Shown one piece after another: positions 1 through 40,870 of a stretch of DNA of 40,870 nt. The stretch covers positions 1 through 40,870 of the IMG/VR virus record IMGVR_UViG_2917413769_000003; one strand, written 5' to 3'. How positions within the stretch are numbered: position 1 is the first letter of the stretch; each line of letters begins with the position of its first letter. This DNA comes from a virus (lineage: Duplodnaviria > Heunggongvirae > Uroviricota > Caudoviricetes). The translations under genes and the position numbers were made by a program. Under the pieces are notes generated by a model, which saw only the letters and a program-made list of their open reading frames with translations, did not search any database and was not told where the DNA came from.

Positions 1-9244: not shown

Positions 9245-10396
9245 TTAGCGTACGACTGTGATTGCTACAGAGCCGTAGTGAACGGCACCGGCCAATTTTG
9301 CGGCCACCTGAATTGGCACACCTTTACGCGCTTCACGGTCCGCCTGCAGCTGGTCATCCACGCGCGGCGCGTAGATGTAATAGCCTTTGGTCAGGGTGTC
9401 GCCGGTATTCAGCTGCCCAATCGGGCCGCCCGTCCATTTGCCCGGTGCAAACAGCCCGTTGTTGACCGCCTGATCCAGCACCAGCTCAATGTTCGCGATA
9501 CGGGTTGTGGTACCGGCATCGGTCTGCGGGATTTTGGTCGTGCTGGTGTAGAGGGTGTTGTAGTCCGCCGTCTGGACGGTGTTCTGCAACCAGTCGAGAC
9601 CGTGGCGCTCGTCGAAGAAGTCGCCGTTCGCCATGACCCCCTGCTCCAGAATGGCGGTGTCGTTCTCGTAGTACACGTACACGTTGCAGTTCTTCGCCTC
9701 CAGCGCATTGGCCTGAGAAGTACCGATCGTTTCGTACGTGACGCCGGGCTCCTGCTTGAACTTCAGGGTAATGGTGGTATTGCTGCCGTTGAAGTCCACA
9801 GTGAAGGCGCGGGCGAACGCAGAAAGCGCTGCGTAGCGGCTGGTGGAAGAATACTGAATGAACGTTCGGCTATACTTCGCCGCTTTCAGCTTCGACGCGA
9901 GATCAGTATCGTCAGACGAGCTGAGAATACTTTCTTCAGCGGTGGTAATCGCAAAGATGCGTGACACTGTGGCAGCTTCAATCGCTGCGCTGATCGGGAT
10001 GATGTCGGCATCGTCCGGATAATCAACCTCAGGTACTGCGAGATGCAGACCATACCAGGAGTTGTAATCCATCAGCGCGTTAACAGCTTCCAGCAGCGTT
10101 TCGGTGGTGCCGGACTCGGCAGAGGCCAGGGAATCAACCCAGCGACCAACATAAACCAGCGTGGGCTGGGGTTGCTGAGAGAACCAGATAATAGCGGCCT
10201 TGTACTCTTCACTGTCGATCCCGAAATCATCGCCAATATCATCCGGCGCGGAATAGGCACGCAGGCGTTCGCTCACAGGGATCACGGTTGAGTTACCCAG
10301 GATAAGCATCGAGCCGAAGTTACGCCCTTGCGCAGCTTTGGCCGAGAGCGTCACGGTAGTATTCGCGACGCGATTTAACGGCAAACCTTTCGCCAT
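9245..10396 (-). CDS. Tail sheath protein (DUF3383-like)
   Basis: 383 aa ORF preceding tube/chaperone/tape measure; gene order and size. Confidence 0.65.
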   Translation of the reverse strand: MAKGLPLNRVANTTVTLSAKAAQGRNFGSMLILGNSTVIPVSERLRAYSAPDDIGDDFGIDSEEYKAAIIWFSQQPQPTLVYVGRWVDSLASAESGTTETLLEAVNALMDYNSWYGLHLAVPEVDYPDDADIIPISAAIEAATVSRIFAITTAEESILSSSDDTDLASKLKAAKYSRTFIQYSSTSRYAALSAFARAFTVDFNGSNTTITLKFKQEPGVTYETIGTSQANALEAKNCNVYVYYENDTAILEQGVMANGDFFDERHGLDWLQNTVQTADYNTLYTSTTKIPQTDAGTTTRIANIELVLDQAVNNGLFAPGKWTGGPIGQLNTGDTLTKGYYIYAPRVDDQLQADREARKGVPIQVAAKLAGAVHYGSVAITVVR

Positions 10397-10398
10397 GA

Positions 10399-10965
10399 TT
10401 AATCTCCGGTGGAAATCGTGACGTTGCCGTCAACGATGGATTTAATGTTGTAAGTACGCACCACTTTGCGGCGAAGCTGCACGTGCAGGTCGTAACGGCG
10501 AACCCACTGGTTATTGATGAGTTCAGGGAAGGGGGTAATATCGCTATAGCTGCCAAGAGACAGACCCAGCCGGTTCAGTTCAGCGTTGTTTTGCTCAATC
10601 GTGATACCGTCGCGAAAAACAGCGGCGTACTGCATCCCCGCCGGACCGTAAAAGGACGCCATCGCAACGAAGGATTCATGCCGCCACAGCTCTGCGTTTT
10701 CATCGGTCTGCCGGGTTGATGCTGGGGTGTTATAACTGGGCCACTCGACAATACCGAATGCGCACCAATTCACGTCGACTGGCATCAATGGTGGCTGGTC
10801 CGGCTGCCAGCGCGGGCGGACTGAGCTATCTGGCAGCCCTGAAACAGCCCGCATCCATCGACTAAGCAACCGGTCGAGATCAGTGTCGTACGCAGGACTA
10901 TCGCTTACTGGTGTCAGCCATCCAGCTTCATTGCTGCTGTTATTGCTCAACTGGAATTCCTCCAT
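10399..10965 (-). CDS. Neck/tail completion protein (hypothetical)
   Basis: ORF track 10399..11010; likelier start at internal Met (MEEFQLSNN...) to limit overlap with upstream gene. Confidence 0.4.
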   Translation of the reverse strand: MEEFQLSNNSSNEAGWLTPVSDSPAYDTDLDRLLSRWMRAVSGLPDSSVRPRWQPDQPPLMPVDVNWCAFGIVEWPSYNTPASTRQTDENAELWRHESFVAMASFYGPAGMQYAAVFRDGITIEQNNAELNRLGLSLGSYSDITPFPELINNQWVRRYDLHVQLRRKVVRTYNIKSIVDGNVTISTGD

Positions 10966-11329
10966 CGAACGGCAGCAGCTCGCAGTGCGCCTGTATAAAA
11001 CCAGCACCATAGGCAGTGTAAGGATCAGCGAATGTCACGCGATAATCCCGGCTCTGATAGGTCACGATATCGGCGTCACGACCAGTCTGCCCCTGCGTCA
11101 GGCGTTCGGTGGTGACCACGAGAATCGCCCCACTGATAACCTGCCCGGATTGCATTCGTCGGTTCTCAAGCGATCGGTCTACGGTGACAACACCAGAAAA
11201 CTGCGTCTTGACCAACTCGTCTGTACCGATGCCGTCCGCATCGATGGTCTGCTGTCGACGAGTCACCCAAAGATTGGTATCGCAGAAATCGGGGTCGAAC
11301 AGGACGTCCGTTACGTCAAGATCCGGCAT
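10940..11329 (-). CDS. Head-tail joining protein (hypothetical)
   Basis: 129 aa ORF in neck region between head and tail modules. Confidence 0.4.
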   Translation of the reverse strand: MPDLDVTDVLFDPDFCDTNLWVTRRQQTIDADGIGTDELVKTQFSGVVTVDRSLENRRMQSGQVISGAILVVTTERLTQGQTGRDADIVTYQSRDYRVTFADPYTAYGAGFIQAHCELLPFDGGIPVEQ

Positions 11330-11864
11330 TTTTGTCCCTCACAACGTAAGTAATCGCCCGCACATACTGGCCGGTATCAACCAGTGGTTTCGCGCCATCG
11401 GTGCCGGGTAAATCCCCCGCAGCGCGTCTCGCCATTTCGGCTTTTGCTCCCTTACGCCCACGACGCGCTCGCGCTTCAACGGTCGAGTCCGCAAGAGGAA
11501 CAAAGTCAGCAGCATTAATGAAAGCCCGAACACCGTTAACGGCGAGCTGACCCGCGCGCTCAAGCGACTGCTCCGCAGATGACTCATTGCCGTCAAAGGC
11601 CGCCAAAGCGGCATCCTTAAGCTGTGGCACCGTCTGTGATTCAGCAGATTTCACACCCGGCTGGAGATGGGGGCGTGCAGGGATGTTCTGCGCTGGTGAG
11701 CCGTATTCGTTGAGGTAACCAATTCCGGCATTGCCAAACGGCACATCCTCGCGCTCGCTATCTTCGGCAGGAATGCCAATCAGCACCTCTTTACTGGTAA
11801 GTGCTTTGAGAGAGTCGAGGATGGCCTGAGCATTATCAGTAGTGATTTTCACGCCGCTTTTCAT
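11316..11864 (-). CDS. Head-tail connector/neck protein (hypothetical)
   Basis: 182 aa ORF; gene order. Confidence 0.4.
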
Positions 11865-12289
11865 AGCTGGCGACCGCCAGCGCCGAACATAGTAGCTATC
11901 TGGTAAAACTCTGCGCCGTAGCGAGTGTTGTTCCAGAAACCTGCATCAGGATTCAGCGTCATGCTGTTGTCATAGCTGACACTGACTTTATCAACAGATT
12001 TAGAGGACTGGACGCCACTGGCATTACCGCCAGAGCCACCGGCCGCCGCAGAACGCTGGTCCTGCGCAAACAACGTCATGTAATGAGCGACATAAAGCTC
12101 GACAATGTAGGGATACATAGTCGGGCCATAGAGGCTTTCATTTAGCATGACGTCGGCCAGATTCAGCCGAAACTGGATCTGAGCATCAGGATATTTGGTG
12201 GTATCAGCGAACTGCGGGAAGTCGGTGCGAAATTTACTTACGGTTGGCAGGTCCGGATTTTTCGGCATTTTTATCCCCTTCGCCGCCAA
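11861..12289 (-). CDS. Head-tail connector protein (DUF4054-like)
   Basis: 142 aa ORF downstream of capsid genes; start may be at internal Met (MPKNPDLP). Confidence 0.45.
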
Positions 12290-12593
12290 TAAGCGACGCC
12301 GCGAGCTGCGTATTCAGGTCTTCAATCTGCTTATTCAGAGCATCAATCGTGTCCTGATTCGCTTTAAGTTGCTCATCGCGCTGAGCGAGTGCATCTTTTA
12401 GCTTCTGCAGTTCGTCGCCATCGTCAGTATTCGAACGGTCCGCCAACTCTGCATGAGCCAGGGTAAACCAGTGCCCGGCATGCTCTTCTGGCACGTCATG
12501 GAGACCTTTGGTGTATTCGGTCGCCGTACCGTCTGCCAGCGTCAACTTGAAAGGGGTGTGAACGAGGATCGAAACCAGTTTTTCTTTTGCCAT
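12234..12593 (-). CDS. Hypothetical phage protein with C-terminal coiled coil
   Basis: 119 aa ORF immediately after major capsid gene; ...[36 protein letters not shown]... heptad-like. Confidence 0.4.
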
Positions 12594-12635
12594 TTGGAAA
12601 GTCCTTCAGGCCCCATAAAGGGGCCATGCTGGTTA

Positions 12636-13583
12636 TCAGATACCGTCCACGTAGGACAGCGTTTCTTTGTACACAGGCTCGATTGCACCCAGCTTGCCGT
12701 AGTAGGTGACAATCTGATACAGACCACGATACTGCACCGGCACGCTCTGCAGCGGCACCAGCGGATAGCGGACGTACTTCTTGTCGTTGGTGTAAGCAAC
12801 CATGCGATCTTTACCGCCGACACCTCGGCCTTTCAGCCACTTAACCGCGCGGATGTTCAGTGGAACACCGTTCTGGTGGTAGCTGATGGTGTTAGTCTGG
12901 AGGTAGGTCAGTAAAGACTGATTACCCGCTGAAGACACGATGATGCTGGACAGCAGAGCAAACTGCTCTGGCGGGATCAGCAAATCGCGCGGCACAACTG
13001 AATAGCCAGAAGCAGCCCAGGCATCCGAAAGCACAGTGTTAATACTGGCGCGGATTTCATCCGGCGTGGACAGCGCCCACGTTTTGGCCGCATTGTTAAC
13101 TGGAATGCTAGTCAGCGTTGCCAGCCCTTTCAGGTTCAGAGAGGGATCACCGATGTAAACTTGCTCGTCGTTATCCATCTGCCATTTGAGCTGCATACCG
13201 TCGTATTTCTGTGTATCGATCGGACGACCAACCTGCTCTGCGGCTTTCAGCTCGATAACAGTCCAGCCTAATTCCATACCCCAGAGGTTCAGCGGATTGC
13301 CGTCTTTACCAATATCGACGTTCACGCCAGCAATGGCGGTAGATACTTTGCCAACCCAGTTTTTGCCATTCGGGTTAGCGCCGGTACCTGCTGCACCAAA
13401 TTTGGTATTAGTCCAGCTGGAGATATCGTCAGCGATGGAAACGTCTTCGCGCAGCTGAATATCGCGCGTCCAGGTGTACCCCACCAGCGGCAGGTTCAGC
13501 GTCTGATCCAGACGCTCCAGCTCGCCGACAAGAAACGCACCAGAGCCGTCTACCGTCGCCTGGTCAAAAGTAATCATTGACAT
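12636..13583 (-). CDS. Major capsid protein (DUF2184-like)
   Basis: 315 aa ORF with good RBS context, positioned after scaffold and decoration-like genes. Confidence 0.7.
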   Translation of the reverse strand: MSMITFDQATVDGSGAFLVGELERLDQTLNLPLVGYTWTRDIQLREDVSIADDISSWTNTKFGAAGTGANPNGKNWVGKVSTAIAGVNVDIGKDGNPLNLWGMELGWTVIELKAAEQVGRPIDTQKYDGMQLKWQMDNDEQVYIGDPSLNLKGLATLTSIPVNNAAKTWALSTPDEIRASINTVLSDAWAASGYSVVPRDLLIPPEQFALLSSIIVSSAGNQSLLTYLQTNTISYHQNGVPLNIRAVKWLKGRGVGGKDRMVAYTNDKKYVRYPLVPLQSVPVQYRGLYQIVTYYGKLGAIEPVYKETLSYVDGI

Positions 13584-13595
13584 GTTTTGTATTCC

Positions 13596-14093
13596 TTAAA
13601 TCTTCCAGGAGATTTCAGCGTTGCCATCAGCATCGCCAGCACCGGTGAACGCAGCATTCGGAAGAGCAACTGTCTTTCCGGCGGTGTTCGTTGCAGAGAA
13701 GCCGCCAAGCGGCACATCAATGGTGGAATCGACAGAGACCACAACGTATACCACAGCACCTTTTTTGATGGTGGAGGCATCGTTGCCCAGGTTGACGGTC
13801 ATGTAGCCACGCTTCAGCACATCACCCGGGAAGTTCTTGTCGGAGCCCACCTGGCGGACCATGTCCGGCGTGGAGGTCGTTGGGTACGGGCGTACATAAA
13901 TGCCAGTCACTTTGTCGGCGGTATCACCGTCTTCAAGCGGAACAAAATAACCATCAGCGTCGTATTTCCCCGCCAGGCCATAAGCCGTAAAGGCGTCGGC
14001 GGATTTGAGGATGACCGGCTCGGTGGTCAGATCCTGAGGACGAGAGATCGCCCCGGCGATGCCTACAGGCATCCGGTACAGATATGCAGTCAT
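13596..14093 (-). CDS. Head decoration/structural protein (DUF2190-like)
   Basis: 165 aa ORF between scaffold and capsid genes. Confidence 0.5.
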   Translation of the reverse strand: MTAYLYRMPVGIAGAISRPQDLTTEPVILKSADAFTAYGLAGKYDADGYFVPLEDGDTADKVTGIYVRPYPTTSTPDMVRQVGSDKNFPGDVLKRGYMTVNLGNDASTIKKGAVVYVVVSVDSTIDVPLGGFSATNTAGKTVALPNAAFTGAGDADGNAEISWKI

Positions 14094-14099
14094 CGTGAA

Positions 14100-15320
14100 T
14101 TACCCTTTTTTAGCCCAGAAGTCAGCGTTAACTTTATTCAGGTCAGAAATGTTTGGAGTGGTGATAGAAGAGCGGGAAGCATCGCCCGTTGTAGTGCGCG
14201 TATTGCGGCCTTTTGCCAGTTCAGAAACCGCATTGAAAGCCATTTCAACTGACTGTTTTGGCAGTTTGCGAATATCCGCATCCCCGACCACCTGGCGAAC
14301 CAGCTTCTTGTCGGCGGTGGACAGAACTTCGCGTTTGAACGCTGTAGGCTTCATCTTACGGCTCAGGTCGACGCCAGGCAGAATAACTTCGGCGCGGTAC
14401 GCTGAGTCACCAGTAATCACGGCTTCCTCTTCGTCGTCTTCACCGTCGGTGGTAGGGTCTTTTTTACCATCCGGATTATCGTTGTCGCCTGTAGGGCCTG
14501 CGCTCAGTTTCGCCAGTAGCGCTTTCAGCAGCGTAACGACATCATCGTCACCATCGGCAGTTTTACCGCCACCCATTTCAGGATCTTTATCCGGGAGCGG
14601 GTGCTGCGGTGACAGATTAATATTGAGGTTCACGCCCTGCGGCAAATCCCCCTCATCCCCCGTAACCGATGCGGGAGCCGACTCCACCAGTTCATTCATG
14701 GTGTCGGCATCCCCGGTTTTGATGGCAGCGCGCATGCGTGTCCACCAGCTTTTCTTTTGATTTGCCATTGTGTCTCTGTCTCCAATTGCACAACGATTTC
14801 CGGCTCTGCCTTTGGGGACAAGAGCCACATGGTTACCTGTAATTTCTACCTGCTCAGCTTTACCTGGCTCAGTTTGTTCGTACTCAGCGTCGTAACCACA
14901 CGACACCTGCCGGAGGCCGTCTTCGACCATCTGAATGGCGTATTCATCTTTGATAATGATGTCAGCGATCATCAGGTCGGACTGGTCACCGGTTCCACGA
15001 CGAACGTTCTGCAGGTGACCCACCGCAAGCTCTTTCCAGTTCGCAGGGTTGACCAGTTGTACGTTGCCGTTTTCGTCCTCCGGATGGAGCACGGTGATGC
15101 TCATCCCTTCGAAGGAAGCCAGCGTCGCAGGGTCGAAAACATGCTCCGGCGAACGGCTAACGACTATCTCACCAGATGCGTCAGGAATAAGGTTGGGTAG
15201 GTCGGCTTCGCCGTAGAGCTGTTTGCCCGTACGTGCGACAGGCACGTCTTTGCAAAGCAAAGAGCCATCCGCCAGGCGGTATCGGGTTTCCCCGAGCCTG
15301 GTCTCAAAAAAGTATTTCAT
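14100..15320 (-). CDS. Prohead scaffold/protease protein (DUF2213-like)
   Basis: 406 aa ORF with acidic low-complexity linker (DGEDDEEE), located between head-morphogenesis and capsid genes. Confidence 0.55.
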   Translation of the reverse strand: MKYFFETRLGETRYRLADGSLLCKDVPVARTGKQLYGEADLPNLIPDASGEIVVSRSPEHVFDPATLASFEGMSITVLHPEDENGNVQLVNPANWKELAVGHLQNVRRGTGDQSDLMIADIIIKDEYAIQMVEDGLRQVSCGYDAEYEQTEPGKAEQVEITGNHVALVPKGRAGNRCAIGDRDTMANQKKSWWTRMRAAIKTGDADTMNELVESAPASVTGDEGDLPQGVNLNINLSPQHPLPDKDPEMGGGKTADGDDDVVTLLKALLAKLSAGPTGDNDNPDGKKDPTTDGEDDEEEAVITGDSAYRAEVILPGVDLSRKMKPTAFKREVLSTADKKLVRQVVGDADIRKLPKQSVEMAFNAVSELAKGRNTRTTTGDASRSSITTPNISDLNKVNADFWAKKG

Positions 15321-15323
15321 GGG

Positions 15324-16106
15324 TTATGCTGCCCTTTTCATGGCGAATGGAACGCGAGCAAACACGATCTCTTTGTAGCAGCGACAATTCGGTAATTCGC
15401 CAGCATGACCGGTCATGCCATCCAGAGTTGGAGGCTTGCCCCACTCAACGAATTTCCCTTCCATCTCGGCATGCGAGTGCCTGACGTCGCCATCGTCCGC
15501 GGTGCGCCAGATGTATCCAATTGAGCCAATAGCAACCGCGCGAGACATATCCAGCGCGCCAGTGGCCCTCCCCAGCTCGGTTCGGGCTATCAGGTCGGCG
15601 CGCGACTTTGCAACATCACCAGTAGAAGCAATTTCTTTGGCAAACTGCTCAGCCAGGCCGCCGGTCACGACGGCCTCGATCGCTTTGTTCTGGATTTCAT
15701 ACACCCTGTCCGCGGCCTCAAGGGGTAGCGATTTGATGTACTTGACCTGTTCAGCAATGATGGATTGCATCACCTGGCCCACAGGAGCGCTTTCCACCAG
15801 ATTGCGGAGCTCGCGACTGATGTTCTTGCTGTGCTGCCGCCAAACTTTGTCGTTCTGCCGGGTTAGGTCCGCAGTGAATGACTCCGCCACCTTAGTCGCC
15901 CAAGGCGTTATGATTTCGCTATAACGCTCCAGGGCTTCCATGATTTCTGTGACGCTGTCATTTGAACCATCGTAGCGGCCATTTACGATGTCGCCGACCG
16001 TCCGCGCTATCTTGCGTAGGCTGGTTCGATATCGGATCTCCGCTTGCCGACTCTGGCTTCGGGTTTTCAAGTTCGCCGAGGCCTGGAGGCGCTTCGTCTT
16101 CGGCAT
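15324..16106 (-). CDS. Head morphogenesis protein (Mu gpF / SPP1 gp7-like)
   Basis: ORF track 15324..16151; start at Met16 (MPKTKRLQ) assumed; still overlaps the portal 3' end (15958), start uncertain. Confidence 0.55.
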   Translation of the reverse strand: MPKTKRLQASANLKTRSQSRQAEIRYRTSLRKIARTVGDIVNGRYDGSNDSVTEIMEALERYSEIITPWATKVAESFTADLTRQNDKVWRQHSKNISRELRNLVESAPVGQVMQSIIAEQVKYIKSLPLEAADRVYEIQNKAIEAVVTGGLAEQFAKEIASTGDVAKSRADLIARTELGRATGALDMSRAVAIGSIGYIWRTADDGDVRHSHAEMEGKFVEWGKPPTLDGMTGHAGELPNCRCYKEIVFARVPFAMKRAA

Positions 16107-17424
16107 TCTCGATATCCTCATCGGTGATTGATGCGCCGATGCCAGTAACATCGGAAGTTTCGCGCAGATCAGTCATTGCGGCTTTAGGTGTCATCAATCC
16201 CGCATCCTGCGCGGCGGTGATTGCATTTACCGTATTAACAGCAACAGTTGAACGATCGACATCAGACATCTGCCAGAGAGGATTAAACTCAAACGTAAAA
16301 TCTTCAGGTAGTGGCTGCTCAAGCTCAGAACGGTAAATTACGTCAAGAATCCTGCGCAACGGCTGCCTCAGGCGGCGTTCCTGAAGTGAGCCCACCCGGT
16401 CGTAGTAGTTAGCGAGGTCGGCGTCACCAGTGGAGAACCCCTTCGGTGACTGCCCGAACAGACGCACCAAGGGGATGCCCACTGCGCCGCTGATTTGTTC
16501 AGCAAACTGCGCGAGGATGTCATCCAGCCCCGCAAAGCTGTACTGATGGGTTTCGAAGGTGTCAGCGTTATCTTTGAGGGTCATCCCCTCATTGCTCTGA
16601 AACTGCCGAATCAGGTCTATTTGCTTCAGCAGAGCGTCGTAGGCCGGGCCGCCGAAGGCAATCAGTTCCCTGAGCTTGTCCACGCCGTAGGTACGCAGGT
16701 GAGCTTTATAGACGAGCTGCCCGGCGCCCATAGTCGCGCTGTCAAAAATAGTGAGCCTGTCCCAGATACGCTCCACAACGGACATGCCCCATTCGTTCTC
16801 GGTCATCTTCTGCTGAAAAGGCAGCGTGACGCCGTCAAATCGAATCAGGCGGCTGTGATGGATACGCCAGGAGGGGATACCTGTCGCGGTGGTCACCACG
16901 TCATAAAATTCAGGTTTACCCAGGTCCGGCCCCATCTCTTTGATGCGGCGGGTCAGTACCGGGTTGATCATCCAGCGGTCCAGCGGCAGGATGCCTTTAA
17001 ATTTGCCTTTGCCGATGGTCTCCAGCCGGAGCGGTGTCATCGGTGCCTGGCCTTCGATCATGATGAAGCCAACCGCACCGCCGTAGAGACGCGACCACTT
17101 CAGCACGTCGTTGAGGGCGTCCCACAGCTGCAGATCGTCAAACTGAGACTCAATAATGCCGCGGTCTTTTGCATCAATTTCAGAGGTGATGCGAATCCCC
17201 TTACGGGTCATGTCGTCCGGTATGGCATCAACCGCCTCGCCAACAATCCACGACGAGCGATACGCCCACTCCACCAGCAGCCGGTTGCGGCTGGTAAAGT
17301 TCGGTCGATACGTTGACGCTGCATGCTGGTTAGGTGCTTGCATCCCCACCCGGGCGACAAAGTTCTCAATGCTGTCAGCGGTAGCAACTGCTTTCCGCTG
17401 GCCGCCTTGCTTTTGTTTCGCCAT
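15958..17424 (-). CDS. Portal protein (DUF1073-like)
   Basis: 488 aa ORF immediately downstream of terminase large subunit (start overlaps TerL stop). Confidence 0.7.
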   Translation of the reverse strand: MAKQKQGGQRKAVATADSIENFVARVGMQAPNQHAASTYRPNFTSRNRLLVEWAYRSSWIVGEAVDAIPDDMTRKGIRITSEIDAKDRGIIESQFDDLQLWDALNDVLKWSRLYGGAVGFIMIEGQAPMTPLRLETIGKGKFKGILPLDRWMINPVLTRRIKEMGPDLGKPEFYDVVTTATGIPSWRIHHSRLIRFDGVTLPFQQKMTENEWGMSVVERIWDRLTIFDSATMGAGQLVYKAHLRTYGVDKLRELIAFGGPAYDALLKQIDLIRQFQSNEGMTLKDNADTFETHQYSFAGLDDILAQFAEQISGAVGIPLVRLFGQSPKGFSTGDADLANYYDRVGSLQERRLRQPLRRILDVIYRSELEQPLPEDFTFEFNPLWQMSDVDRSTVAVNTVNAITAAQDAGLMTPKAAMTDLRETSDVTGIGASITDEDIENAEDEAPPGLGELENPKPESASGDPISNQPTQDSADGRRHRKWPLRWFK

Positions 17425-19046
17425 TACGCCTGTCTCCCGAGTCTTTCCCAGATATTCAGTGCCGCATTCATCGGCGCATAGTTGATCATCACTGAGTCAG
17501 CATTGTTCGGCGACTTCGTGCCGTCAGGCTGTTTATCAATAACCATCTTGCCGACGCCATTGATGGAGAACGTCGGCTGCGACAGCTCAGTGACCAGTTT
17601 GTCCAGGCAGGAAATACTGCTGGAAAGAGAGATTATTTCGTCGGGGTTGTAGGGTTTGCCCTCTACCACCGCGCGATAAACGTTGCGGAACAGCTTGCGT
17701 AAATGCCACCAGCTCTGCGCTTTGGCATTTGCAAAGAAATCCTTGTTCAGGCGAGCCGCCCGGGCGTTGTCTCCCGGTACGGCTTCCCCCTCGGGGTCAA
17801 ACACCGAACCACTGCCGCGGAACGGCGTGGCGAGAATAGCCGGGCGGCGATTCGCTCTGCGCTGTTCGTTGATAACCCTTGCATCGCCGCGAGCACCAGC
17901 CCCCAGGCCATCCTCATCGAACCGCAGTTCTTCGGCTGCAGCCATATCGCAAAGACCAAAGGCCCGCTCAACAGTGGAAAAAATATCGCTGCCCTTGCCA
18001 GACCATTCCTGGACATCTTCCAGCAGGAAGCCGTAGCGGGATGAGTAGGAGTTTTTGTCCCGGCCTTCATCGGCGATATCCAGCGCGCCCTGGCGTCGGC
18101 CAGTTGGCTTAATGCCAAGCTTGATATGCGCATCGATAGCCGCCTGCACCCACTCGGCGGGGATGAGAACACCTTCAGCAGATGCGGAGTAGTTCAAATC
18201 CAGCTCTTGAGCGACAACAACCGGATTGTCGATTTTGTCGCATTCGTTGCGGTACCACTCGTCATCCTTGCGCGGATCGCTGCGCCAGTGGAATGTAAAG
18301 ACAGGTATTTTGCCGCCGTGGCGTTTCTGGGCGAACGGGTTGCCCATACCGTTGACAGAAGAGAGATCAATACGACAACGGGTGGTTTGGGACAGCGCCG
18401 CGTCAATCAGCAACGGGCGCTGCAGGAAGGCTGATTCATCCACAAAGTAGAGTGTGGAACGGTCACCACGGCCAATGTTATCGCCAGCTTCGCCTTTGAT
18501 AATGGCCCCAGTACCCGGGAACTCCACCTGCATAAAACGTGAATCTTTCTTCTCATTCCAGCCACCGCGAAACTCAGCTGGCAGCGTTTCAATGAATTTT
18601 CTCGCTTTCCAGAAAAGCGCTTTAGGATCAGCGGTACTGTCGACGTATTCTTCTTTACGGGAGCCGAAACCAATCACCATCTCTTTATTGAAAAGGCAGA
18701 GAGCGCAGGACATCCCGATCGCCGTCCAGCTAAGGCCCATTTCGCGGGATTTCTCGGTGATCCCGTTCTCGCGATTACCCCAGCGGTCCATAATCCAGTG
18801 GATCCACTCTTCCTGTTTTGGGAAGAGCAAAAACGGGATAGTCACCGGCAAGCCGTAGTCGAGGTTACGCGGGTCAGTTGTCATCCCCCAGTCAATGATG
18901 AACTGGCCGGGGTTATTGCGGTAGTACGTCTTCAGGGTCGCCAGCATGGCAGGGTCTTTGCGGATCCTCTCCAGCCGCTCCATTCGCCATTCGAAAACCT
19001 GCACGTAATCAGGCTTTTTGAAATCAAAAGGAAACGGTAAAGGCAT
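17424..19046 (-). CDS. Terminase large subunit
   Basis: 540 aa ORF following small terminase; size and position typical; contains acidic nuclease-like motifs (LYFVDESAF). Confidence 0.8.
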
Positions 19047-19048
19047 AG

Positions 19049-19621
19049 CTAACCCATCATTTTCTTGTACGCCTCCGCAGCTTGCTCTGGCGTTAAGTTG
19101 GTTGTTTCTGTTCTGACCGGGCCGCCATTCACGCCGGTGACCTCGTTCTTAACGTTATCTTTGAACGCCTGAATAGAGACGTGGCGCCCGAGCAGCTCAA
19201 GGTTTTTAACCTTGTCAGGCCACTTAATCTTTTTGAGGATGCCAACCATCTCGCGGTCATCGCCACGGCCTTCAAACATTTCAGCCAGGTTGAATCCGCT
19301 AAGATACCGACGCCATGATTCCGGCCACTCAGAAAGTGGCTTAACCTCGAGGGTTTCGGTCAGGATGTCCGCAACGTCGAGCTTGTCGATCTCCACCAGC
19401 CGCATCAGCACGTAATTTGCGTCGATGCCCAGCTGGTCGATACGTTCCTGCTTTAGCTCATTGATGCGGGCGCGTATTTCAGGTTTGCCGTAAAGCTCGG
19501 CCCCCGTTACATGCGCCCGCTTTGCGGCGTACCCTGCGCGAATGGCGGCTTGCGTGGCATTCAGATCGACAAGAAACTCGCGGCAAAACATCTCATGCTT
19601 TGCTTTCAGCTTCTTGGTCAT
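19049..19621 (-). CDS. Terminase small subunit (Terminase_2/P27-like)
   Basis: ORF track 19049..19693; start at Met25 ([31 protein letters not shown]...) with AAGGA RBS. Confidence 0.65.
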
Positions 19622-19729
19622 GTGGTAAGTCCTTAGAATGAGCCGATTGGCCCATACATTCGGCTCAAAATAAGAGCCGAATATGATTTGCATTATCGAA
19701 GCCCCTCACCGGGAAGAGCTTCTGTAATG

Positions 19730-20275
19730 CTACTTGCGATCCTGTTCGATTTGGCGTATTCCGGCCAGCTGGTTATTCGCTTTTTCGATAGCGGCCAGCA
19801 GCGGCTTTATCCAGAGAACAGCCTGGCAATATGTCAGCGAGCTGGAGGTAGAGGAGCTATCACCGGCTGCGTCAGCGTCCCCGGAATAGGTGTGCATTGC
19901 GCTGGCACGTAAACTGTTCGCGTAGTCGAGCAGCCCGCCAGCGACATCAGCAGGAACAGGAAGATCACAGGTTTTTTCACGTCGGAGGATCTCCCGGTAT
20001 TCGATGACAGTCTTATCGGTACCAACATCAATCAACGAGTTAAGACGGCTGGCGTTATCTGCAACCTGGTTAAACCTGTTGAAGTTGAAAGCCTGCGCAG
20101 CGATGACTTGCCCTTGCAGGGTATTGTCATTTCGGAGCACAGCAGCATCATTTTCAGCTTTCCCCAAATCAGCCCGGCTGTTGGCAAGCAGGACACAAAG
20201 CACAGCAACTATCGCTATCACGACTACCAGCAGTATCGAACGCCATAGGGCTTTGATATCAGGAAGAGTAATCAT
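19730..20275 (-). CDS. Rz-like i-spanin
   Basis: 181 aa; N-terminal TM (ILLVVVIAIVAVLCVLLA) then coiled-coil periplasmic domain; directly downstream of endolysin. Confidence 0.65.
   Translation of the reverse strand: MITLPDIKALWRSILLVVVIAIVAVLCVLLANSRADLGKAENDAAVLRNDNTLQGQVIAAQAFNFNRFNQVADNASRLNSLIDVGTDKTVIEYREILRREKTCDLPVPADVAGGLLDYANSLRASAMHTYSGDADAAGDSSSTSSSLTYCQAVLWIKPLLAAIEKANNQLAGIRQIEQDRK
19834..20031 (-). CDS. Rz1-like o-spanin embedded in +1 frame of Rz
   Basis: Embedded ORF with lipobox L-A-G-C (…KKPVIFLFLLMSLAGCSTTR…) and Pro-rich C-terminus (QPVIAPLPPAR); true start may be GTG at 19980. Confidence 0.55.
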   Translation of the reverse strand: MMLVPIRLSSNTGRSSDVKKPVIFLFLLMSLAGCSTTRTVYVPAQCTPIPGTLTQPVIAPLPPAR

Positions 20276-20302
20276 TGCACGCCATCCAGGCAGAGCGCCT
20301 TT

Positions 20303-20803
20303 TCATCTCCTGCGCGTTTCACCAGACCGGGCAAAAACGCGACCGCCGCCGTAAATCCAGCGGGGAAACTGGTAGCACGCCGCTTTCACATCCCCATTTC
20401 TGAGCAGCGAGAACATCGTGGATTTGCGCATATTGCCGCATCCTGATCGGAACGTGACCGATACCGCGGCGCTGAAAGTGTTATCAGACAGTTTTCGCCC
20501 GTTGCCGTAGCGGTTAACGCAGGACTCGGCATCCAGAATATTGGTTTCCCATTCTGCGGCGATCTGCTGGTCGTTCTTTAAGGTGCCTTGCTTAACCCCA
20601 TGAGTATTACCCATGCCGTCAGTCAGCACACCAGCCGGACAGACATAGGGGTCACGACGGCACGACTCAGCATTGCCAATTAACTCCAGACCCCGCTCAT
20701 TCGTCCGAACATGCCCGGCATTGAGCACTATCGCAATAATCGTGGCGACGGAACATACAACACCGGCAACGCCGTTTTTCTTACTCAGTTTCAACTGTGC
20801 CAC
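20303..20803 (-). CDS. SAR endolysin (phage P1 Lyz-like lysozyme)
   Basis: N-terminal Gly/Ala-rich weakly hydrophobic segment (GVAGVVCSVATIIAIVLNAG) then VRTNERGLELIGNAESCRRDPYVCPAGVLTDGMGNTHGV, closely resembling P1 Lyz catalytic region as recalled. Confidence 0.8.
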   Translation of the reverse strand: MAQLKLSKKNGVAGVVCSVATIIAIVLNAGHVRTNERGLELIGNAESCRRDPYVCPAGVLTDGMGNTHGVKQGTLKNDQQIAAEWETNILDAESCVNRYGNGRKLSDNTFSAAVSVTFRSGCGNMRKSTMFSLLRNGDVKAACYQFPRWIYGGGRVFARSGETRRR

Positions 20804-21101
20804 TGGAGATTCTCCGCATCGCCTCCGTTACCACCTCGGCGGCAGCCGGACGATCGGAGTGTGGTTTTTTACCAACATCAGTTAAATAGTTCGCCAGCAG
20901 CTGGGTTCTTTTCCTTTCCTCAGCCATACGCTCACGCTCTTCTTTACGTTTTGCGTAGTAGGTCTTTATCGTAAAGAACGCCGATACGAGGGCGCCGATG
21001 ATAAATACGTAGTCCTGTAAGCTGAGCAAAGAAAACAACCCTAATGCAGCCGACCACCAGTACGGCAGGTCATGTCCATTTGTTGGGTTCATACGTTGCA
21101 T
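20781..21101 (-). CDS. Holin (class II, two TM), possible dual-start holin/antiholin
   Basis: 106 aa; two hydrophobic helices; starts M-Q-R-M; RBS GGAGGTG; overlaps endolysin start. Confidence 0.6.
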   Translation of the reverse strand: MQRMNPTNGHDLPYWWSAALGLFSLLSLQDYVFIIGALVSAFFTIKTYYAKRKEERERMAEERKRTQLLANYLTDVGKKPHSDRPAAAEVVTEAMRRISSGTVETE

Positions 21102-21135
21102 TCCACACCTCCGGGGATAGCGGGGTGCTGTGATG

Positions 21136-21160
21136 TAAAAAGACGCCCGCCGAAGCGGGC
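21136..21160 (-). terminator. Rho-independent terminator between accessory cluster and holin
   Basis: Minus strand GCCCGC-TTCG-GCGGGC followed by GTCTTTTTAC; about 35 nt upstream of holin start. Confidence 0.6.
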
Positions 21161-21175
21161 AAAATGAGGGTTAAC

Positions 21176-21790
21176 TCAGAAACGCCTGAAAGCGTAGGTA
21201 CCAACCCCTTTGCGCCCGAGCTCGCACTCGATTTCGTTGTGCTCCACGCATTCGAAGCCCTGCTCCGCAAACCAGCGCCGCAAGCCCTCGTCCGTGAAGT
21301 ACCAGATATGCTCGTCTTTCTTGTAGTGATGTGATGCCAGAATGTCTTCGGCACCTTTGAAGATCGGGATTGAGAGAAACACGAACTGTCCGGCTTGCTG
21401 AACTGCGCTAACCGGGTCGTCGATGTGCTCCAGGCTATCCCAGAATGTCAGCGCGGGAGCGCCTTCAGCGTAGAGATCAACGAAACATCCGTTATCCTTC
21501 AGCCAGGAGACTCCCGCAGGGTTGACGTCGTAGCCGACCGTTTCCGCTCGCGTGGACACGAATTGTCCGGCCCCGATTCCCACATCGAGTACCAGACCGC
21601 GGTAATGGCGACCCACAAGATCGATACGCGCCTGCGTCAGGGCGTAGCCGGTCTCCGTATCGGCATAAGCCTGATACTTTGCAAAATATTGCGAGTTATA
21701 CGGCCTTGCTGGTGGTACCGGATATCGACCGATCCCCAGCTCAGGCAGAAACACCAGCCCGCGTTCCAGTTCCCGATAAAACGACTTCAT
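21176..21790 (-). CDS. Class I SAM-dependent methyltransferase
   Basis: ORF track 21176..21955; start at Met56 (MKSFYRELERG...) assumed; motif I VLDVGIGAGQF. Confidence 0.6.
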   Translation of the reverse strand: MKSFYRELERGLVFLPELGIGRYPVPPARPYNSQYFAKYQAYADTETGYALTQARIDLVGRHYRGLVLDVGIGAGQFVSTRAETVGYDVNPAGVSWLKDNGCFVDLYAEGAPALTFWDSLEHIDDPVSAVQQAGQFVFLSIPIFKGAEDILASHHYKKDEHIWYFTDEGLRRWFAEQGFECVEHNEIECELGRKGVGTYAFRRF

Positions 21791-22637
21791 GGAGCCAGGC
21801 CTCGAATGTGTTAGTGAAATTGGAGATCCGCTTGTCGCAGTGGTGGTCCCACTCCTCACAGCGGCAGTAGTTGTCAGGGATGGCCCAGCCAACCCGCGAC
21901 AGGTCCATAGCCGGATCGGTAACGATTTCCGGGGCGTTGTGGCCGCCACGCCCACCCGCTACAACGTAGACAGGGGTTTTGTAGGCAATCGCCGCAGGAA
22001 GCGCCCAGCCAACAGGCGTAACCACCACAGCAGCATGCTCAACCAGGCGCATCAGCGATTTGAAGCCGAGCTCACCAGCGTGTAAACGCAGATCAGCGTC
22101 CGGCAGCTCACCGACGGCCCATTCCTCGCCGTCCTGCAAGTCAGCCACGCTGATCACGCAGAAATGCTTGCGCAGGATGTGGGAAGCCTTCAGCAGGTAA
22201 TCGGGGTCCGGATTGCGCGAATCGCTGCGCCATTCAGATCGGACGGTTGCCGGGCGTATGACCGCGATCGGCTTTTCGTGCGTGAACTCCGCAGGGCCGA
22301 AGGAAGGGAGATCCAGCGCTGCTGGCTCCGTGCCGAACTGCTGGCGCATTGCGTCAAATATCGAACCGCGCCGCAGGTGGTCTGGCCCGTAGAAAATACG
22401 CTTTGTCTGGCGCATATCCGGCAGCGGGTGGAATACCGACTGCGTGCGGTGCTCGTTCTTCCGCTGGGTTCTCAGCGTGGTATTGCTGCGCACCGGGCGG
22501 ATGGGTAAATCCTCGTACAGCTCCGGCCAGGGCGTTTTGATAAACGAGCCCGCAGGCAGCTGACGGACGAAAGCACGCTGGTAGATGTTGTCACCCATCC
22601 CCAGCATGCCCTCAATGAAAAGGGGTACATTCAGCAT
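21741..22637 (-). CDS. Glycosyltransferase-like protein (GT-B fold, GT9/heptosyltransferase-like motifs)
   Basis: 298 aa; N-terminal GMGDNIYQRAF resembles GT9 SxGD motif and C-terminal TPVGWALPAAIAYKTPVYVVAGG resembles the GT9 donor-binding region; from memory. Confidence 0.45.
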   Translation of the reverse strand: MLNVPLFIEGMLGMGDNIYQRAFVRQLPAGSFIKTPWPELYEDLPIRPVRSNTTLRTQRKNEHRTQSVFHPLPDMRQTKRIFYGPDHLRRGSIFDAMRQQFGTEPAALDLPSFGPAEFTHEKPIAVIRPATVRSEWRSDSRNPDPDYLLKASHILRKHFCVISVADLQDGEEWAVGELPDADLRLHAGELGFKSLMRLVEHAAVVVTPVGWALPAAIAYKTPVYVVAGGRGGHNAPEIVTDPAMDLSRVGWAIPDNYCRCEEWDHHCDKRISNFTNTFEAWLHEVVLSGTGTRAGVSA

Positions 22638-23182
22638 GTGGCCTCGCGTAGCGCCTCGTCGAGTGACTGACGCCGAAAGCAGTTAAGCGCCGTCTGGCGG
22701 CTGCTGTTGGTGATATTGACTTTGCCGCGAAGCAGCTGCGCGACGCGAGCAAACTCACCGTGCCAGCGCTTCACATTCGCCGCTGTCGGGTTGTCCAGAC
22801 AGGTGTGGTCTCCATGCCAGTGGCTGCCATCTGTGATGGAGCAGTCGAAGCCCAGCAGGATGATGCGCTTTGCACCCAGCCAGTGGGCAAACAGAATCGC
22901 CCTCTGCCCTGAATTGAAGGTGCCAGTGGTATCTGTCGGGAACAGGTTCAGACCATGCCTGGTGTGCGCCCTGCGGTTGCATGTCCAGCGCTCAGGCCCA
23001 TCAGGTAGCGCGGGGATGTTCATATCCCACCAGCGGAGATCGCCCGCGTAGATGTGAGAGCAGCCCGGTACCGCACGCCATGATGAATTAACCGCGATGA
23101 CCGGCAGGCCAGAACGGCATGCTGCGGTACAGTCAGCGACAGTGAGAGAGGGACCAGAAGCGCAGATGATCGCCGCATCCAT
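22631..23182 (-). CDS. Maf/DUF115 (MptE-like) family protein
   Basis: ORF track 22631..23194; motifs IICASGPSL, PVIAVNSS and RIILLGFDCS match DUF115/Maf conserved blocks as recalled. Confidence 0.5.
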   Translation of the reverse strand: MDAAIICASGPSLTVADCTAACRSGLPVIAVNSSWRAVPGCSHIYAGDLRWWDMNIPALPDGPERWTCNRRAHTRHGLNLFPTDTTGTFNSGQRAILFAHWLGAKRIILLGFDCSITDGSHWHGDHTCLDNPTAANVKRWHGEFARVAQLLRGKVNITNSSRQTALNCFRRQSLDEALREATC

Positions 23183-23194
23183 CCCAACCCCCAT

Positions 23195-23508
23195 AATTTG
23201 TTAAAAAACGGCCTGATTTAACATAATGTACGTTATCGGCACCACGCGATCGGCACTCGTCGCTGGATTGCGGCGAAGGGCATGTTTACGCGGATTAAGT
23301 GGCCTGAAACGGACAAAAACGAGTGAATAAATCGTGCATAAAACAGGGTGCAAATTGCATAGCGTTTTTTCGCAGCAAAAGCCCTGTTTTATTAACTTTT
23401 CCCCAGGAAGGAGAAAAGAAAAAGGCCCTCATGCGAGAGCCTCTTAGTGATGAACTGTTTTCAACAGATATCAGGCTAATCGGCTTTTTGGAATTCCACA
23501 ACTATTTT
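23195..23508 (-). promoter_or_regulatory. AT-rich intergenic region, candidate late promoter (PR'-like) / Q-utilisation region
   Basis: 314 bp non-coding, AT-rich, downstream of Q and upstream of late-oriented genes; no convincing -35/-10 pair pinned down. Confidence 0.3.
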
Positions 23509-23850
23509 TTATCTTACCTTGATACCTGAGGCCGTCAGGTGCTTACGGCAGTCCTGAATACCCTCGTTATAACCCGCATCGTAGAAGCTATCGGGCTTTG
23601 CTTTTAACGCAGGAAGAGTGACGCTGGTAGCTTTCCGTTCAGCAGCTACGCCCGCCTGAAAAAGCTCCCACATCAGCTGCACCGCAGGCTCGAAGAACTC
23701 GACATCTTCGCTATACAGCTCGCGCTCCATCCTGAAGCCAAGCTGAGCTTTCATTGACGATCCGATATCACCTTTGATCCGCAAGGAGAGGTCCGGGTAT
23801 TGCTGTTCCATGTAACTTTCAAATCGATTGCGAACACTGATCAGAGCCAT
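23509..23850 (-). CDS. Hypothetical protein downstream of Q
   Basis: 113 aa ORF, no recognisable motifs. Confidence 0.4.
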   Translation of the reverse strand: MALISVRNRFESYMEQQYPDLSLRIKGDIGSSMKAQLGFRMERELYSEDVEFFEPAVQLMWELFQAGVAAERKATSVTLPALKAKPDSFYDAGYNEGIQDCRKHLTASGIKVR

Positions 23851-23881
23851 CTGGTTCCCTTACATGATTGATATCCGTCTA

Positions 23882-24304
23882 TTATGCCGCTGGGCGGTTT
23901 CTGTGCAAAGTCCTAAGCATCTGAGGCTTTGACTGTACCGACTGATCCATTTCGAGAACCACGTCCAGCATCGCCAGGCAACCGTCGATAAATCCCTCTG
24001 CGGCCTGGAGCCTCTTCAGAACGTGGGTATGCGATACGCCGAGCTTCTCGCCCATCGCCCGTACTGGCATGGCCTGAACGTAATGCCACTCAAGCAGTGT
24101 GCACAGATACGGATCTTTTTTCTTCAGGCAGTTCATAGCGGAGCTGATGATCAGACCGTCGTTGTCGCTGCACTTAAGCCGTCCGGCTTGCGTTGTGGGT
24201 AGCAGATTCTTAAATCCTGCAGCTACAGGGGGAAAGTAAATACTACCGCCTTCACTCGCAGCCCAGCCACCCCATCGATCTAAAACCTGTTGAATATTAC
24301 GCAT
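23882..24304 (-). CDS. Late-gene antitermination protein Q (E. coli QuuD-like)
   Basis: N-terminus MRNIQQVLDRWGGWAAS...VAAGFKNL closely resembles QuuD MRDIQMVLERWGAWAA...IAAGFKGL as recalled; located upstream of lysis cassette. Confidence 0.8.
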   Translation of the reverse strand: MRNIQQVLDRWGGWAASEGGSIYFPPVAAGFKNLLPTTQAGRLKCSDNDGLIISSAMNCLKKKDPYLCTLLEWHYVQAMPVRAMGEKLGVSHTHVLKRLQAAEGFIDGCLAMLDVVLEMDQSVQSKPQMLRTLHRNRPAA

Positions 24305-24435
24305 AGCTCTGACCTCTACGTTTTGCTACGAAAAAATTTTCAGGGAACCGCGTCCGCCTCTCCGTGGGCGTGGATAACGCAGTCCCGATTTGCGTATTGC
24401 ACGTCTCAACATGCAAAAAGTTACTTATTCGGAGT

Positions 24436-24623
24436 GGAACCACCTGCCCCCACCTGGAACCACCTTTTTCTAACCTTTCCCCCAATCGACTTATATATAT
24501 ATATGGGGTTTCTAATAGAAAGGTGGTTCCAGTGGTTCCAGTAGTTCCGCACCGCTTGCCGCAAGGGCTGCGAGGTGGAACCACCTTCGCTTTTAGGTGG
24601 TTCCACGTGGTTCCAGCGGTTCC
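24436..24623. repeat. Iteron array (GGTGGTTCC / GGAACCACC, about 9 copies in both orientations) flanking a (TA)n tract; putative replication origin
   Basis: Copies at about 24436, 24456, 24522, 24532, 24574, 24596, 24607, 24615; TATATATATATAT at 24491..24504; directly 3' of the primase-helicase gene. Confidence 0.5.
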
Positions 24624-26779
24624 CAAACCTTGCATTTTTTCCCCTCAATTCGCCGTTGAGCACGCTTATAGCCGCAATTTTGCAAAACATTGCTAATTCG
24701 CATTTCTTCGCGTTTTCCGATGTGGCTGGGATTTAAACCAATCGCATCGCGCAGAACGTCGCTAGCGCGTAAAAATTCGCAATTTCGCGGAATGTCGTTA
24801 GTCATCAGGTCGGGTGTGTCGAGCCATTTCTCGACCGTTTCGAGCCACGCATCCTTAATGGTGTACTGCTCGTGGACACTCGCGCCGAGACGCTCAGCAT
24901 CGCGGAACTGGATGCCGCCGAGGCGCTTAAACGTCTCGCGAGCCTCCGCCCATAGCAAAAGGAGGTCGGTTTTTATCGCTTTCACGTCGACTTTCGACAC
25001 CTCCACGGGAAGCCAGCGACGGTTACCGGTCTTGTCTGCGAGGAATTCGTCCTCGTTGGTGGTGCCGACGAACACCAGGCGACGCGGGAACTGTGTAGCG
25101 AACTCACGATACTTAGGGATCCAGTTCTCATGTGTACGCGTCACGAATGCCTTAATGCTTTCCAGCTCTTTGGTATTGAGGCCGCGCAGCTCGCCAATCT
25201 CCGCCACCAGCCGCCCGCGCATCTTGCGTGCGAGATCGTCATCTTTCTCAGCGAAAGATATCTCGGTGAAGAATGCCGGGTCGGGGCTCAACGCCTCCAC
25301 GCCGGAGGATTTACCGCAGCCCTGAGGCCCGACGAGGATCGGCACCATATCGGCTTTGACGCCAGGCTCCAGCACCCTGCCCGCCAGCGCCGTCCACATG
25401 TACATGGACACCGCACGGGTGTATGCCGTGTCGGCAGTACCGAAGTGCGTGTGGTAGAAAGATTCGATACGCGGCACGCCGTCCCACTCCAGTCCGTTCA
25501 GCCAGGTTGTCGCGGAGTCGAAGGGCTGTTCGTCAGCGGCCAGCAGCACGACGTCGCGAATGAGCTCGCGCCCCACAGGTTTGAAGCCGCGCTTTTCCAT
25601 CGTGATGCGCAGGCGTGCATAGTCGGCATCGGTGAACGCCTGCCACTGGCCGGAGCCCGCAGAGGAAAACATGATTTCGTCGCGGAACTGGTCAAAGCGG
25701 ATATCGATGTCCACGAAGTCAGGGCGTACAACCGCTTTGGCTGCATTGCTGATGGTCGACTCGATGCGCCCCCATTTATCACGTTCGAACGCTGGCAGCG
25801 GTAACGGCTCGGCTACTTCGGTGCTGGTCAGGTCCTCGAAATCGTCGTTGCGGATCCCAATAGCATTAAGGAAATCGCCGTCGTCGCGGTGTGCGCAGCT
25901 GGCGTGCAGGCATTTGAAATGACCCTGCTCAAAGCCCGCGGTACCACCCGGGAAGTAAACCGTGCTCGTCGGGTCGCCGCCAGTACTGTGGCCGTCCTCG
26001 AACGGGCAGCGGATATAGCGCTCGCCGTTCGCACCATCCAGCAGCGTCCAGCCATTGGCGTCCAGATAATCCGCCGTCTCATCAGTAGCACCGGGCGTGA
26101 ACGTCGAACGGTCGCGCATCTTCGTACTACCCGCTTCTGTGGTGACCGACACAGGCAGCTGATCCGCCAGGCGCTGCCACAGCGTTTCGAGTTGGTCAGC
26201 AGTAATGACAGGCGGTTCATCCGGCAGATCACCGTCCCACTCAATCCGGGCGCCGCTGCTGTGTGTACCGCAGGCAACGAACTGCTGCCCATTGGCCAGC
26301 AGCTCAACGATGCCCAAATCGCCCGCCAGGCGGTGAATGCGTTTACGGAAATCGCCGTCGACAGCCAGCAGGTACAGGCATTTATTGCTGTTGGCACGCC
26401 AACGCCGCGGCGGCAGTTCGCCCAGCAACTGCACCAGCGTGTTGCGAATATCGGCCTGGATGTCTTCGTCTTCGCTGTCGCAGTCCAGCGCCAACCAGCC
26501 AAAGCCGGTGCGCACACAGATCCCGTAATCAGGCTCTCTGGACCAGCGGGCAAAGTCATGCTCAGTGACGACATGCTCGGTCCACTGAGCAATACCGGTA
26601 ACCAGGCGGTCACGGTTATAGCGGCTCGGCGTCTTGCCCAGCGCTTTCAGTTTACTGTCGGGGGAAATGGCCGCGCCCGGGTTGCACACGACCGGCAGCA
26701 GCTGGTCAGTACGACCCAGCACCAGATCGAAGTGGAACCATTCGTCAGGCGTCGCCCCCCAGTTCTTATTCTCTGGCAT
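24593..26779 (-). CDS. Bifunctional primase-polymerase (AEP) / SF3 helicase replication protein
   Basis: 728 aa; N-terminal AEP-like motifs (WLALDCD; ACGTHSSG) and C-terminal Walker A GPQGCGKSS; start 3 nt after cro stop. Confidence 0.75.
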   Translation of the reverse strand: MPENKNWGATPDEWFHFDLVLGRTDQLLPVVCNPGAAISPDSKLKALGKTPSRYNRDRLVTGIAQWTEHVVTEHDFARWSREPDYGICVRTGFGWLALDCDSEDEDIQADIRNTLVQLLGELPPRRWRANSNKCLYLLAVDGDFRKRIHRLAGDLGIVELLANGQQFVACGTHSSGARIEWDGDLPDEPPVITADQLETLWQRLADQLPVSVTTEAGSTKMRDRSTFTPGATDETADYLDANGWTLLDGANGERYIRCPFEDGHSTGGDPTSTVYFPGGTAGFEQGHFKCLHASCAHRDDGDFLNAIGIRNDDFEDLTSTEVAEPLPLPAFERDKWGRIESTISNAAKAVVRPDFVDIDIRFDQFRDEIMFSSAGSGQWQAFTDADYARLRITMEKRGFKPVGRELIRDVVLLAADEQPFDSATTWLNGLEWDGVPRIESFYHTHFGTADTAYTRAVSMYMWTALAGRVLEPGVKADMVPILVGPQGCGKSSGVEALSPDPAFFTEISFAEKDDDLARKMRGRLVAEIGELRGLNTKELESIKAFVTRTHENWIPKYREFATQFPRRLVFVGTTNEDEFLADKTGNRRWLPVEVSKVDVKAIKTDLLLLWAEARETFKRLGGIQFRDAERLGASVHEQYTIKDAWLETVEKWLDTPDLMTNDIPRNCEFLRASDVLRDAIGLNPSHIGKREEMRISNVLQNCGYKRAQRRIEGKKCKVWEPLEPRGTT

Positions 26780-26782
26780 GGG

Positions 26783-26983
26783 TTACGCCTTTTGTTTAGC
26801 CGTCTCTTCCTGAAAAAGCTTTTCTATCGCACGTACCGTAGAAAAGCGGGGGTCAGAGTGAACCCCGGTAAGAAGCCGACTAATAGAAGATTGCTTCACT
26901 CCTGCAATTTCGGCAATCTGGCTTTGGGTGTAGCCTGAGTCAATCAGGCTTTTGACCATTTCTTGGGGTGTTAGTCCGGACAT
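26783..26983 (-). CDS. Cro-like HTH (XRE family) regulator
   Basis: 66 aa, HTH (YTQSQIAEIAGVKQSSISRL), divergent from CI-like repressor; RBS GGAGA. Confidence 0.7.
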   Translation of the reverse strand: MSGLTPQEMVKSLIDSGYTQSQIAEIAGVKQSSISRLLTGVHSDPRFSTVRAIEKLFQEETAKQKA

Positions 26984-27124
26984 ATTTAAGTCTCCGCTTT
27001 TGTCTATAGAGCAAATCTATACGAAAACGGATTATTCAGCAATACAGCAATGTCATATCAATCTGGATTAAAATATCCGATAACGCATAATCACCGTCCC
27101 TGTCTTCTACATGGATGAATCCAA
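26984..27124. promoter_or_regulatory. Immunity switch region (divergent cI and cro promoters/operators)
   Basis: 141 bp AT-rich between divergent repressor genes; contains TCTATAGAGCAAATCTATA and CAGCAAT direct repeats. Confidence 0.5.
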
Positions 27125-27799
27125 ATGATTGATACCACCGATATCCTTTCTCAAAACATCAAGTACCTGATGGACAAAGCCAAGATAAGCTCGATAACCG
27201 AGCTAGCTCGTCGGTTACAACTGAATCAGCCAACATTACACAGGCTGGTATCTGGGGAAGTGAAAGACCCGAAATACGCAACGCTGAAGCAGATCGCCGA
27301 TTACTTCCGAGTGTCCCCGATTGACCTGGCGGAAAAGAGCCTTCAGGAGATGAGTAACGGAGGCGACGCCAATACAACAACCTACATATCTCTTCGATTT
27401 AATAAGGTGCCGGTCTTGGGAAATACTCAGCTTGGTGTTGGGGGACTTTGGAGCGACACTCCGTATTCGGTGGGCAGCAGCGATGGCTTCATCTACTGGC
27501 CGACAAAAGATGAAGATGCATATGCTCTGAAATGCGTTGGCGACTCAATGATGCCAAGAATTAAAGAGGGGGAATTCGTAATCGTCGAACCCAACCATGA
27601 CTACGCCCCGGGGGATGAAGTTCTTGTCGTTACGCAGGATGGTGAAGTTATGGTTAAAACTTTCCTGTTCGAGCGCGATGGTCTGTTTCACCTGATGTCC
27701 GTAAACGAAGACCACCCACCAATTAGGGTATCACGCGAAAACATCGAGAAAATCCATTACGTGGCTGGAATTGCTAAATCCGCCCTACGCATGTACTAG
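27125..27799 (+). CDS. CI-like repressor (HTH + S24 LexA-type peptidase domain)
   Basis: 224 aa; N-terminal HTH; C-terminal KCVGDSMMPRI (Ser nucleophile) and VMVKTF (Lys). Confidence 0.8.
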   Translation: MIDTTDILSQNIKYLMDKAKISSITELARRLQLNQPTLHRLVSGEVKDPKYATLKQIADYFRVSPIDLAEKSLQEMSNGGDANTTTYISLRFNKVPVLGNTQLGVGGLWSDTPYSVGSSDGFIYWPTKDEDAYALKCVGDSMMPRIKEGEFVIVEPNHDYAPGDEVLVVTQDGEVMVKTFLFERDGLFHLMSVNEDHPPIRVSRENIEKIHYVAGIAKSALRMY

Positions 27800-27829
27800 C
27801 GCCCACAGCACGACAATCCGTTTCTAACT

Positions 27830-27860
27830 AAACCGCTCAATACATGGGCGGTTTTCTTAT
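27830..27860 (+). terminator. Putative terminator downstream of cI
   Basis: AAACCGC - 11-nt loop - GCGGTTT followed by TCTTAT. Confidence 0.4.
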
Positions 27861-27883
27861 ACGCAAAATAATTCATTTTCGCA

Positions 27884-27912
27884 TTGACACAAAATCCCAT
27901 TACGCATATAAA
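27884..27912 (+). promoter_or_regulatory. Near-consensus sigma70 promoter (TTGACA - 17 nt - TATAAA) reading rightward
   Basis: -35 TTGACA at 27884..27889, 17-nt spacer, -10 TATAAA at 27907..27912. Confidence 0.55.
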
Positions 27913-28234
27913 TACGATATCGCATAAACAATGCGTTTTGTAATCGCTCTTTAACAAACTGAACCGCGTGACAGGCAAGCCGCTGTGCTCCTGGCAACAA
28001 AATAGCACCCGATGGGATCGAGGTAAGCGCCGAGTCCGTATGCGTACGGTAAGCGTAGAGGACCACACCGCGGCGAGCTGATAAGTCACGCAAGTTGAAA
28101 CGCCCCGACGATGGGGCGCTTAGTTCCCTTTGGGGTGCGGTGAATTGCAGTCCACCGAGACAAGCCGAAGCTCAGCATCGGCCACCGCACCACCAAAGTG
28201 AACTGACCAAGTGAAACTAACAGAGAGGTAAAAC

Positions 28235-28345
28235 ATGCGTTACATCAAAATCGACAAAGGTCCTAACCGTGCACAGCGTCGTAAATCACGTCACGACACG
28301 ACAGTATCAGTAACCGGGAGCAAAGACGCGCAGCACACCGGATGA
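28235..28345 (+). CDS. Small basic ORF (36 aa) with arginine-rich motif
   Basis: RBS GAGAGG; MRYIKIDKGPNRAQRRKSRHDTTVSVTGSKDAQHTG; below ORF-track size cut-off, found by manual translation. Confidence 0.3.
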   Translation: MRYIKIDKGPNRAQRRKSRHDTTVSVTGSKDAQHTG

Positions 28346-28468
28346 ACCGCCCAGAGCGGTTGGAGATGGTGAGCTCGGGCCATCTCAAACTGTGTAACTT
28401 CTTCAAAATCAGTTAACCCCAGCCGCATCCACCATCCCCTGAATCATCCATTGCTGTGTGTAGTCTTT

Positions 28469-28494
28469 GCCCGCCTCCCATGACGGGCTTTTTT
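28469..28494 (+). terminator. Rho-independent terminator
   Basis: GCCCG - 10-nt loop - CGGGC followed by TTTTTT. Confidence 0.5.
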
Positions 28495-28551
28495 ATGTCC
28501 GAAAACGCATTCAGCGCAGTGCGTTCCCCGACATGAAAAGGAGCACCTCCG

Positions 28552-28701
28552 ATGAAACCTGAACACCTCCACCGGCTGACGGGGCGCGACGTGCTCCGCT
28601 ATCGCCGCAACCACTTCGATTTAATTACCGGCCTGGCCCTCGCTACTGCGTGCGGTCTGGTTATTACCTTCATTCTCCTTGTAGCGAGGACCGCAGTATG
28701 A
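28552..28701 (+). CDS. Small membrane protein (49 aa, single TM)
   Basis: RBS AAAGGAG; [49 protein letters not shown]; stop overlaps next gene ATG (ATGA). Confidence 0.4.
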   Translation: MKPEHLHRLTGRDVLRYRRNHFDLITGLALATACGLVITFILLVARTAV

Positions 28702-29615
28702 GCTTAGAAACTAGTCTCGAACTTAACAACAAGCTGCTGACGCAGCACAACGCCCTGCTTGAACAGCTGATTACGGCACTGGCTTCAGGCCAGACAATTC
28801 AGCCGCAGACCCTCGTCACCCAGGTACAGGAATATCGCGAGACGGTACCGGACAAATCGGCCACTGATGACGAGCGGCCGGATCTGGAAACGCTGGAATT
28901 CAGCGACGTTATCGCGCTGGCATGTTTCTACCCTTTACCAGTTATGTACAGCTTCGAGATGTTCCAGCGCGCTATCGATTATCGCGATGCTGTTGGCGAC
29001 AAACGTGTGGTGCAGATCGACGCGCTGGACATGGCGCTCCAGGGTGTGAAACGCGCCAACCATCTGAGCAAGCCAGCACTGTTAGATCTGGCTCGCCACG
29101 TTATTCGCTTCTGGGATGATTTGCCGACTATTGAGTCCCGCCGCGACTTTGCCGAACGCCTGCTGGATGCGCCAGCTGCCGGACGCGACGAAGTAAAACC
29201 GAAGAAGGCCAGCGGCAAAGACAAACAGTCTGAGGAACGCACCGGGCCGTTTTACTGCAAAAGCGTAGACGGTAAGGCAGCCAGTGAGCTCCACACTTTA
29301 CGCAAACTGAATGCAATGCTGGAGAAAGGCCACGTTGAGATCAACCGGGTCGAGTACCTCCAACTGCAGGAAGAATTCGCACGTAAAGACGCAGTAAACA
29401 GCGGACAGGGTAAAGACGATGAAACGGATGATACTCCCGACTTTGCGGCACTGCGTAAACAGGCCGAAGGGCTGATTCTGCAGCTGGCGAAAGGTGGTTA
29501 CCGCGCCGAAGCCGTCGCCATTCTGGAAAAACATGGCGCCCAAAAACTTGGCGGTGTTGCTGACGAGGATCTCGCAGACGTGATCGCCCAGGCCGAAAAA
29601 GCGCTGGAGGGTTGA
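28698..29615 (+). CDS. Hypothetical phage early protein
   Basis: ORF track 28650..29615; start at ATG 28698 ([12 protein letters not shown]...) assumed. Confidence 0.5.
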
Positions 29616-29617
29616 GA

Positions 29618-30916
29618 ATGCCAGACGTTCACGCACGACTTTCCCCCTCTGCGGCGCATCGCTGGATGCGCTGCCCCGGTAGCCTGGCGCTGGAAGCCAC
29701 GCAGCCAGATAAAAGCAGCACCTTTGCGGAAGAAGGCACCGCAGCGCATGCACTCGCTGAAAAAGTGCTGCGCAACCGCCAAAGCCACCCCGAGCATTAT
29801 GCCGGGTGCAACGTCGCAATGTTCCTCGGCTCATATCCATTAAGCGAAAACCCGGATGACCAGTCCGGCCCGCAAGTGAACGAGGAAATGGTCGAGGCCG
29901 TTGGCCTTTATACCGACACGCTCTGGACGCTCGCTCAGGGCAACGAGCTGCTGGTCGAGCAGCGTGTCGACTTTTCCCACATCTTCGGCGTGCCTGATTC
30001 ATTCGGTACCGCCGATGGGGTAATCATCGCTGGCAACGAGCTGCAGATCCACGACCTCAAATACGGGAAGGGGGTTCGCGTCGACGCCGAGCAGAACGAA
30101 CAGTTGCAGCTGTACGCCCTGGGCGCGCTGGAGCAGTTCAGCATGCTGTATGACTTCGAGACGGTGCGCCTGTTCATCCACCAGCCGAGGCTTAACCACG
30201 TTTCAGAGTGGGCCCTGACGGTGGAAGAGCTCCAGGCGTTCGGCGAACGGGCGCAGGAAGCGGCGGCCAACGTGATCGTGATGTTCAACATTGCCGATTG
30301 CGAAGGCGTCGAAACGCTGCCGCTGGAAAACTTCACTCCAGGCGAAAAACAGTGTCGGTTCTGCAAGGCTAGTGCCATCTGCACCGCCCGGGAACAACTG
30401 CACATCAGTACCATCGCGGGGGATTTCGACGACATAACGCAGTCCGTTGGCGATCTGCTGGCTGACTCAATCGCGCGGGTACCGCTACTAACCGTTGAAC
30501 AGCTGGCAGAGGTATACAGCCAGGCGGACTTTATCGAATCCTGGCTAAAGGCCGTGCGCGACCGGGTGAACAGTGAGCTGAACGCCGGGCATCAGGTTCC
30601 GGGCTTTAAGCTGGTCACCGGCAAGCTGGGTAACCGCGCCTGGAGCAACGAAGCAGAAGCAGAAGAGCTGCTGAAATCCTTCAGGCTGAAACAGGAACAG
30701 ATGTACAGCATGAAAGTAATCAGCCCGACGCAGGCCGAGAAGTTGCTTAAGAAAGAAAGTCCGCGCCGCTGGACAAAAGCCGAAGCCCTGATCACCCGCG
30801 CTGACGGTAAACCCACCGTCGCCCCTGAATCTGACCCGCGCCCTGCGCTCAATATCAACCCTGTTAACGATTTCGACGACGTGTCCGACGACGCGCTCGC
30901 CGCAGACCTCATCTGA
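29618..30916 (+). CDS. PD-(D/E)XK family nuclease (DUF2800, Cas4/RecB-like) with C-terminal Cys cluster
   Basis: ORF track starts at TTG 29612; ATG 29618 with GGAGGG RBS; N-terminal [14 protein letters not shown] and [10 protein letters not shown] cluster. Confidence 0.65.
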
Positions 30917-30931
30917 TTAAGGAACAACTCC

Positions 30932-31480
30932 ATGAAAATTAAACTGAACAACGTCCGTCTGGCCTTCCCTGCTCTGTTCGAAGCAAAAACCGTGAATGGC
31001 GAAGGCGACCCGCGCTTCTCTGCTGTTTTCCTAATGGATCCGAAGCACCCGCAGCTGGACGAAGTCCGCAAAGCGCTGAAGCAGGTGGCGAAGGAAAAAT
31101 GGGGTGAGAAATGGGAAACCATTTACAACCAGCTGGAGAAAAAGCTCAACCTCTGCCTGCATGACGGTGACGAGAAAGCCGAATACGAAGGCTTCCCGGG
31201 CAACTTCTTCCTGAATGCTGCCAACAAAGCGCGCCCGGCAGTCATCGATCGCGACCGTTCTCCCCTCATCCAGGCTGATGGCCGTCCTTACGCCGGTTGC
31301 TACGTCAACGCGGTGATCGACATCTGGGCGCAGGACAACAACTTCGGCAAACGTGTTAACGCATCGCTGGGCGGCGTCCAGTTCCTGCGCGACGGTGACG
31401 CGTTCGCTGGCGGTGGTGTTGCCGCTCCGGACGACTTCGACGACATCAGCGAAGGCGCAGACGCGGGCGAGCTGATTTAA
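30932..31480 (+). CDS. Phage ssDNA-binding protein (DUF2815-like)
   Basis: 182 aa; follows DUF2800-like gene as in the common DUF2800/DUF2815/PolA phage module; acidic C-terminal tail (DDFDDISEGADAGELI). Confidence 0.6.
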   Translation: MKIKLNNVRLAFPALFEAKTVNGEGDPRFSAVFLMDPKHPQLDEVRKALKQVAKEKWGEKWETIYNQLEKKLNLCLHDGDEKAEYEGFPGNFFLNAANKARPAVIDRDRSPLIQADGRPYAGCYVNAVIDIWAQDNNFGKRVNASLGGVQFLRDGDAFAGGGVAAPDDFDDISEGADAGELI

Positions 31481-31525
31481 CCCCTACCCGCCCGGCCATG
31501 CGACGGGCTCTTTTCGGAAAACCCC

Positions 31526-31717
31526 ATGCGAAGGATTTATATCCGGCTGGTCATCACTCTGGCTATCGCCGCGCTCGTTTACGGCTTCCTGGTTCCTTCC
31601 CTGATCTCGATGAAGGACACCGTGGCTGTGCTGTCTGGTTTCGCGCTGGCGCTGACCGCGCCGCCGTGTCTGTTTGCCATTTTCAAAGGCATCTTTATTA
31701 CTAAGGAAAAGAAATGA
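31526..31717 (+). CDS. Small membrane protein (2 TM), partner of SPFH protein
   Basis: 63 aa, two hydrophobic helices; stop overlaps SPFH start (ATGA). Confidence 0.45.
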   Translation: MRRIYIRLVITLAIAALVYGFLVPSLISMKDTVAVLSGFALALTAPPCLFAIFKGIFITKEKK

Positions 31718-32550
31718 AGAAAATTATCTTTGCTGCCGTCGTCGCCCTGTCGGCGCTGGCTCTGTCTGGTTGCGAACGCGCCACCGTTCCCGCGGGTTAC
31801 GTCGGCGTTAAAGTGGACCTCTACGGTGACGAAAAAGGCGTTCAGCAGTCCGAAGTCGGCGTCGGTAAATATTGGCTGACGTGGAACGAAGAGATTTACC
31901 AGTTCCCGACGTTCAACCAGCTGCACAACTATGATCAGCCATTCACCTTCCAGACCGCCGACTCAATGGATGTGAAAGCCCGGATCGGCGTCGAATATTA
32001 TGTCGACCCCGAAAAGGTGACCAAAATATTCCAGACCTACCGCAAAGGGGTGGACGAAATAACCGAGGTCAACCTGCGCCAAAATATCAGTGATGCGCTG
32101 ATCAACCACTCCGGGAAGATGAATATCAACTCGCTGGCAGCCGGAGGCAAAACGCAACTGCTCGAACAGGTTACGCAGGATCTGAAGTCCAAACTTGACC
32201 CCATCGGCATCAGAATCGTGAAGCTGTCATGGGTAAGCGACCTGGACTACCCGCAGAAAGTGAAAGAATCCATCAACGCGAAAATCGAGGCCACACAGCG
32301 CGCGCTGCTGCGCGAGAACGAGATCGCCCAGTCTAAAGCCGAAGCCCAGAAGGCAATCGAGCAGGCACGCGGCGAAGCAGAATCCACCATGTTGCGCGCC
32401 AAAGCTGAATCTGACGCTATTGCCCTTCGCGGTGAAGCGTTACGCAGTAACCCCGAAGTGCTGCAACTGGAAGCGATTAATAAATGGAATGGCACATTGC
32501 CGCAGTATCTGACCAGCGGCGCAGCAACTCCCTTTATCCCCCTGAAGTAA
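31714..32550 (+). CDS. SPFH/band-7 domain lipoprotein (prohibitin/flotillin-like)
   Basis: 278 aa; lipoprotein signal [20 protein letters not shown]; band-7-like core and C-terminal coiled coil ([22 protein letters not shown]...). Confidence 0.65.
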
Positions 32551-32624
32551 TCACCTCACCCGGCCACGCGCCGGGTGTTTTGCAAAGAGCATCCCTTTTC
32601 GCAAAGCACCCGCGAGGACTATCT

Positions 32625-34691
32625 ATGCCTGAAAAAATTCTCTGGGGCGACCTGGAAACCTTCTGCAGCATTCCTATCAACAACGGCACGCACGCTTATG
32701 CGGAAAGTGTCGAGGTGATGCTGTTCGCCTGGGCAATCGGCGACGAACCGGTTAGCGTCTGGGATCTGACTGCTGGCGAACCTATCCCCGGCAGGCTGCG
32801 GAAGGCCATCGCCGACCCTGACACTATTCTATTTTTCCACAATTCACACTTCGACCGCACGGTCCTGCGCCATGCAATGCCGGAACTGGCACCCGATGTC
32901 ACCCGCTGGCGCGACACGATGGTGCAGGCGCTGGCGCACAGTCTCCCCGGTGCACTGGGGGCGCTCTGCGAGGTGCTGGGCGTTCCGCAGGACAAAGCCA
33001 AGGATAAAGAAGGTAAAGCGCTGATCCAGCTATTCTGCAAGCCACGACCGAAAAACAGCAAACTTCGCCGGGCCACCAGCAAAACCCACCCGGAAGAGTG
33101 GCGGCGCTTTGTTGCCTATGCCGGGCTGGATATTGAGGCCATGCGCGAAGTGCATAAGCGCCTGCCGAAGTGGAATTATCAGGGTGCAGAGCTGGCGCTC
33201 TGGCATCGCGATCAGCGCATTAACGACCGCGGCGTCTGCATGGATGTGCAGCTCGCGCAGGCGGCGATCGAGGCGGTAGACCAGGAGCAAAAGCGCCTGG
33301 CGAAACGCACGCAGGTGATGACCGACGGCGAAGTGCAGGCGGCTACGCAGCGCGATGCGCTGATTAAGCACATTGTTGAATCCTACGGCGTGGATCTGCC
33401 GGACATGCAGCGCAGCACGCTGGAGCGCCGCATCGCGGATCCTAATTTACCGTCTGCGGTGAAAGAGCTGCTACACATCAGGCTCCAGGCCAGCACCACC
33501 AGCACCAGTAAGTACAAATCACTGATGAAGGGTGTAAGCCGTGACGGTCGCCTGCGTGGCACGCTTCAGTTCTGTGGCGCATCGCGTACCGGGCGCTGGG
33601 CCGGGCGGTTATTCCAGCCCCAAAACCTGCCCCGCCCTTCCCTTGAGCAGGAACGTATCGACGAAGGCATAGAGGCGCTGAAATCAGGATGCGCCGATCT
33701 GCTGTTCGACAACATCATGGAGTTGACCAGCTCGGCTTTGCGCGGCTGCATTATGGCCCCCGAGGGCAAAAAGCTGGTGGTTAGCGACCTGTCGAACATC
33801 GAAGGACGAAAACTGGCCTGGCTGGCTGGGGAACAGTGGAAGCTGGACGCGTTCCGGGAGTTCGACGAGGGCACCGGGCCGGACCTATACAAACTGGCCT
33901 ACGCCCGCGCCTTCAACATCTCGCCGGATGATGTCGACAAATACCAGCGTCAGATCGGCAAGGTGATGGAGCTGGGTCTCGGCTTCGGCGGTGGTGTTGC
34001 GGCGTTCCTGACCTTCGCGCTGGTTTACGGCCTCGACCTTGACGAACTGGCGAACGCTGCGCTGCCGAATATCCCCCGCGATCTTATCCGCGAGGCGAAA
34101 AGCTGGTACGACGAATCGGTTAAACGCAAGTCGACCTACGGCCTGTCAGAGCGCGTATTCATCGCCTGCGATTCGCTTAAACGCCTCTGGCGCAGAGCCC
34201 ACCCGGCAACCTGCGATTTCTGGTACGAGCTGGAGCGCACCGTCCGCACCGCCATCGCAACCCCGAAAAAGACGCTGTACTGCGGCTATCTGAAAATTCG
34301 CCGCGATGGTGCATGGTTGCGCATACAGCTGCCGTCCGGGCGCGCGCTGTGCTACCCGTCCCCGTCCATTGAGAAAGGAAACATCACCTATCAGGGCGTA
34401 AATTCCTACTCGCGCAAATGGCAGCGGCTCAAAACCTACGGCGGGAAACTGGTGGAAAACGTCACCCAGGCGGCAGCCCGTGACGTTCTGGCCGGAAACA
34501 TGCCGCTGATCGAGGATGCCGGTTACAGCATTGTGCTGACGGTACACGATGAAGTGATCACCGAAGCGCCGGACACCGACGATTTCAACGAAACGGCGCT
34601 TTCCGCGCTGCTCTCCACTAACCCCGAATGGGCGCCCGATATCCCGCTGAACGCTGGCGGCTTCGAAGCGATTCATTACCGTAAGGATTGA
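32625..34691 (+). CDS. Family A DNA polymerase (phage-type, with 3'-5' exonuclease region)
   Basis: ORF track 32484..34691; start at ATG 32625 with GAGGA RBS; length and position after DUF2800/DUF2815 genes. Confidence 0.75.
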
Positions 34692-34695
34692 CCCC

Positions 34696-34905
34696 ATGAA
34701 ACAAGGCAACATCCAAAACTTCGCCATCATTGTTCTGGTAAACGGCGGAACTAAACAGGTCTTTTTGACCAAAGAACAAAAGCGGCTTTTCGCAAAGCTC
34801 ACTCTCGGCGCGTTGAGCGACAGGCCGATTACCATGATGCCTATCGACGACATGATCCAGCTGCAGCCGGACAATGACGCATTTTCAGACGGCGGCCCGC
34901 TATGA
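34696..34905 (+). CDS. Hypothetical small protein
   Basis: 69 aa ORF translationally coupled within PolA operon. Confidence 0.4.
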   Translation: MKQGNIQNFAIIVLVNGGTKQVFLTKEQKRLFAKLTLGALSDRPITMMPIDDMIQLQPDNDAFSDGGPL

Positions 34906-35114
34906 AACACATGTTTATGGTGATGGATAGCCGTGCACAGTTCGATATCGACCGCGCCGCTGTCCTCGAATGCTGCGGCGAAAAACAACCATCCTGGCGT
35001 TCCCTGTGCAGGGATTGGGGCGAACAAGGCGCAGTTCTGGTCCGCTTCCGTCTGGTACCAAACACTAACGGCGACGTAGCTACCGATCCCGAAGTTGTTG
35101 GCACCATCAAATAA
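34902..35114 (+). CDS. Hypothetical small protein
   Basis: 70 aa ORF, start overlaps previous stop. Confidence 0.4.
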   Translation: MKHMFMVMDSRAQFDIDRAAVLECCGEKQPSWRSLCRDWGEQGAVLVRFRLVPNTNGDVATDPEVVGTIK

Positions 35115-35125
35115 GGTAATCCCCT

Positions 35126-35341
35126 ATGTCATTCGAAAAACACGACAGTCCGTTGTATTTCCGGTCTGCGCGGGAGGCTATGCGTCTTGAGCAGGCTGGC
35201 GAGTATGACCGGGCGGCGAAGGTATGGGCCAAAGCAAACCGGGAATCACGCAACCCGGTAAACCAGCAATGGAGCGATAACCGCTCTGATTTCTGCATCA
35301 TGCAGAACATCCGCAGCAAACGTAAAGAGGTGCAACTGTGA
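35126..35341 (+). CDS. Hypothetical small protein
   Basis: 71 aa ORF, stop overlaps next gene start. Confidence 0.4.
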   Translation: MSFEKHDSPLYFRSAREAMRLEQAGEYDRAAKVWAKANRESRNPVNQQWSDNRSDFCIMQNIRSKRKEVQL

Positions 35342-36114
35342 TCCCAGGTGAAATTAACACCCTCATCAGCACTGGTGCGCTCTTTGTATCAAACCACAGC
35401 GGCGGAAAAGACAGTCAGGTGATGTTGATTAAACTCCTTGAGATTGTTCCCACTGCGCAGCTTATCGTTGTGCACGCATCGCTCGGTGTTATTGAGTGGC
35501 CAGGTGCACTGGAACTTGCTGAAACTCAGGCTGCAGGCGCGGGTCTGCCGTTCATCGTGGCTCGAGCCAGCAAGACCTTCTTCGAAATGGTAGAACGTCG
35601 CTTTGAGAATCGTCCAGAAGTTCCCAGTTGGCCATCCTCCAGCACCCGACAATGTACCAGTGACCTGAAGCGCGGCCCCATCCAACGCGAGGTACGCCGG
35701 TATGCAAAAGCCAACGGGTTTAAAACCATCGTTAACTGCCTCGGGCTGCGTGCCCAAGAATCACCTGGCCGAGCTAAGCGCCAGGTGTTCAGCAAAATGG
35801 GGATCAGCAACTCAGTTAATACCTGGTACGAATGGCTCCCAGTTCACGAACTGCTTACCGAGGAAGTATTCGCCACCATTCGAATGACTGGACAAGAGCC
35901 GCACTACGCCTACGCTCTGGGCAATGAGCGATTAAGTTGTGTGTTCTGCATCATGGCCAGCCGTAACGATATGGTTAACGGCGCCCGGCATAACCCACCC
36001 TTGCTGGAGGAATACGCAGACCTAGAGGCTAAGACTGGGTACACCATGCATATGAGCCGGATCCCCATTCGAGTGCTGGCGGCTGACGACGAAAACAAGG
36101 TACATGCAGCATGA
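35338..36114 (+). CDS. PAPS reductase-like PP-loop ATPase (phage PAPS reductase / DndC-like family)
   Basis: 258 aa; GTG start; PP-loop SGGKDS near N-terminus; C-terminal Cys pair (CVFC). Confidence 0.7.
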   Translation: MIPGEINTLISTGALFVSNHSGGKDSQVMLIKLLEIVPTAQLIVVHASLGVIEWPGALELAETQAAGAGLPFIVARASKTFFEMVERRFENRPEVPSWPSSSTRQCTSDLKRGPIQREVRRYAKANGFKTIVNCLGLRAQESPGRAKRQVFSKMGISNSVNTWYEWLPVHELLTEEVFATIRMTGQEPHYAYALGNERLSCVFCIMASRNDMVNGARHNPPLLEEYADLEAKTGYTMHMSRIPIRVLAADDENKVHAA

Positions 36115-36392
36115 CCTACGAGCGTGAAAGCACTATCGAAAAGCACCTCGTCGCCGAAGTGAAAAAGGCTGGCGGGCTGGCTTATAAATTCGTGTCGCCT
36201 GGCCGCCGCTCGGTACCAGATCGCATTGTGCTGTTACCCGGCGGCCGTCTCGTCTTTGTCGAATGCAAAGCACCTGGCAAACCACCACGCGCCGACCAGC
36301 TGCGCGAGCACGAACGGCTGCGCGCACTGGGCTTTTGCGTGGTGGTGCTGGATAGCAAAGACCTTTCGCAAGTGCTATCTCTAGCGCCCTAA
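36111..36392 (+). CDS. VRR-NUC domain nuclease
   Basis: 93 aa; PD-(D/E)XK core PDRIVLL...FVECKAPG; start overlaps previous stop. Confidence 0.7.
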   Translation: MTYERESTIEKHLVAEVKKAGGLAYKFVSPGRRSVPDRIVLLPGGRLVFVECKAPGKPPRADQLREHERLRALGFCVVVLDSKDLSQVLSLAP

Positions 36393-37307
36393 CTGAGGGT
36401 TGCGGAAGTTGTCAGCAATTCGCATCGCATCAGCTCTCCCGCCGGGCAGCATCCCCGCCTTCGTCAGGATGTATTTAGGGAACTTGGTGGGCAAATACTC
36501 ATGACGGAACCAACGACGAAATTCTGGCAACGCTTCGTTGGGATAAGCGTTAATCATCTGAGGATTCGAAGTAGATTGATTAAAGTCATCCGGATAGTGA
36601 TGCGCACATTGAACGCGATCACCGAACTGACGTGAGAGGCCGTTTGACGTCCAGTGACGCCCCCAGCATGAACCGACGCTGATATCAGGCACGGTATACA
36701 TATTCACCGCAAGACCAGCGGTAATCAGGTCAACCATTAAACCCGCAATTTCGTTAAAAATGATAAAGTGGCCGTCGGGTACCGTGCCGGTACTTTGGAT
36801 AATGGAAACCCGCTGATGATAAGGCCCCCAAGGGTCTTCTGGCTGGTATCGCAACGCGCCATAAATATAATCCCGAAGCCCGACTCGGGCTAATTCGCGA
36901 TAGTATTGTTGCGCGGTTGAATTTGATGCTGCTTGCGATTCAAAAGCATAAAACTCGAGCAGAGCCATACACACAATATCAGGGAATGCGTAATGTACAG
37001 AGCCTGCACGCATAACCGAGATAAATAGCACAGGGTCTGTATAACCGGCTTGCTGAAGATATGTGCTAATAAACTCCATTCGCCCACGAGTAAAAACCCC
37101 GCTCTGGAAGCACTGAGCGTATTCGTTTGCGATGTCTGCAATGTTTGTGCGGTTGACGCCGCAGATTCTTGCGAGTCCGTTCTGAGTAAGGTACGGAATA
37201 CCGTTCTCCAAAACACCCATTTCAATATCGTTGAAAACACCTTCCTGCCTAACTCCAAGATCTAATACAGCAGGGGGTGTGGGCTGAGGCTGATTCTGTG
37301 TAGTCAT
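36381..37307 (-). CDS. Hypothetical protein, opposite-strand low-GC insert (moron-like)
   Basis: 308 aa on the minus strand inside a plus-strand operon; visibly lower GC than flanks; 3' end overlaps VRR-NUC 3' end by 12 nt. Confidence 0.5.
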   Translation of the reverse strand: MTTQNQPQPTPPAVLDLGVRQEGVFNDIEMGVLENGIPYLTQNGLARICGVNRTNIADIANEYAQCFQSGVFTRGRMEFISTYLQQAGYTDPVLFISVMRAGSVHYAFPDIVCMALLEFYAFESQAASNSTAQQYYRELARVGLRDYIYGALRYQPEDPWGPYHQRVSIIQSTGTVPDGHFIIFNEIAGLMVDLITAGLAVNMYTVPDISVGSCWGRHWTSNGLSRQFGDRVQCAHHYPDDFNQSTSNPQMINAYPNEALPEFRRWFRHEYLPTKFPKYILTKAGMLPGGRADAMRIADNFRNPQLGR

Positions 37308-37409
37308 CTATCTGATTTCCTTATTTTTATACCCTGAGGCTGCGCCTTAGGAATTATCTTAACCCCCTTATTTATACTCCAACTTGCAATTTTTTGCGAG
37401 GTACTAACT

Positions 37410-38804
37410 TTGAGTAAAATCTTCACCCCCCGCCCCTACCAAAATCTCATTATCAACCACGAAATTGACTCTCTGCGCTGCAACATCTGGGCGGGCATGG
37501 GCATGGGTAAAACCGTGGCAACACTCACCACTCTGGAAGATCTCTTCATGGCGGGATCGGAGACGCAGCCCGCGCTGGTTCTCGCGCCGCTGCGCGTGGC
37601 AGCCAGCACCTGGCCGGATGAAGCGGTGAAATGGGGGCATCTGCGCAATATCGAGGTGCAGCCGATTGTCGGTAACGCCAAAGCACGCTCGGCGGCGCTA
37701 GCGAACAGCAACGCAAGCGTGTTCACCATCAACTACGACAATTTGGTCTGGCTGGTGGAAGAGCTGGGCGGCCGCTGGCCGTTCGGTACCGTCATCCCGG
37801 ACGAAAGCACCCGGCTGAAATCCTTCCGGCTGCGTGGGGGTGGCAAGCGTGCAGCGGCACTGGGCAAAGTGGCGCATAAGCATATCCGGCGCTGGATGAA
37901 TCTCACCGGTACGCCAGCGCCAAACGGTCTGGTGGATTTGTGGGGGCAGGCGTGGTTTGTCGACCAGGGGCAGCGCCTCGGACGCACTTACGGCGCGTTT
38001 ACCTCCCGCTGGTTCAACTCAATACAGTTTCCGGGGCAGAGCTGGACGAAGCTGGAGCCATTCGCCCATTCGCAGGACGAGATACAGCGAGCGCTGGCCG
38101 ACGTCACTATCTCACTGGACGCTGCCGACTGGTTCGACATCAAAGAGCCAATCCATAACGTGATCCGCGTGGGCATGCCGCCGAAGGCCCGTCAGCAGTA
38201 TCGCGAGATGGAAAAGGAAATGTTCCTTGAGCTCAACGGCGAGGGCATCGAAGCGCCGAATGCCGCGGCAAAAACAGTGAAGTGCCTGCAAATTGCCAGC
38301 GGCGCGGTGTACACCGACGACGCCGGGAGCTGGTCAGAACTGCACGACGCGAAGCTGCAGGCGCTGGACAGCATACTCACCGAAGCAGCTGGCGCACCGG
38401 TGCTGGTGGCCTACCACTGGAAGCACGATCTGGAGCGCCTGCTTAAAGCGTTCCCTAAAGGTCGCCATCTCGACCAGGATCCGCAGACGCTGCGCGACTG
38501 GAACGCCGGGGAAATCCCGGTGCTGTTCGCGCATCCCGCCAGCGCAGGTCACGGTCTGAACATGCAGGACGGCGGCAACATACTGGTGTTTTTCTCGCAC
38601 TGGTGGGATCTGGAGCAGTACCAGCAAATCATCGAACGCATTGGGCCAACCCGGCAGATTCAGGCCGGACACAACCGCCCGGTGTTCATTCACCACATCA
38701 TCGCTGCCGACACTATGGACGACATGGTGATGGAGCGGATGAACTCAAAACGAACAGTGCAGGACATCCTGCTCGATGCCATGAAGAAGAGAGGTATAGC
38801 ATGA
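37410..38804 (+). CDS. SNF2-family helicase (phage-type)
   Basis: 464 aa; TTG start with AGGT RBS; motifs RPYQ, GMGKT (Walker A), DEST (DExx box). Confidence 0.8.
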   Translation: MSKIFTPRPYQNLIINHEIDSLRCNIWAGMGMGKTVATLTTLEDLFMAGSETQPALVLAPLRVAASTWPDEAVKWGHLRNIEVQPIVGNAKARSAALANSNASVFTINYDNLVWLVEELGGRWPFGTVIPDESTRLKSFRLRGGGKRAAALGKVAHKHIRRWMNLTGTPAPNGLVDLWGQAWFVDQGQRLGRTYGAFTSRWFNSIQFPGQSWTKLEPFAHSQDEIQRALADVTISLDAADWFDIKEPIHNVIRVGMPPKARQQYREMEKEMFLELNGEGIEAPNAAAKTVKCLQIASGAVYTDDAGSWSELHDAKLQALDSILTEAAGAPVLVAYHWKHDLERLLKAFPKGRHLDQDPQTLRDWNAGEIPVLFAHPASAGHGLNMQDGGNILVFFSHWWDLEQYQQIIERIGPTRQIQAGHNRPVFIHHIIAADTMDDMVMERMNSKRTVQDILLDAMKKRGIA

Positions 38805-39001
38805 GCGAGCAACCCGACGATCTGCTCACCCCGGACGAGGTATGCCAGAAGCTGGGCATAACCCAGAAGACGTTATGCGACTGGAATATAAAGCACCGGC
38901 ATCGCGCCGTACTGGCCCCCATCCGTTTCAGCGCGAAAGTGGTTCGCTATGAGCGCCGTAACGTCGACGCCTTCATCCAGAAATGCCGCAGCCAGTATTA
39001 A
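38801..39001 (+). CDS. Excisionase / AlpA-like DNA-binding protein
   Basis: 66 aa in-frame part of ORF 38603..39001; ATG 38801 overlaps SNF2 stop; LLTPDEVCQKLGITQKTLCDW HTH; adjacent to integrase. Confidence 0.55.
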   Translation: MSEQPDDLLTPDEVCQKLGITQKTLCDWNIKHRHRAVLAPIRFSAKVVRYERRNVDAFIQKCRSQY

Positions 39002-40401
39002 CCCCGTCGCCGTAACAGCGCAGCCTGCGCGAGTATGCTCCGTTCGTGAGCCTCGAAGGCTTCGCGCTTCAACGCAATCTCTTCCTGCAAAATCTCGTCT
39101 GAAAAGTCGTAATGTTCTGCCATTGGGTCATCTGACTTGCTGGAGTGATGAAGGCACAGGAGGCTTATTTCCCTTCGATCTGATCGGGAATAACCTCTTT
39201 CCTTCATCAGGGCGATAACGTTGCTCTTAAGGAATTTACGGCACATCGTATTAAATGCCCCCTCTTTCCCTTTAATAGTCCCGTCATGCTTCATGCCTTT
39301 AACAGCGCCTTCCGGGCTATAGGTTTTCACCAGTTTATCCAGCGATCTTTTTGAAAATGGCTGCATTGGGTCACGCGGCTGCAGGAATACAAAATCGTTA
39401 TTGCACTCAGGAACTGAATCACGCCAGGCTTTCTGCTCGTCGATAATCCGCTGGATCTCTGGCGTTATTGGCAAGCGGAAAGCCTTTTGTGTTTTCATGG
39501 CCCCGCGCATACCGATAACTCCTTCCGGATAAACAATTTCGCCAGCATCTTCATTAATGTAATCCCAACGCAGGTTATGAACGTTAATCGGTCGAACGCC
39601 GGTAATAATCATATAGCGAACGGCGTTTTTCTGCTGTATTGAGGTACAGGCGGCCACGTTGAGCCAGAGCCGGGCGATGGATTCAATATCGGTAAAAAGT
39701 CGTGTCGGGGTGGGTTTCTGTACGCGGGAGGAAACATAATCGTCGGGCAGGCTGGCGGCAATGTTGCGGCCATTGCAAAGAGTGGGAGAGCAAAACTTCC
39801 AGAACCGACGAAGCTCGGCAAACAACTCCAGGGCGTTATTGTTCGAGCGAGTGGCGATCCATTCGTCCAGCACTTCCACCAGCCGAGGGTATGTCACGTC
39901 GCTGAACACTTCGCGCTCGCCGAACGTTGCTTTAATCCGGTCGATACGCACCCCGTAGGTGGTGAAACTGTCCGGGCTCAGCTTCTGCCGGGCCACTTTG
40001 GCTTTAAGGTCATCCCGGTACATTTCCAGCGCAGCATGGACGGACTCGGCTCGCAGGCCACCTTCGGCCATACCTGACGCCTTCTCGCGCGCCAGCTGAA
40101 TTGCGAGCTCCGGCCATTCGCCGAGCTTTTTACCTTTGAGCCCCATCTTTTTGGGAAACTCGGCGTAAAATGTAACCTTACCTGCTTTGCTGAAATCGAT
40201 GCGGAGATAGTTCTCTTTTTCGTATTTGGAACGGCGAGCCACGCCGGAAGCAGCGAGGATGGTTTTGGCGGCAGCAACACAGATTTTCATGTGTGCGCTG
40301 GTATAGGGAGGTTTACAGGCGTCCCACTTTTCAGACGCGGCTAAAACATCGTCATTATTGGGGCTATCCGGTTTATGTGTTACAGTGCGCGGCATTCTCA
40401 A
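38998..40401 (-). CDS. Tyrosine integrase
   Basis: 467 aa; C-terminal catalytic region with TGVRP (box I Arg) and LLCLHHSS...EHY (His/Tyr); at prophage end next to host gene. Confidence 0.8.
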   Translation of the reverse strand: MRMPRTVTHKPDSPNNDDVLAASEKWDACKPPYTSAHMKICVAAAKTILAASGVARRSKYEKENYLRIDFSKAGKVTFYAEFPKKMGLKGKKLGEWPELAIQLAREKASGMAEGGLRAESVHAALEMYRDDLKAKVARQKLSPDSFTTYGVRIDRIKATFGEREVFSDVTYPRLVEVLDEWIATRSNNNALELFAELRRFWKFCSPTLCNGRNIAASLPDDYVSSRVQKPTPTRLFTDIESIARLWLNVAACTSIQQKNAVRYMIITGVRPINVHNLRWDYINEDAGEIVYPEGVIGMRGAMKTQKAFRLPITPEIQRIIDEQKAWRDSVPECNNDFVFLQPRDPMQPFSKRSLDKLVKTYSPEGAVKGMKHDGTIKGKEGAFNTMCRKFLKSNVIALMKERGYSRSDRREISLLCLHHSSKSDDPMAEHYDFSDEILQEEIALKREAFEAHERSILAQAALLRRRG

Positions 40402-40600
40402 TCCTTATCTGCGTAAGCGCAGAAAACAAGCTCACACATGCAGGTCTTTACTACGGGACAAAATGCAATGTGTTGCGGTTTTGTGTTACTGGATTGAGTT
40501 TATCAGCGTTAAATACACTGGATCAACATACAGTAAGTTAATAATAGTGAAGAATGCGAATATGTCATAACTTACTGATTTCAAACTGCTTTAATGGTAA

Positions 40601-40870
<270 letters not shown>

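What the first reader, a model, noticed from the sequence alone, without database searches (positions are those of the whole stretch)
15958..16151. Large overlap between portal 3' end and head-morphogenesis 5' end
The portal ORF ends at 15958 while the head-morphogenesis ORF is open from 16151 (nearest Met codons at 16151, 16121 and 16106), an overlap of 150 to 190 nt. The portal C-terminal tail (…GRRHRKWPLRWFK) is unusually basic. This could be a genuine overlap, a mis-set start or a frameshift artefact.
Basis: seen in the sequence. Interest (0 to 1): 0.2.

Follow-up and report, generated by a model that had tools for sequence, protein, structure and literature searches.

The report
Conserved portal–MuF dual-coding gene overlap
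The last 49 codons of this prophage's portal gene and the first 50 codons of the next gene (a MuF-type minor head protein) are written in the same 149 bases in two reading frames; this is a real, conserved and selected arrangement in hundreds of related phages, not an error, but it is an ordinary kind of phage gene overlap.

Summary
On the minus strand the portal gene (17424..15958) and the MuF-type head-morphogenesis ORF share sequence in different frames (MuF = portal +1). It is a genuine overlap, not a mis-set start or a frameshift artefact. The same overlap (149 or 152 nt) is present in 84 of 85 entries of the Escherichia/Salmonella clade and 80 of 80 loci of a Klebsiella clade whose MuF is only 49% identical. 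It is also present in Morganella, Xenorhabdus and Pantoea prophages, with other lengths in Burkholderia, Acinetobacter and Aggregatibacter phages. Third-codon-position diversity collapses in both frames exactly between the MuF ATG and the portal stop, so both frames are under purifying selection. The most likely MuF start is ATG 16106: GAGGA lies 8 nt upstream, the start codon is universally kept, and the constraint begins there. ATG 16151 and 16121 are not conserved. PGAP's choice, TTG 16070, is the main alternative. The shared bases encode a predicted disordered portal tail ending in a near-invariant LRWF. MuF codons TAC-GAT-GGT are frozen at synonymous sites to keep it. The inferred mechanism is independent internal initiation of MuF inside the portal reading frame. 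Interest is low to moderate; this is a new member of a known kind.

The parts
15958..17424 (-). Portal gene (Phage_portal_3/DUF1073 family), 488 aa, stop TGA 15960..15958
   Evidence: ORF. Pfam PF06381 E=7e-105. PDB sequence hits to Pam3, E217 gp19 and Pa193 gp19 portals up to residue ~451-462. The exact protein is WP_135494899.1 of Escherichia sp. E1130.
15324..16106 (-). MuF-type (SPP1 gp7 family) head-morphogenesis/minor capsid gene, 260 aa from the conserved ATG 16106
   Evidence: Pfam PF04233 E=1e-17. The ATG is present in all related loci, and in 13 loci the frame opens only one codon before it. N-terminal residues 22-50 are conserved at amino-acid level down to 26% identity.
15958..16106 (-). 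149-nt dual-coding overlap: portal codons 440-488 plus stop, and MuF codons 1-50 (MuF frame = portal +1)
   Evidence: Third-position diversity drops in both frames only here. Portal pos3 is 0.072 vs 0.247 outside; MuF pos3 is 0.129 vs 0.325 outside. Fisher p=2e-16 and 6e-12. Replicated in the Klebsiella clade.
16115..16119 (-). Shine-Dalgarno GAGGA, 8 nt upstream of ATG 16106, embedded in portal codons D-E-D (GAT GAG GAT)
   Evidence: Read from sequence. The portal Glu codon is always GAG, never GAA, across clades (AAG in 7 loci still gives AAGGA), while neighbouring synonymous sites vary.
16104..16106 (-). MuF start codon ATG, formed by portal codons AAT-GCC (N-A of the motif DEDIENA)
   Evidence: The Asn codon is always AAT. 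Where the portal residue changes (N->D GAT; N->S AGT), a MuF-frame ATG or GTG is still kept. Constraint on portal-synonymous sites begins here: 3/12 variable vs 29/36 just upstream, and 3/12 vs 33/36 in the Klebsiella clade.
16068..16070 (-). Alternative start TTG (MuF codon 13), the one used by NCBI PGAP in the source record (248-aa product, 113-nt overlap)
   Evidence: gene called at L225 3855..4601. TTG at codon 13 or ATG at codon 14 is present in all 30 unique Escherichia/Salmonella sequences but not in the Klebsiella clade. No good SD upstream (sequence).
15957..16043 (-). Conserved MuF N-terminal core (residues 22-50, AEIRYRTSLRKIARTVGDIVNGRYDGSND), lying almost entirely inside the portal ORF
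   Evidence: Alignment A1: Y45 D46 G47 S48 N49 S51 are invariant. The homologous motif is seen in Klebsiella, Burkholderia, Acinetobacter and Aaphi23 phages.
15964..15975 (-). Portal C-terminal motif L-R-W-F, read from the same bases as MuF R-Y-D-G-S
   Evidence: R485 and W486 invariant, L484 and F487 at least 90% conserved in 51 portals of 58-94% identity; tails listed. MuF codons are TAC GAT GGT in every clade. The only exception is Arsenophonus L085, whose portal is a frameshifted pseudogene.
15939..15941 (-). Downstream ATG (MuF residue 56, MEALERY...), 16 nt after the portal stop, used by overlap-avoiding annotations; rejected as the start
   Evidence: SEN34 and Logan gene calls. Rejected because 55 upstream codons are conserved as protein and constrain portal-synonymous sites.

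Best explanation
This is a genuine, evolutionarily conserved out-of-frame gene overlap inside a prophage head-assembly operon (terS-terL-portal-MuF-DUF2213/Pa193_gp24-cement-major capsid). Shown: the portal gene is read through to TGA 15960..15958. The MuF-type minor head protein gene is in the +1 frame, and its conserved protein sequence begins well inside the portal gene. Both frames are under purifying selection across the shared 149 nt. Most likely (inferred from conservation, not from expression data): MuF is initiated independently at ATG 16106 by ribosomes binding the GAGGA at 16119..16115. Both signals are built from the portal codons of the conserved motif D-E-D-I-E-N-A. Initiation by termination-reinitiation is unlikely, because the portal stop lies 149 nt downstream of the MuF start. 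The shared bases encode two things: a predicted disordered, acidic-then-basic portal C-terminal tail ending in LRWF, and the basic N-terminus plus first conserved helix of MuF. The pattern of constraint suggests mutual overprinting. The first ~16 MuF codons are laid over ancestral portal tail sequence, where the portal frame dominates. The last ~28 portal codons are laid over ancestral MuF N-terminal sequence, where the MuF frame dominates. Inferred consequences: portal-translating ribosomes run across the MuF ribosome-binding site, so MuF output is tied to portal translation and probably kept below it. That would fit a protein needed in only a few copies per portal dodecamer. The two genes also cannot be separated by recombination without damaging both.
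For: Conservation: overlap of 149/152 nt in 84 of 85 entries of the window's clade and 80/80 of the Klebsiella clade. Also 149 nt in Morganella, Xenorhabdus, Pantoea and Klebsiella ST340 phage; 170-176 nt in Burkholderia Magia; 74-107 nt in Acinetobacter BUCTT20; 74-80 nt in Aaphi23. The offset is +1 in every one of these. Selection: pos3 diversity is portal-only 0.247 and MuF-only 0.325, against 0.072 and 0.129 in the overlap, with Fisher p=2e-16 and 6e-12. The Klebsiella clade gives 0.305/0.307 against 0.032/0.111. OLGenie-like ratios are portal 0.23 (CI 0.07-0.49) and MuF 0.12 (0.03-0.29). MuF-synonymous changes in the overlap accumulate at 0.19/0.16 against dS 0.45/0.44 outside; portal-synonymous changes at 0.099/0.029 against 0.35/0.40. 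Frozen synonymous sites: TAC-GAT-GGT (portal RWF) in all clades except the one locus with a broken portal. Start site: GAG and AAT codons fixed, start codon kept through portal amino-acid changes, and constraint begins at the ATG. Upstream Mets are not conserved, and in 13 loci the frame opens 3 nt before the ATG. Portal residues 444-488 have pLDDT below 50 and no secondary structure. No promoter, terminator or significant RNA structure at the junction. Literature: muf genes lie immediately downstream of portal genes, and SPP1 gp7 binds the portal at 1-2 copies per capsid (PMC5576092).
Against: There is no direct expression evidence: no proteomics or ribosome profiling for either end. Conservation of GAGGA and ATG is partly confounded, because they are also codons of a conserved portal motif. 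The first 12-16 MuF codons are poorly conserved as protein, and PGAP places the start at TTG 16070. A start codon at MuF codon 13/14 is present in all 30 unique sequences of the window's clade. The OLGenie-like ratio for the portal frame is not significant in the Klebsiella clade (0.97, CI 0.30-4.5). Sequences within clades are related, so site counts are not independent events. The stoichiometry and anti-recombination consequences are inference only.
Confidence: 0.85

Rival explanations
1. The overlap is genuine, but MuF starts at TTG 16070 (as NCBI PGAP annotates, 248 aa). The overlap is then 113 nt, and ATG 16106 and GAGGA are conserved only because they are portal codons.
For: PGAP call in the source record. 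Many NCBI homologues are annotated at the equivalent codon 13/14 (244/245/248 aa). TTG13 or ATG14 is present in 30/30 unique sequences of the window's clade. MuF residues 1-12 are weakly conserved as protein.
Against: There is no start codon at that position in the Klebsiella clade (at most 1 of 38 unique sequences), although it keeps the overlap. No SD precedes TTG 16070. Portal-synonymous sites are already constrained over MuF codons 1-12: 3/12 variable vs 29/36 and 33/36 just upstream. The start codon at 16106 is retained as ATG or GTG even when the portal residue changes, and GAG/AAT are never replaced by synonymous GAA/AAC.
Confidence: 0.12
2. Mis-set start: MuF really begins after the portal stop (ATG 15941, MEALERY...), as annotated for SEN34 and by overlap-avoiding gene callers, and there is no dual coding.
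For: SEN34 and 606R2 GenBank annotations and Logan gene calls start downstream. The Pfam MuF domain itself only covers residues 152-258 of the 275-aa ORF.
Against: The 55 upstream codons are conserved as protein to 26-49% identity relatives, including an invariant YDGSNDS. Portal third positions lose their variability there. dSN is 0.07-0.28 of portal dS. Jedunavirus KB2 has the same N-terminal region without any portal overlap.
Confidence: 0.02
3. Frameshift artefact or pseudogene: a sequencing or assembly indel, or a real mutation in this strain, created the apparent overlap or the odd basic portal tail.
For: Frameshifted versions do exist in public data: four singleton portal-MuF fusion ORFs, and broken portals in L010 and Arsenophonus L085.
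Against: The window's arrangement is the majority state in more than 160 independent loci and more than 100 protein clusters from many genera, with identical frame relation and conserved tail. The exact portal protein occurs on several independent contigs. The fusions have four different junctions and are singletons.
Confidence: 0.01
4. Programmed +1 (or -2) ribosomal frameshifting in the overlap makes a minor portal-MuF fusion protein that delivers MuF into the portal ring, in addition to the separate products.
For: Any +1 shift inside the 149 nt gives a continuous ~696-aa portal-MuF ORF, as the accidental fusions show. MuF-type proteins bind portals at low copy number (PMC5576092).
Against: MuF has its own conserved SD and start. 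No significant RNA structure (z=0.31). The portal stop context is not conserved: TGA at 149 nt, TAG at 152 nt, and ...RWFTGKR* in Klebsiella. The natural fusions have four different junctions, so there is no shared slip site. Overlap length varies from none to ~176 nt in the wider family.
Confidence: 0.03

Closest known systems
Lambda Rz/Rz1-type two-component spanin genes (embedded / overlapped / separated architectures; Kongari et al. 2018, PMC6139136)
   Same: This is a long same-strand out-of-frame overlap in a phage in which both frames encode functional proteins. The second gene is in the +1 frame with its own internal SD and start. The extent of overlap varies between phage lineages from none to extensive; here the portal stop lies from -89 to +104 nt relative to MuF Tyr26. 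The two products belong to one structure (spanin complex there; portal and portal-associated MuF here, the latter by analogy with SPP1 gp7).
   Different: Here only the gene ends overlap (49-50 codons), not a whole embedded gene. The genes are head-assembly genes rather than lysis genes. A physical interaction of these two particular proteins is not shown.
SPP1 gene 6 (portal) - gene 7 (MuF/gp7) module, and the general rule that muf genes lie immediately downstream of portal genes (Jamet et al. 2017, PMC5576092)
   Same: Same gene order and the same MuF family (PF04233), within a terminase-portal-MuF-scaffold-capsid operon.
   Different: The portal belongs to a different Pfam family (Phage_portal_3/DUF1073). 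A conserved long dual-coding junction is not described in that literature. SPP1's own junction was not examined here.
Ordinary 1-4 nt start/stop overlaps (ATGA, TAATG) used for translational coupling in phage morphogenesis operons
   Same: Tight packing of co-transcribed structural genes. The neighbouring terL/portal junction in this window shares one base at 17424.
   Different: Here the downstream start lies 149 nt upstream of the upstream stop. Termination-reinitiation coupling therefore cannot operate, and about 49 codons must satisfy two proteins at once.
Viral overprinted (de novo) overlapping regions that encode intrinsically disordered protein segments (Willis & Masel, bioRxiv 10.1101/229690; Pavesi 2021, PMC8227390)
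   Same: The portal part of the overlap is predicted disordered (pLDDT below 50 from residue 444). Each frame dominates a different half of the overlap, as expected when each gene end was extended over the other.
   Different: No new gene was created. Two old genes extended their termini over each other, and the MuF half of the overlap is a conserved, probably helical segment rather than disordered.

Membership tests
Phage portal protein, Phage_portal_3 (PF06381, formerly DUF1073) | Significant match to the family profile over its full length | tested here: met
   E=7.4e-105, 351 bits vs cutoff 33.8, profile positions 6-356 of 357. Sequence hits to solved portals Pam3, E217 gp19 and Pa193 gp19.
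Phage portal protein, Phage_portal_3 (PF06381, formerly DUF1073) | Position between the large terminase and head-assembly genes | tested here: met
   terS-terL-portal-MuF-DUF2213-cement-MCP order in the window and relatives.
MuF / SPP1 gp7 head-morphogenesis (minor capsid) protein, PF04233 | Significant match to the Phage_Mu_F profile | tested here: met
   E=1.1e-17, 65.3 bits vs cutoff 29.6.
MuF / SPP1 gp7 head-morphogenesis (minor capsid) protein, PF04233 | Gene immediately downstream of the portal gene | tested here: met
   rule stated in PMC5576092.
MuF / SPP1 gp7 head-morphogenesis (minor capsid) protein, PF04233 | Binds the portal and is packaged at low copy number | not testable with these tools
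   Known only for SPP1 gp7 (PMC5576092). No solved homologue, and the AF2 model is poor (pLDDT 52).
Genuine dual-coding (out-of-frame) overlapping gene pair | Both reading frames stay open over the overlap in diverged relatives | tested here: met
   84 of 85 entries and 80 of 80 loci in two clades, plus Morganella, Xenorhabdus, Pantoea, Burkholderia, Acinetobacter and Aaphi23 relatives.
Genuine dual-coding (out-of-frame) overlapping gene pair | Purifying selection on both frames (suppressed synonymous change in each frame, confined to the overlap) | tested here: met
   Caveat: the OLGenie-like ratio for the portal frame is not significant in the Klebsiella clade (0.97). However, dNS there is 0.16 against dS 0.44 outside, and the RWF-encoding synonymous sites are frozen.
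Genuine dual-coding (out-of-frame) overlapping gene pair | Both protein ends actually produced (N-terminus of the downstream protein, C-terminus of the upstream protein) | not testable with these tools
   No proteomic or ribosome-profiling data found.
Programmed ribosomal frameshift site | Conserved slip site or stop context with a stimulatory RNA structure, and no independent start for the downstream frame | tested here: not met
   Independent SD and ATG are conserved. Fold z=0.31. The stop position and context vary. The accidental fusions have four different junctions.
Termination-reinitiation translational coupling (ATGA/TAATG type) | Upstream stop within a few nt of the downstream start | tested here: not met
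   The portal stop (15958) lies 149 nt downstream of the MuF start (16106).

The most novel reading that the evidence does not exclude
The portal's disordered C-terminal tail, with its near-invariant basic-LRWF end, is itself a functional element, for example a docking peptide for MuF, the scaffold or DNA inside the procapsid. Because it is encoded by the same nucleotides as the first conserved helix of MuF, the two partners would be genetically interlocked. They would have to co-evolve base by base and could not be swapped independently by the mosaic recombination typical of phage head modules. The evidence shows constraint on the tail (about 0.4 of the neutral rate; frozen TAC-GAT-GGT). It does not show what the tail does.
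Probability: 0.2. Interest if true: 0.5.

Novelty: new member of a known kind. Interest (0 to 1): 0.3.

Why it matters
There are three practical points.

1. **Annotation.** Public databases give this MuF gene at least five different starts (257/260, 244-248, 221-226, 202-205 and 176 aa). Many of these cut off a conserved N-terminal segment in order to avoid the overlap. The comparative evidence fixes the start and shows that automatic overlap avoidance is wrong here.

2. **Engineering and interpretation.** Any mutation, deletion or recoding in 15958..16106 changes two virion proteins at once. Single-base indels there create portal-MuF fusions, as seen in public assemblies.

3. **Evolution.** This is a clean, well-replicated example of a long out-of-frame overlap in a tailed phage with selection on both frames, and the overlap length varies along the family. 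That makes it useful as a test case for methods that detect dual coding. It is not a new mechanism.

Tried and rejected
- **RNA structure as the cause of synonymous constraint.** The fold of 16050..16190 is no better than shuffles (z=0.31). Rejected.
- **Internal promoter or terminator at the junction.** None found.
- **Upstream Mets 16151/16121 as starts.** They are present in only 9/30 and 1/30 unique relatives, and 13 loci have a stop two codons before the conserved ATG. Rejected.
- **Solved structure for MuF.** No PDB sequence hit.
- **AF2 model of MuF from a 17-sequence alignment.** Low confidence (pLDDT 52, N-terminus below 50), so not used for inference beyond 'predicted helical'. No fold search was run on it.
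- **OLGenie-like test.** Inconclusive for the portal frame in the Klebsiella clade. Replaced by comparison with flanking dS and by codon-level evidence.
- **Literature searches for a description of this overlap or for proteomics of SEN34-like phages.** Nothing found.
- **Other apparent long overlaps in the window (10940..11010; 12234..12289).** These look like maximal-ORF artefacts, because the Pfam domains start at residues 44 and 20.
- **Portal-MuF fusion ORFs as evidence of programmed frameshifting.** They are singletons with four different junctions. Rejected.
Full report
**1. The observation**

All genes in this part of the window are on the minus strand. The portal ORF runs 17424..15958 (488 aa...GRRHRKWPLRWFK, stop TGA 15960..15958). 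The next ORF is listed as 16151..15324, with in-frame Mets at 16151, 16121 and 16106. Pfam identifies them as Phage_portal_3 (PF06381, E=7e-105) and Phage_Mu_F (PF04233, E=1e-17), followed by a DUF2213/Pa193_gp24 protein.

The MuF frame is the portal frame +1. The overlaps are 194, 164 or 149 nt depending on the Met used.

By itself it is not beyond chance. In this window's genes, a 49-codon stop-free run in the -1 frame is found at about 7% of positions.

**2. Source and public annotation**

The portal protein is identical to WP_135494899.1 of Escherichia sp. E1130. The window has the same coordinates as contig PDIL01000014.1.

- PGAP annotates MuF there from TTG 16070 (248 aa, 113-nt overlap).
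- The Logan gene caller starts it after the portal stop (205 aa).
- The nearest named phages are about 79% identical in DNA: Salmonella phage SEN34 (Brunovirus), Escherichia phage vB_EcoM-606R2 and Citrobacter phage Omnitron.
- Both SEN34 records and the 606R2 record annotate MuF as 202 or 176 aa, avoiding any overlap.
- Across databases the same gene is given lengths of 257, 244/245, 221-226, 202 and 176 aa.

**3. Conservation of the arrangement**

I collected 80 IMG/VR loci with MuF 85-98% identical to the window's. I added 80 loci of a Klebsiella clade whose MuF is 49% identical, 51 diverse metagenomic loci, four genomic loci and five annotated phages.

- In the window's clade, 84 of 85 entries (the window, L001-L004 and L005-L084) have the portal stop 149 or 152 nt after the ATG equivalent to 16106. 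The exception, L010, has a portal broken at residue 329.
- The 152-nt form arises from two changes that are synonymous in MuF. AAT->AAC removes the TGA, and GAC->GAT creates a TAG.
- The Klebsiella clade has 149 nt in 80 of 80 loci.
- Morganella, Xenorhabdus, Pantoea and Klebsiella phage ST340-VIM1phi10.1 also give 149 nt when the ATG after GAGGA is used.
- Burkholderia phage Magia (170-176 nt), Acinetobacter phage BUCTT20 (74-107 nt) and Aaphi23 (74-80 nt) overlap by other lengths, always with MuF in the +1 frame.
- In the wider family the portal stop lies anywhere from 89 nt before to 104 nt after the conserved MuF tyrosine (Tyr26). A few loci have plain adjacency. Jedunavirus KB2 has HNH endonuclease genes inserted between the two genes.

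The junction is habitually overlapped, but the length is lineage-specific.

**4. Both frames are selected**

In 76 unique sequences of the window's clade, diversity at third codon positions was as follows.

| Region | Portal pos3 diversity | % of portal pos3 sites variable | MuF pos3 diversity | % of MuF pos3 sites variable |
|---|---|---|---|---|
| Outside the overlap | 0.247 | 81% | 0.325 | 88% |
| Inside the 149 nt | 0.072 | 22% | 0.129 | 39% |

- Fisher tests give p=2e-16 for the portal and p=6e-12 for MuF.
- The drop begins and ends at the overlap boundaries.
- The independent Klebsiella clade (64 unique sequences) gives 0.305 and 0.307 outside, against 0.032 and 0.111 inside.
- An OLGenie-style partition gives dNN/dSN = 0.23 (bootstrap CI 0.07-0.49) for the portal frame and dNN/dNS = 0.12 (0.03-0.29) for the MuF frame in the window's clade.
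- In the Klebsiella clade the MuF ratio is 0.175 (0.03-0.42). The portal ratio is uninformative (0.97, CI 0.30-4.5) because portal-synonymous changes are almost absent.
- Normalised to the flanks, MuF-synonymous/portal-changing substitutions run at 0.19 and 0.16, against MuF dS of 0.45 and 0.44.
- Portal-synonymous/MuF-changing substitutions run at 0.099 and 0.029, against portal dS of 0.35 and 0.40.

So the portal tail evolves at roughly 0.4 of the neutral rate and the MuF N-terminus at 0.07-0.28.

RNA structure does not explain the constraint (z=0.31). There is no promoter or terminator at the junction.

**5. Codon-level evidence for the portal tail**

The invariant MuF motif Y-D-G-S is encoded as TAC GAT GGT TCA. 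The portal frame reads these bases as (L)R-W-F-K.

In every clade examined (Escherichia/Salmonella, Klebsiella, Morganella, Xenorhabdus) the three codons are TAC, GAT and GGT, although each has synonymous alternatives. TAT would put a TGA in the portal frame.

The only locus with different synonymous codons (GAC, TCG) is Arsenophonus L085. Its portal gene is a frameshifted pseudogene, which makes it a natural control.

Among 51 portals of 58-94% identity, D472, S473, R485 and W486 are invariant, and L484 and F487 are at least 90% conserved. More than 100 cluster representatives share the same tail plan: I(S/T)DEDIxNA, a variable acidic/proline linker, PxSNxPTxDS, a basic stretch, then (L/I)RW(F/L).

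AlphaFold2 with this alignment models the portal core reasonably (mean pLDDT 68). Residues 444-488 have pLDDT below 50 and no secondary structure. The overlapped part of the portal therefore starts about where the predicted fold ends.

**6. Which start?**

- ATG 16106 has GAGGA 8 nt upstream (16119..16115).
- ATG 16151 and ATG 16121 have no SD. They are present in only 9/30 and 1/30 unique relatives.
- In 13 loci the MuF frame opens only one codon before the conserved ATG.
- The SD and ATG are made of portal codons (GAT GAG GAT ATC GAG AAT GCC = D-E-D-I-E-N-A), so their conservation could be a by-product of portal conservation.
- However, the Glu codon is always GAG and the Asn codon always AAT, while neighbouring Asp and Ile codons vary freely.
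- Where the portal residue itself changes, a MuF-frame start survives: N->D gives GAT-G, still ATG, and N->S gives AGT-G, which is GTG.
- Portal-synonymous sites become constrained right at the ATG. Over MuF codons 1-12, 3 of 12 sites are variable, against 29 of 36 just upstream. In the Klebsiella clade the figures are 3 of 12 against 33 of 36.

PGAP's TTG 16070 remains possible. TTG13 or ATG14 exists in all 30 unique sequences of this clade. It lacks an SD, though, and has no counterpart in the Klebsiella clade.

Whatever the start, MuF residues 22-50 (AEIRYRTSLRKIARTVGDIVNGRYDGSND) lie within the portal ORF except for the final base (15957). They are conserved as protein down to 26% identity. 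The overlap is therefore at least about 86 nt.

**7. How it arose (inference)**

Distant solved portals align to the window's portal only up to residue ~451-462. Distant family members often stop there. KB2, which has no overlap, starts MuF at about our residue 17.

Within the overlap the portal frame is the better conserved over MuF codons 1-16. The MuF frame is the better conserved over codons 17-49.

This fits mutual extension. The MuF start moved upstream into the portal's acidic tail, and the portal reading frame ran on over the MuF N-terminal helix. Its basic composition is simply what the -1 frame of ...RKIARTVGDIVNGRYDGSND reads as, subsequently constrained.

**8. How it works (inference)**

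The genes are co-transcribed. The portal stop lies 149 nt downstream of the MuF start, so termination-reinitiation coupling is not available. MuF must be initiated de novo at an SD that is being traversed by portal-translating ribosomes.

This ties MuF synthesis to the portal message. It plausibly keeps MuF below portal levels, in line with the 1-2 copies per capsid reported for SPP1 gp7, which binds the portal (PMC5576092). None of this is shown for this phage.

**9. Rivals**

- A start after the portal stop is contradicted by sections 4 and 6.
- A sequencing or assembly frameshift is contradicted by section 3.
- Programmed frameshifting to a portal-MuF fusion is unlikely. MuF has its own conserved start, there is no structure, and the stop context is not conserved. 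The four portal-MuF fusion ORFs in public data (P0141, P0144, P0158, P0165) are singletons with four different junctions, one of them a microhomology deletion. They do show that any +1 indel in the overlap fuses the two genes.

**10. Comparison with what is known, and verdict**

Long same-strand overlaps with selection on both frames are a known kind in phages. The closest analogy is Rz/Rz1 spanin genes, with their embedded, overlapped and separated architectures (PMC6139136). Overlapping regions are known to be enriched in disorder (bioRxiv 10.1101/229690; PMC8227390).

I found no description of the portal/MuF overlap in the searched literature. It is, however, partly annotated in GenBank records: PGAP 113 nt, Aaphi23 80 nt, Magia 62 nt.

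I rate it a new member of a known kind. It is solidly real and useful for annotation, and modestly interesting biologically. Interest 0.3.

Noticed in passing
Proteins P0141, P0144, P0158, P0165 (relatives of window 15324..17424): Four singleton ORFs of 655-697 aa in public assemblies (three Logan, one NCBI) are portal-MuF fusions. Each switches from the portal frame to the MuF frame at a different point inside the overlap. One (P0165) is a deletion between GATATC/GACATC microhomologies. They are probably sequencing errors or recent mutations.
   Followed up: partly
L085 (Arsenophonus sp., GCA_036919435.1) 1160..2620: The portal gene is a pseudogene: frameshifted at about residue 365, with the tail ending early at ...NPISNEP*. 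MuF is intact. This is the only locus where the MuF Y-D-G-S codons differ synonymously (TAC GAC GGT TCG).
   Followed up: partly
L093 (Klebsiella phage vB_KleM_KB2, Jedunavirus) 934..2135: An HNH endonuclease gene and a small ORF on the opposite strand are inserted between the portal and MuF genes. This distant relative therefore has no overlap; its MuF starts at about residue 17 of the window protein.
   Followed up: no
L091 (Aaphi23) 2144..4546: The MuF homologue is an 800-aa protein, with the MuF region followed by a long C-terminal extension. This is reminiscent of the MuF polymorphic toxins of PMC5576092. The extension was not analysed.
   Followed up: no
L087 (Xenorhabdus poinarii) 925..2613; P0170, P0175, P0176, P0187: Xenorhabdus portals are 554-562 aa. 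A ~70-aa insertion replaces the DEDIxNA/acidic linker, yet they keep the PxxNxSTxDS...LRWFK tail and a 149-nt overlap, with a different SD (GGGGAG) and start context.
   Followed up: partly
window 15958..17424 (names): Some sources name fragments or relatives of this portal 'anti-CBASS Acb1 family protein' or 'Acb1-like N-terminal domain'. Given the portal profile match and PDB portal hits, this looks like a family-naming carry-over rather than a function.
   Followed up: no
window 10940..11010 and 12234..12289 (minus strand): Two other apparent overlaps of 71 and 56 nt appear between maximal ORFs in the neck/tail region. The Pfam domains (neck terminator PF23961, DUF4054) begin at residues 44 and 20 of the downstream ORFs, so these are probably over-extended ORF starts rather than real overlaps.
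   Followed up: partly
window 17424..19046 (minus strand): The 540-aa protein annotated as terminase large subunit in relatives has no Pfam match at E<=0.01. It shares one base (17424) with the portal start.
   Followed up: no
L010 (IMGVR_UViG_2851663924_000002) ~2215: This otherwise 95-98% identical relative has its portal reading frame interrupted after residue 329. It may be a defective prophage or an assembly error.
   Followed up: no

Follow-up and report, generated by a model that had tools for sequence, protein, structure and literature searches.

The window, i.e. the whole stretch of 40,870 nucleotides analysed here, belongs to a temperate enterobacterial phage and carries three overlapping genes on the minus strand between the antiterminator Q and the holin. 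The first, gpA (ORF at 22631-23194, 187 aa), is predicted to encode a minimal Maf-like/GT42-sialyltransferase-like glycosyltransferase ("mini-Maf"), the second, gpB (21741-22637, 298 aa), a GT-B glycosyltransferase resembling GT9 enzymes and the catalytic domain of TibC, and the third, gpC (21176-21790, 204 aa), a class I SAM-dependent methyltransferase of the O-/small-molecule type. The likely start of gpA is the second ATG, at 23182, which gives a product of 183 aa, the length of most homologues. The start of gpB overlaps the stop of gpA by 7 nt, while gpC lies within a longer ORF (21176-21955, 259 aa) and probably starts at the ATG at 21790 (MKSFYREL), so that it overlaps the 3' end of gpB by 50 nt, as it does likewise in phages D3 and PAJU2. 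Q (23882-24304, minus strand; Phage_antitermQ, E 3.8e-41) forms the upstream boundary of the late operon, and the holin (20781-21101, minus strand; phrog_1350, E 3.6e-32), which is the first lysis gene, lies directly downstream of the trio and is followed by a lysozyme (PF00959, E 4e-25), Rz, TerS and TerL. An ORF of 113 aa (23509-23850) was also observed between Q and gpA. An earlier note on this DNA had described three co-oriented genes between Q and a holin, and the analyses confirmed both the genes and their neighbours; the motifs that it had quoted for gpA and gpC were all present in the translations. The GC content of the trio was 59-62%, compared to 50-53% in the adjoining DNA. The genes belong to three separate PHROG families (E 4e-49, 1e-113 and, for gpC with phrog_6564, 5e-84), and homologue searches (E ≤ 0.001) listed at least 874 proteins related to gpB and 199 related to gpA. 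The homologue counts, together with one PHROG family per gene, indicate that these are not chance ORFs, and gpA, gpB and gpC are real genes co-transcribed with the late genes.

The cassette is preceded by a late-operon leader (23195-23565, minus strand) with a tR'-like terminator at 23445-23420. This leader is common to the phage vB_EcoM-606R2, which has no cassette, and blastn comparison showed 85% identity over the leader, with the homology stopping at 23195, one base before the gpA ORF. The Q side is separated from gpA by a leader of approximately 310 nt that includes the tR'-like terminator. At the other end, an intrinsic terminator (21136-21161, minus strand; GCCCGC-TTCG-GCGGGC plus a T-run) lies downstream of the gpC stop and ahead of the holin ribosome-binding site, a GGAGG sequence followed by the holin ATG at 21101. 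The terminator had previously been taken to close the gene cluster and it is indeed real, but it was present in only 16 of 87 related loci, and is thus lineage-specific and no feature of the cassette. A scan of the coding strand from the tR'-like terminator to gpA found no promoter-like site. The model of a moron, a gene with its own promoter and terminator, was rejected, since the terminator is rare, no own promoter was found and the cassette begins where the late leader ends. Being located downstream of both Q and the tR'-like terminator, the cassette should be silent in the lysogen.

The block of three genes was found on at least 588 IMG/VR contigs, and the order A-B-C was kept in 88 of 89 loci. 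Fusions of A and B into one protein occur in some phages and the overlap between gpB and gpC is conserved, which, together with the conserved order, argues for functional coupling of the three products. As the close relative vB_EcoM-606R2 is without the trio, the genes are accessory, and this fits the previous view that neither lysis nor morphogenesis requires them. The carriers include phages of Enterobacterales, Pseudomonas and Cellvibrio, with myo-, sipho- and jumbo phages among them, and the trio is best explained as one self-contained, horizontally mobile enzyme cassette.

Genomic context analyses revealed that the usual neighbours of the cassette are capsid or lysis genes. The earlier note had likened the Q-holin junction to the cargo site of Stx phages, a comparison that needed correction, since this junction is one of several sites and in other phages the cassette occupies the slot between capsid and connector genes or follows the lysis genes. 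Siphophages infecting Pseudomonas or Cellvibrio, and others from metagenomes, carry it right after the major capsid gene and before the head-tail connectors, as in PAJU2, Psp6, a Cellvibrio prophage (L091) and the loci L092, L101, L103 and L104; in L093, which ends at the contig edge, the connector side alone is visible, and in D3 the cassette is split within the capsid-to-connector module. Three kinds of capsid gene border this slot, namely separate HK97-type (PF05065), protease-fused and Gp13-like genes. In a T4-like cyanophage the cassette follows the neck gene gp14, and expanded islands of mini-Maf, glycosyltransferase and methyltransferase genes are located in the capsid-to-connector slot of 'Tetraselmis viridis virus S20' and after the tail genes of Caulobacter phage CcrSC. 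In D3, orf11 was considered as the gpA homologue and rejected; the true homologue is orf7, which was annotated too short. The depositors of PAJU2 labelled its gpA homologue 'structural protein', a label shared within ORF001-ORF017 by the capsid and major tail proteins alone, and the annotators of P7 labelled the P1/P7 homologues 'head morphogenesis', although neither label could be linked to an experiment. The occurrence at several genomic sites argues against lysogenic conversion of the stx type and for a virion-linked role.

Two features of this distribution count against a target in the virion. Lambdoid prophages carry the cassette beside lysis genes and not beside head genes, and the structural proteins of the carriers are unrelated in sequence across myo-, sipho- and jumbo phages, so that a universal target, such as a host molecule or DNA, fits at least as well unless acceptor specificity is loose. 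One such target would be the host envelope, where the enzymes, working on the cytoplasmic side, could modify the LPS inner core or the precursors of O-antigen or capsule. Heptose or Kdo residues might, for instance, be added or capped, and superinfection would thereby be blocked or progeny kept from adsorbing to cell debris. Known serotype-converting enzymes, however, are usually expressed from the prophage, which disagrees with the silence expected in the lysogen, and in many phages the cassette is embedded in the head operon. LPS synthesised only during the final minutes ahead of lysis would barely alter the cell surface and, as far as Pfam domains are concerned, gpA, gpB and gpC have no membrane-protein domain. 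Remodelling of envelope glycans is thus considered unlikely.

The gpA product contains the motifs IICASGPSL, VIAVNSS and IILLGFDCS. Its match to PF01973 (32.1 bits, E 1.2e-7) covered the C-terminal 35 residues alone and was just under the gathering threshold of 34.6 bits, while most gpA homologues have a precomputed match to this family. The best structural match of the high-confidence model was Maf, the flagellin O-glycosyltransferase, with gpA aligning to the core alone of the 632-residue Maf chain. According to the model, gpA has the Maf/GT42 fold, a sialyltransferase-like Rossmann core as in the central domain of Maf, and the N- and C-terminal accessory domains of Maf are absent from its 183-187 aa. 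The catalytic-type GPS, NSG, GxD and H motifs were invariant among homologues sharing 26-47% identity, and the conserved His and GxD are compatible with a CMP-activated (non)ulosonic acid as donor.

Profile searches did not place gpB in GT9. Neither Pfam nor NCBIfam gave a match, PF01075 (Glyco_transf_9) matched a single one of 49 gpB family members (E 0.24) and not gpB itself, the profile search of solved structures returned WaaF alone (E 0.95), and hhalign failed against WaaC and gave E 1.2e-3 with 19% probability against WaaF. Membership of GT9 at the sequence level was therefore rejected. Structure comparison alone worked, with TibC, WaaF and WaaC as the top matches, and the model places gpB in the GT9-like GT-B fold, with a two-lobe architecture closest to heptosyltransferases; the gpB family of at least 874 proteins thus has a clear predicted fold and no Pfam model. 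The gpB model begins directly with the catalytic domain, with no beta-barrel ahead of the invariant, catalytic-type residue D16, and gpB has about the length of TibC minus its N-terminal barrel (residues 1-97; PMC4358343). The catalytic residue of TibC is Asp-110, and its sugar-binding residues are Thr-226, Lys-230, Arg-286 and Trp-305 (PMC4358343). Subtracting 94 from the TibC numbering would pair Asp-110 with D16 and Trp-305 with W211, a family consensus residue that is not among the listed invariants; the correspondence is numerical only, and no clear equivalent of Lys-230 or Arg-286 was found in gpB. A C-terminal CxCx4HxC motif in a C-lobe loop (C258, C260, H265 and C267) was also invariant. 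In comparison with the GT9 LPS heptosyltransferases WaaC and WaaF, the donor-binding motifs 'DSG..H' and 'KRWP' are replaced in gpB by 'PVGW..P' and 'SRNP', respectively, which leaves ADP-heptose an unproven donor.

The single best structural match of both transferases is a cytoplasmic protein O-glycosyltransferase, in agreement with the link to such enzymes drawn in the earlier note, and this counts in favour of a virion protein as acceptor. On the opposite side, the parts that contact the acceptor in the reference enzymes, namely the flanking domains of Maf and the beta-barrel of TibC, are missing from gpA and gpB, respectively. Modification could instead be directed at a cytoplasmic protein of the host (compare EarP acting on EF-P), at a factor of defence or translation or at a late phage protein outside the virion, or a nucleotide sugar might be consumed or converted. 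Given the matches to Maf and sialyltransferases and the conserved His and GxD motifs, a glycosyltransferase is preferred to a kinase; the gene neighbourhoods yielded no candidate target, and such a target would not explain why the cassette repeatedly follows the capsid gene. A target of this kind appears less probable even than the envelope.

Both the 259-aa ORF (E 2.4e-9, 37.6 bits) and the 204-aa product (E 1.2e-9, 38.5 bits) of gpC matched Methyltransf_23 above the cutoff of 27 bits, and 11 of 11 diverse homologues matched this family as well. The motif VLDVGIGAGQF, with the GxGxG pattern of SAM binding, is present, with D69, G71, G73 and G75 of DVGIGxG invariant, and the nearest solved relative by sequence was UbiG (E about 0.005). 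These matches identify gpC as a class I SAM methyltransferase at the sequence level, and no match was obtained to DNA-methyltransferase families (N6/N4, C5), the matches being to the generic Methyltransf_23/25/11. Of the folds predicted in the earlier note, those of gpA (Maf-like) and gpC (SAM methyltransferase) were upheld, while for gpB the GT-B fold stood and Pfam GT9 membership did not.

The nature of gpC bears on hypermodification of virion DNA, in which bases of the phage DNA would receive sugars from the transferases, the methyltransferase would complete the adduct and the DNA would be protected from restriction. DNA is common to all phages and would fit the portability of the cassette, and phage GT-B enzymes have been reported to attach Kdo or heptose to the 5hmC of DNA (bioRxiv 10.1101/2023.12.21.572611). 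However, 5hmC systems need a C5-methyltransferase and a TET-type oxidase to obtain the hydroxyl acceptor, and the cassette has neither; a Pfam scan found none in ten large ORFs of the early/integration region (27-40 kb) or in the eight proteins from Q to Rz. Moreover, gpC is a UbiG-like Methyltransf_23 and not a DNA methyltransferase, structure comparison pointed first to protein glycosyltransferases and not to T4 beta-glucosyltransferase, and expression is late and from head operons, not with the replication genes. Modification of DNA is accordingly rated very improbable.

We tentatively favour, as quite possible if short of probable, cytoplasmic O-glycosylation of virion proteins, probably of the capsid, followed by O-methyl capping. 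The cassette is transcribed with the phage late genes, and gpA and gpB would jointly assemble a short sugar chain in the cytoplasm during infection, on Ser/Thr of a late phage product. The acceptor would most likely be a virion protein, with the major capsid protein (encoded at 12636-13583 in the window) as the probable one, and gpC would then cap the glycan with an O-methyl group from SAM. The cassette encodes no genes for sugar-nucleotide synthesis, yet its carriers span Enterobacterales, Pseudomonas and Cellvibrio, so that the donors must be common host metabolites. The proposed nucleotide sugars, plausibly ADP-heptose for gpB and CMP-Kdo for gpA, fit the TibC/GT9-like and CMP-sugar-type families of the two enzymes. 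The particle would in this way acquire an enzymatic 'decoration' of sugar. The narrower version, in which many Gram-negative phages decorate their capsids enzymatically and without decoration proteins, by means of a methyl-capped, core-like Kdo/heptose glycan made from CMP-Kdo and ADP-heptose, the host's precursors of the LPS inner core, is doubtful. We know of no Maf-type Kdo transferase.

A full-text literature search, with the PAJU2 paper outside it, found no functional study or experimental characterisation of the cassette, and one paper lists D3-type homologues as 'GT9 + SAM methyltransferase' with speculation only; the description of the module as undescribed therefore holds in the searchable literature. 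If glycosylation of virion proteins is correct, it would be no oddity of mycobacteriophages but widespread in phages infecting Enterobacterales and Pseudomonas; those of the D3 type would be included, and possibly also those of the P1 type, in which the mini-Maf is the only part present. Consequences would follow for the stability of phages, for how antibodies and host lectins recognise them and for the pharmacokinetics of phage therapy, and glyco-engineering would gain a compact three-gene system that draws on endogenous nucleotide sugars and works in the cytoplasm of E. coli. A Kdo/heptose capsid glycan, if real, would mean that virion glycosylation is described for the first time in Gram-negative phages, and would involve a Maf-type Kdo transferase and a protein heptosyltransferase beyond autotransporter biology, each the first of its kind. 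Whatever the target, the analyses define a 'mini-Maf' class, whose best-known member, PmgO of P1, has been unexplained since 2004.

Compared to known systems, gpB shares approximately 14% sequence identity with TibC/AAH, the bacterial autotransporter heptosyltransferases of the BAHT family (PDB 4rap, 4rb4). Those enzymes use ADP-heptose as donor and Ser of a protein as acceptor, form a dodecameric ring, and have the N-terminal beta-barrel and a four-cysteine iron-finger insertion in the C-lobe, whereas gpB has no barrel and its C-lobe motif has three Cys and one His. Moreover, gpB is encoded by phages, in constant company with a mini-Maf and a methyltransferase. The Maf flagellin glycosyltransferases exceed 600 aa and bind flagellin by their flanking domains, whereas gpA corresponds to the catalytic core alone. 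In contrast to Maf and the GT42 sialyltransferases (Cst-I/II), gpA has no nonulosonic-acid synthesis genes beside it, and its donor probably differs for this reason, CMP-Kdo being a guess. In P1, the late pmgO-pmgP-ppp-pmgQ operon (hdmB-hdmD in P7) encodes PmgO, a gpA homologue with 37% identity, and no homologue of gpB or gpC; PmgP was considered as a gpC-like methyltransferase and rejected, being a second mini-Maf. This operon is controlled by C1 and adjoins a gene that PHROG labels a glycosyltransferase, and the pmg names stand merely for 'putative morphogenetic function'. The closest functional precedent for the trio is virion glycosylation in mycobacteriophages. As described in PMC11600133, cluster O mycobacteriophages use an O-methyltransferase and three glycosyltransferases to modify capsid and tail-tube proteins, and such cassettes are dispensable for growth (Freeman et al. 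2023, cited therein); in these phages of actinobacterial hosts glycosylation of the virion is demonstrated, whereas in phages carrying the trio it is proposed from the predicted enzymes and their genomic positions.

The window represents the prophage of a temperate, myovirus-type phage whose control region is lambdoid. Transcription on the minus strand runs from a primase-like gene through the antiterminator gene Q (23882-24304), a 113-aa ORF (23509-23850) and a leader of about 310 nt into the gpA, gpB and gpC genes and then the holin gene (20781-21101), beyond which lie lysozyme, Rz, TerS, TerL, portal and head genes and, finally, sheath and tape-measure tail genes. The plus strand carries an S24 repressor and the replication module, and an integrase gene close to the end of the window is on the minus strand. 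The early replication module encodes a DUF2800 nuclease, an Enc34-type SSB, a family A DNA polymerase and a SNF2 helicase, together with an SPFH/Band-7 protein and a PAPS-reductase-like protein (31714-32550 and 35338-36114, plus strand), cargo that is unusual for a lambdoid-controlled myovirus. The region 24435-24623, which takes in the 3' end of the primase-like gene and DNA upstream of Q, contains clusters of 9-10 bp units in either orientation (TGGAACCAC; complement, GTGGTTCCA). These clusters look like iterons or binding sites for a protein and may mark an origin.

Analysis of the three-gene cassette on the minus strand revealed overlapping genes for gpA (22631-23194, probable start at 23182), gpB (21741-22637) and gpC (21176-21790), with overlaps of 7 nt (gpA/gpB) and 50 nt (gpB/gpC) and a GC content of 59-62%, compared to 50-53% in the adjoining DNA. 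All protein motifs quoted in the earlier note were found in these ORFs, and the terminator that it reported was located as a strong hairpin with a T-run at 21161-21136, 3' of gpC and just ahead of the holin ribosome-binding site. Since such a terminator was seen in only 16 of 87 loci, it is a trait of this lineage, separate from the cassette.

The gpA protein belongs to phrog_4603 and scored 32.1 bits for PF01973, just below the Pfam cutoff of 34.6 bits. Its structural matches were, after the flagellin O-glycosyltransferase Maf, the archaeal pyrophosphokinase MptE (11.4), Campylobacter Cst-I (11.0, 20% identity) and mammalian sialyltransferases. In an alignment that took in P1 PmgO and PmgP, D3, 'Tetraselmis virus S20' and Caulobacter CcrSC, the GPS, NSG and GxD motifs and one histidine were conserved at identities down to 26%; these fold matches and conserved residues therefore show that gpA is a 'mini-Maf', consisting of the catalytic core only. 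No match to gpB was found in Pfam and NCBIfam searches; it has its own PHROG family, and a homologue search detected at least 874 relatives at E ≤ 0.001. In an independent ranking, its top Foldseek match was the autotransporter heptosyltransferase TibC (2e-9), about three orders of magnitude ahead of WaaF (2e-6), and the length of gpB approximates that of TibC minus its N-terminal barrel. Invariant in the family are D16, within GxGD, and a C-terminal CxCx4HxC motif that recalls the iron finger of TibC. In TibC, Asp-110 is catalytic and Trp-305 binds the sugar (PMC4358343); subtracting 94, a numerical correspondence made with no superposition, would place them at gpB D16 and W211, the latter a consensus residue outside the listed invariants. 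Because other sequences take the place of the donor motifs canonical for GT9, the donor of gpB is uncertain. The third protein, gpC, is a class I SAM methyltransferase (Methyltransf_23), as were 11 of 11 diverse homologues scanned; UbiG is its nearest relative by sequence, and gpC is not a DNA methyltransferase.

The order A-B-C was retained in 88 of 89 loci (tblastn), the sole exception being a cyanophage without detectable gpA, and the trio was confirmed in at least 588 IMG/VR contigs. Of 5426 complete E. coli genomes searched at the nucleotide level, 19 gave a match to at least part of the query, and in seven of these the match spanned most of the trio. Fusion proteins of A and B (430-504 aa) also exist, classic evidence that gpA and gpB act together. 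Identity differed gene by gene between loci (in one, 94% for A, 96% for B and 73% for C), and these unequal levels indicate recombination inside the cassette. The isolated phage vB_EcoM-606R2 shares Q, the leader and the Rz-TerS-TerL backbone with the window, lacks the trio and has its own holin straight after the leader, with homology ending at 23195, a single base short of the gpA ORF. The cassette is thus accessory and follows the Q-dependent leader, which contains a tR'-like intrinsic terminator (23445-23420, minus strand; 11-bp stem and T-run). This terminator is conserved in vB_EcoM-606R2, and its position implies a predicted late promoter and Q-loading site just upstream, around 23450-23540. 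Relative to the same phage, 23566-23846 is an insertion making up most of the 113-aa ORF between Q and the late leader, which matches phrog_37465, phrog_15831 (labelled 'head closure') and phrog_343.

The most telling result came from genomic context, which revealed several positions for the cassette. In lambdoid prophages of enterobacteria it lies between differing antiterminators and differing holins, or after Rz (also in prophage L102). In HK97-style siphophages it is directly 3' of the major capsid gene and ahead of head-tail adaptor and head-closure genes, as in PAJU2, Psp6, a Cellvibrio prophage and four metagenomic phages, while a fifth metagenomic contig ends early and displays the connector side alone; three capsid arrangements adjoin it (PF05065, a protease-capsid fusion and Gp13-like). 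In D3 the cassette is split inside the same capsid-to-connector module, in a T4-like cyanophage B and C are 3' of the neck gene gp14, and in Enterobacter phage Mulvp2 the trio lies between capsid and tail-tube genes. The observation and hedged interpretation of the earlier note stood. The main correction is that, given the capsid-adjacent and post-Rz sites, the trio is not specific to the Q-holin junction as cargo; it is a cassette of late or structural modules, and a widespread one. The gpA homology in D3 (orf6.5/orf7, 5849-6409) runs in a single frame from 5849, so orf7 as annotated (start 5951) is N-terminally truncated, and orf6.5 is probably no real gene.

Larger islands were also found. 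That of 'Tetraselmis viridis virus S20' (5561-11830), in the capsid-to-head-closure slot, has two mini-Mafs, two further annotated glycosyltransferases, a methyltransferase and several unannotated ORFs; that of Caulobacter phage CcrSC (5004-9490), 3' of tail genes, has one mini-Maf, a methyltransferase and several unannotated ORFs, with no annotated glycosyltransferase. Together they suggest that phages harbour an entire class of glycosylation loci within structural modules. In the P1 late operon (pmgO, pmgP, ppp and pmgQ; 4923-7481 of the locus compared), PmgO and PmgP are two mini-Mafs with weak PF01973 matches, encoded beside a Ser/Thr phosphatase gene and a gene labelled glycosyltransferase by PHROG. 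These genes, termed 'putative morphogenetic', could together be a related module for glycosylation; annotators labelled the P7 counterparts of pmgO and pmgP 'head morphogenesis'. The gpA homologue of PAJU2, ORF010 (7780-8349; AP009624.1), was labelled 'structural protein' by its depositors, a label given within ORF001-ORF017 otherwise only to the capsid (ORF003) and the major tail protein (ORF015). Should this label derive from an analysis of virion proteins, the mini-Maf may accompany the particle.

Existing database labels for pieces of the trio are 'alpha-2,3-sialyltransferase', 'GT9' and 'methyltransferase', and full-text literature searches found no functional study of the cassette. The resemblance of gpA and gpB to cytoplasmic protein O-glycosyltransferases, their fusion in some phages, the consistently predicted expression with late genes and the recurrent slot beside the capsid gene point to a putative post-translational glycosylation whose target is a late protein, probably one of the virion. 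Host nucleotide sugars would be used, since genes for sugar-nucleotide synthesis are absent from the cassette, and an O-methyl cap would then be added; we infer ADP-heptose and CMP-Kdo as donors, which fit the enzyme families and host range. PMC10449497, which lists D3-type genes, speculates on DNA or O-antigen modification. Remodelling of host LPS or O-antigen is weakened by the predicted late-only expression and the placement in head operons, and DNA hypermodification by the UbiG-like nature of gpC, by structural matches that are protein glycosyltransferases and by the lack of a hydroxymethyl-generating enzyme among the proteins scanned. Counting against a virion protein, the cassette moves among phages with unrelated structural proteins, which speaks for a universal target unless the enzymes tolerate a broad range of acceptors; a non-virion protein or a small molecule is a possible target. 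For glycosylation of a virion protein, the nearest functional precedent is found in mycobacteriophages, whose capsid and tail-tube proteins are, according to PMC11600133 and PMC12691614, glycosylated by cassettes of glycosyltransferases and O-methyltransferases.

What the first reader, a model, noticed from the sequence alone, without database searches (positions are those of the whole stretch)
24436..24623. Iteron array around a (TA)n tract next to the primase-helicase gene: putative origin
About nine copies of GGTGGTTCC/GGAACCACC in both orientations flank TATATATATATAT in the gap between the primase-helicase 3' end and Q, and the last copies encode the C-terminal residues of the primase (…PRGTT). 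Iterons beside an AT-rich unwinding element are the hallmark of replication origins bound by their initiator, as in the P4 alpha/ori arrangement.
Basis: partly seen in the sequence, partly recalled or inferred. Interest (0 to 1): 0.55.

Follow-up and report, generated by a model that had tools for sequence, protein, structure and literature searches.

The report
Phage replication origin beside its initiator-helicase
The repeats are almost certainly the replication origin of a temperate phage, read by the tail end of the neighbouring primase-helicase; this is a known design (staphylococcal island Rep/ori), here in a complete enterobacterial phage, and relatives show that two amino acids track which repeat word is used.

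Summary
Ten 9-10 bp sites, seven with the exact core GTGGTTCC and three degenerate, lie at 24436-24623. They sit in both orientations around (TA)6T at 24492-24504, between the primase-helicase stop codon and Q, and occur nowhere else in the 40.8 kb window.

The interpretation (origin bound by its initiator) is strongly supported by comparison, though not by experiment. About 100 related loci keep the same layout. They use at least 11 different iteron words, and all copies in a locus switch together while the AT-rich core stays constant.

The word is predicted almost perfectly (ARI 0.97) by two residues in the primase-helicase C-terminal motif G-K-x-x-[KR]-x-[WFY]. It is not predicted by cI, cro, the rest of the protein or the downstream flank (ARI 0.24 or less).

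That C-terminus models as a winged helix. Its best structural match is SaPI1 Rep1 (7PDS), and the helicase core is homologous to Rep1 (E 8e-33).

The closest known system is therefore the SaPI/PICI Pri-Rep-ori replicon, not P4 alpha, because the primase here is Prim-Pol rather than Toprim. It is a new member of a known kind, with a noteworthy specificity code.

The parts
24593..26779 (-). Initiator gene: 728-aa fused primase-polymerase (AEP Prim-Pol, res 49-184) and VapE-like SF3 helicase (res 427-626, Walker A GCGKS 487-491) with a C-terminal DNA-binding domain
   Evidence: Pfam VapE-like E 2.6e-60 and Prim-Pol E 5e-9. Residues 384-656 align to SaPI1 Rep1 (7PDS) at E 7.8e-33. Sources name close homologues 'replication protein'.
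24614..24859 (-). C-terminal winged-helix-like domain (about res 641-722). Predicted recognition helix KREEMRISNVLQNCGY (res 689-704, 24668-24715), followed by a beta-hairpin wing.
24623..24643 (-). Specificity motif G713-K-K715-C716-K-V-W719 in the wing hairpin
   Evidence: Mutual information with iteron class is concentrated here. Residue 715 plus the aromatic residue predict the iteron class with ARI 0.97.
24577..24623 (.). Gene-end iteron cluster: three direct sites (24615-23 degenerate, 24605-14, 24595-604) overlapping the last 9 codons and the stop, plus one inverted site (24577-85). Sites 24595-605 and 24576-86 form a perfect 11-bp palindrome with an 8-nt gap.
   Evidence: The same '2-3 direct + 1 inverted' cluster sits at the stop codon in nearly all relatives.
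24521..24548 (.). Gene-proximal origin arm: three tandem iterons at 9-bp spacing, with the CACC end pointing towards the AT tract
   Evidence: The position is conserved in relatives.
24466..24520 (.). AT-rich core and putative DNA-unwinding element. It includes (TA)6T at 24492-24504 and the conserved word GAAAGGTT (as AACCTTTC, 24472-79). GC content is 0.35.
   Evidence: The core is almost invariant across all iteron classes in the clade with 89% or higher identity. There is a GC dip here. GAAAGGTT lies 20-22 nt from the TA tract in 70 of 97 loci.
24436..24465 (.). Gene-distal origin arm: three tandem iterons at 10-bp spacing in inverted orientation (the middle one, GCCCCCACCT, is degenerate), also pointing towards the AT tract
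23882..24304 (-). Antiterminator Q gene, the downstream neighbour. It is context only and not part of the origin module.
   Evidence: Pfam Phage_antitermQ E 3.8e-41. The type of downstream flank does not track the iteron class.

Best explanation
The region 24436-24623 is the lytic replication origin of a temperate myovirus-like prophage. The neighbouring 728-aa protein acts as primase, replicative SF3 helicase and origin-binding initiator in one chain.

Its C-terminal winged-helix domain binds the 9-10 bp iterons (consensus cTGGAACCACCt). The conserved CACCT half of the word is probably read by conserved parts of the domain. The variable half is probably read by the beta-hairpin wing, G-K-x-x-[KR]-x-[WFY].

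Two triplets of sites point towards each other across a 55-bp AT-rich core containing (TA)6T. By analogy with SaPI Rep, one hexamer would assemble on each arm, melt the AT core without a separate loader, encircle single strands and unwind outwards. The Prim-Pol domain would lay down primers for the phage's own DNA polymerase (32484-34691).

A third cluster, three direct sites plus one inverted site at the stop codon, is a conserved auxiliary binding site of unknown role.

What is shown: the repeats, their statistics, the conserved architecture, the protein-DNA covariation, the homology to Rep1 and the winged-helix-like fold.

What is inferred: binding, melting, double-hexamer loading and origin activity.
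For: 1. All seven exact cores lie in 179 bp, against 1.13 expected for the whole window.

2. The same layout is found immediately 3' of the homologous gene in about 95 loci: 2-3 direct sites plus 1 inverted site at the stop codon, a tandem triplet, a (TA)n core, then an inverted triplet. These loci come from Enterobacterales, Orbaceae and Burkholderiales, with protein identity from 98% down to 49%, and from the cultured phages vB_EcoM-606R2 and YeP4.

3. Proteins that are 89% or more identical use at least nine different words. Every copy on both arms switches together, while the core AACCCCATATATATATATAAGTCG...GGAAAGGTTAGAAA is kept.

4. The word tracks a 22-aa C-terminal segment. Same-class pairs are 92.5% identical there and different-class pairs 66.1%, against 95.2% versus 94.3% for the N-terminal 560 aa. 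Two residues give ARI 0.97. cI, cro, the primase N-terminus, the helicase and the downstream flank give 0.24 or less.

5. The code is regular: W pairs with ..CACC and F/Y with ..AACC in four matched pairs (TAGAC, GTAAC, GTCCC, GTA[G/C]C). After G-K, Q pairs with TAGAC, L with GTTAC, V/S with GTAAC, M with GTA[C/G]C, and K with GGAAC or GTCCC. The same pairs recur in backgrounds only 72-77% identical (L021, L096, L091).

6. The helicase core is homologous to SaPI1 Rep1 (E 7.8e-33). Rep1's winged-helix CTD binds iterons that lie immediately 3' of rep and flank an AT-rich region in opposite orientation (PMC9371898).

8. No promoter, terminator or Rfam family explains the region.
Against: There is no experimental evidence for binding, melting or origin firing in this phage group.

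The wing-coding DNA lies only 0-60 nt from the first iterons, so physical linkage contributes to the covariation. However, the equally close downstream flank shows none.

The roles of the stop-codon cluster and of the conserved GAAAGGTT word are not explained.
Confidence: 0.82

Rival explanations
1. The C-terminal domain of the primase-helicase does bind the iterons, but the array is mainly a control element rather than the place where replication starts. Possible roles are autoregulation, copy control by handcuffing, a crr-like enhancer, or a roadblock that delays read-through from the early operon into Q.
For: The array lies inside the early-right transcription unit between the initiator gene and Q. 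The stop-codon cluster, with its perfect palindrome, has no obvious role in melting. P4 has an analogous second iteron region, crr (established knowledge, not tested here).
Against: The AT-rich (TA)n core flanked by convergent site triplets is the arrangement shown experimentally to be the ori in SaPIs and in an E. coli PICI (PMC9371898; PMC6092414). No second iteron cluster that could be the true ori exists in the window. In most relatives the downstream gene is not Q, so a Q-timing role cannot be general.
Confidence: 0.08
2. The repeats are operators for an unrelated transcription factor such as CI, Cro, Q or a host regulator, controlling expression of Q or the late genes.
For: Arrays of short inverted and direct repeats in an intergenic region upstream of a regulatory gene can be operators. 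Q lies 130 bp downstream.
Against: The iteron class is independent of the cI and cro types (ARI 0.08-0.12) and of the downstream flank (ARI about 0). The cI-cro intergenic region contains no related word. No promoter-like site is found in the array. The only protein segment that covaries is the initiator's own C-terminus.
Confidence: 0.04
3. The inverted repeats act through nucleic-acid structure, as an RNA hairpin, attenuator or terminator between the primase gene and Q, or as a DNA cruciform. The joint change of the arms would then be compensatory base-pair covariation.
For: The strand folds far better than shuffles (-50.2 kcal/mol, z -7.0). The arms change together across relatives.
Against: Tandem direct copies at 9-10 bp spacing are not needed for a stem. 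There is no T-run and no terminator-like site, and no Rfam match. Pairing cannot explain why the word tracks two amino acids of the adjacent protein. Degenerate copies keep the protein-type consensus (GGTGG...) rather than maintaining pairing with their partners.
Confidence: 0.03
4. The array is a partition centromere or a packaging (pac/cos) site.
For: Centromeres and pac sites can be short-repeat arrays.
Against: The pfam scan of nine ORFs around the array (21741-28089) found no partition-type family; the rest of the window was not scanned for ParA/ParB. The terminase genes are 5 kb away. The array is always glued to the 3' end of the helicase gene, whatever lies downstream.
Confidence: 0.02

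Closest known systems
SaPI / PICI Pri-Rep-ori replicon (SaPI1 Rep1, SaPI5 PriRep5; E. coli EcCICFT073 pri-rep-ori)
   Same: The helicase core is homologous to SaPI1 Rep1 (7PDS, E 7.8e-33). The ori lies immediately 3' of the initiator-helicase ORF. Two sets of short iterons in opposite orientation flank an AT-rich region. A C-terminal winged-helix domain is the iteron reader, and no separate loader is needed. A primase is fused to Rep, as in SaPI5 (PMC9371898; PMC6092414).
   Different: The host element is a complete 40-kb temperate phage with head, tail, lysis and its own DNA polymerase, not a satellite. [quoted passage not shown] Iterons here are 9-10 bp, against 5-6 bp in SaPIs. There is an extra conserved site cluster that overlaps the stop codon. 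E. coli PICI Pri-Reps are described as distant P4-alpha relatives, whereas this protein is Prim-Pol + VapE.
Satellite phage P4 alpha protein with ori and crr
   Same: One polypeptide combines primase, SF3-type helicase and a C-terminal winged-helix origin-binding domain that reads octamer iterons present in both orientations. An iteron region lies close to the gene. This is established knowledge of P4 and was not re-tested here.
   Different: The primase domain here is an archaeo-eukaryotic Prim-Pol, not the Toprim/DnaG type. There is no sequence match to any P4 alpha structure, and the P4 origin-binding domain was not recovered by either fold search. The iteron word is different. The window holds no second distant cis element equivalent to crr.
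pRN1 ORF904-type Prim-Pol / SF3 helicase / winged-helix replication proteins of archaeal plasmids
   Same: The domain order is the same: Prim-Pol, then SF3 helicase, then a C-terminal winged helix (established knowledge; Pfam Prim-Pol hit).
   Different: No sequence hit to solved ORF904 fragments. No iteron/AT/iteron origin adjacent to the gene is known to me for pRN1. The host domain of life differs.
Lambda O / ori-lambda and iteron-plasmid Rep origins
   Same: Iterons sit next to an AT-rich unwinding region and are bound by a replicon-specific initiator. The origin lies in the early-right operon of a temperate phage. Specificity types differ between related phages.
   Different: Lambda's iterons lie inside the O gene, are all direct, and O needs P to recruit host DnaB. 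Here the initiator is itself the helicase and primase, and the sites converge on the AT core.

Membership tests
SaPI/PICI-type Rep-ori replicon | Initiator is a Rep helicase with an SF3 / VapE-like ATPase core homologous to SaPI1 Rep1 | tested here: met
   phmmer against PDB: 7pds_A E 7.8e-33 over res 384-656. Pfam VapE-like E 2.6e-60.
SaPI/PICI-type Rep-ori replicon | ori located immediately 3' of the rep ORF | tested here: met
   The array starts inside the last 9 codons and ends 157 bp after the stop. The same holds in about 95 relatives.
SaPI/PICI-type Rep-ori replicon | At least two iterons on each side of a central AT-rich region, pointing in opposite directions | tested here: met
   Three sites on each side of (TA)6T, convergent.
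SaPI/PICI-type Rep-ori replicon | C-terminal winged-helix domain that specifically recognises the iterons | tested here: inconclusive
SaPI/PICI-type Rep-ori replicon | The pri-rep-ori segment drives autonomous replication; ATP-independent binding and melting | not testable with these tools
   Needs cloning and biochemistry.
PICI (the element, not the replicon) | Phage satellite of about 10-15 kb lacking a full set of virion genes | tested here: not met
   The window encodes terminase, portal, major head, sheath, tape measure and baseplate proteins. Relatives are cultured phages.
P4 alpha / ori-crr | Toprim (DnaG-type) primase domain | tested here: not met
   Pfam finds Prim-Pol (PF09250) and no Toprim domain.
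P4 alpha / ori-crr | Two separated cis regions (ori and crr) carrying the same iteron | tested here: not met
   No exact copy, and only scattered 1-mismatch 9-mers (10 of the 17 hits, against 7.7 expected by chance), lie outside 24436-24623 in 40.8 kb.
P4 alpha / ori-crr | C-terminal winged-helix origin-binding domain related to the P4 OBD | tested here: inconclusive
Lambda O/P-type origin | Iterons inside the initiator gene, and a separate helicase-loader (P) recruiting host DnaB | tested here: not met
   The operon is cro, primase-helicase, ori, Q, with no O/P homologues. Only the three gene-end sites lie in coding sequence, and relatives show this is incidental.

The most novel reading that the evidence does not exclude
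The initiator's wing hairpin carries a simple recognition code that could in principle be re-programmed: the residue after G-K and the terminal aromatic residue specify the variable half and the C/A position of the iteron. Diversifying selection would have generated a dozen or more mutually exclusive replicon specificities among otherwise nearly identical phages, perhaps to avoid cross-initiation or hijacking by co-resident prophages and satellites. It would also mean that the 'PICI-exclusive' iteron/AT/iteron origin is really a widespread phage replicon, from which satellites could have taken it.
Probability: 0.45. Interest if true: 0.6.

Novelty: new member of a known kind. Interest (0 to 1): 0.45.

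Why it matters
It assigns a precise origin and a self-loading initiator-primase-helicase to a widespread group of enterobacterial prophages. The module is present in 105 of 5,426 complete E. coli genomes, and also in Salmonella, Enterobacter, Citrobacter, Klebsiella, Yersinia and the APSE phages of aphid symbionts. Databases annotate the gene only as 'VapE domain-containing' or 'replication protein'.

It shows that the origin design regarded as a hallmark of PICI satellites also operates in complete phages.

The natural series of near-identical initiators with different iteron words is a ready-made data set for working out how a winged-helix wing reads DNA. It could also guide the design of orthogonal replicons. 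All of this can be tested directly with wing-swap mutants.

Tried and rejected
- DNA search of the 400-bp region against the phage collection found nothing. Only the longer query and the E. coli genomes gave relatives.
- The Stx-phage 'Eru' replication modules (PMC8044961) were checked as a possible prior description. They are unrelated, being an SF2 helicase plus Toprim, with no iterons mentioned.
- Ubeda 2007 and 2012, the primary SaPI ori papers, are not held in the library. SaPI facts are therefore cited from PMC9371898.
- A literature search for Streptococcus thermophilus phage origins next to primase genes returned nothing relevant.
- A DnaA-box-like TTATCCACG at 24371-81 was dismissed as chance because relatives do not keep it. 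GCGGTTCCC at 24343-51 was dismissed as an iteron because relatives keep it regardless of their iteron class.
- The first version of the ORF-end script read through stop codons in 19 loci and was corrected.
- The promoter/terminator scan and the Rfam search gave nothing in the array.

Full report
**1. Observation**

Reading 24100-25000 and running the repeat finder confirms the array. In + strand coordinates the sites are:
- AGCGGTTCC 24615-23 (degenerate), ACGTGGTTCC 24605-14 and AGGTGGTTCC 24595-604.
- An inverted GGAACCACC at 24577-85.
- A 9-bp tandem triplet: AGTAGTTCC 24540-48 (degenerate), AGTGGTTCC 24531-39 and AGGTGGTTCC 24521-30.
- TATATATATATAT at 24492-24504.
- A 10-bp tandem triplet in the other orientation: GGAACCACCT 24456-65, GCCCCCACCT 24446-55 (degenerate) and GGAACCACCT 24436-45.

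The exact core GTGGTTCC occurs seven times, all inside 179 bp. The expectation is 1.13 for the whole 40.8-kb window, and no shuffle reached seven (one-mismatch 9-mers).

The array lies between a 728-aa gene at 24593-26779 (-) and Q at 23882-24304 (-). Pfam gives Prim-Pol plus VapE-like for the former and Phage_antitermQ (E 3.8e-41) for the latter. The three gene-end sites encode ...EPLEPRGTT*. The finding's coordinates and description are correct, except that there are ten site positions rather than nine.

**2. Context**

The window is a complete temperate phage.
- A cI-like repressor lies at 27125-27799 (+) and a cro-like HTH at 26783-26983 (-). The early-right operon then runs cro, primase-helicase, array, Q.
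- Terminase, portal, major head, sheath, tape measure and baseplate genes are all present.
- The phage also encodes its own DNA polymerase (32484-34691), an exonuclease and a BstA homologue.

Related DNA is found in 105 of 5,426 complete E. coli genomes, in the induced E. coli phages vB_EcoM-606R2 and relatives, in Yersinia phages YeP4-6 and in Hamiltonella APSE phages. The closest proteins (97%) come from Salmonella and are named 'replication protein' or 'VapE domain-containing'.

**3. Comparative anatomy**

I fetched 100 loci that encode relatives of the protein: 20 from species genomes and 80 from IMG/VR. Two annotated phages were added.

In nearly all of them the region just 3' of the gene has the same plan:
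- two or three direct sites at or overlapping the stop codon;
- one inverted site;
- a spacer of about 35 bp;
- a tandem triplet at 9-bp spacing;
- a (TA)n-containing AT-rich core;
- an inverted triplet.

This holds down to 49-57% protein identity, in Gilliamella, Orbaceae and Burkholderiales.

The repeated word differs between loci. Examples are GGAACCACC, GTAACCACC, GTTACCACC, GTATCCACC, GTAGCCACC, TAGACCACC, GTACCAACC, GTCCCAACC, TAGACAACC, GTAACAACC, GTCCCCACC, GTCACCAC, CCGTCACC and AGTGTAGAA.

An alignment of twelve origins from proteins that are 89% or more identical shows the key pattern. Every site on both arms and at the gene end switches together. The core AACCCCATATATATATATAAGTCG..GGG.AAAGGTTAGAAA is essentially invariant.

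**4. Which protein reads the word?**

- Mutual information between alignment column and iteron class is negligible along the protein. It rises sharply only in residues 685-728.
- Same-class and different-class pairs are equally similar in the N-terminal 560 aa (95.2% versus 94.3%). They differ strongly in a 22-aa C-terminal segment (92.5% versus 66.1%).
- The segment contains the motif G-K-x-x-[KR]-x-[WFY], which is G713-KKCKV-W719 in the window.
- The mapping is regular:
  - KC/KS-KVW with GGAAC-CACC
  - LM-KVW with GTTAC-CACC
  - VL-KVW with GTA[A/T]C-CACC
  - VQ-RVW with GTAAC-CACC
  - MT-KAW with GTAGC-CACC
  - QI-RVW with TAGAC-CACC
  - KQ-RIW with GTCCC-CACC
  - MT/VT-RIF with GTACC-AACC
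  - KM-RIF with GTCCC-AACC
  - QQ-R[VI]F with TAGAC-AACC
  - SQ-RVY with GTAAC-AACC
- So W goes with C and F/Y with A at one base, in four matched pairs. The residue after G-K goes with the variable 5' half of the word.
- The residue after G-K plus the aromatic residue predict the class with adjusted Rand index 0.97. Clusters of cI, cro, primase N-terminus, helicase and the downstream flank give 0.24 or less.
- The downstream flank is as close to the array as the wing codons are, yet it shows no association. Linkage alone therefore does not explain the result.
- The same motif-word pairs recur in backgrounds only 72-77% identical, where the spacers have diverged (L021, L096, L091).
- The cI-cro operator region has no related word.

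**5. The protein**

Residues 384-656 align with SaPI1 Rep1 (PDB 7PDS) at E 7.8e-33. This is the only solved relative.

According to PMC9371898:
- SaPI Reps are hexameric, self-loading SF3 or MCM-like initiator-helicases.
- Their C-terminal winged-helix domain recognises iterons located immediately downstream of rep.
- Half of the iterons lie on each side of an AT-rich region and point in opposite directions.
- Binding and melting do not need ATP, and binding curves suggest one hexamer per side.
- SaPI5 has the primase fused to Rep.

An AF2 model of residues 600-728 (29-sequence alignment, mean pLDDT 73.8, 84-89 over the last 50 ordered residues) gives helix 672-680, helix 689-701 and a beta-hairpin at 704-711 / 714-721. 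This places the covarying motif in the second strand of the wing.

**6. Mechanism proposed**

The array is the phage origin. The initiator's winged-helix domains dock on the convergent triplets. Two hexamers assemble head to head across the 55-bp AT core (GC 0.35), melt (TA)6T and unwind outwards. The Prim-Pol domain primes for the phage polymerase.

The binding, melting and loading steps are inferred from Rep1, not shown here.

The C-terminal tail EPLEPRGTT is incidental. Iteron words that contain TAA or TAG in frame end the ORF at the first site. GGAACCACC has no stop, so the ORF reads through three sites.

**7. Rivals**

- An unrelated regulator is disfavoured by the independence from cI, cro and the downstream flank, and by the absence of a promoter.
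- A nucleic-acid structure is compatible with the strong fold (z -7.0). It does not explain tandem direct copies or the protein covariation, and there is no terminator or Rfam match.
- A control-only role (handcuffing, roadblock before Q) cannot be excluded for the stop-codon cluster. No other candidate ori carrying the word exists in the window.

**8. Comparison and novelty**

It fails P4 membership because the primase is Prim-Pol rather than Toprim, there is no crr-like second site, and the P4 OBD was not recovered.

It meets the sequence-testable criteria of the SaPI/PICI Pri-Rep-ori replicon. Fillol-Salom et al. (PMC6092414) showed that an E. coli PICI pri-rep-ori segment replicates. [quoted passage not shown] Here it sits in a complete phage, so that statement needs qualifying.

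I found no prior description of this module or of the wing code in the searchable library. The library is incomplete, however.

Verdict: a real feature, correctly interpreted. It is a new member of a known kind, and the specificity code is worth an experiment.

Noticed in passing
window 24472-24479 (AACCTTTC on +; GAAAGGTT in gene direction): A non-iteron word, GAAAGGTT, lies 20-22 nt from the start of the TA tract in 70 of 97 related loci. These include Burkholderiales relatives whose primase is only 49-64% identical (background 0.013 per 60 nt). It could be a priming or helicase-entry signal, but its role is unexplained.
   Followed up: partly
window 32484-34691 (+), 29612-30916 (+): The prophage encodes its own DNA polymerase (phrog_17, E 4e-122) and an exonuclease (phrog_69, E 1e-133) in the leftward operon. 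Together with the primase-helicase, it therefore carries most of a replisome.
   Followed up: no
window 36381-37307 (-): A homologue of the BstA abortive-infection protein (phrog_6287, E 6e-105). This is a prophage-borne defence gene that is reported to come with a self-immunity DNA element. I did not look for that element.
   Followed up: no
window 24596-24622 (-), and loci L027, L059, L087: The length of the initiator's C-terminal tail is set by the iteron word. Words with an in-frame TAA or TAG stop the ORF at the first site. GGAACCACC lets it read through three sites, which is why homologues are 717-730 aa long.
   Followed up: yes
window 24549-24576: The spacer between the inverted gene-end site and the triplet is GC-rich and partly palindromic (GCACCGCTTGCCGCAAGGGCTGCGAG) in the GGAACCACC class. 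It is AT-rich (TTTTAACTAATTGAATTTAAA) in the other classes shown (the TAGAC classes carry variant AT-rich spacers). The significance is unknown.
   Followed up: no
window 24371-24381: A DnaA-box-like word (TTATCCACG on the - strand) lies 55 bp beyond the array. Relatives with the same flank do not conserve it, so it is probably chance.
   Followed up: partly
loci L027, L030, L014: Some origins mix two words that differ at one base (GTAACCACC and GTATCCACC) under a single wing motif (GKVLKVW or GKVCKVW). This suggests that this position is not discriminated by that wing.
   Followed up: partly
related loci (71 with full flanks), upstream of the primase gene: Among primases that are 89% or more identical there are about 25 cI and about 21 cro sequence clusters. 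These shuffle independently of the origin specificity, so immunity and replicon specificity are separate exchangeable modules.
   Followed up: partly

Follow-up and report, generated by a model that had tools for sequence, protein, structure and literature searches.

The closest described counterparts of the locus analysed here are the early-left regions of phage lambda and of Salmonella phage epsilon34, the boxA elements of rrn leaders and CRISPR arrays, the put RNA of HK022, the prophage small RNAs DicF and StxS, and the host small RNA RprA. In known nut sites, boxA and boxB are ∼8 to 10 nt apart, and the boxA of lambda is weaker than the full rrn consensus; the complex formed on an rrn-type boxA is established as acting against Rho, not against intrinsic terminators, and put acts without Nus factors. 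A precedent for the anti-Rho action of a boxA on untranslated RNA in the absence of N is found in CRISPR arrays (PMC7665894), and in StxS of Stx phage, the terminator by-product of a phage operon gate acts as an Hfq-dependent small RNA (PMC7547250). RprA is reported to be processed to RprA60-105 (PMC3465796) and to a 47-nt species (PMC9262595), and Mika et al. 2012 (PMC3465796) confirmed its CAGC/GCUG pairing with csgD by compensatory mutations. The K-12 rprA gene, used here for comparison, lies between ydiK and ydiL and has an Rcs/Cpx-controlled promoter.

Judged from its sequence, the region at 27884-28494 of the window (the whole 40,870-nt stretch of DNA that was analysed) serves a temperate Escherichia phage as its PL-type, early-left control region; this phage follows lambdoid regulatory logic and is integrated as a prophage in Escherichia sp. 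E1130. cI is followed in turn by a terminator, the promoter, the leader, a second terminator and an operon with a DUF2800 nuclease, an Enc34-type SSB and PolA, and the features on which the argument rests are these:

27825..27859, plus strand: terminator-like hairpin 3' of cI (AAACCGC...GCGGTTT, then TTCTTA), from inverted repeat I3 and the sequence.
27860..27930, no strand assigned: operator-like repeats of the TACGCA / ATCGCATAA type, from repeat families D1 and D2.
27884..27912, plus strand: σ70 promoter TTGACA-17-TATAAA, at the position of lambda PL.
27945..28122, plus strand: conserved noncoding leader core of ∼175 nt, matched by 47 loci at 88 to 157 bits.
27946..27957, plus strand: boxA, GCTCTTTAACAA, agreeing at 12/12 positions with the E. 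coli rrnH leader boxA and the single exact match in the window.
28101..28118, plus strand: G+C-rich hairpin CGCCCC-GAYGAU-GGGGCG, from sequence, folding and relatives.
28123..28203, plus strand: long branched hairpin, from blastn to epsilon34, folding and covariation.
28207..28425, plus strand: strain-specific filler or cargo segment, with no homologue in ∼230 related loci.
28450..28471, plus strand: seed ATTGCTGTGTGTAGTCTTTGCC, corresponding to RprA nt 60-81, 22/22 identical to K-12 rprA and within an Rfam match.
28469..28494, plus strand: intrinsic terminator, a hairpin (28469-28488) followed by U6, from the sequence and at the position of lambda tL1.
28495..28534, plus strand: conserved hairpin that lies 3' of the terminator and 5' of the ribosome-binding site for the first early-operon gene (−17.6 kcal/mol, z = −2.4).

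The first-pass annotation had proposed a near-consensus, rightward σ70 promoter downstream of cI and an intrinsic terminator at 28469..28494, and both are there. For the promoter, TTGACA occupies 27884-27889 and TATAAA 27907-27912, separated by a 17-nt spacer, with a predicted transcription start near A27919; no other site on either strand of the 40.9 kb fits TTGACA-N17-TATAAT with one mismatch or none, and shuffled sequences lead one to expect 0.06. For the terminator, the hairpin GCCCGCC...GACGGGC, whose stem covaries, is followed by T6 (28489-28494). A simple promoter/terminator scanner overlooked both elements, which is not evidence against either of them because the promoter has an A at position 6 of the −10 element and the terminator stem has one C·A mismatch; the terminator also has only six U. 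Upstream, the hairpin 3' of cI keeps the cI transcript apart from the early promoter, and relatives L135, L140 and L142 have an equivalent hairpin in the same place. The operator-like repeats overlap the −35 element, spacer, −10 element and start site, and a further copy lies in the cI/cro intergenic region (27075-27093); in the lysogen, cI would repress the promoter. Relatives of the same immunity type keep this promoter, and other immunity types have different palindromes in place of the repeats. Conservation among relatives begins at boxA: across five immunity types, promoters and palindromes differ, and the sequence is common from boxA onward.

The boxA itself, ∼27 nt downstream of the predicted start, stands at the 5' end of the transcript and is followed by ∼600 nt without a conserved ORF; such an element also belongs to a lambda-type N/nut unit. 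Distant relatives L135 and L142 keep it within a different leader, which is likewise terminator-ended. We infer that boxA would protect the untranslated leader from Rho: after induction or infection, it would recruit NusB/NusE and other Nus factors, and the Nus complex would keep Rho from stopping RNA polymerase over ∼630 nt of untranslated RNA.

The leader ends in a module of seed plus terminator (28450-28494) that has the makeup of the RprA 3' domain, namely, the nt 60-81 seed joined to a Rho-independent terminator with the same loop motif, CUCCCAYGA, and that is predicted to fold like processed RprA60-105. The corresponding Rfam match to RprA (RF00034) spans 28395-28498 and scores 56.4 bits (E = 2.4e-6), below the gathering score of 70; a phage copy of another leader class (class A) scores 41.2 bits, and none of 13 other phage loci reaches the gathering threshold, nor does any Rfam family within the window. 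Matches to mir-like and rox1 families at a relaxed threshold merely reflect hairpins, which leaves RprA as the only credible one; the DicF family gave no Rfam match even at E up to 10, and a tRNA/tmRNA search found none. Within the seed, GCUG (28453-28456) is the validated anti-site Ib for csgD, and the seed is predicted to form with the csgD 5' untranslated region the same 15-bp duplex as RprA (−25 kcal/mol), which covers the CAGC/GCUG pairing. Conservation starts at A60, the 5' end of both RprA60-105 and the 47-nt processed species, and the putative RNase E site at the seed AUU has a C, not a purine, two positions before it. Of the rpoS-pairing region, the phage copy retains only CCCCUGA and lacks AACGAAUU; its best predicted duplex on the rpoS leader lies away from the RprA site, and it is not predicted to activate rpoS. 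A target within the phage was also sought, and a duplex scan of the window on both strands returned only the trivial antisense site, the other candidates at −25 kcal/mol lying within the tail of 8,162 windows. The module is not free-standing: it sits in the prophage leader, with the phage promoter 530 nt upstream, and the simple scanner that also overlooked the promoter at 27884 detected nothing promoter-like ahead of it. Neither the boxA nor the identity of this module to the RprA 3' domain, the two most informative features of the locus, had been noticed in the first-pass annotation.

The module recurs widely. Among viral contigs anchored on the DUF2800 protein, the seed lies directly upstream of the operon in 73 of 80, with 56 exact copies and 16 that differ by one base, and the module also ends the leader 3' of cI-like repressors in other families (class A, represented by phage Eeyore, and classes B, C and E); at least five unrelated early-leader contexts carry it. 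The class B leader is found among named phages only in two records labelled Stenotrophomonas phage, where the module is absent. Because L135, L142 and L144-L150 are without it, the module is not essential to this phage type. On the host side, the seed is invariant in the chromosomal rprA of many genera of Enterobacterales, and a seed scan of GTDB with one genome per species returned mostly genuine chromosomal rprA of distant genera. A survey of 5,424 complete E. coli genomes showed one intact rprA in nearly all of them, and ∼190 extra RprA-like copies, 27 of them on plasmids, lie elsewhere and unannotated, for instance, in ETEC H10407, IAI1 and O103:H2 12009. The module copies that many related and unrelated enterobacterial phages carry suggest, at the sequence level, that phages borrow a host regulatory RNA; recent capture of the seed from host rprA, occurring repeatedly, or gene conversion with that gene could account for part of the high seed identity. 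No description of phage RprA-like modules was found in the open-access literature searched, and, as indexed in that search, a 2025 review of phage-derived small RNAs (PMC12197685) has no mention of RprA.

Taken together, our best explanation is a cI-repressed PL-type leader with an anti-Rho boxA, a gating terminator and a released RprA-like small RNA, an account that we give an even chance of being right as a whole. The intrinsic terminator would stop part of the transcripts and so gate the replication operon, which begins with a 49-aa ORF (ATG at 28552); no promoter between terminator and operon was found by the same simple scanner, which overlooked the promoter at 27884 as well. The terminated transcripts would be trimmed at the seed AUU by RNase E, with RNase III perhaps cutting the long hairpin as well, to leave an Hfq-type small RNA of ∼45 to 50 nt that would pair with the host mRNAs of processed RprA, at csgD site I and in dgcM/ydaM, and would thereby tie repression of the curli/biofilm regulon to phage early transcription. 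We infer that the terminator would both gate the replication operon and release the RprA-like RNA. The more general proposal, put forward tentatively and a shade less probable than the account of the locus itself, is that the conserved, processed 3' domain of RprA has become a mobile module of temperate phages of Enterobacteriaceae, such that derepression would at once release an RprA mimic that takes over the csgD/dgcM regulon while its hairpin gates the replication genes.

The alternative that survives best is that the module is a plain terminator, equivalent to tL1 and captured from host rprA, which attenuates the replication operon but does nothing in trans. The constant place of the module directly upstream of the first early-operon gene fits this reading, as do the relatives without the module, which have another intrinsic terminator there, and the stem, which covaries as befits a hairpin that must form (GC in 9, AU in 8 and CG in 5 sequences at one position, among 23 variants). 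Yet a plain terminator needs no specific 22-nt single-stranded sequence upstream of its hairpin, and in the DUF2800-anchored sample the mean pairwise identity is 97.5% for the seed compared to 73% for the hairpin, 40% for the upstream and 58% for the downstream flank. Nor does it account for the recurrence of the seed in at least five unrelated leader contexts or for conservation that begins exactly at the RprA processing site, and we consider it somewhat unlikely.

A second alternative shifts the weight from the module to the leader core, which would act with boxA as a cis-acting processive antitermination RNA comparable to HK022 put or EAR, the RprA-like part being incidental. The core is a candidate for a new cis-regulatory RNA in its own right: phages that differ in immunity region share it at more than 95% identity, with a mean column identity of 91% over 24 representatives, and an exact 40-mer from it has no match in GTDB with one genome per species. 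The first-pass annotation had described ∼570 nt without long ORFs, which agrees with our finding that plus-strand ORFs measure at most 39 aa and that none is conserved, and it had allowed for a decayed gene remnant, a reading that we reject together with coding in general: the core differs among relatives by indels of 2, 26 and 50 nt, which are incompatible with coding on either strand, and there is no conserved ORF. The whole 580-nt leader folds with z = −3.9, and the core has a closing stem (GCGTGAC at 27966-27972 with GTCACGC at 28085-28091). The consensus fold has 1 compensatory pair of 39, and because the core sequences are too similar, their covariation says nothing on the fold; with only that change and a second one, in the closing stem of L085, seen by eye, a role of the core as an RNA structure stays a candidate, and a role at the DNA level is possible. 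The antitermination reading draws on this extreme conservation of a noncoding, strongly structured RNA with boxA at its start, on the phage being without N, as HK022 is, and on the need of the operon for read-through, since no downstream promoter was found. Against it, no Rfam family matches the core, and there is no similarity to the immunity/put region of HK022 (blastn of HK022 26000-30100 at word size 7 gave chance matches only, and no seed-like or boxA-like site). Moreover, only one or two compensatory changes back any fold, natural variants with deletions of 26 nt and 50 nt inside the core exist (L118 and L098), and about one-third of the relatives have the module without the core. We hold this reading to be unlikely.

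The 3' part of the leader bears on a third alternative, an N-type nut site in which the hairpin at 28101-28118 serves as boxB to the boxA and a 36-aa ORF, or an unrecognised protein, is the antiterminator. The stem-loops on which the first-pass annotation had remarked are confirmed by letters and folding: the small hairpin, whose third loop base is C or T and whose stem tolerates U·G, stands directly before the long one, in which GGTGCGGTG (28134-28142) and CACCGCACC (28183-28191) are complementary sequences. The 141-nt stretch at 28095-28235 folds at −58.7 kcal/mol compared to −37.1 ± 3.7 for shuffled sequences (z = −5.8). The annotation had also looked to folding, covariance and conservation in homologues to judge the stems, and the answer is divided: the long hairpin, with compensatory changes at 9 of 26 pairs in 11 variants, and the terminator stem both covary, and the core falls short of this. 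The long hairpin is 84% identical by blastn to epsilon34 (at a site between PL and gp43), g341c and SPN9CC, and shares its predicted fold with the epsilon34 leader hairpin; on this similarity, it is homologous to the leader hairpin directly upstream of the N-like gene in epsilon34, where it stands between nutL and N, and is thus common to this leader and the N leaders of P22-like phages; it may be an RNase III or other processing site. At the other end of the leader, CTGAAAGCGCA...TGCGCT is kept 3' of the module in the phage family of the window.

For a nut site speak the perfect boxA, the small hairpin, which as a candidate holds the place of the GAAAA-loop boxB at the equivalent site of epsilon34, and the Arg-rich 36-aa ORF (28235-28345, inside the filler segment), which contains the motif NRAQRRKSRH, is preceded by a good Shine-Dalgarno sequence and lies where epsilon34 has N. 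However, the small hairpin, although the nearest clean one downstream of boxA, is 143 nt away from it, not ∼8 to 10 nt, and has a 6-nt loop, and no hairpin with a GNRA-like pentaloop stands within a few nucleotides of boxA. The ORF belongs to a cluster of one protein on 2 contigs, has no relative in the ∼230 related loci, where most have other cargo or nothing in the filler segment, and found no tblastn or PHROG match; as an N-like protein it was rejected. No cognate N with an arginine-rich motif lies downstream, and the neighbouring proteins include no N-like family but only a Q-like protein (23882-24304), in agreement with the first-pass annotation, which had recognised no N gene. Its reading of the region as a promoter/nut/terminator unit or as an sRNA or leader unit thus stands in part: an early promoter, a structured untranslated leader, a terminator, operator repeats and boxA are there, but a classical N/nut unit is not supported, because the small hairpin is too remote from boxA with too large a loop and the large hairpin is not a boxB homologue. 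We regard a nut site as very unlikely.

That the RprA-like part is an attachment-site remnant or recombination scar of phages integrating into rprA has a negligible probability. Phages do often integrate in the 3' ends of small-RNA genes, a copy of which they then carry, but the integrase gene (38998-40401) is 10.5 kb away, on which ground an attP was rejected, the module is internal and fixed before the replication operon in 73 relatives, and host rprA is uninterrupted in nearly all E. coli genomes.

If the RprA-like RNA is made and active, the preferred account of a gated leader that releases it would mean that a phage has copied the functional core of a conserved host small RNA and wired it to its lysis-lysogeny switch. 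Prophage induction would then be linked to the RprA regulon, that is, to curli and biofilm, c-di-GMP signalling and possibly conjugation control, and RprA phenotypes in such lysogens would be confounded by a second, unannotated copy; as a corollary, ∼3% of complete E. coli genomes would carry an unannotated second RprA-like locus. An early operon without N that opens with a perfect rrn boxA would, in addition, offer a natural system in which to set Nus complexes against an intrinsic terminator.

Compared to RprA, the phage module is alike in its nt 60-81, loop motif, predicted fold, upstream CCCCUGA and predicted csgD site-I duplex and unlike in having neither the 5' hairpin, nor a promoter of its own, nor the ydiK-ydiL locus, nor the AACGAAUU part that pairs with rpoS; it forms the 3' end of an early leader, whereas RprA is a free-standing gene. 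Lambda PL and the annotated PL/OL of epsilon34 show the same order from cI through terminator, promoter, leader and terminator to operon, and the likeness to lambda PL-nutL-N/tL1 and epsilon34 extends to the place after cI, the operators over the promoter, a boxA near the 5' end and a first terminator ahead of the delayed-early genes, and, for epsilon34, to the homologue of the hairpin at 28123-28203. In contrast to both, the phage has no N gene, no boxB beside boxA and a leader that is untranslated for ∼630 nt, and in contrast to lambda its boxA is the full rrn consensus. This consensus boxA near the start of a long untranslated transcript recalls rrn leaders, with the identical rrnH 12-mer, and CRISPR arrays (PMC7665894), but here it stands in an early operon with an intrinsic terminator downstream, against which that system is not known to act efficiently. 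HK022 put shares with this locus the absence of N and a structured RNA directly past the early promoter but differs in that the leader described here has a boxA. DicF of the Qin prophage and StxS are small Hfq-type RNAs, with predicted or known action on host mRNAs, that come from repressor- or antitermination-controlled transcripts and end at intrinsic terminators within them, and the present locus resembles them as a repressor-controlled prophage operon whose leader ends at such a terminator. The module has no sequence similarity to them; unlike DicF and StxS, it copies a core-genome small RNA, not a phage-specific sequence, and lies in the early-left leader, not after PR'.

The leader between cI and the early operon of this phage ends in a terminator that, to judge from its sequence, is the 3' domain of the host RNA RprA. 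In a relaxed Rfam scan, RprA matched 28395-28498 with 56.4 bits (E 2.4e-6) and so missed the gathering score of 70; the module, made up of a seed and the intrinsic terminator (28450-28494), is a partial RprA homologue that falls short of the Rfam family. The seed, ATTGCTGTGTGTAGTCTTTGCC at 28450-28471, equals nucleotides 60-81 of K-12 RprA at 22 of 22 positions. Compared with K-12 rprA, the terminator has an unchanged loop, CUCCCAYGA, and in its stem one compensatory change and one mismatch; the short CCCCUGA motif upstream is common to both, and the module fold is that of RprA60-105. The latter, or a 47-nt form, arises by processing, occurs alongside full-length RprA and is still regulatory (PMC3465796; PMC9262595). 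The seed includes anti-site Ib, whose pairing with csgD CAGC(-90 to -87) has been proven by compensatory mutations and which also adds to ydaM/dgcM repression (PMC3465796). With the csgD 5' UTR, the phage seed is predicted to form the same duplex as RprA (15 bp, -25 kcal/mol); by comparison with K-12 rprA and by duplex prediction, the rpoS-pairing part is not retained.

At least 119 IMG/VR contigs contain the seed without a mismatch, and they fall into 33 upstream-context groups. Since an exact-seed search fixes the seed, a second sample was drawn via the DUF2800 protein (77-88% amino-acid identity), and here the seed stood at the expected place in 73 of 80 loci: unchanged in 56, with a single change in 16 and with a short expansion of a GT repeat, counted as four mismatches, in 1. 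In most of the other 7, the sequence upstream of the anchor gene is short or absent. We weighed the alternative that the module is a mere terminator, on which the conservation pattern of this sample bears: pairwise identity averages 0.975 in the seed, 0.40 in the 22 nt upstream, 0.73 in the hairpin and 0.58 in the 22 nt downstream, and the terminator stem covaries at one position (GC in 9, AU in 8 and CG in 5 sequences). In the unrelated Escherichia phages Eeyore, Flotzy and LLS and in lambdoid groups B, C and E, the leader that follows a cI-like repressor likewise ends in this module. Among chromosomal rprA genes of GTDB species representatives, those of Xenorhabdus, Proteus, Morganella, Providencia, Rahnella, Serratia, Yersinia, Edwardsiella, Arsenophonus and others (L235-L354) carry the same 22 nt, and their 5' two-thirds are unalignable between genera; what the phages copy is therefore the best-conserved portion of this host RNA. 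In 5,424 complete E. coli genomes there were 5,614 matches, an excess of about 190 copies; no extra copy among the matches listed is annotated. Plasmids in these genomes carry 27 RprA-3'-like copies (e.g., NZ_CP139658.2, 304 kb, 86.7% identity), and their replicons may be phage-plasmids. Contig L090 holds two copies of the type found in Eeyore, on opposite strands and one within 10 nt of the contig end; this arrangement may stem from misassembly or from a terminal inverted duplication.

The phage is temperate, and by exact look-ups of its proteins the window belongs to Escherichia sp. E1130. Its module lies in the following layout:

tail, head and lysis genes, minus strand
23882-24304, minus strand, Q-like antiterminator (PHROG 79, E 3e-36), between the primase (upstream) and the lysis genes (downstream)
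24593-26779, minus strand, VapE/Prim-Pol primase
26783-26983, minus strand, Cro-like HTH gene
27125-27799, plus strand, LexA/S24-type cI, followed by the region under study
27946-27957, plus strand, boxA GCTCTTTAACAA, about 27 nt after the predicted start, the single such site in the window
28235-28345, 36-aa ORF, Arg-rich in one stretch and preceded by a good Shine-Dalgarno sequence
28495-28534, plus strand, conserved hairpin AUGUCCGAAAACGCA...UGCGUUCCCCGACAU (-17.6 kcal/mol), past the RprA-like terminator and ahead of the 49-aa ORF's ribosome-binding site
after the region under study, plus strand, operon for a 49-aa membrane peptide, a 305-aa protein, DUF2800 nuclease, Enc34-type SSB, SPFH protein, PolA and a PAPS-reductase-like protein
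beyond the early operon, BstA homologue, SNF2 helicase and integrase (38998-40401)

Late control is probably lambdoid despite the absence of N, because the Q-like antiterminator is present. The prophage also carries a gene for anti-phage defence: the 307-aa BstA-type ORF (36381-37307, minus strand), which lies between the early operon and the integrase and matches PHROG 6287 ('BstA abortive infection system, replication inhibitor', E 6e-105).

Every coordinate in the first-pass annotation proved correct when the sequence was re-read. Its near-consensus promoter, TTGACA-17-TATAAA at 27884-27912, is the sole site within one mismatch of consensus in 40.9 kb (0.06 expected); a simple scanner with fixed rules missed both promoter and terminator. 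One 19-nt repeat covers the spacer and -10 (27894-27912), another the start site (27912-27930), and a third copy lies between cI and cro (27075-27093), while relatives of other immunity types have wholly different promoters with their own palindromes at the equivalent position. This pattern fits, at the sequence level, the look of operator-controlled early promoters. The predicted transcript opens with a small 15-nt hairpin (27921-27935, plus strand) and then UUUUGU, which the scanner called terminator-like; as the hairpin coincides with an operator-like palindrome in the DNA, it may simply be the operator.

The boxA agrees at every position with the one in the rrnH leader of E. coli. When 33 distinct relatives are aligned, they become similar abruptly at boxA and stay above 95% identity over about 175 nt, up to the hairpin at 28101-28118; the promoters upstream and the cargo downstream of this core differ. 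A coding core was ruled out by indels of 2, 26 and 50 nt. In the core fold, 1 of 39 pairs is compensatory, in the closing stem, the variation being too low for a fold test. The more distant loci L135 and L142 keep boxA, with different leaders and again a terminator before the operon. With Nus factors alone, boxA shields long untranslated RNA from Rho in CRISPR arrays (PMC7665894). As the leader lacks a conserved ORF over about 630 nt, such shielding would be the most parsimonious role for boxA here.

The alternative of a true N/nut site was weighed against the gene content. That no recognisable N is present was borne out: the 36-aa ORF is a one-protein cluster seen on two contigs, has no homologue in about 230 related loci and gave no tblastn or PHROG match, and segment 28207-28425 has no counterpart in these loci. 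The small hairpin at 28101-28118 lies 143 nt from boxA, with a 6-nt loop and little informative variation. Between the leader hairpins and the module we observed a variable cargo slot of 65 nt to about 760 nt, holding nothing (about 65 nt) in some relatives, three small ORFs in locus L140 (4949-5575, plus strand) and a 173-aa ORF of PHROG 1244 in locus L001 (3397-3921, minus strand), as in many E. coli prophages.

The structured leader held up against shuffled sequences (z = -3.9 over 580 nt; z = -5.8 for 28095-28235). The covariance check proposed at first pass supported the long hairpin (28123-28203): 9 of its 26 pairs show compensatory changes among 11 variants from four phage groups, and it is therefore a real, conserved RNA structure. 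The 28495-28534 stem varies in sequence by subgroup, yet its pairing is kept (AACGCA/TGCGTT vs AGCGCA/TGCGCT).

Other leaders with the module have elements of their own. In L009 and L097, from one lambdoid group, a tRNA T-arm-like motif (GGTTCGATTCCGG) directly 5' of the seed could be a tRNA-like RNase P/RNase Z processing signal fixing the sRNA 5' end. The leaders of L009, L014, L015, L040, L056 and L063, downstream of cI-like repressors, have in common CGGGTCGCCG(C/A)CAGTACGATGACATGCGGGAAAGACCGC upstream of the module, a candidate second conserved leader RNA unrelated to the core described here; another part of that leader matches records labelled Stenotrophomonas phage BUCT708 and BUCT709. 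Viral contig L014, which has a class B RprA-like module, also contains an Rfam sRNA-Xcc1 match above the gathering score (12230-12318, plus strand, 68.3 bits).

We propose that the promoter would be repressed by cI and that, once transcribed, the untranslated leader would be protected against Rho by boxA and Nus factors. Partial termination at 28494 would gate the replication operon, because no promoter was found downstream by the simple scanner, whose fixed rules also missed that at 27884-27912. Trimming would then free an RprA60-105-like sRNA of the Hfq type, which would act on RprA targets. Polymerase could pass the intrinsic terminator through leakiness, put-like action of the core or another factor; as for the leader being a put-like RNA, no similarity to HK022 was found. 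That the RprA-like sequence is an att remnant is unlikely, the integrase being distant. The open-access literature searched contained no description of phage-borne RprA-like modules, and the idea is directly testable.

The layout is a lambda PL variant without N: lambda PL has the same order of cI, terminator, promoter, leader, terminator and delayed-early genes, as does the annotated OL/PL-N region of Salmonella phage epsilon34. A segment 84% identical to the long hairpin occurs in epsilon34, g341c, SPN9CC and other P22-like phages; the hairpin folds identically to its epsilon34 counterpart, which sits between PL and the N-like gene gp43, just past a GAAAA-loop boxB-type hairpin; relative to it, the small hairpin takes the place of boxB. 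By position, the long hairpin corresponds to the N-leader hairpin of lambda, an RNase III site, and by analogy may be processed. In function, the closest likeness of the module is to DicF and StxS, prophage sRNAs from regulatory transcripts (StxS: PMC7547250).

Follow-up and report, generated by a model that had tools for sequence, protein, structure and literature searches.

Does a 36-codon open reading frame (ORF) with an arginine-rich stretch, lying in the leader of a phage early operon, encode a micro-protein, a truncated antiterminator of the lambdoid N type, or nothing at all? The initial annotation of this locus offered these three readings side by side. Here we examine them within the window, by which we mean the whole stretch of 40,870 nucleotides analyzed (IMG/VR virus record IMGVR_UViG_2917413769_000003), and find that the ORF very likely makes up the 5′ portion of an early, accessory phage gene, whose 58-residue product is very basic and predicted to be helical, and which has been frameshifted by a duplication of the pentamer CACGA. 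Seen this way, the locus is almost certainly a disrupted allele, or pseudogene, of a real gene.

The window is the genome of a temperate phage, and its regulatory region is laid out in Table 1. After the promoter-like site, the order is leader, ORF, a hairpin with a T-run (28469-28494), a 49-aa ORF, and then the early genes, which encode a DUF2800 nuclease, a DUF2815 single-stranded DNA-binding protein, and PolA; a Q-type antiterminator gene (PF06530) lies on the opposite side. Related prophages occur in 132 of 5426 complete E. coli genomes, and four isolated phages match too, for example vB_EcoM-606R2 (L001). In every relative the first gene beyond the terminator is the 49-aa ORF (28552-28701, + strand), annotated there as hypothetical; it is membrane-like, with a hydrophobic C-terminal segment (26 residues), and it has no Pfam match.

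Table 1. Features of the window at and around the 36-aa ORF.
Feature	Position	Strand	Remarks
Prim-Pol/VapE primase	24593-26779	-	
cro-like HTH gene	26783-26983	-	
LexA/S24-type repressor	27125-27799	+	divergent
Promoter-like TTGACA / 17 nt / TATAAA	27884-27889 / 27907-27912	+	read directly
Exact rrn-type boxA GCTCTTTAACAA	27946-27957	+	about 35 nt 3′ of the promoter-like site
Long hairpin	28123-28203	+	directly 5′ of the gene; left edge of the variable slot
GAGAGG, Shine-Dalgarno-like	28223-28228	+	6 nt 5′ of the ATG; read directly
36-aa ORF as now read	28235-28345	+	ATG, 21 native and 15 out-of-frame residues, TGA
Whole disrupted gene	28235-28416	+	58-codon family member plus 5-bp duplication; 182 nt including TAA 28414-28416
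Tandem duplication CACGA-CACGA, the frameshifting lesion	28292-28301	+	adjoins the pre-existing CACGT
Out-of-frame remnant MNRPERLEMVSSGHLKLCNFFKIS, then stop	28342-28416	+	most conserved, C-terminal half of the family
RprA-like module	28395-28498	+	possible seed region and rho-independent terminator; bounds the variable slot on the right; would serve the gene as its 3′ UTR

The ORF, with its ATG, its GAGAGG ribosome-binding site and its arginine-rich stretch, is present exactly as first described, and its product reads MRYIKIDKGPNRAQRRKSRHDTTVSVTGSKDAQHTG. A bare frame of this size is within chance expectation, as the window holds 357 ORFs of at least 36 aa on its two strands, and 57 of at least 25 aa overlap positions 26000-31000. 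It is homology that lifts the ORF above chance. A distant DNA search matched its start to a 58-aa coding sequence of the N4-like Salmonella phage vB_SalP_TR2, with 80% DNA identity over 61 nt. The TR2 product (QSJ04038, a hypothetical protein) is MRYIKMNKGPNRSERRAASRHARRMEKTNKNSKRMNRPERMDTVNAGYEKTMNFFFPA, and its C-terminus matches the other frame of the window directly after the stop codon of the ORF. A purine-rich sequence stands at an equal distance from the start in TR2 and in three further homologues (L006, L008 and L009).

The two frames meet at a run of pentamers, CACGT (28287-28291), CACGA (28292-28296) and CACGA (28297-28301). Deleting one CACGA copy, at 28297-28301, yields a 58-aa protein, MRYIKIDKGPNRAQRRKSRHDSISNREQRRAAHRMNRPERLEMVSSGHLKLCNFFKIS, and the simplest reading of the lesion is that a duplication arose recently at a short direct repeat and inactivated the gene. 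The initial annotation had estimated that a change of frame would add about 25 aa, and this holds: from 28342 the other frame runs for 24 further codons before its stop, and an intact 58-aa allele exists in a related prophage, as described below. The core of the C-terminal half, HRMNRPE..G..K..FF, is thus still encoded at 28339-28416, out of frame with the 36-aa ORF. Programmed − 1 frameshifting was considered and ruled out, as no slippery heptamer of the form X XXY YYZ lies in frame within the ORF and the intact allele is read without recoding.

Searched against 5.8 billion proteins, the repaired window protein returned a 58-aa match, P0001, that differs from it in a single residue, D7N (98% identity in a full-length alignment, and 45-47% to the TR2 protein). 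The same search gave nine more relatives, 58-86 aa in length, and also P0011, identical to the product of the 36-aa ORF and called on two Logan contigs. The gene for P0001 lies in L003, a prophage with 94% identity to the window, where it likewise sits between leader and terminator and has matching neighbors (repressor, leader, gene, terminator and a 48/49-aa ORF). In a DNA alignment, the window has exactly five extra bases relative to L003, and so do L004 and L005, two contigs that were assembled from other sequencing runs (SRR6148301 and SRR8835199) and are 99.99-100% identical to the window. Since these three sequences are nearly identical, the duplication represents one event in one lineage.

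Small genes often look frameshifted through error, and L004 itself differs from the window by one indel elsewhere, so that the lesion might be a sequencing or assembly artefact that hides an intact 58-codon gene in the true sequence. We hold this to be extremely unlikely, because the lesion is a clean 5-bp tandem duplication rather than a homopolymer slip, and because the same duplication is reproduced in the contigs from the two other runs, which excludes an assembly error. The indel of L004 falls in the DUF2800/PD-(D/E)XK nuclease gene, which in the window is one 434-aa ORF (29612-30916, + strand) and in L004 (6289-7586) is split into parts of 309 aa and 116 aa; it is the only indel between the two over 11 kb, which are otherwise 99.99% identical.

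The comparison with L003 also reveals how this stretch has evolved. With the window sequence repaired, the 58-aa frame shows seven synonymous differences and one non-synonymous difference (pS 0.194, pN 0.007, pN/pS 0.04), and the other two frames have no such synonymous bias. Downstream of the lesion, all six differences from L003 are synonymous in the 58-aa frame. Among distant homologues pN/pS is 0.12-0.26, with synonymous sites near saturation. Judged by these substitution patterns, the 58-aa frame is under purifying selection and belongs to a real gene. A chance ORF in a non-coding leader, the last of the three original readings, could have been argued from the many frames of similar size in the window and from the lack of conservation of the other small leader ORFs, but homologues in at least five phage types are under purifying selection, which refutes it; its probability is vanishingly small.

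The protein family to which the gene belongs is strongly conserved. Residues 1-21 of the ORF, the arginine-rich stretch included, match the family and are identical to P0001 except at position 7; the invariant residues of this part are Y3, G9, R12, R15, R16, K17, S18, H20 and D21, and in the C-terminal half HRMNRPE..G..K..FF is invariant. The other members found are 49-72 aa long, apart from one 86-aa call (P0005) that has an upstream extension. Held against the family, the ORF as it now reads has the N-terminal invariants and the coding type of evolution, and it lacks the in-frame C-terminal core and a length of 49-72 aa. With the frame shifted after codon 21, 15 of 24 invariant family positions are lost, among them HRMNRPE, G47, K50 and F54-F55, and because of this loss the 36-aa peptide is most likely inactive.

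These facts also bear on the reading as a functional micro-protein, or, in a related form, on the idea that the CACGN repeat acts as a reversible switch, or as a site of recoding, through which the locus alternates between products of 36 aa and 58 aa. Such a peptide would have a good ribosome-binding site and ATG and would retain the conserved 21 N-terminal residues, the three near-identical pentamers CACGT, CACGA and CACGA could slip again, and the allele persists in three assemblies. These assemblies, however, are of one lineage, the C-terminal core that the peptide lacks is invariant among the full-length members, the 15-residue out-of-frame tail found no homologue in a protein search, and there is no slippery heptamer. 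Known contingency loci have far more repeats than three imperfect pentamers. A micro-protein or a switch is therefore clearly improbable, although the truncated peptide keeps the conserved arginine-rich N-terminal segment and may have residual activity.

Our preferred reading, a broken member of a 58-aa family, raises the question of what the intact protein is. The intact protein has a pI of 11.6, with 16 lysines and arginines against five aspartates and glutamates, and AlphaFold2 models it, with moderate confidence (mean pLDDT 73), as three helices. Among the PHROGs, the repaired protein hits 13305, 27236 and 35232 (E values from 3e-6 to 2e-4), all of which are classed as function-unknown; the 36-aa ORF matches no PHROG. 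Pfam, NCBIfam and PADLOC hold no family for the protein, a sequence profile search of the PDB returned only noise (E>0.6), and a Foldseek search of the model against the PDB and BFVD found only an uncharacterised homologue in Klebsiella phage Pylas (E 0.08).

The family is also rare. A profile search of 1.8 billion representative proteins gave 11 clusters at E<=0.001, most of them small, basic and unannotated, and three of them longer proteins matched over short stretches only. IMG/VR holds two loci, and no family member was found among the GTDB species representatives. In all, 18 phage records carry the family, every one labelled hypothetical or left unannotated, and the homologues are spread over at least five phage types, among them lambdoid phages, where the gene is part of pL operons, and the lytic N4-like phages (Schitoviridae), where it sits beside tRNA genes. 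In TR2 some 20 nt separate a tRNA-like sequence from the start of the 58-aa gene. The homologue is not annotated as a coding sequence in the N4-like Salmonella records KC139520/NC_021782 (FSL SP-076), KC139517/NC_021772 (FSL SP-058) and OM908766 (S5), and its place there bears tRNA gene labels or nothing.

We now turn to the RNA that precedes the gene. The leader is about 290-300 nt long and strongly structured (27921-28234; minimum free energy − 116 kcal/mol, z − 4.6 against shuffled controls), and it is conserved at about 89%, unannotated, in more than 100 E. coli prophages. Its boxA has no second exact copy in the window and is conserved among relatives; on the cro/primase side there is no exact boxA, and the other matches in the window carry two mismatches and are within chance expectation. 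A short hairpin, CGCCCC-GACGAT-GGGGCG, follows at 28101-28118, and then the long hairpin, in which eight of 28 pairs show compensatory changes across five sequences. This long hairpin is about 84% identical to an unannotated segment, running from PL/boxB to the N-like gene, in Salmonella phage epsilon34, g341c, SPN9CC and other P22-like phages. Its counterparts lie at 1501-1572 in epsilon34 (L014), between a putative PL/boxB-like hairpin and the N-like gene gp43, and at 5878-5962 in a Pantoea lambdoid prophage (L008); it may correspond to the RNase III-sensitive hairpin of the lambda N leader. The motif CCAAAGTG is found just 3′ of the boxB-like hairpins in both nutL and nutR of the Pantoea prophage (5842-5885, and 3660-3700 on the − strand), after the boxB-like hairpin of epsilon34 (1470-1500), and at the 3′ foot of the long hairpin of the window (28190-28203). 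The leader is possibly a cis-acting leader for processive antitermination.

A second kind of leader RNA takes the same place in one relative. L010 (E. coli Sx181-0-1, NZ_CP078137) is a window-type prophage with a different immunity region, in which a sequence like HK022 putL replaces the boxA leader (about 2290-2370) before the same hairpin and terminator. The leader of L006 (5130-5203) is 93% identical to HK022 putL, which is also annotated in HK75, O276 and HK639, and no N gene was recognised in L006 beside this HK022-type RNA. Rfam searches at gathering thresholds reported nothing in the window, L006, L008 or L010. The putL-like RNA of L010 suggests that any antitermination in the phage type of the window would be RNA-based and cis-acting.

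It was because the leader has this nutL-like anatomy that an N-like function deserved a test, and the positional intuition behind the initial annotation was a reasonable one. On this reading, the arginine-rich N-terminus of a truncated N-like antiterminator would bind a leader hairpin and, with boxA and Nus factors, bring about read-through of the terminator at 28469 into the early genes. The exact boxA, the short hairpin and the long hairpin homologous to the epsilon34 segment all speak in its favor, as do the position of the gene as the first ORF after the hairpin with the terminator next (in L003 as in the window), the conservation of the arginine-rich segment in the family, and the lack of any other N candidate: no N homologue was recognised anywhere in the phage type of the window. 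Two leader ORFs that might have been a hidden N, a 37-aa frame starting with GTG at 27968 and a 39-aa frame starting with TTG at 28095, were rejected, as they are not conserved as ORFs in L001.

The sequence of the protein itself argues against N. Neither the 36-aa ORF, the repaired 58-aa protein nor the TR2 protein matches the Pfam N families at E<=10, and BLASTP against the N protein of L009, a genuine N that scores 53 bits on PF25694, gave no alignment at E<=100. Genuine N genes in fact stand beside the 58-aa gene in three lambdoid loci, in the order N, DUF7167, 58-aa gene in L009, and nutL, hairpin, 58-aa gene, N in L008 and L015. A clear nutL/nutR pair is present in L008; the window has its one exact boxA and no second nut-like site. 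The gene occurs in lytic N4-like phages, it is missing from relatives that keep the boxA leader, the terminator and the early genes, including the isolated phage 606R2, and in the lineage of the window it is broken; the putL-like RNA of L010 likewise counts against an N-like role. We therefore judge it highly probable that the gene is not an N analogue, and very improbable that it is a truncated one. The word "truncated" was nevertheless well chosen, given the 5-bp duplication relative to the 58-aa allele of L003; it is the likeness to N that fails.

The terminator downstream has an identity of its own. The initial annotation placed a terminator at 28469, which our terminator scan did not report since its loop exceeds the limit of the scan, but which is supported instead by homology to the terminator of RprA. 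The Rfam model of this small RNA (RF00034) aligns to 28395-28498 with 56.4 bits and an E value of 1.8e-6, below the gathering score of 70, and 45 nt of it (28450-28494) share 91% identity with the 3′ part of chromosomal rprA, terminator included, in 5424 of 5426 E. coli genomes. On this sequence evidence, the terminator is the 3′ part of an RprA-like small RNA module. Its core ATTGCTGTGTGTAGTCTTTGCCC and its terminator are kept in relatives that do not have the small gene, some of which also retain ATCCCCTGA. That the 58-aa gene and the module might be linked was considered and rejected, as each is found apart from the other: L001, L010 and L011 have the module but not the gene, and L006, L008, L009 and TR2 have the gene but not the module. 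The module could yield a 3′-end fragment of the early leader transcript that mimics RprA; no account of an RprA homologue in a prophage came up in the literature searched.

Between the long hairpin and this module lies a hypervariable slot (28205-28430), which holds the 58-aa gene in the window and in L003. The slot sequence has no DNA match in the 5426 complete E. coli genomes, of which more than 100 contain the flanking leader and 73 the phage-type terminator module. Other contents are found in relatives that keep equivalent surroundings and from which the 58-aa gene is absent: a 69-aa ORF in L011 (2397-2606), a 33-aa acidic ORF with its own GAGGA site in L010 (2415-2516), and a reverse-strand gene of 174/189 aa in L012 and L001, the slot of 606R2 having no forward ORF. 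The 58-aa gene is accessory, and dispensable within the phage type of the window.

Taken together, these observations fit a gene that would be moron-like cargo with its own ribosome-binding site. Upon induction, the repressor-controlled early promoter would transcribe the leader along with the cassette, and ribosomes would start at the good binding site; in the lineage of the window they would then make the 36-aa peptide of native and foreign residues, probably an inert product. For the intact protein, the most likely activity is binding, through its arginine-rich helices, to a nucleic acid (RNA being the probable one) or to an acidic or otherwise polyanionic host target, and this accessory role would be directed at the host. 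We place low confidence in this binding, which we propose from composition and predicted helices; the arginine-rich segment may bind RNA. The 58-aa protein would play no part in read-through of the 28469 terminator, and any such read-through would more plausibly depend on cis-acting leader RNA, that is, boxA and structured RNA here and putL-like RNA in one relative.

A bolder possibility is that the intact family forms a new class of arginine-rich RNA-binding early proteins that act on the adjacent N-leader or nut-type RNA. The context invites the thought, since the gene follows an epsilon34-type hairpin in the window, L003 and L008 and stands between nutL and N in L008 and L015, but we consider it unlikely. 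If it were true, the protein might tune antitermination or the way in which the leader is translated or processed; in the phage type of the window it might affect the release of the RprA-like 3′ fragment from its own 3′ UTR; and the window would hold a natural loss-of-function allele of that regulator.

Under the reading that we prefer, as a disrupted cargo gene, the finding itself is an ordinary one, the decay of an uncharacterised small phage gene into a pseudogene. Its family is rare, strongly conserved, and common to lambdoid, N4-like and primase/PolA-type phages, and L003 and the window provide a natural pair of intact and broken alleles for functional tests. In annotation, the locus is best entered as a pseudogene, the frameshifted form of a gene for a small hypothetical phage protein; neither "36-aa micro-protein" nor "N homologue" is an apt label. 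More is to be gained from what surrounds it, a cargo slot between an RNA resembling nutL and the N leader on one side and a phage copy of the 3′ part of RprA on the other.

How, then, does this gene compare with known systems? Set beside P0001, the TR2 protein QSJ04038 and PHROGs 27236, 13305 and 35232, the repaired window gene is the same in length (58 aa), in invariant residues and in the spacing of its ribosome-binding site; unlike them, the allele in the window is frameshifted after codon 21 and is without the conserved C-terminal half. Like lambda N, P22 gp24 and the N proteins of H-19B and epsilon34 (PF25694, N_peptide), its product is small, basic and arginine-rich near the N-terminus, and like lambdoid N it is encoded early, 3′ of a boxA and an epsilon34-type hairpin and 5′ of a terminator. 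It differs from lambdoid N in having no sequence similarity, half the usual length, and no counterpart of the C-terminal region of N, and also in that it coexists with genuine N, is dispensable in its own phage type, and is present in lytic N4-like phages.

The moron-like class of lambdoid pL operons includes ral, kil and other small, non-essential early genes. As with these moron-type lambdoid genes, the 58-aa gene is a short, self-contained cassette with its own ribosome-binding site, often flanked by terminators (L009 and L006), at a hypervariable position; close relatives may have it or not, and it is exchanged between phage types that are not related. Unlike moron-type genes it has no evident promoter of its own, and unlike the lambdoid ones it lies here inside the early-operon leader of a non-lambdoid phage, one with primase/VapE, DUF2800, DUF2815 and PolA.

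What the first reader, a model, noticed from the sequence alone, without database searches (positions are those of the whole stretch)
28552..28701. Small single-TM protein translationally coupled to the first early gene
Immediately after the terminator a strong RBS (AAAGGAG) precedes a 49-aa ORF with a basic N-terminus and hydrophobic C-terminal helix, whose stop overlaps the next start (ATGA). Small membrane proteins at the head of phage early operons often act as host-killing, exclusion or FtsH-modulating factors such as Kil or CIII.
Basis: partly seen in the sequence, partly recalled or inferred. Interest (0 to 1): 0.4.

Follow-up and report, generated by a model that had tools for sequence, protein, structure and literature searches.

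The report
Conserved small membrane peptide, phage operon
The 49-codon ORF is a real, conserved prophage gene for a tiny tail-anchored membrane peptide whose translation feeds ribosomes into the phage's early replication operon; its molecular target is unknown, and the "terminator" in front of it belongs to a phage copy of the host small RNA RprA.

Summary
ORF 28552-28701 has SD AAAGGAG, a basic N-terminus and a C-terminal TM helix, and its stop overlaps the next ATG (ATGA).

It is a real gene. It matches PHROG 11981 (function unknown) over its full length and has 77 homologue clusters in Enterobacteriaceae prophages. All recovered copies are intact at 46-50 aa, and 153 of 5426 complete E. coli genomes carry it. 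Residues 1-19 are almost invariant despite synonymous changes. The TM segment varies in sequence but stays hydrophobic. All 38 distinct junctions overlap stop and start, with three kinds of downstream gene.

It is the first conserved cistron of a lambda-PL-like early operon on the cI strand.

Codons 8-19 also encode an RNA hairpin. Its 3' arm is complementary to the ORF's own SD, which recalls the lambda cIII mRNA switch.

There is no homology to Kil, CIII or any known family. I read it as a tail-anchored effector peptide that also acts as the operon's translational entry point. The target is unknown.

The ORF alone is modestly interesting. The RprA mimic is the more notable find.

The parts
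27825..27859 (+). Terminator-like inverted repeat after the cI-type repressor gene (27125-27799)
   Evidence: Inverted repeat I1, AAACCGC..GCGGTTTTCTT; sequence read.
27884..27930 (+). Candidate early (PL-like) promoter: TTGACA (27884-89), 17 nt, TATAAA (27907-12). It overlaps two operator-like 19-mers (27894-912, 27912-930) related to a 19-mer in the cI/cro intergenic region (27075-93).
   Evidence: Relatives carry immunity-specific TTGAC promoters and repeats at the same place, directly before boxA. The consensus scan did not call it because the -10 lacks the final T.
27945..27957 (+). boxA, CGCTCTTTAACAA (the rrn/P22-type consensus, from my own knowledge)
   Evidence: The exact 12-mer is present upstream of the small ORF in 53 of 81 distinct relatives and always begins the conserved leader.
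27966..28120 (+). Conserved structured leader RNA: a multibranch domain closed by GCGUGAC/GUCACGC, followed by the hairpin CGCCCC..GGGGCG
   Evidence: Alignment and RNAalifold on 11 relatives, 45 predicted pairs of which 4 show compensatory changes. No Rfam family matches.
28395..28498 (+). RprA-like small RNA element. The core AUUGCUGUGUGUAGUCUUUGCCC plus terminator (stem 28469-73/28484-88, U-run 28489-94) corresponds to the processed 47-nt form of RprA.
   Evidence: Rfam RF00034, 56.4 bits (gathering score 70), E 2e-6. 91% identical over 45 nt to the annotated chromosomal rprA in 5424 of 5426 E. coli genomes. Aligned. Present upstream of the small ORF in about 76 of 81 assessable relatives.
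28490..28539 (+). 5'UTR hairpin that pairs the terminator U-run and AUGUC..AACGCA with UGCGUU..GACAU and the A-run just before the SD
   Evidence: dG -18.9 kcal/mol, z -3.6. Across 23 distinct relatives 96% of cells are paired, 3 pairs show compensatory changes, 0 of 500 shuffles reach the covariation score, and slid controls give 34-53% paired.
28537..28543 (+). Shine-Dalgarno sequence AAAGGAG of the small ORF. GGAGCAC (28540-46) is conserved in most relatives.
28552..28701 (+). Small ORF of 49 aa: cytosolic basic N-terminus (residues 1-23), TM helix (residues ~24-45, nt 28621-28686), 3-4 residue C-tail
28573..28607 (+). RNA hairpin inside codons 8-19. Core ACGGGGCGC (28579-87), loop GAC, GUGCUCCG (28591-98). 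The 3' arm is also the exact complement of the SD GGAGCAC.
   Evidence: Synonymous sites are invariant in the arms and free in the loop codon D13. Folds. More stable than synonymous-resampled versions in 5 of 7 lineages.
28686..28701 (+). Coupling junction: SD GAGGA (28686-90, in codons 46-47) of the next gene, its ATG at 28698-28700, and the overlapping TGA at 28699-28701
28698..29615 (+). Downstream coupled gene, 305 aa (phrog_6784, function unknown). It is followed by the DUF2800 PD-(D/E)XK nuclease (to 30916), an Enc34-type SSB (30932-31480) and later DNA polymerase A.

Best explanation
The ORF encodes a genuine 46-50 aa phage protein: a C-tail-anchored, N-in single-pass inner-membrane peptide. 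Its roughly 20-residue cytosolic N-terminus, MKPE-x-L-x-x-LTG-x-D-x-x-x-x-RR, is the functional surface.

The ORF is also the translational entry point of a repressor-controlled, boxA-bearing, lambda-PL-like early operon that carries the phage's nuclease, SSB and DNA polymerase module. Transcription starts about 640 nt upstream. It must read through the terminator of an RprA-like leader RNA. Ribosomes then load at the only strong SD after the leader. On reaching the stop they reinitiate on the overlapping start of the next gene, whose SD lies inside codons 46-47.

Initiation is probably tuned by RNA structure. A hairpin in codons 8-19 competes with pairing of its own 3' arm to the SD.

Shown:
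- The ORF is coding and conserved.
- Its topology features are conserved.
- The stop/start overlap is universal.
- Operon position, boxA, the RprA-like element and the 5'UTR hairpin are all present.

Inferred:
- Membrane insertion.
- Actual translational coupling.
- Terminator read-through.
- The structural switch at the start site.

Guess (about 0.25 each, not resolved): the conserved N-terminus either acts on a host membrane-proximal machine, such as FtsH as a tethered decoy substrate or the divisome, or tethers a phage replication or recombination protein to the membrane.
For: Coding:
- Full-length match to phrog_11981.
- 77 clusters across Salmonella, Citrobacter, Klebsiella, Enterobacter, Escherichia, Edwardsiella and Trabulsiella.
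- Every complete copy is intact, and indels come only in multiples of three.
- dN/dS is 0.20 for codons 2-19 and 0.39 overall. Synonymous variation occurs at P3, L6-L9, D13, V14, R16, R18 and R19 while the residues stay fixed.
- Divergent members (L119, L121) keep MKPE, LTG, D and RR although the RNA arms differ.

Membrane peptide:
- All 46 protein variants have a 19-residue window with KD >= 2.0, an N-terminal net charge of +3 or +4, and a 2-4 residue C-tail.
- AF2 predicts a single helix over residues 3-48, with pLDDT above 90 in the TM part.

Coupling:
- 38 of 38 distinct junctions overlap (23 ATGA, 15 TAATG or TGATG), with three different downstream genes.
- A46 and R47 are GCG AGG, forming the SD, in 60 of 63 sequences.

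Operon:
- Synteny.
- Operator-like repeats.
- boxA and leader.
- No promoter-like site between terminator and ORF, and no room for one in the compact subtype.

RNA structure.
Against: - There is no expression, localisation or phenotype data.
- Codons 1-14 of the viral-contig set were selected with a peptide pattern, so their dN is biased low. The independent protein search shows the same invariance.
- Much of the conservation in codons 8-19 and 43-47 could be RNA-level: a hairpin, and the SD of the next gene.
- The SD-occluding alternative structure is only 2 kcal/mol from the hairpin form in the window. It is absent in the E. coli-type, L119 and L121.
- The local hairpin around the downstream SD is no more stable than shuffles (z +0.72).
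- The promoter's -10 (TATAAA) lacks the canonical final T, and the scan did not call it.
- No partner protein or homologue of known function exists.
Confidence: 0.6

Rival explanations
1. The ORF is purely a cis-acting leader or coupler. It is translated only to bring ribosomes, and so protection from Rho, to the head of the operon and to hand them to the next cistron. The peptide itself has no function. Its conservation reflects RNA structure and SD constraints.
For: - An RNA hairpin spans codons 8-19. Synonymous sites are invariant in the arms and variable in the loop. It is significant against synonymous resampling in 5 of 7 lineages.
- The SD of the next gene lies in codons 46-47.
- dS is only 0.13 in codons 2-12.
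- Overlapping stop and start is universal.
Against: - Three divergent versions of the middle segment all remain strongly hydrophobic and of TM length. A spacer would not need that.
- L119 and L121 keep MKPE, LTG, D and RR with different RNA pairings.
- Residues are conserved where codons vary: D13, R16, R18, R19.
- Length is held at 46-50 aa.
Confidence: 0.2
2. It is a superinfection-exclusion or defence peptide: a small inner-membrane protein that blocks DNA entry of other phages or protects the lysogen.
For: It is a small single-pass membrane protein in a prophage. Low-level read-through of the terminator could express it in lysogens; this is inference.
Against: - It is a core, invariant gene at a fixed position in a lytic early operon, behind a terminator. 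It is not a variable moron.
- Almost nothing is exposed to the periplasm; the C-tail is 2-4 residues.
- No PADLOC match.
Confidence: 0.08
3. It is a type I toxin-like or Hok/TisB-like membrane-damaging killer peptide, held in check by mRNA structure and the neighbouring small RNA.
For: It is small and hydrophobic with a single TM. Its translation initiation region is structured, with possible SD occlusion. A small RNA gene lies immediately adjacent.
Against: - The adjacent small RNA runs in the same direction and is RprA-derived. It is not antisense to the ORF.
- No significant complementarity exists between the leader and the initiation region, and the RprA seed has no significant match there or elsewhere in the window.
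- The ORF is the first cistron of an operon of replication genes, with obligatory overlap.
- The conserved part is the cytosolic N-terminus, not the TM.
Confidence: 0.07
4. It is a diverged homologue of lambda CIII or Kil.
For: Only positional analogy (a small gene in a PL-like operon) and a cIII-like pair of alternative mRNA structures (Altuvia 1989 as cited in PMC6524683).
Against: - No Pfam, NCBIfam or PDB hit at permissive thresholds.
- A profile search of 1.84 billion representatives finds only this clade.
- It has a TM anchor and is predicted as one continuous helix. Kil, Gp0.4 and Hdi are soluble helix-turn-helix hairpins (PMC11897509), and CIII is a soluble amphipathic-helix peptide (my own knowledge).
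Confidence: 0.02

Closest known systems
PHROG 11981 (phage protein family, function unknown)
   Same: Full-length profile match, 1-49 of 49 positions, E 1.4e-33. This is the family the ORF belongs to.
   Different: The family has no assigned function, so membership explains nothing about mechanism.
Lambda CIII (54 aa, PL operon, FtsH inhibitor whose mRNA has two alternative structures controlling initiation)
   Same: A small gene in the early operon on the repressor's strand. Its initiation region can adopt two mutually exclusive structures, one of which occludes the SD (Altuvia 1989 via PMC6524683). Its 23-residue cytosolic tail on a membrane anchor is the kind of tail FtsH engages (my own knowledge).
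   Different: There is no sequence relationship. The peptide is TM-anchored, whereas CIII is soluble and amphipathic. No CII-like client was identified. FtsH interaction is untested. The SD-occluding structure is not conserved in all lineages.
Phage P1 immI operon: c4 RNA, then icd, then ant
   Same: A leader small RNA is followed by a small ORF whose translation is linked to the overlapping downstream gene. The interdependence of c4, icd and ant is cited in PMC8546580; the coupling detail is from my own knowledge. Icd is a host-directed 73-aa effector that inhibits FtsZ (PMC11897509).
   Different: Icd is soluble and unrelated in sequence. c4 is an antisense regulator of icd/ant, whereas the RprA-like RNA here shows no complementarity to the ORF. 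Rfam's C4 family was not matched.
Lambda Kil, T7 Gp0.4, T5 Hdi (small FtsZ inhibitors)
   Same: Small early-gene peptides in phage early regions.
   Different: Those are soluble two-helix hairpins (PMC11897509). This peptide is a single TM-containing helix. No similarity was found.
Small TM modulators and anchors (Caulobacter SidA, SPO1 gp56, phi29 p16.7) - from my own knowledge
   Same: Single-pass membrane peptides that act on the divisome, or anchor phage replication at the membrane. The position at the head of the replication module fits the latter.
   Different: No sequence relationship was tested or found. Those proteins have different topologies and domains. The comparison is purely functional analogy.
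StxS, made from PR' and terminated at tR' in Stx phages (relevant to the upstream element)
   Same: A phage small RNA generated by termination in the leader of an antitermination-controlled operon; it acts on the host RpoS network (PMC7547250).
   Different: StxS comes from a late, Q-controlled promoter and is not RprA-derived. Here the element copies the processed RprA core and sits in an early, boxA-type leader.

Membership tests
PHROG 11981 | Full-length match to the family profile | tested here: met
   E 1.4e-33, 115.6 bits, residues 1-49 against profile positions 1-49 of 49.
Lambda CIII family | Sequence match to the curated family model | tested here: not met
   No Pfam-A family at E<=1. 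No NCBIfam hit.
Lambda CIII family | Soluble or peripheral amphipathic-helix peptide without a TM segment | tested here: not met
   A 19-residue window scores KD 2.46. All 46 variants score >= 2.0. AF2 gives a TM helix with pLDDT above 90.
Lambda CIII family | Inhibits FtsH and stabilises CII | not testable with these tools
   This needs FtsH substrate stability assays. No CII-like gene was recognised in the window.
Kil / Gp0.4 / Hdi-type FtsZ inhibitors | Soluble helix-turn-helix (U- or V-shaped) fold, per PMC11897509 | tested here: not met
   AF2 predicts one continuous helix over residues 3-48, with the C-terminal half hydrophobic. No Pfam hit.
Kil / Gp0.4 / Hdi-type FtsZ inhibitors | Filamentation on expression | not testable with these tools
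   Requires inducible expression and microscopy.
Translationally coupled leader cistron | Stop codon overlaps or abuts the downstream start, and the downstream SD lies inside the upstream ORF | tested here: met
   38 of 38 distinct junctions overlap (ATGA or TAATG/TGATG). GAGG lies in codons 46-47 in 60 of 63 sequences.
Translationally coupled leader cistron | Downstream translation depends on upstream translation | not testable with these tools
   Needs start-codon or early-stop mutants in a reporter fusion. The predicted hairpin over the downstream SD is no better than shuffles.
Type I toxin (Hok/TisB-like) | Small hydrophobic peptide with a cognate antisense RNA complementary to its mRNA | tested here: not met
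   The peptide is hydrophobic. The adjacent RNA runs in the same direction. The RprA core has no significant complement in the ORF. The leader-to-start-site duplex is no better than shuffles.
RprA sRNA (Rfam RF00034) - for the upstream element | Reaches the Rfam gathering score | tested here: not met
   56.4 bits against a gathering score of 70, E 2e-6, full model length. The 5' half is diverged.
RprA sRNA (Rfam RF00034) - for the upstream element | Conserved 3' core plus intrinsic terminator, i.e. the processed 47-nt form (PMC9262595) | tested here: met
   A 23-nt core is identical. 91% identity over 45 nt to the annotated rprA in 5424 of 5426 E. coli genomes. The terminator stem shows compensatory changes among relatives.
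RprA sRNA (Rfam RF00034) - for the upstream element | Activates rpoS or represses csgD-type targets through Hfq | not testable with these tools
   Needs reporter fusions and Hfq co-immunoprecipitation.
N/nut- or rrn-type processive antitermination unit - for the operon | boxA consensus shortly after the promoter | tested here: met
   CGCTCTTTAACAA at 27945-57. The exact 12-mer occurs in 53 of 81 distinct relatives and always begins the conserved leader.
N/nut- or rrn-type processive antitermination unit - for the operon | boxB hairpin plus an N-like arginine-rich protein | tested here: inconclusive
   A structured leader follows boxA, but no recognisable boxB was found. The only arginine-rich small ORF (28235-28345) is not conserved.

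The most novel reading that the evidence does not exclude
The ORF may be one half of an integrated RNA-plus-peptide takeover module fired at prophage induction.

- The early leader first releases a mimic of processed RprA, rewiring the host's RpoS and envelope-stress small-RNA network.
- On read-through, a bistable cIII-like initiation region gates synthesis of a tail-anchored peptide.
- The peptide's invariant 20-residue cytosolic tail engages a host membrane machine, such as FtsH as a tethered decoy or the divisome.
- Translational coupling sets the dose of the replication proteins.

This would be a new class of membrane-tethered phage effector with a dual coding and structural mRNA.
Probability: 0.1. 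Interest if true: 0.7.

Novelty: new member of a known kind. Interest (0 to 1): 0.4.

Why it matters
Small membrane proteins are the least characterised part of phage early regions. This one is a core gene, nearly invariant in its N-terminus, in a temperate myovirus lineage found in 2.8% of complete E. coli genomes (153 of 5426) and in Salmonella, Klebsiella, Citrobacter and Enterobacter.

If the N-terminal motif targets a host machine, it would be a compact new inhibitor or adaptor. If the ORF is mainly a coupler, it is a clean natural example of one sequence carrying overlapping peptide, RNA-structure and SD constraints.

The context matters more than the ORF. The operon leader carries an unannotated phage copy of the processed RprA core. 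That suggests these prophages tap into the RpoS, biofilm and envelope-stress small-RNA network, a point that can be tested directly with existing reporters.

Tried and rejected
1. Pairing of the 5'UTR CCCCG with CGGGG in codons 10-11. The upstream partner varies (CCCAG, CTCAG, TCCCG, CCCCC and others) with no compensating change. Rejected. The invariance is better explained by the hairpin internal to the ORF.

2. Long-range duplex between the leader and the ORF's start region. RNAduplex energy is no better than shuffles (fraction 0.36). An 8-mer GUGCUCCU in the leader is complementary to the SD, but it is predicted to pair locally within the leader.

3. The 36-aa arginine-rich ORF (28235-28345) as an N-like antiterminator. 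It is not conserved in any relative.

4. Q-dependent read-through. The upstream promoters differ by immunity type while the boxA leader is constant. The RprA-like core is not repeated near the Q or late region. Dropped.

5. tRNA- or tmRNA-like elements in the leader. ARAGORN finds none.

6. A hairpin sequestering the downstream gene's SD (CUCCUU/GAGG). It is no more stable than shuffles (z +0.72) and appears in only some variants.

7. Remote homology. Nothing in Pfam, NCBIfam, PADLOC or PDB sequences. The exhaustive profile search finds only four clusters at 50% identity, all from this clade.

8. Targets of the RprA-like seed inside the window. Only chance-level matches.

9. The search for related loci with the 49-aa alignment in genome contigs returned one locus. 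The degenerate DNA pattern search was far more productive.

10. Literature. No paper in the library mentions 'RprA-like', and a 2025 review of phage small RNAs does not mention RprA. No paper on this phage lineage's early region was found.

Full report
**Observation**

- An ATG-initiated ORF of 49 codons follows AAAGGAG (28537-43) at a spacing of 8 nt.
- The product is [49 protein letters not shown].
- Its TGA (28699-701) overlaps the ATG (28698-700) of the next gene.
- A GC hairpin plus T6 (28469-28494) lies just upstream.

**Is it a gene?**

Yes.
- It matches phrog_11981 (function unknown) end to end, E 1.4e-33.
- It has no match in Pfam, NCBIfam, PADLOC or PDB sequences.
- A search of 5.8 billion proteins gave 77 clusters of 46-50 residues (a few longer, probably from miscalled starts). 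They come from Salmonella, Citrobacter, Klebsiella, Enterobacter, Escherichia, Edwardsiella and Trabulsiella.
- An exhaustive profile search of 1.84 billion representatives found only four clusters at 50% identity, so the family is confined to this prophage lineage.
- A fully degenerate back-translation of residues 1-14 hit 98 viral contigs. Every copy not cut by a contig end is an intact ORF of 46-50 aa, giving 63 distinct DNA versions.
- 153 of 5426 complete E. coli genomes carry it, always on the chromosome and always annotated 'hypothetical protein'.
- Induced, sequenced phages (vB_EcoM-606R2 and relatives) carry it too.

**Selection pattern**

- Residues 1-19 are almost invariant, although synonymous changes occur at P3, L6-L9, D13, V14, R16, R18 and R19.
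- dN/dS is 0.20 for codons 2-19, 0.52 for the TM segment and 0.39 overall.
- The viral set was selected on the peptide of codons 1-14. The independent protein search shows the same invariance.
- The middle segment exists in three quite different versions. All 46 protein variants still have a 19-residue window with hydropathy >= 2.0, an N-terminal net charge of +3 or +4, and only 2-4 residues after the helix.
- AlphaFold2 predicts a single helix over residues 3-48, with pLDDT above 90 in the hydrophobic half.

This is the signature of a C-tail-anchored, N-in membrane peptide whose functional surface is the cytosolic N-terminus. The consensus, including the divergent members P0078 and P0079, is MKPE-x-[LI]-x-x-LTG-x-D-x-x-x-x-RR.

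**Coupling**

All 38 distinct junctions overlap stop and start: 23 are ATGA and 15 are TAATG or TGATG. The downstream gene is of three kinds: phrog_6784, a DUF7666 protein, or a third family. Codons 46-47 are GCG AGG in 60 of 63 sequences, which supplies the GAGG Shine-Dalgarno of the next gene. So part of the conserved C-terminal 'ILLVAR' motif is a nucleotide-level constraint. A hairpin that would hide that SD is not supported (z +0.72).

**Where it sits**

Synteny is constant. Q, the VapE primase and Cro run leftward. On the other strand come the cI-type repressor, a variable stretch, the small ORF, phrog_6784, the DUF2800 nuclease, an Enc34-type SSB and DNA polymerase A. This is the lambda arrangement of cI followed by PL (my own knowledge of the lambda map).

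In the window the order after the cI terminator (27825-59) is:
- TTGACA, 17 nt, TATAAA (27884-27912). It overlaps two copies of a 19-mer whose third copy lies in the cI/cro intergenic region.
- A perfect boxA, CGCTCTTTAACAA (27945-57).

Relatives have different, immunity-specific TTGAC promoters and repeats at this place. All then join the same boxA and a strongly conserved leader. The leader folds into a closed multibranch domain and matches no Rfam family. The ORF is therefore the first conserved cistron of a repressor-controlled early operon.

**The terminator is an RprA mimic**

- Positions 28395-28498 match Rfam RprA over the whole model: 56.4 bits, below the gathering score of 70, E 2e-6.
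- The 3' 45 nt are 91% identical to the annotated chromosomal rprA in 5424 of 5426 E. coli genomes. The prophage copies are unannotated.
- The shared part is a 23-nt core plus terminator. It corresponds to the processed 47-nt RprA that coexists with full-length RprA in vivo (PMC9262595).
- About 76 of 81 assessable relatives carry this core immediately upstream of the small ORF.
- In a compact subtype the U-run abuts the SD (..GGGGCTCTTTTTTGGAGCAC..), leaving no room for a promoter. No promoter-like site lies between terminator and ORF in the window.

The ORF and the replication genes must therefore be reached by read-through, presumably with help from the boxA leader. This is analogous to StxS at lambda-type PR'/tR' (PMC7547250). 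I found no published description of a phage RprA-like RNA.

**RNA structure around the start**

Two structures stand out.

The first is a hairpin between the terminator and the SD (28490-28539). It pairs the U-run with the A-run before the SD. Its dG is -18.9 kcal/mol and z is -3.6. Across 23 distinct relatives 96% of cells are paired, 3 pairs show compensatory changes, 0 of 500 shuffles reach the covariation score, and slid controls give 34-53% paired.

The second lies inside the ORF.
- Codons 10-12 (ACG GGG CGC) and 14-16 (GUG CUC CGN) form a 9-bp hairpin whose loop is the D13 codon.
- The arms show essentially no synonymous variation. The loop codon varies freely, 38 GAT to 25 GAC.
- With the flanking CCGGC/GCCGG the hairpin spans codons 8-19.
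- The natural sequences fold better than synonymous-resampled ones in the window (p 0.003), L005 (<0.0005), L014 (0.003), L017 (0.04) and the divergent L119 (0.0045). L119 uses different arms, CCGGCGA/UCGCCGG.
- The E. coli-type and L121 do not pass this test.
- The 3' arm GUGCUCC is also the exact complement of the SD GGAGCAC. This gives an SD-occluded alternative structure only 2 kcal/mol above the hairpin form.
- This resembles the two-state lambda cIII mRNA (Altuvia 1989, cited in PMC6524683). It is not conserved in all lineages and remains a hypothesis.

**Interpretation**

The best-supported reading has two parts.
- The product is a real tail-anchored membrane peptide.
- The ORF is the regulated translational entry point of the early replication operon.

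The conserved N-terminus implies a specific partner. That partner is constant across phages that differ in immunity and in the downstream gene, so it is either a host protein or a core phage replication protein. I cannot choose between a host-directed role (an FtsH decoy, since the roughly 23-residue cytosolic tail on a membrane anchor is the kind FtsH engages, or a divisome inhibitor) and a replisome-tethering role.

As family assignments, Kil and CIII are excluded (PMC11897509). The main rival is a purely cis-acting coupler ORF. It is weakened by the retained TM character and by residues that stay conserved in lineages with different RNA pairings.

**Verdict**

The ORF is a new, uncharacterised member of a known kind of element, and its interest is moderate. 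The upstream RprA mimic and the boxA leader deserve their own follow-up.

Noticed in passing
window 28395-28498 (+): An unannotated prophage copy of the host small RNA RprA. It keeps the processed-form core and terminator: a 23-nt identical core, and 91% identity over 45 nt to chromosomal rprA. It sits at the 3' end of the early-operon leader and is present in about 76 of 81 relatives. No description was found in the searched literature.
   Followed up: partly
window 27945-28120 (+): A consensus boxA (CGCTCTTTAACAA) followed by a strongly conserved, structured leader RNA of about 130-170 nt. The closing stem is GCGUGAC/GUCACGC, followed by a CGCCCC/GGGGCG hairpin. It is shared by phages with different immunity regions and has no Rfam match. 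It may be an antitermination RNA or a processed RNA.
   Followed up: partly
window 28123-28203 (+); L013 about 4270-4350: A long, roughly 20-bp hairpin whose 3' side ends ..CACCGCACCACCA, like a tRNA acceptor end with CCA. Some relatives carry a T-arm-like GGGTTCAACTCCC at this position. This recalls RNase P-processed phage immunity RNAs such as P1 c4 and P4 CI. ARAGORN finds no tRNA or tmRNA.
   Followed up: partly
window 28235-28345 (+): A 36-aa ORF with a good SD and an arginine-rich stretch (NRAQRRKSRH) that looks like a lambda N motif. It and its surrounding roughly 190 nt are unique to this phage and absent from all relatives, so it is probably not a conserved gene.
   Followed up: yes
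window 27075-27093, 27894-27912, 27912-27930: Three copies of a 19-nt operator-like element, AT(C/A)C(G/C)AT(A/T)(A/T)CGCATA... One lies in the cI/cro intergenic region and two overlap the candidate early promoter. This suggests the same repressor controls both arms.
   Followed up: partly
window 23414-23444 (-): A strong intrinsic terminator (AGAGGCUCUCGC..GAGGGCCUUUUUCUUUU) in the 315-nt gap downstream of the Q antiterminator gene (23882-24304) and the next small gene, upstream of the late genes. It is a likely tR'-like target of Q.
   Followed up: no
window 31714-32550 (+): A Band_7/SPFH-domain protein (278 aa) sits inside the same early operon, between the SSB and DNA polymerase A genes. 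SPFH proteins include the FtsH modulators HflK and HflC (my own knowledge). The slot is variable in relatives: Nmad5, TIR-like, TerB-like and others.
   Followed up: no
E. coli genomes: About 185 extra RprA-core copies exist in complete E. coli genomes beyond the chromosomal rprA. 26 are on plasmids, and there are about 30 more copies than there are small-ORF copies, so the RprA-like module also occurs in other contexts.
   Followed up: no
window 24420-24600 (- strand, between the VapE primase and Q genes): Multiple direct repeats of GGTGGTTCCAC / GGAACCAC(C/G)T in the 290-nt gap upstream of Q. They look like iterons or a binding-site array, possibly an origin or a regulator site.
   Followed up: no

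Follow-up and report, generated by a model that had tools for sequence, protein, structure and literature searches.

The locus considered here raises the question of what a pair of small genes for membrane-associated proteins is doing between two genes of a phage replication module. The pair is carried by a Salmonella-type prophage, the DNA of which was analysed as one stretch of 40,870 nucleotides (the window). Genome papers have remarked on phage SPFH/Band-7 genes since 2006, but neither a functional study of these genes nor an experimental study of any member of the present family was found in the literature, and according to a paper of 2026 it "remains unclear" why phages carry SPFH genes (PMC13239085). 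The preliminary description of this DNA had likened the pair to cellular NfeD-SPFH operons and had suggested that it modulates host membrane proteolysis, through FtsH and the stability of a repressor or of CII, or that it acts in exclusion. The idea concerning FtsH and CII is already found in PMC4936722 and PMC10269572, as well as in the GenBank note for Aeromonas phage Gekk3-15; for this pair, both FtsH modulation and exclusion are speculation that has already been published. The features of the locus are as follows.

30932-31480, plus strand: gene for a ssDNA-binding/annealing protein (SSB) of the Gp2.5/Enc34 type, the left backbone flank (Pfam PF10991, Enc34_ssDNA-bd, E 2.6e-44; PHROG 112).
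31484-32633, plus strand: exchangeable cargo segment, consisting of a spacer, the partner gene, the SPFH gene and a spacer with a hairpin (homology breakpoints against vB_EcoM-606R2).
31526-31717, plus strand: partner gene, encoding a predicted 63-aa inner-membrane helical hairpin (two hydrophobic segments; PHROG 1130, E 1.3e-22).
31703-31717, plus strand: coupling junction, with an AAGGA Shine-Dalgarno at 31703-31707 inside the partner gene and ATGA at 31714-31717 (read from the sequence).
31714-32550, plus strand: SPFH/Band-7 lipoprotein gene, 278 aa (Pfam PF01145, E 1.1e-24; PHROG 200 'lipoprotein', E 4.7e-91; AF2 model).
31714-31773, plus strand: predicted lipoprotein signal peptide, with the lipobox L17-S-G-C20 at 31762-31773 and Glu at +2 (sequence).
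31783-32346, plus strand: SPFH domain proper, residues 24-211 (Pfam envelope; secondary structure of the model).
32254-32547, plus strand: long helix 181-245, short helix 247-257 and conserved C-terminal tail (AF2 model; invariant columns of the SPFH alignment).
32557-32581, plus strand: terminator-like hairpin, with an 8-bp G+C-rich stem (32557-32564/32570-32577) followed by UUUU (RNA folding).
32625-34691, plus strand: gene for the family A DNA polymerase PolA, the right backbone flank (Pfam DNA_pol_A; PHROG 17).

Both reading frames of the preliminary description were recovered together with their translational coupling, in which the ATG of the SPFH gene (31714-31716) lies over the TGA of the partner gene (31715-31717), and the pair does stand between an SSB-like gene and PolA. 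The true start of PolA, which is 90% identical to the polymerase of phage vB_EcoM-606R2, is at 32625 (688 aa) and not at the upstream ATG 32484; the spacer between the SPFH gene and PolA is 74 nt long and houses the terminator-like hairpin.

The match of the second protein to the Band_7 family extends over residues 24-211 and scores 87.9 bits against a cut-off of 23.6. In its AF2 model (pLDDT 79), beta strands within residues 21-97 are followed by an alpha/beta part (99-173) and by a single 65-residue helix (181-245), which corresponds to the C-terminal coiled coil that had been proposed. Comparison of the model with known structures by Foldseek recovered prohibitin, HflK/C, erlin, stomatin, QmcA and flotillin with E-values of 1e-14 to 1e-8, and gave a probability of 1.00 to these and to vault over 240-300 columns; the matches include prohibitin 8rrh, HflK/C 7vhq and 7wi3, and QmcA-YbbJ 8z5g (260-300 columns). 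As judged from the Band_7 match and from this full-length structural match of the predicted model, the 278-aa protein is a member of the SPFH/Band 7 superfamily. It is not filed as HflK or HflC, because its scores against the corresponding NCBIfam equivalogs lie far below threshold (TIGR01933, 35.6 against 159.4 bits; TIGR01932, 28.5 against 134.4).

All solved full-length SPFH proteins oligomerise into a ring or cage, and in the solved assemblies the long helix and the C-terminal region make up the cage wall and cap. In the phage protein the helix region matches prohibitin-2 by sequence (6iqe, E 0.002), and the C-terminal tail contains positions that are invariant in the SPFH alignment (W258, G260, P263, P273 and F274). 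Model confidence is low for the last 17 residues of the monomer, as is expected if these fold only in the oligomer. By analogy with the solved assemblies, the phage SPFH protein probably forms a cage as well.

The N-terminus of the protein fits the lipobox pattern [LVI][ASTVI][GAS]C as L-S-G-C with Cys20, so that the lipobox first noticed in the preliminary description stands and lipidation is predicted. Among the 120 best homologues a lipobox is present in 69 (with E at +2 in 34, G in 15 and D in 7), while 51 have instead an uncleaved-looking N-terminal hydrophobic anchor, which lacks the Cys and can only sit in the inner membrane. Since the tether is N-terminal in either case, the SPFH domain of the exported protein would probably face the periplasm.

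The Glu at +2 differs from the Asp that is the canonical Lol-avoidance signal of E. coli, and this copy could consequently end up in the outer membrane and be separated from its hairpin partner. The mismatch with the canonical inner-membrane retention signal is what might be expected of a lysogenic-conversion factor, that is, a lipoprotein made by the lysogen which acts, at the outer membrane or in vesicles, on an animal host or on bacterial fitness. A precedent, likened by description only, is PM0222 of Pasteurella multocida, a prophage-borne HflK/C-like SPFH protein which is reported to occur in outer-membrane vesicles, to trigger TLR1/2 signalling and to contribute to mouse virulence (PMC9872710), and the gene is also common in prophages of Salmonella and E. 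coli (in the latter, prophages and phage-plasmids of 475 of 5426 complete genomes, or ~9%). The family is, however, abundant in virulent phages, which do not form lysogens; the transmembrane anchor of the 51 homologues is unable to leave the inner membrane; the conserved partner is an inner-membrane protein; and a simple consensus scan did not find a promoter belonging to the pair. A role in conversion is judged very improbable.

The partner protein has two hydrophobic segments, at about residues 3-30 and 32-59, in agreement with the two-helix membrane protein that had been described. Since basic residues occur at both ends (MRRIYIR... and ...KEKK), the positive-inside rule indicates that its topology is probably N-in/C-in. 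The turn between the segments reads V23-P24-S-L-I-S28-M-K-D-T, and in the partner alignment P24 is invariant and S28 is kept in at least 90% of sequences. The protein matched no Pfam family. A profile search of 1.84 billion representatives returned 101 partner clusters, of which those matched as one single stretch stand alone and are 36-91 aa long, while two long proteins were matched only through repeated hydrophobic stretches. Read as a Rosetta-stone test, this search did not find the partner fused to an SPFH domain.

The description of this partner as NfeD-like has to be abandoned. None of 32 partner homologues matches the NfeD Pfam family at E-values up to 1, the partner profile has no solved relative in the PDB (YbbJ of 8z5g included), and the 63 residues are fully used by the two helices, which leaves no space for the OB-fold, the defining domain of NfeD. 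The possibility that the pair is a captured cellular NfeD-SPFH operon, with a truncated NfeD as partner, which works like QmcA-YbbJ or stomatin-NfeD, draws on the gene order and translational coupling, which resemble those operons, and on the structural match between the SPFH protein and QmcA-YbbJ; it is nevertheless already contradicted at the level of sequence by the results just given and by the stand-alone character of all of the single-stretch partner clusters (roughly 100). Topology also counts against it, because among known SPFH cages that of HflK/C faces the periplasm, as the phage domain probably does, whereas QmcA-YbbJ faces the cytoplasm (PMC13086221). Capture of this kind deserves hardly any credence.

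That the pair is a real conserved unit is seen both from selection and from recurrence. Both genes are under purifying selection, with dN/dS values of 0.10-0.11 for the SPFH gene and 0.10-0.39 for the partner gene, and the 2-3 nucleotides by which the partner gene differs from close Salmonella relatives are in every case synonymous. A survey of related phages found the partner ORF directly upstream of the SPFH gene in nearly all inspected loci with an SPFH identity of at least 40%, and roughly 100 independent loci show the two genes in this order, which is far beyond chance. At the junctions elsewhere the genes either overlap by 1-20 nt or stand only a few nt apart, with the exception of the Vequintavirinae, in which a 54-aa ORF lies between the two genes. 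The carriers are prophages, phage-plasmids and virulent phages, and the loci include those of Salmonella, Serratia, an Acinetobacter plasmid, Aeromonas, Burkholderia, Xenorhabdus, Morganella and Sutterella, together with Klebsiella-type and N4-like loci, the P2-like phage P88, the Stx phage phiP27 and a phage-plasmid. A scan of genome contigs with narrow peptide patterns gave 10 loci, which served only as extra examples of pairing. Because a megablast search of the cassette against phage genomes returned no match, searches at the protein level were needed.

An SPFH protein 99% identical to the present one occurs in Salmonella enterica on 272 contigs, and SPFH/Band-7 genes in general are found in 613 of 50,697 deposited phage genome records (~1.2%), from Staphylococcus to Caulobacter phages. 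The hosts of phages with the SPFH family comprise Staphylococcus, Bacillus, Caulobacter, Pseudomonas and enterobacteria, and homologues are present in the virulent groups Vequintavirinae, Kayvirus, N4-like Schitoviridae, Ounavirinae and Bruynoghevirus. Given the homologues in many virulent phages, a role in the lysogeny decision through CII is unlikely as a general function. The present pair is mosaic, with a partner closest to the phiP27 type and a mature SPFH protein closest to the Serratia/Salmonella type, and partner similarity is only weakly correlated with SPFH similarity (Spearman 0.23), which is unexpected for a tight, co-evolving interface. Genes annotated 'ClpX' and 'FtsH' beside an SPFH homologue in Erwinia phage phiEaP-8 were set aside as generic AAA ATPases without a protease domain.

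Comparison with related phages also bears on the position of the pair. DNA homology with the closest phage, vB_EcoM-606R2, ends at 31483 and restarts at 32634, and the slot between SSB and PolA is occupied by unrelated genes in 606R2, YeP4, BPP-1 and APSE-1 (the cargo in relatives being a 209-aa reverse-strand gene, DUF2303, a 62-aa ORF and a coiled-coil protein); in prophages of Salmonella and Serratia it contains the same pair. The relatives thus identify the pair as exchangeable cargo, and, in the manner of a moron, it sits between two genes that are linked in related phages. The view that it is embedded in the replication operon accordingly holds for its position and fails for its membership: the two genes form an accessory membrane module that is exchanged horizontally, and they are not replication machinery. 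The G+C content of the pair (~0.52-0.56, against 0.57-0.63 in the flanks) does not mark out a clear compositional island, the difference being too weak to use.

Accessory cargo with an envelope location, present in virulent and temperate phages alike, could also serve superinfection exclusion, in which the tethered, periplasm-facing pair would block the DNA entry or tail-tip action of other phages and so protect the infected cell or the lysogen. The known exclusion proteins T4 Imm and Sp, P22 SieA, TP-J34 Ltp, T5 Llp and Cor are likewise small accessory membrane proteins or lipoproteins of virulent phages or prophages, made early or from the prophage. A TIR candidate defence gene (PADLOC PDC-S35, E 1e-108) lies in the neighbouring post-PolA slot of 606R2, and of that phage only. 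Neither protein of the pair, on the other hand, matches any family of the PADLOC-DB defence models at E-values up to 0.1, and the SSB-PolA slot cannot be called a defence hotspot, because the cargo of the relatives is annotated neither for defence nor in any other informative way. Temperate phages usually express their exclusion genes in the lysogen, and exclusion proteins are usually narrow in range, whereas no promoter of its own was detected for the pair, its orientation is that of a lytic early operon, and the family extends over phages of Staphylococcus, Bacillus, Caulobacter, Pseudomonas and enterobacteria, a breadth which suggests that its function at the membrane is generic. Exclusion is on this evidence unlikely.

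The arrangement of the locus provides some indication of timing. The pair has the same orientation as the early exonuclease-SSB-PolA operon, and no sigma-70-like promoter precedes it in the simple consensus scan, which is crude and leaves room for expression in a lysogen. Downstream, the hairpin folds at -17.7 kcal/mol (z -3.2; 2 of 200 shuffles fold as well) and was not listed by a consensus terminator scan because it is followed by only 4 U; another hairpin noticed by eye, after the SSB gene and likewise not listed by the scan, is not significant (z -0.2) and belongs to the backbone common to BPP-1. Elsewhere the pair occurs in a P2-type early operon, in a lambdoid left operon beside xis/int, in the RecA/exonuclease region of a phage-plasmid and in early regions of virulent phages. 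From the co-orientation with the operon and the lack of a recognisable promoter, expression of the pair most likely falls early in the lytic cycle or follows induction.

A further possibility is that the pair reinforces or organises the cytoplasmic membrane during infection or sets the time of lysis, as a scaffold which delays premature triggering of the holin, aids the export of lysis enzymes, or counters depolarising abortive-infection effectors. In Kayvirus, mbpS lies in the lysis cluster beside MbpV, between lysK and tgl, and the authors of PMC7150955 suggest that MbpS helps Tgl to be exported by the Sec route. In bacteria, SPFH proteins act together with the phage-shock system of membrane repair (PMC8581546), and a generic membrane role would suit a family with so wide a range of hosts. 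The Kayvirus protein, however, is only 27% identical to the present one and has a different, one-helix neighbour, and the pairs of the window and of enterobacterial, P2-like and lambdoid phages and phage-plasmids lie in early or replication-recombination regions, away from the lysis genes. Stabilisation or lysis timing is a distinctly unlikely function for the pair.

The preferred reading, which is tentative and is given a little less than an even chance, is that the pair is an exchanged membrane module, expressed early, in which a tethered SPFH cage and a membrane hairpin sequester host inner-membrane proteins. The SPFH protein would be exported and held at the membrane by its N-terminus, by a lipid here and by a transmembrane helix in many homologues, and would oligomerise into a membrane-seated ring or cage by means of the long helix and the C-terminal tail. 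The partner would form a hairpin in the inner membrane, its two ends cytoplasmic and only the Pro/Ser turn in the periplasm, and would most likely mark or anchor the membrane patch under the cage, or be enclosed by it. Made early in the lytic cycle or after induction, the cage would probably fence off or sequester host inner-membrane proteins for the benefit of the phage. The leading candidate for a client, although an unproven one, is FtsH, which in the cell is the client of HflK/C, the cage that faces the periplasm. A more far-reaching form of the proposal, which appears doubtful, is that these proteins constitute a distinct, phage-specific type of SPFH system with a non-NfeD partner, which many unrelated phages and phage-plasmids would use early in infection to set cages on the inner membrane of the host; such cages would capture a host factor of universal occurrence, FtsH for example, or bar superinfecting DNA from crossing the membrane; if it were true, the module would be a general device for host takeover or exclusion and not an accessory of lysogeny.

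For this window the result is mostly clarifying. It does provide several handles on the membrane effects of viral SPFH scaffolds: a hairpin companion which in Gram-negative hosts is nearly always present, with an invariant Pro and a near-invariant Ser in its turn; the separation of this partner from NfeD; an anchor that alternates between lipid and helix; and the status of the module as exchangeable early cargo.

Among known systems, HflK/HflC shares with the phage protein the fold, the order of domains (SPFH domain, long helix, C-terminal tail), an N-terminal membrane anchor and a periplasmic SPFH domain, the last of these probable for the phage protein from its lipobox or signal-anchor. Unlike HflK/HflC, which are two paralogues forming a hetero-oligomer, have a helix as anchor and are without a dedicated partner, the phage has one SPFH gene, a lipid anchor and a 2-TM partner, and identity to the solved HflK/C chains is about 16-22%. 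This similarity is weak and no closer than that to prohibitin or erlin, so that nothing in it points specifically to FtsH. The NfeD-SPFH operons (QmcA-YbbJ, YqiK-YqiJ and the archaeal stomatin pair PH1511-PH1510) resemble the phage pair in having a translationally coupled small membrane-protein gene upstream, and QmcA is among the structural matches; they differ in that the phage partner has neither an NfeD/OB-fold domain nor a protease domain, in that their SPFH domain is cytoplasmic while that of the phage is probably periplasmic, and in that the present module is borne by phages and phage-plasmids.

In MbpV-MbpS of Kayvirus (the Staphylococcus phage K group), likewise, the gene of a small membrane protein comes first and abuts that of an SPFH protein anchored at its N-terminus, but the pair belongs to phages of a Gram-positive host, and MbpV has one helix, a long charged tail and no Pro/Ser turn motif. 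The closest counterpart is the catalogued family itself, since the pair is a direct member of PHROG 200 'lipoprotein' and PHROG 1130 'membrane protein', with relatives in P88 gp11-gp12, phiP27 L05 and the 'band 7' proteins of rV5-like and N4-like phages; SPFH identity to these members is 51-72%, the gene order is the same and nothing essential is different. The pair is thus ordinary cargo of an already catalogued family, neither a replication component nor a new kind of system, and what is particular to this copy is its mosaic make-up and its place between SSB and PolA, within a replication module of the BPP-1/APSE-like kind.

The preliminary description of two genes joined by an ATGA overlap, encoding a 63-aa two-helix protein and an LSGC lipoprotein, matches the sequence exactly, and an AAGGA Shine-Dalgarno sequence lies 6 nt upstream of the second ATG.

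31526-31717, + strand: partner ORF, 63 aa, two hydrophobic segments, basic termini
31714-32550, + strand: SPFH ORF, 278 aa, lipoprotein signal peptide with lipobox LSGC at its start
31714-31717, + strand: ATGA junction, SPFH ATG overlapping partner TGA

The SPFH/band-7 identity proposed for the second protein is confirmed by its Pfam match to Band_7 (E 1.1e-24, far above threshold) together with near-full-length structural matches to SPFH cage subunits. An AlphaFold2 model built with 30 homologues as input (pLDDT 79) has a beta-rich region and an alpha/beta region, then one helix of 65 residues (181-245), a shorter helix and a tail that is conserved. A Foldseek search of the PDB with this model finds the subunits of all SPFH cages solved so far: prohibitin (8rrh, E 4e-14), HflK/C (7vhq, 7wi3, 9cz2), erlin, stomatin, QmcA-YbbJ (8z5g), flotillin and the vault shoulder. 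The protein belongs to PHROG 200 “lipoprotein” (E 4.7e-91), and the pair is a member of an already catalogued phage family, ordinary in its occurrence. Membership of HflK or HflC proper was rejected, the NCBIfam equivalog models giving 35.6 and 28.5 bits where 159.4 and 134.4 are required.

The conserved partner, whose supposed kinship to NfeD was tested and rejected, is the most useful new handle on the module. The sample of loci with an SPFH relative comprised 80 viral contigs, 10 genomes, and chosen phages from GenBank and E. coli replicons; in each, the stretch immediately 5' of the SPFH gene was examined for a small hydrophobic ORF. A 2-TM ORF of 52-78 aa is present there in essentially every locus with SPFH identity of at least 40%, for example in Salmonella and Serratia prophages (in the same slot between SSB and PolA as in the window), P2-like P88 (gp11-gp12), Stx phage phiP27, a lambdoid prophage at yecN, a 109-kb phage-plasmid, Aeromonas phage Gekk3-15, Burkholderia phage PhiBP82.1, an Acinetobacter plasmid, virulent rV5-like Vequintavirinae, N4-like phiEaP-8, and Xenorhabdus, Morganella and Sutterella genomes. 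The two genes usually overlap by 1-20 nt or are separated by a few nt; the Vequintavirinae have one extra ORF between them. Next to more distantly related SPFH genes stand different small membrane proteins, with one helix (Kayvirus MbpV, Pa223_016) or three (CcrRogue gp178), and Pistou and PBC2 have no small membrane neighbour at the SPFH gene. In an alignment of 32 partners Pro24 is invariant and Ser28 is kept in at least 90% of sequences, both within a short inter-helix turn of the form hydrophobic-P-x-hydrophobic-hydrophobic-S; a strict regular expression for this motif was positive in 73 of 108 loci, and the negative loci inspected carry variant turns (ARFS, NSSN, SSRL and similar). A profile search of 1.84 billion cluster representatives returned 101 partner clusters, almost all stand-alone and 36-91 aa long, with no SPFH-domain fusion among them.

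Several records lack annotation of the partner gene (comparison sequences, each in its own numbering): phiP27 (L093, NC_003356, 3307-3489), Acinetobacter plasmid CP060164 (L009, 3784-4011) and phiEaP-8 (L096, about 2280-2510), whose SPFH start is placed too far upstream and runs across the partner ORF. Over-extended starts of this kind are possibly the source of about 80 surplus N-terminal positions in the PHROG 200 profile. The extra Vequintavirinae ORF (L023-L030, L037; about 2832-2996; 54 aa, MLLNLKASTWEKLQHLA...) is conserved, has no Pfam match, and by eye looks like a small DNA-binding protein of ribbon-helix-helix type.

The window is a temperate phage or prophage, and its early region runs, all on the + strand, from the exonuclease through SSB, the pair, PolA and the PAPS-reductase-like gene to the SNF2 helicase.

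27125-27799: CI-like S24 repressor gene
29612-30916, + strand: DUF2800/PD-(D/E)XK exonuclease gene
30932-31480, + strand: Enc34/Gp2.5-type SSB gene
32625-34691, + strand: family A DNA polymerase (PolA) gene
35338-36114, + strand: PAPS-reductase-like gene, 3' of PolA
+ strand, after the PAPS-reductase-like gene: SNF2 helicase gene
38998-40401: tyrosine integrase gene

The mechanical PolA ORF begins at ATG 32484 inside the SPFH gene (735 aa), while homologues and gene calls agree on 32625 (688 aa), so that SPFH and PolA are separated by a 74-nt spacer with a hairpin. Polymerase identity is 90% with Escherichia phage vB_EcoM-606R2 and 68% with Bordetella phage BPP-1; the SPFH protein shares 99% identity with a protein of Salmonella enterica found on 272 contigs with the same gene order. 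DNA homology to vB_EcoM-606R2 ends at 31483, three bases past the SSB stop, and restarts at 32634, nine bases into PolA. The junction is a variable slot, since relatives carry different genes there: Salmonella and Serratia relatives have the pair, vB_EcoM-606R2 an unrelated 209-aa gene in opposite orientation, Yersinia phage YeP4 two unrelated genes (one of them DUF2303), BPP-1 a 62-aa ORF and APSE-1 three other ORFs. In position the pair is embedded between SSB and PolA, as first described, but it is cargo and not replication machinery. The pair might serve in superinfection exclusion, a role we consider rather unlikely.

The post-PolA slot (34696-36114) is variable too. The window has three ORFs of 69-71 aa there, none with a Pfam match, followed by the PAPS-reductase-like gene; in vB_EcoM-606R2 (L002, 7123-7884), the closest relative, the slot is occupied by a TIR-domain protein with matches to PDC-S35, a candidate defence family of PADLOC (E 1e-108), and to Pfam CAP12/Pycsar TIR. 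A 308-aa ORF without Pfam match (36381-37307, - strand), between the PAPS-reductase-like and helicase genes, may be another reverse-oriented cargo gene. On the Acinetobacter plasmid (L009/L010) a Tad2-like (anti-Thoeris family) gene at 5811-6389, about 1 kb downstream of the pair, adjoins a BPP1_LPA-domain gene and ParM/StbA partition genes.

Purifying selection acts on both genes (dN/dS 0.10-0.39 for the partner, 0.10-0.11 for SPFH); the rate of evolution is much higher in the partner. Differences from close Salmonella relatives number 2-3 in the partner, all synonymous, and in SPFH 37-46 synonymous and 2-4 non-synonymous; between two Salmonella relatives the pair differs at 1.5-8% of bases, against about 10-12% in PolA. 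The window partner is closest to the phiP27 type (61%) and the mature SPFH protein to the Serratia type (79%), partner and SPFH similarity correlate weakly (Spearman 0.23), and several other SPFH genes align with the window at the DNA level from near 31762, at the lipobox. The module is therefore itself mosaic, with a joint between 31526-31773 (phiP27-type) and 31774-32550 (Serratia/Salmonella-type); the phiP27 likeness includes the SPFH signal peptide, the N-terminus MKKIIFA being common to both.

Because crude scans found no sigma-70-like promoter in front of the pair and a terminator-like site at 27921-27935, 3' of the repressor gene and 3.7 kb upstream, we infer that the pair is co-transcribed with the early operon in lytic growth. 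Between SPFH and PolA lies a G+C-rich 8-bp hairpin followed by UUUU (-17.7 kcal/mol, z -3.2).

SPFH relatives were detected by tblastn in 613 of 50,697 phage records, from hosts including Staphylococcus (142), Pseudomonas, Erwinia, Klebsiella, Bacillus, Burkholderia and Caulobacter, and viral SPFH folds extend to giant viruses. Many of these phages belong to groups known to be virulent (Vequintavirinae, Kayvirus, Schitoviridae, Ounavirinae, Bruynoghevirus, jumbo phages), which is at odds with a role confined to the choice between lysis and lysogeny. A related gene occurs in 475 of 5,426 complete E. coli genomes, at 316 chromosomal and 196 plasmid places. A role as lysogenic-conversion surface factor is very unlikely; the Pasteurella prophage protein PM0222, possibly a relative, is reported to occur in vesicles and to be a TLR1/2 agonist (PMC9872710).

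Phage SPFH genes have been noted in T4-like phages (in 2006; PMC1524935), in Kayvirus as MbpS (PMC7150955) and in Vi01-like phages (PMC10892097); no functional test of them was found in the literature, and a 2026 paper states that the reason for them “remains unclear” (PMC13239085). In Caulobacter phage CcrRogue (L097, 2438-4888) the gene for the SPFH lipoprotein is found two genes away from one for an RtcB RNA ligase (Pfam E 5e-123), and in Pseudomonas aeruginosa the SPFH gene PaFlo8 lies inside an rtc RNA-repair locus (2026 paper, PMC13086221); this may be coincidence or a recurring association.

The lipobox would place the mature SPFH protein in the periplasm, tethered at its N-terminus. 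Of the 120 best homologues (61-99% identity), 69 have a lipobox, and 51 have instead a hydrophobic N-terminal segment without Cys (e.g. MMKFIGSVIAVIVAFFALIWLFISMTT...) that looks like an uncleaved signal-anchor. A signal-anchor is confined to the inner membrane, where the partner also resides, and the periplasmic face of that membrane is therefore the most likely site of action for the family. In E. coli, retention in the inner membrane is canonically signalled by Asp after the lipid-modified Cys; the window copy has Glu (E 34, G 15 and D 7 among lipobox-bearing homologues) and may itself end up in either membrane.

The best-supported picture is that the pair is a phage-borne membrane scaffold. 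Produced early in the lytic programme, the SPFH protein would oligomerise into a ring or cage on the periplasmic side, an assembly shared by every full-length SPFH protein solved so far; the hairpin would be its membrane-embedded companion, exposing only the invariant Pro/Ser turn to the periplasm, and the module would partition or sequester host inner-membrane proteins. A role in membrane stabilisation or lysis timing is an alternative that we regard as unlikely. For the scaffold, FtsH would be the most obvious candidate client, because HflK/C, which regulates it in the cell, shares this fold and orientation and because FtsH is universal, in keeping with the broad host range, although nothing in the sequence is specific to FtsH. 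The interpretation given in the preliminary description is supported in part; its FtsH/CII speculation was published earlier (PMC4936722, PMC10269572) and is also made in the GenBank note for Gekk3-15. The “FtsH” and “ClpX” genes near SPFH in phiEaP-8 (L112, 263-1705 and 3264-4019) are misleadingly labelled, being generic AAA ATPases with no protease domain.

Among known systems, HflK/C lies at the periplasmic face of the inner membrane, as proposed for the phage family, but comprises two paralogues where the window has one SPFH gene, whereas QmcA-YbbJ faces the cytoplasm, opposite to the orientation proposed here (PMC13086221).

Follow-up and report, generated by a model that had tools for sequence, protein, structure and literature searches.

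Gene content of the locus

The stretch of DNA analysed here (the window) comprises 40,870 nucleotides from a virus of the Caudoviricetes, IMG/VR record IMGVR_UViG_2917413769_000003. The element it represents is an integrated temperate phage that lies beside yfhL and belongs to the type DUF2800 - Enc34-like SSB - PolA - VRR-NUC - SNF2. In its early replication operon, a gene for a PAPS-reductase-like protein (hereafter the PAPS-like gene) is found between the genes for an ANR-family small regulator and a VRR-NUC nuclease, and overlaps both of them (Table 1). An earlier, sequence-only reading of this DNA had located the PAPS-like gene inside the PolA operon, and we agree with this placement: the genes share one strand, their junctions are tight, and a scan of positions 32002-37332, running from the PolA gene through VRR-NUC, found no promoter-like or terminator-like site on the + strand. 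The same reading described the PAPS-like and VRR-NUC genes as translationally coupled. The overlap between them is real, but overlaps of 4 nt recur at orf69/orf70, ANR/PAPS and SNF2/AlpA and are the default junction of this operon, which means that the overlap says nothing specific about the PAPS/VRR-NUC pair.

Table 1. Positions in the window of the genes and protein motifs considered in this study
Feature	Position	Strand	Description
PolA gene	32484-34691	+	same strand as the PAPS-like and VRR-NUC genes
ANR-family small regulator gene	35126-35341	+	71 aa; GTGA overlap with the PAPS-like start, 35338-35341
PAPS-like gene	35338-36114	+	GTG start; 258 aa; AGAGG Shine-Dalgarno about 7 nt upstream
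PP-loop S21-G-G-K-D-S26	35398-35415	+	ATP pyrophosphatase signature, read from the sequence
R104-x-C106-T107-S-D-L-K111 motif	35647-35670	+	invariant; C106 codon 35653-35655
R198-L-S200-C201-V-F-C204 motif	35929-35949	+	invariant R198, S200, C201 and C204; CVFC at 35938-35949
VRR-NUC (PD-(D/E)xK) nuclease gene	36111-36392	+	93 aa; ATGA overlap with the PAPS-like stop, 36111-36114

The two flanking genes are both core genes of the prophage replication module, with ANR forming the left border of a variable slot. The ANR regulator matches NCBIfam NF033650 ANR_neg_reg (E 1.7e-20). The VRR-NUC protein has no Pfam match at E <= 0.01; its earlier identification as a VRR-NUC nuclease is nevertheless sound, being borne out by a match to phrog_93 'endonuclease' (E 3.5e-31), by matches to the solved chains 4qbo (E 5.8e-14) and 4qbn (E 2e-10), and by conservation of the PD...E-x-K residues (VPDR...VECK). 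Its E. coli orthologues are named 'VRR-NUC domain-containing protein' or 'PDDEXK family nuclease' in RefSeq. When set against the phage and bacterial VRR-NUC nucleases 4qbo and 4qbn, it matches over its full length at a similar size of around 90 aa, with nothing to set it apart from other members. Homologues of about 93 aa in the 4qbo/4qbn family are stand-alone nucleases of the Holliday-junction-resolvase type. This prophage also carries BstA (PADLOC 4.6e-113), on the strand opposite to the PAPS-like gene and with its own expression signals.

Sequence and predicted fold of the PAPS-like protein

The PAPS-like open reading frame is real and not a chance one, given that its product has 5283 database homologues, that its AlphaFold2 model has a mean pLDDT of 95.2 and that dN/dS values of 0.03-0.06 indicate strong purifying selection. 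The NCBI protein P0001, which is 100% identical, is annotated as starting one codon later (MPGEIN...) than the GTG-start frame used here. The model shows a single domain of 258 aa made up of the core fold and a short helical tail. Residues 19-205 match Pfam PF01507 PAPS_reduct (E 1e-8; score 35.9 bits, cutoff 22.5) and the protein matches phrog_424 (E 3.3e-38). It therefore has the domain model and Rossmann-like alpha/beta fold, together with the SGGxDS signature, by which PF01507 and the PP-loop ATP-pyrophosphatase superfamily are recognised. Among PADLOC profiles, it is matched by BrxP (E 7.6e-19, residues 15-228), SspD (E 6.1e-8, residues 19-233) and DndC (E 4.5e-5). These results uphold the earlier assignment to a PAPS-reductase/DndC-like family, and the family is one that has already been catalogued and annotated.

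The SGGKDS loop (S21-S26) and the C-terminal cysteine pair (C201-V-F-C204) that had been read from the sequence are both present. Across 43 family members, with identities down to 37%, S21, G23, K24, D25 and S26 are invariant, as are C106, C201 and C204; the alignment also contains an invariant G-x-R-x-x-E-S-x-x-R and an invariant R-L-S-C-x-F-C. The third of these cysteines, C106, was absent from the sequence-only reading. The only cysteines in the protein are at positions 106, 134, 201 and 204, with none beyond residue 204, and the chain ends in ...AADDENKVHAA and not in an ECGLH tail. By analogy and from their conservation, C106, C201 and C204 are predicted to be ligands of a [4Fe-4S] cluster.

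We also considered whether fusion partners might give a clue to function. A Pfam scan of 20 longer family members (365-1117 aa) found extensions that nearly all contain no domain, the exceptions being an isolated DUF6884, a DUF3799 (PDDEXK-like) and a weak match to Tpt1. This line was uninformative, and some of the long members are possibly gene-call artefacts.

The PAPS-like gene behaves as a mobile cassette

As an accessory cassette that moves between elements, the PAPS-like gene occupies the variable slot between the core ANR and VRR-NUC genes of the early replication operon. Within this prophage lineage, the order ANR-PAPS-VRR-NUC is kept in 13 Salmonella and Citrobacter loci. In 80 E. coli prophage relatives, the PAPS-like gene is absent and VRR-NUC is kept; the slot is either empty or filled by DUF7446, so that the gene directly following ANR is VRR-NUC or DUF7446. 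Beyond this lineage, an unrelated lambdoid Klebsiella phage carries a copy in a nin-like region with 84% nucleotide and 90% amino acid identity, and homologues with 70-79% amino acid identity are found in Pseudomonas phages and conjugative plasmids. The gene is also found on plasmids and in large phages that are apparently not integrated, and more distant relatives are present on >1,700 plasmids. Composition and divergence set it apart from its flanks, and it is on these grounds that we consider it to behave as a mobile cassette: its GC3 is 0.575 compared with 0.72-0.74 for PolA and SNF2, and its dS is 1.2-2.4 compared with 0.4-0.9 for flanking genes at the same loci. Relative to VRR-NUC in the same locus pairs, its synonymous divergence is 1.4-4.3 times as high. 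Variable slots of this prophage group also receive other genes, including BstA in this prophage and a TIR protein in the E. coli relatives. Since these are defence genes, the identity of the slot cannot separate a defence from a counter-defence role.

Outside the lineage, homologues stood without a VRR-NUC neighbour in all 36 other genome/phage loci and in 79 of 80 IMG/VR loci, the single exception having the nuclease on the opposite strand. Scanning two genes either side in 33 genome/phage loci and one gene either side in 77 IMG/VR loci revealed no recurrent partner, and neither a partner NTPase nor a DNA-recognition gene was a conserved neighbour in these sets. In other phages the PAPS-like gene adjoins replication-O proteins, primase-helicases and DNA methyltransferases. 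The methyltransferases and replication-O proteins are the most frequent neighbours, each in few loci, and for methyltransferases the link is a weak one (about 3 of the 33 genome/phage loci and 3-5 of the 77 IMG/VR loci); methyltransferases are in any case common in phages generally.

Proposed function and rival explanations

Our literature search found no functional study on this subfamily, it is not among the entries of AntiDefenseFinder, and the papers on plasmid leading regions do not mention it. It has been proposed that PAPS reductases encoded in Aca-regulated operons serve anti-defence (PMC13551039). Taking the protein, its mobility and its setting together, we tentatively favour a model, to which we would give somewhat less than an even chance, in which the PAPS-like protein is a solo adenylating Fe-S sulfurtransferase that acts in lytic growth, has nucleic acid as its target, probably serves counter-defence and is carried as a mobile cassette with VRR-NUC working independently of it. 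The PAPS-like ATP-pyrophosphatase would adenylate an oxygen on the substrate, after which sulfide delivered by a [4Fe-4S] cluster, with C106, C201 and C204 as its ligands, would displace AMP. The putative source of that sulfide is a cysteine desulfurase of the host, for instance IscS. Given that the gene is co-transcribed with replication genes, action on phage nucleic acid in the lytic phase is most likely. Modified in this way, phage nucleic acid may escape modification-sensing restriction, for example of the Dnd, Ssp or BREX type 4 systems, whilst the nuclease would serve replication and recombination in the manner of a Holliday junction resolvase. The Fe-S cluster, the adenylation and sulfur-transfer chemistry, the nucleic-acid substrate and the counter-defence role are all things that we infer.

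Several other explanations need to be weighed against this one. The database name implies a genuine PAPS or APS reductase, in which case the gene would be an auxiliary metabolic gene that raises sulfate assimilation by the host. CysH-type reductases have a degenerate PP-loop and a catalytic C-terminal cysteine within an ECG(L/I)H tail (ECGLH in CysH), whereas the PAPS-like protein has the canonical SGGKDS loop and C204 as its last cysteine. With no catalytic cysteine tail and a canonical ATP-type loop, the sulfonucleotide-reductase mechanism is unavailable to it, and we rejected the CysH reading on these motif grounds. There is, moreover, no NCBIfam CysH equivalog match (only far-sub-threshold PRK13795, PRK08557 and PRK06850), solved CysH aligns with the family profile at E ~1e-3 over about 60 residues, and the gene sits in a lytic replication operon and not among genes of sulfur metabolism; all told, this reading is very improbable. 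Thiolation of a tRNA base, whether of the host or of the phage, in the manner of TtuA, TtcA and NcsA could instead tune translation during infection. We consider this unlikely, given that no NCBIfam tRNA-thiolase model matched the protein at E <= 0.01, that the Zn-finger and tRNA-binding extensions of TtuA and TtcA are absent from the AlphaFold2 model, and that the highest profile similarity is to the DNA enzymes BrxP and SspD. Adenylation or thiolation of a small molecule, as by LarE, QueC or Cap9, might serve to disarm an immune signal or to supply a modified nucleotide precursor. However, these enzymes are structurally farther from the model than the group formed by the PAPS reductases and TtuA, the nearest sequence profiles are those of DNA-phosphorothioation enzymes and no nucleotide-metabolism pathway is linked to the gene, so that a small-molecule substrate seems quite improbable.

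The remaining two alternatives concern the genetic setting. As a prophage defence or lysogenic-conversion gene, the cassette would be expressed in the lysogen to protect it against other phages, and this would fit both the occupancy of variable slots by BstA and TIR and a proposed defence cluster that combines a PAPS reductase with a nucleoid-protein sensor (10.64898/2026.04.06.716658). Against it, BstA lies on the other strand under its own signals, whereas the PAPS-like gene is overlapped on both sides and lacks a promoter-like site for itself; neither an effector nor a restriction gene accompanies it as a partner; and the gene is also carried by plasmids and by large phages that are apparently not integrated. 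We therefore think a defence role has little likelihood. A two-gene unit with VRR-NUC, in which the enzyme would place a mark on DNA and the nuclease would process DNA with or without that mark, or in which the two form a complex, is suggested by the overlap of stop and start and by the conserved order in the Salmonella and Citrobacter loci. Yet the nuclease persists without the PAPS-like gene in the E. coli relatives, the PAPS-like gene is rarely found with a VRR-NUC gene elsewhere and the histories of the two diverge, the allele history of the PAPS-like gene being different from that of its flanks. VRR-NUC homologues of this size are, in addition, stand-alone nucleases. Such a unit is thus highly unlikely, and for this window the adjacency of the two genes should not be taken as a functional pairing. 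The suggested role in DNA modification or processing stands in part: modification is a reasonable inference for which the Vibrio PAPS-Dam protein discussed below provides one precedent, but a joint processing role with the nuclease is unsupported.

Among the 'metabolic' annotations of temperate phages, solo PAPS-reductase-like genes rank with the commonest, and they are routinely taken to function in sulfur assimilation. The canonical PP-loop, the three invariant cysteines and the missing catalytic tail argue against this reading and for an Fe-S sulfurtransferase that adenylates its substrate and is related to the enzymes of DNA phosphorothioation. Should the counter-defence role be correct, it would represent a widespread, single-gene means by which mobile elements evade modification-based immunity, and would imply that DNA can be thiolated by a simpler route than in any known system. 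A more specific and decidedly speculative version, which we regard as doubtful, is a one-component thiolation writer that would need only host factors (an IscS-type desulfurase and ATP) to place a phosphorothioate or other thio-mark on replicating phage or plasmid DNA, dispensing with NTPase and DNA-recognition subunits. Such an enzyme would let mobile elements carry their own disguise against defences that sense PT or depend on modification.

Comparison with known systems

Among phage proteins with a PAPS domain, the only one for which a counter-defence phenotype has been demonstrated is PAPS-Dam of Vibrio crassostreae phages, a 479-aa fusion that is transferred together with a second gene (bioRxiv 10.1101/2021.05.05.442762). 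With the fusion and the neighbouring gene, a Vibrio phage gains anti-Dnd activity (bioRxiv 10.1101/2021.05.05.442762; Piel et al. 2022). In both cases the PAPS-reductase domain is carried by a phage, lies in an accessory region and has links to DNA methyltransferases, although the protein studied here has no methyltransferase domain and no methyltransferase gene adjoins it in the window. The PAPS-Dam phages were absent from tblastn matches to the PAPS-like protein in the phage collection at E <= 1. We therefore rejected orthology between the two; PAPS-Dam belongs to a different subfamily and its function is not transferable on that basis.

In terms of structure, the solved fold closest to the model is that of the [4Fe-4S] APS reductase. 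Identity to APS reductase (2goy) and CysH (1sur, 2o8v, 6vpu) is 17-19%, and the PAPS-like protein differs from them in having no C-terminal catalytic cysteine tail. As a single sequence it has no direct match to a solved structure, and the family profile yields marginal matches only. With DndC, the PAPS-like protein has in common the PP-loop and conserved cysteines that would be consistent with an Fe-S cluster. DndC is, however, about twice as long and is encoded with dndD (an ABC-type ATPase) and dndE, neither of which neighbours the gene in the window, the 33 genome/phage loci or the 77 IMG/VR loci. The PADLOC DndC profiles, of length 468-586 against 258 aa, align to residues 99-188 only (E 4.5e-5 to 7e-3), and a DndC-specific cysteine dyad has been reported (PMC12839542).

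The best profile matches are to SspD and BrxP, which share with the PAPS-like protein both the PAPS-reductase fold and a canonical PP-loop. BrxP is around 780 aa, is fused to a DUF4007 DNA-binding module and works with BrxC, whilst SspD works with SspB and SspC (PMC12914056; PMC12839542). Indeed, every characterised phosphorothioation system depends both on a component that recognises DNA and on a P-loop NTPase, namely DndD, SspC or BrxC (PMC12914056). At 258 aa, the PAPS-like protein differs from SspD and BrxP in having no fused DUF4007 or SspB-type module, no recognisable DNA-binding domain within its length and, across about 116 loci, no NTPase neighbour of the SspC or BrxC type and no DNA-recognition neighbour. 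Within the PAPS-reductase fold it belongs to the DndC/SspD/BrxP branch, as a minimal form that occurs solo.

Gene content around the PAPS-like gene

The last part of the window is the right arm of a prophage that has integrated next to yfhL, a ferredoxin gene of the host (40610 onward); the replication module of this prophage is carried on one long plus-strand operon. Given its PrimPol-VapE/DUF5906 gene, this prophage has a primase-helicase as well as a separate PolA/SNF2 replication module. The sequence-only reading had placed a PAPS-reductase-like gene directly before a VRR-NUC gene in this operon, and both positions were borne out, as were the SGGKDS PP-loop (residues 21-26) and the cysteine pair C201-V-F-C204. 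The nuclease assignment also stands, with PD...ExK residues aligned in the structural matches, whilst no Pfam match was found for the 93-residue protein at E <= 0.01. The stop codon of the ANR regulator gene overlaps the GTG start of the PAPS-like gene (GTGA, with an AGAGG ribosome-binding site upstream), and the PAPS-like stop overlaps the VRR-NUC start (ATGA). The BstA gene is convergent to VRR-NUC, their 3' ends overlapping by 12 nt.

Two start sites deserve comment. In the annotation of the identical NCBI protein (P0001) one residue is missing (MPGEIN..., 257 aa), so that translation would have to begin at a non-canonical ATC; the ATG starts of orthologues (MIP...) line up with the GTG at position 35338. 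The SPFH ORF overlaps an upstream extension of the PolA ORF, and translation of PolA probably begins at M48 (nt 32625), matching 688-aa orthologues.

Features of the prophage and of related loci (L-numbers denote loci outside the window)
Feature	Location	Strand	Remarks
Q-type antiterminator	23882-24304	-	
PrimPol-VapE/DUF5906 primase-helicase	24593-26779	-	
CI-like S24 repressor	27125-27799	+	
321-aa ORF, no assignment	28650-29615	+	
DUF2800/PD-(D/E)xK nuclease	29612-30916	+	
Enc34-type ssDNA-binding protein	30932-31480	+	
SPFH/Band-7 protein, lipoprotein-like N-terminus	31714-32550	+	PF01145 E 1.1e-24
Family-A DNA polymerase (PolA)	32484-34691	+	
Two small ORFs	between PolA and ANR gene	+	
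ANR-family regulator, 71 aa	35126-35341	+	
PAPS-like gene, 258 aa	35338-36114	+	PF01507 E 1e-8; phrog_424 3.3e-38
VRR-NUC nuclease, 93 aa	36111-36392	+	phrog_93; solved chains 4qbo E 5.8e-14, 4qbn E 2e-10
BstA abortive-infection gene	36381-37307	-	PADLOC BstA E 4.6e-113; phrog_6287 6.2e-105
SNF2 helicase	37410-38804	+	
AlpA-like protein	38801-39001	+	
Integrase	38998-40401	-	
HNH endonuclease	L041, 4299-4778		PolA-VRR-NUC interval, relative of prophage
TIR-domain protein	L038 (E. coli ECZP248), 5149-5907		PolA-VRR-NUC interval
DUF7446 protein	L037, 5328-5585		PolA-VRR-NUC interval, relative of prophage
794-aa 'PAPS reductase family protein'	L133 (IncHI2 plasmid NZ_LT985297.1), 5803-8187		~28% identity to residues 6-190 of the PAPS-like protein

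Conservation and relatives of the PAPS-like protein

The PAPS-like gene is real and under strong purifying selection, with pairwise dN/dS of 0.03-0.06 against Salmonella, Citrobacter and Klebsiella-phage copies. A word-index search returned 5283 homologues, the best 120 of which share 75-100% identity and come from Enterobacteriaceae, Aeromonas, Serratia, Dickeya and Pseudomonas, including an identical protein in Escherichia sp. E1130. When 1.84 billion cluster representatives were searched exhaustively with HMMER, 1959 clusters matched at E <= 1e-3, and 302 did so at E <= 1e-30. Four motifs are invariant in 43 members whose identity falls as low as 37% (S21, G23, K24, D25, S26; R104, C106, T107, K111; G136, R138, E141, S142, R145; R198, S200, C201, C204), as is E230 outside them, so that the invariant cysteines number three rather than two; C134 varies. 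The AlphaFold2 model built with a 43-sequence alignment has a mean pLDDT of 95.2 and a pTM of 0.91.

Pfam scans of neighbouring genes covered two genes on each side at 33 loci and one on each side at 77 viral loci, and revealed neither a recurrent partner nor a DndD/SspC/BrxC-type NTPase. The commonest recognisable neighbours were DNA methyltransferases (N6_N4 at 3 of 33 loci; C5 or N6_N4 at about 3 of 77), and replication-O proteins occurred at three loci. In Pseudomonas phage Dolphis the PAPS stop is overlapped by a DNA methyltransferase gene, and in PseuP_222 an adenine methyltransferase lies immediately upstream. Conjugative Pseudomonas plasmids also carry the subfamily (76% identity), and more distant proteins of the PAPS family were matched on 1769 plasmids, of which 1076 are conjugative. 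One example of these, the 794-aa IncHI2 protein, is widely distributed among large conjugative plasmids of the IncHI2 type in E. coli, Salmonella and Enterobacter. Fusion partners of longer members were uninformative. The IncHI2 protein lies in a block with small unknown genes, an HNH protein and, ~3 kb upstream, a site-specific DNA methyltransferase. A large RNB-domain ribonuclease follows the PAPS homologue in at least two loci, on a Pseudomonas conjugative plasmid and in a Pseudomonas genome (L134, 5803-7815; L022, 6722-8812).

An optional cassette beside a core nuclease

When the stretch from the end of PolA to VRR-NUC was used as a query, 80 of 5426 complete E. coli genomes matched, always in two pieces that skipped the PAPS gene. 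UPEC957C, for example, has the order PolA-ANR-DUF7446-VRR-NUC-(BstA)-SNF2-integrase-yfhL, and ECZP248 has PolA-TIR-ANR-VRR-NUC-(hypothetical)-helicase-integrase-yfhL. The PAPS-like gene alone gave no megablast match in E. coli and one blastn match, which falls within the nin region of a lambdoid prophage unrelated to this one. VRR-NUC is thus core, and the PAPS-like gene optional, in this prophage lineage. Salmonella and Citrobacter koseri members retain ANR-PAPS-VRR-NUC with identical overlaps, and the collection indexes the Salmonella copy (P0013) in 1164 blocks. Outside the lineage the PAPS-like gene travels alone: of 36 loci in genomes or phages, not one has a VRR-NUC, PolA or SNF2 homologue within 4-9 kb, and of 80 IMG/VR loci a single one has a VRR-NUC homologue, on the opposite strand. 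The coupling to VRR-NUC proposed in the sequence-only reading is therefore positional, and it is very unlikely that the two form a functional unit; a four-nucleotide overlap is the usual junction in this operon. That this adjacency is incidental is one of three points our analysis adds, the others being the probable misnaming of the chemistry and the partner-less kinship with phosphorothioation sulfurtransferases taken up below.

The allele also differs in composition and divergence, with a GC3 of 0.575 vs 0.72-0.74 in PolA and SNF2 and, for the same locus pairs, a dS of 1.2-2.4 vs 0.43-0.49 in PolA, 0.40-0.56 in SNF2 and 0.53-0.87 in VRR-NUC. A lambdoid Klebsiella phage carries a copy at 84% nucleotide and 90% amino acid identity, followed by an 'antitoxin' gene. 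Solo occurrence, deviant GC3, higher dS and default junctions together identify the PAPS-like gene as a cassette in one of several variable slots of this prophage family. The TIR, DUF7446 and HNH cargo of relatives reveals several insertion slots between PolA and VRR-NUC, and slot contents across relatives are Nmad5 or SPFH; HNH, TIR or small ORFs; DUF7446 or PAPS; and BstA, Dcm or unknowns. In place of SPFH/Band-7 between SSB and PolA, some relatives encode an Nmad5 'nucleotide modification' protein and others have no gene. The slot after VRR-NUC, which looks like a defence/anti-defence hotspot, is filled in E. coli relatives by BstA or by a hypothetical gene unrelated to it; in the Salmonella and Citrobacter relatives BstA gives way to a C5 DNA methyltransferase or to unknown genes.

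Discussion

The feature itself is already known, given an identical annotated RefSeq entry, a PHROG, discussion in the literature, a widely indexed Salmonella protein and a gene order that recurs exactly in sampled Salmonella and Citrobacter loci. Phage PAPS reductases are usually taken, without test, as sulfur-metabolism morons or auxiliary metabolic genes (PMC9144972; 10.64898/2026.02.18.706556). We tentatively suggest that this protein would bind ATP through its PP-loop and adenylate a substrate oxygen, which would then be exchanged for sulfur from a sulfide that host IscS loads onto a [4Fe-4S] cluster. It would act on nucleic acid, with the DNA of the element itself as the most plausible target, and the benefit would be escape from modification-sensing defences; the whole package falls somewhat short of an even chance. 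The PAPS-like gene is mobile between unrelated phages and plasmids.

Other chemistries may be weighed against this. CysH-type reductases have a degenerate PP-loop and a C-terminal ECGLH catalytic cysteine, whereas the PP-loop here is canonical and ATP-type, the last cysteine is C204 and the protein ends ...VHAA. No match to the NCBIfam CysH equivalog was found, and the profile match to solved CysH is marginal (E ~1e-3 across ~60 residues). For these reasons 'PAPS reductase' is probably wrong as a description of the chemistry, and genuine sulfonucleotide reduction is highly improbable. The nearest solved folds are an FAD-synthase PAPS domain (14.9), PAPS reductases (14.2-14.8), TtuA (14.8) and NcsA (13.7), the last pair being Fe-S tRNA thiolases. 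Thiolation of tRNA seems unlikely, and small-molecule thiolation or adenylation somewhat more so. A defence function expressed in the lysogen is about as improbable as the latter; a promoter and terminator scan found no promoter-like site belonging to this gene, which lies inside the early replication operon.

For the proposed nucleic-acid thiolation, the literature on phage PAPS reductases offers a sole functional result, in which a Vibrio phage became resistant to host Dnd after a 479-aa PAPS-Dam fusion had been swapped in together with the gene next to it (10.1101/2021.05.05.442762). That protein has no detectable similarity to ours, and the precedent is thus analogy rather than orthology. 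PAPS reductases of Aca-controlled operons have been listed as homologous to DndC/SspD and as candidates for an anti-defence role (NAR 2026; PMC13551039). Every known phosphorothioation (PT) system needs a PAPS-domain protein and an NTPase (PMC12914056), and the main weakness of the package is that the protein has no DNA-recognition or NTPase partner of the kind all known PT writers require. Four DNA-phosphorothioation systems are established (PMC12914056), and the sulfurtransferases of three of them give the best defence-system profile matches, namely BrxP (7.6e-19), SspD (6.1e-8) and DndC (4.5e-5, partial). The family is a partner-less relative of those enzymes.
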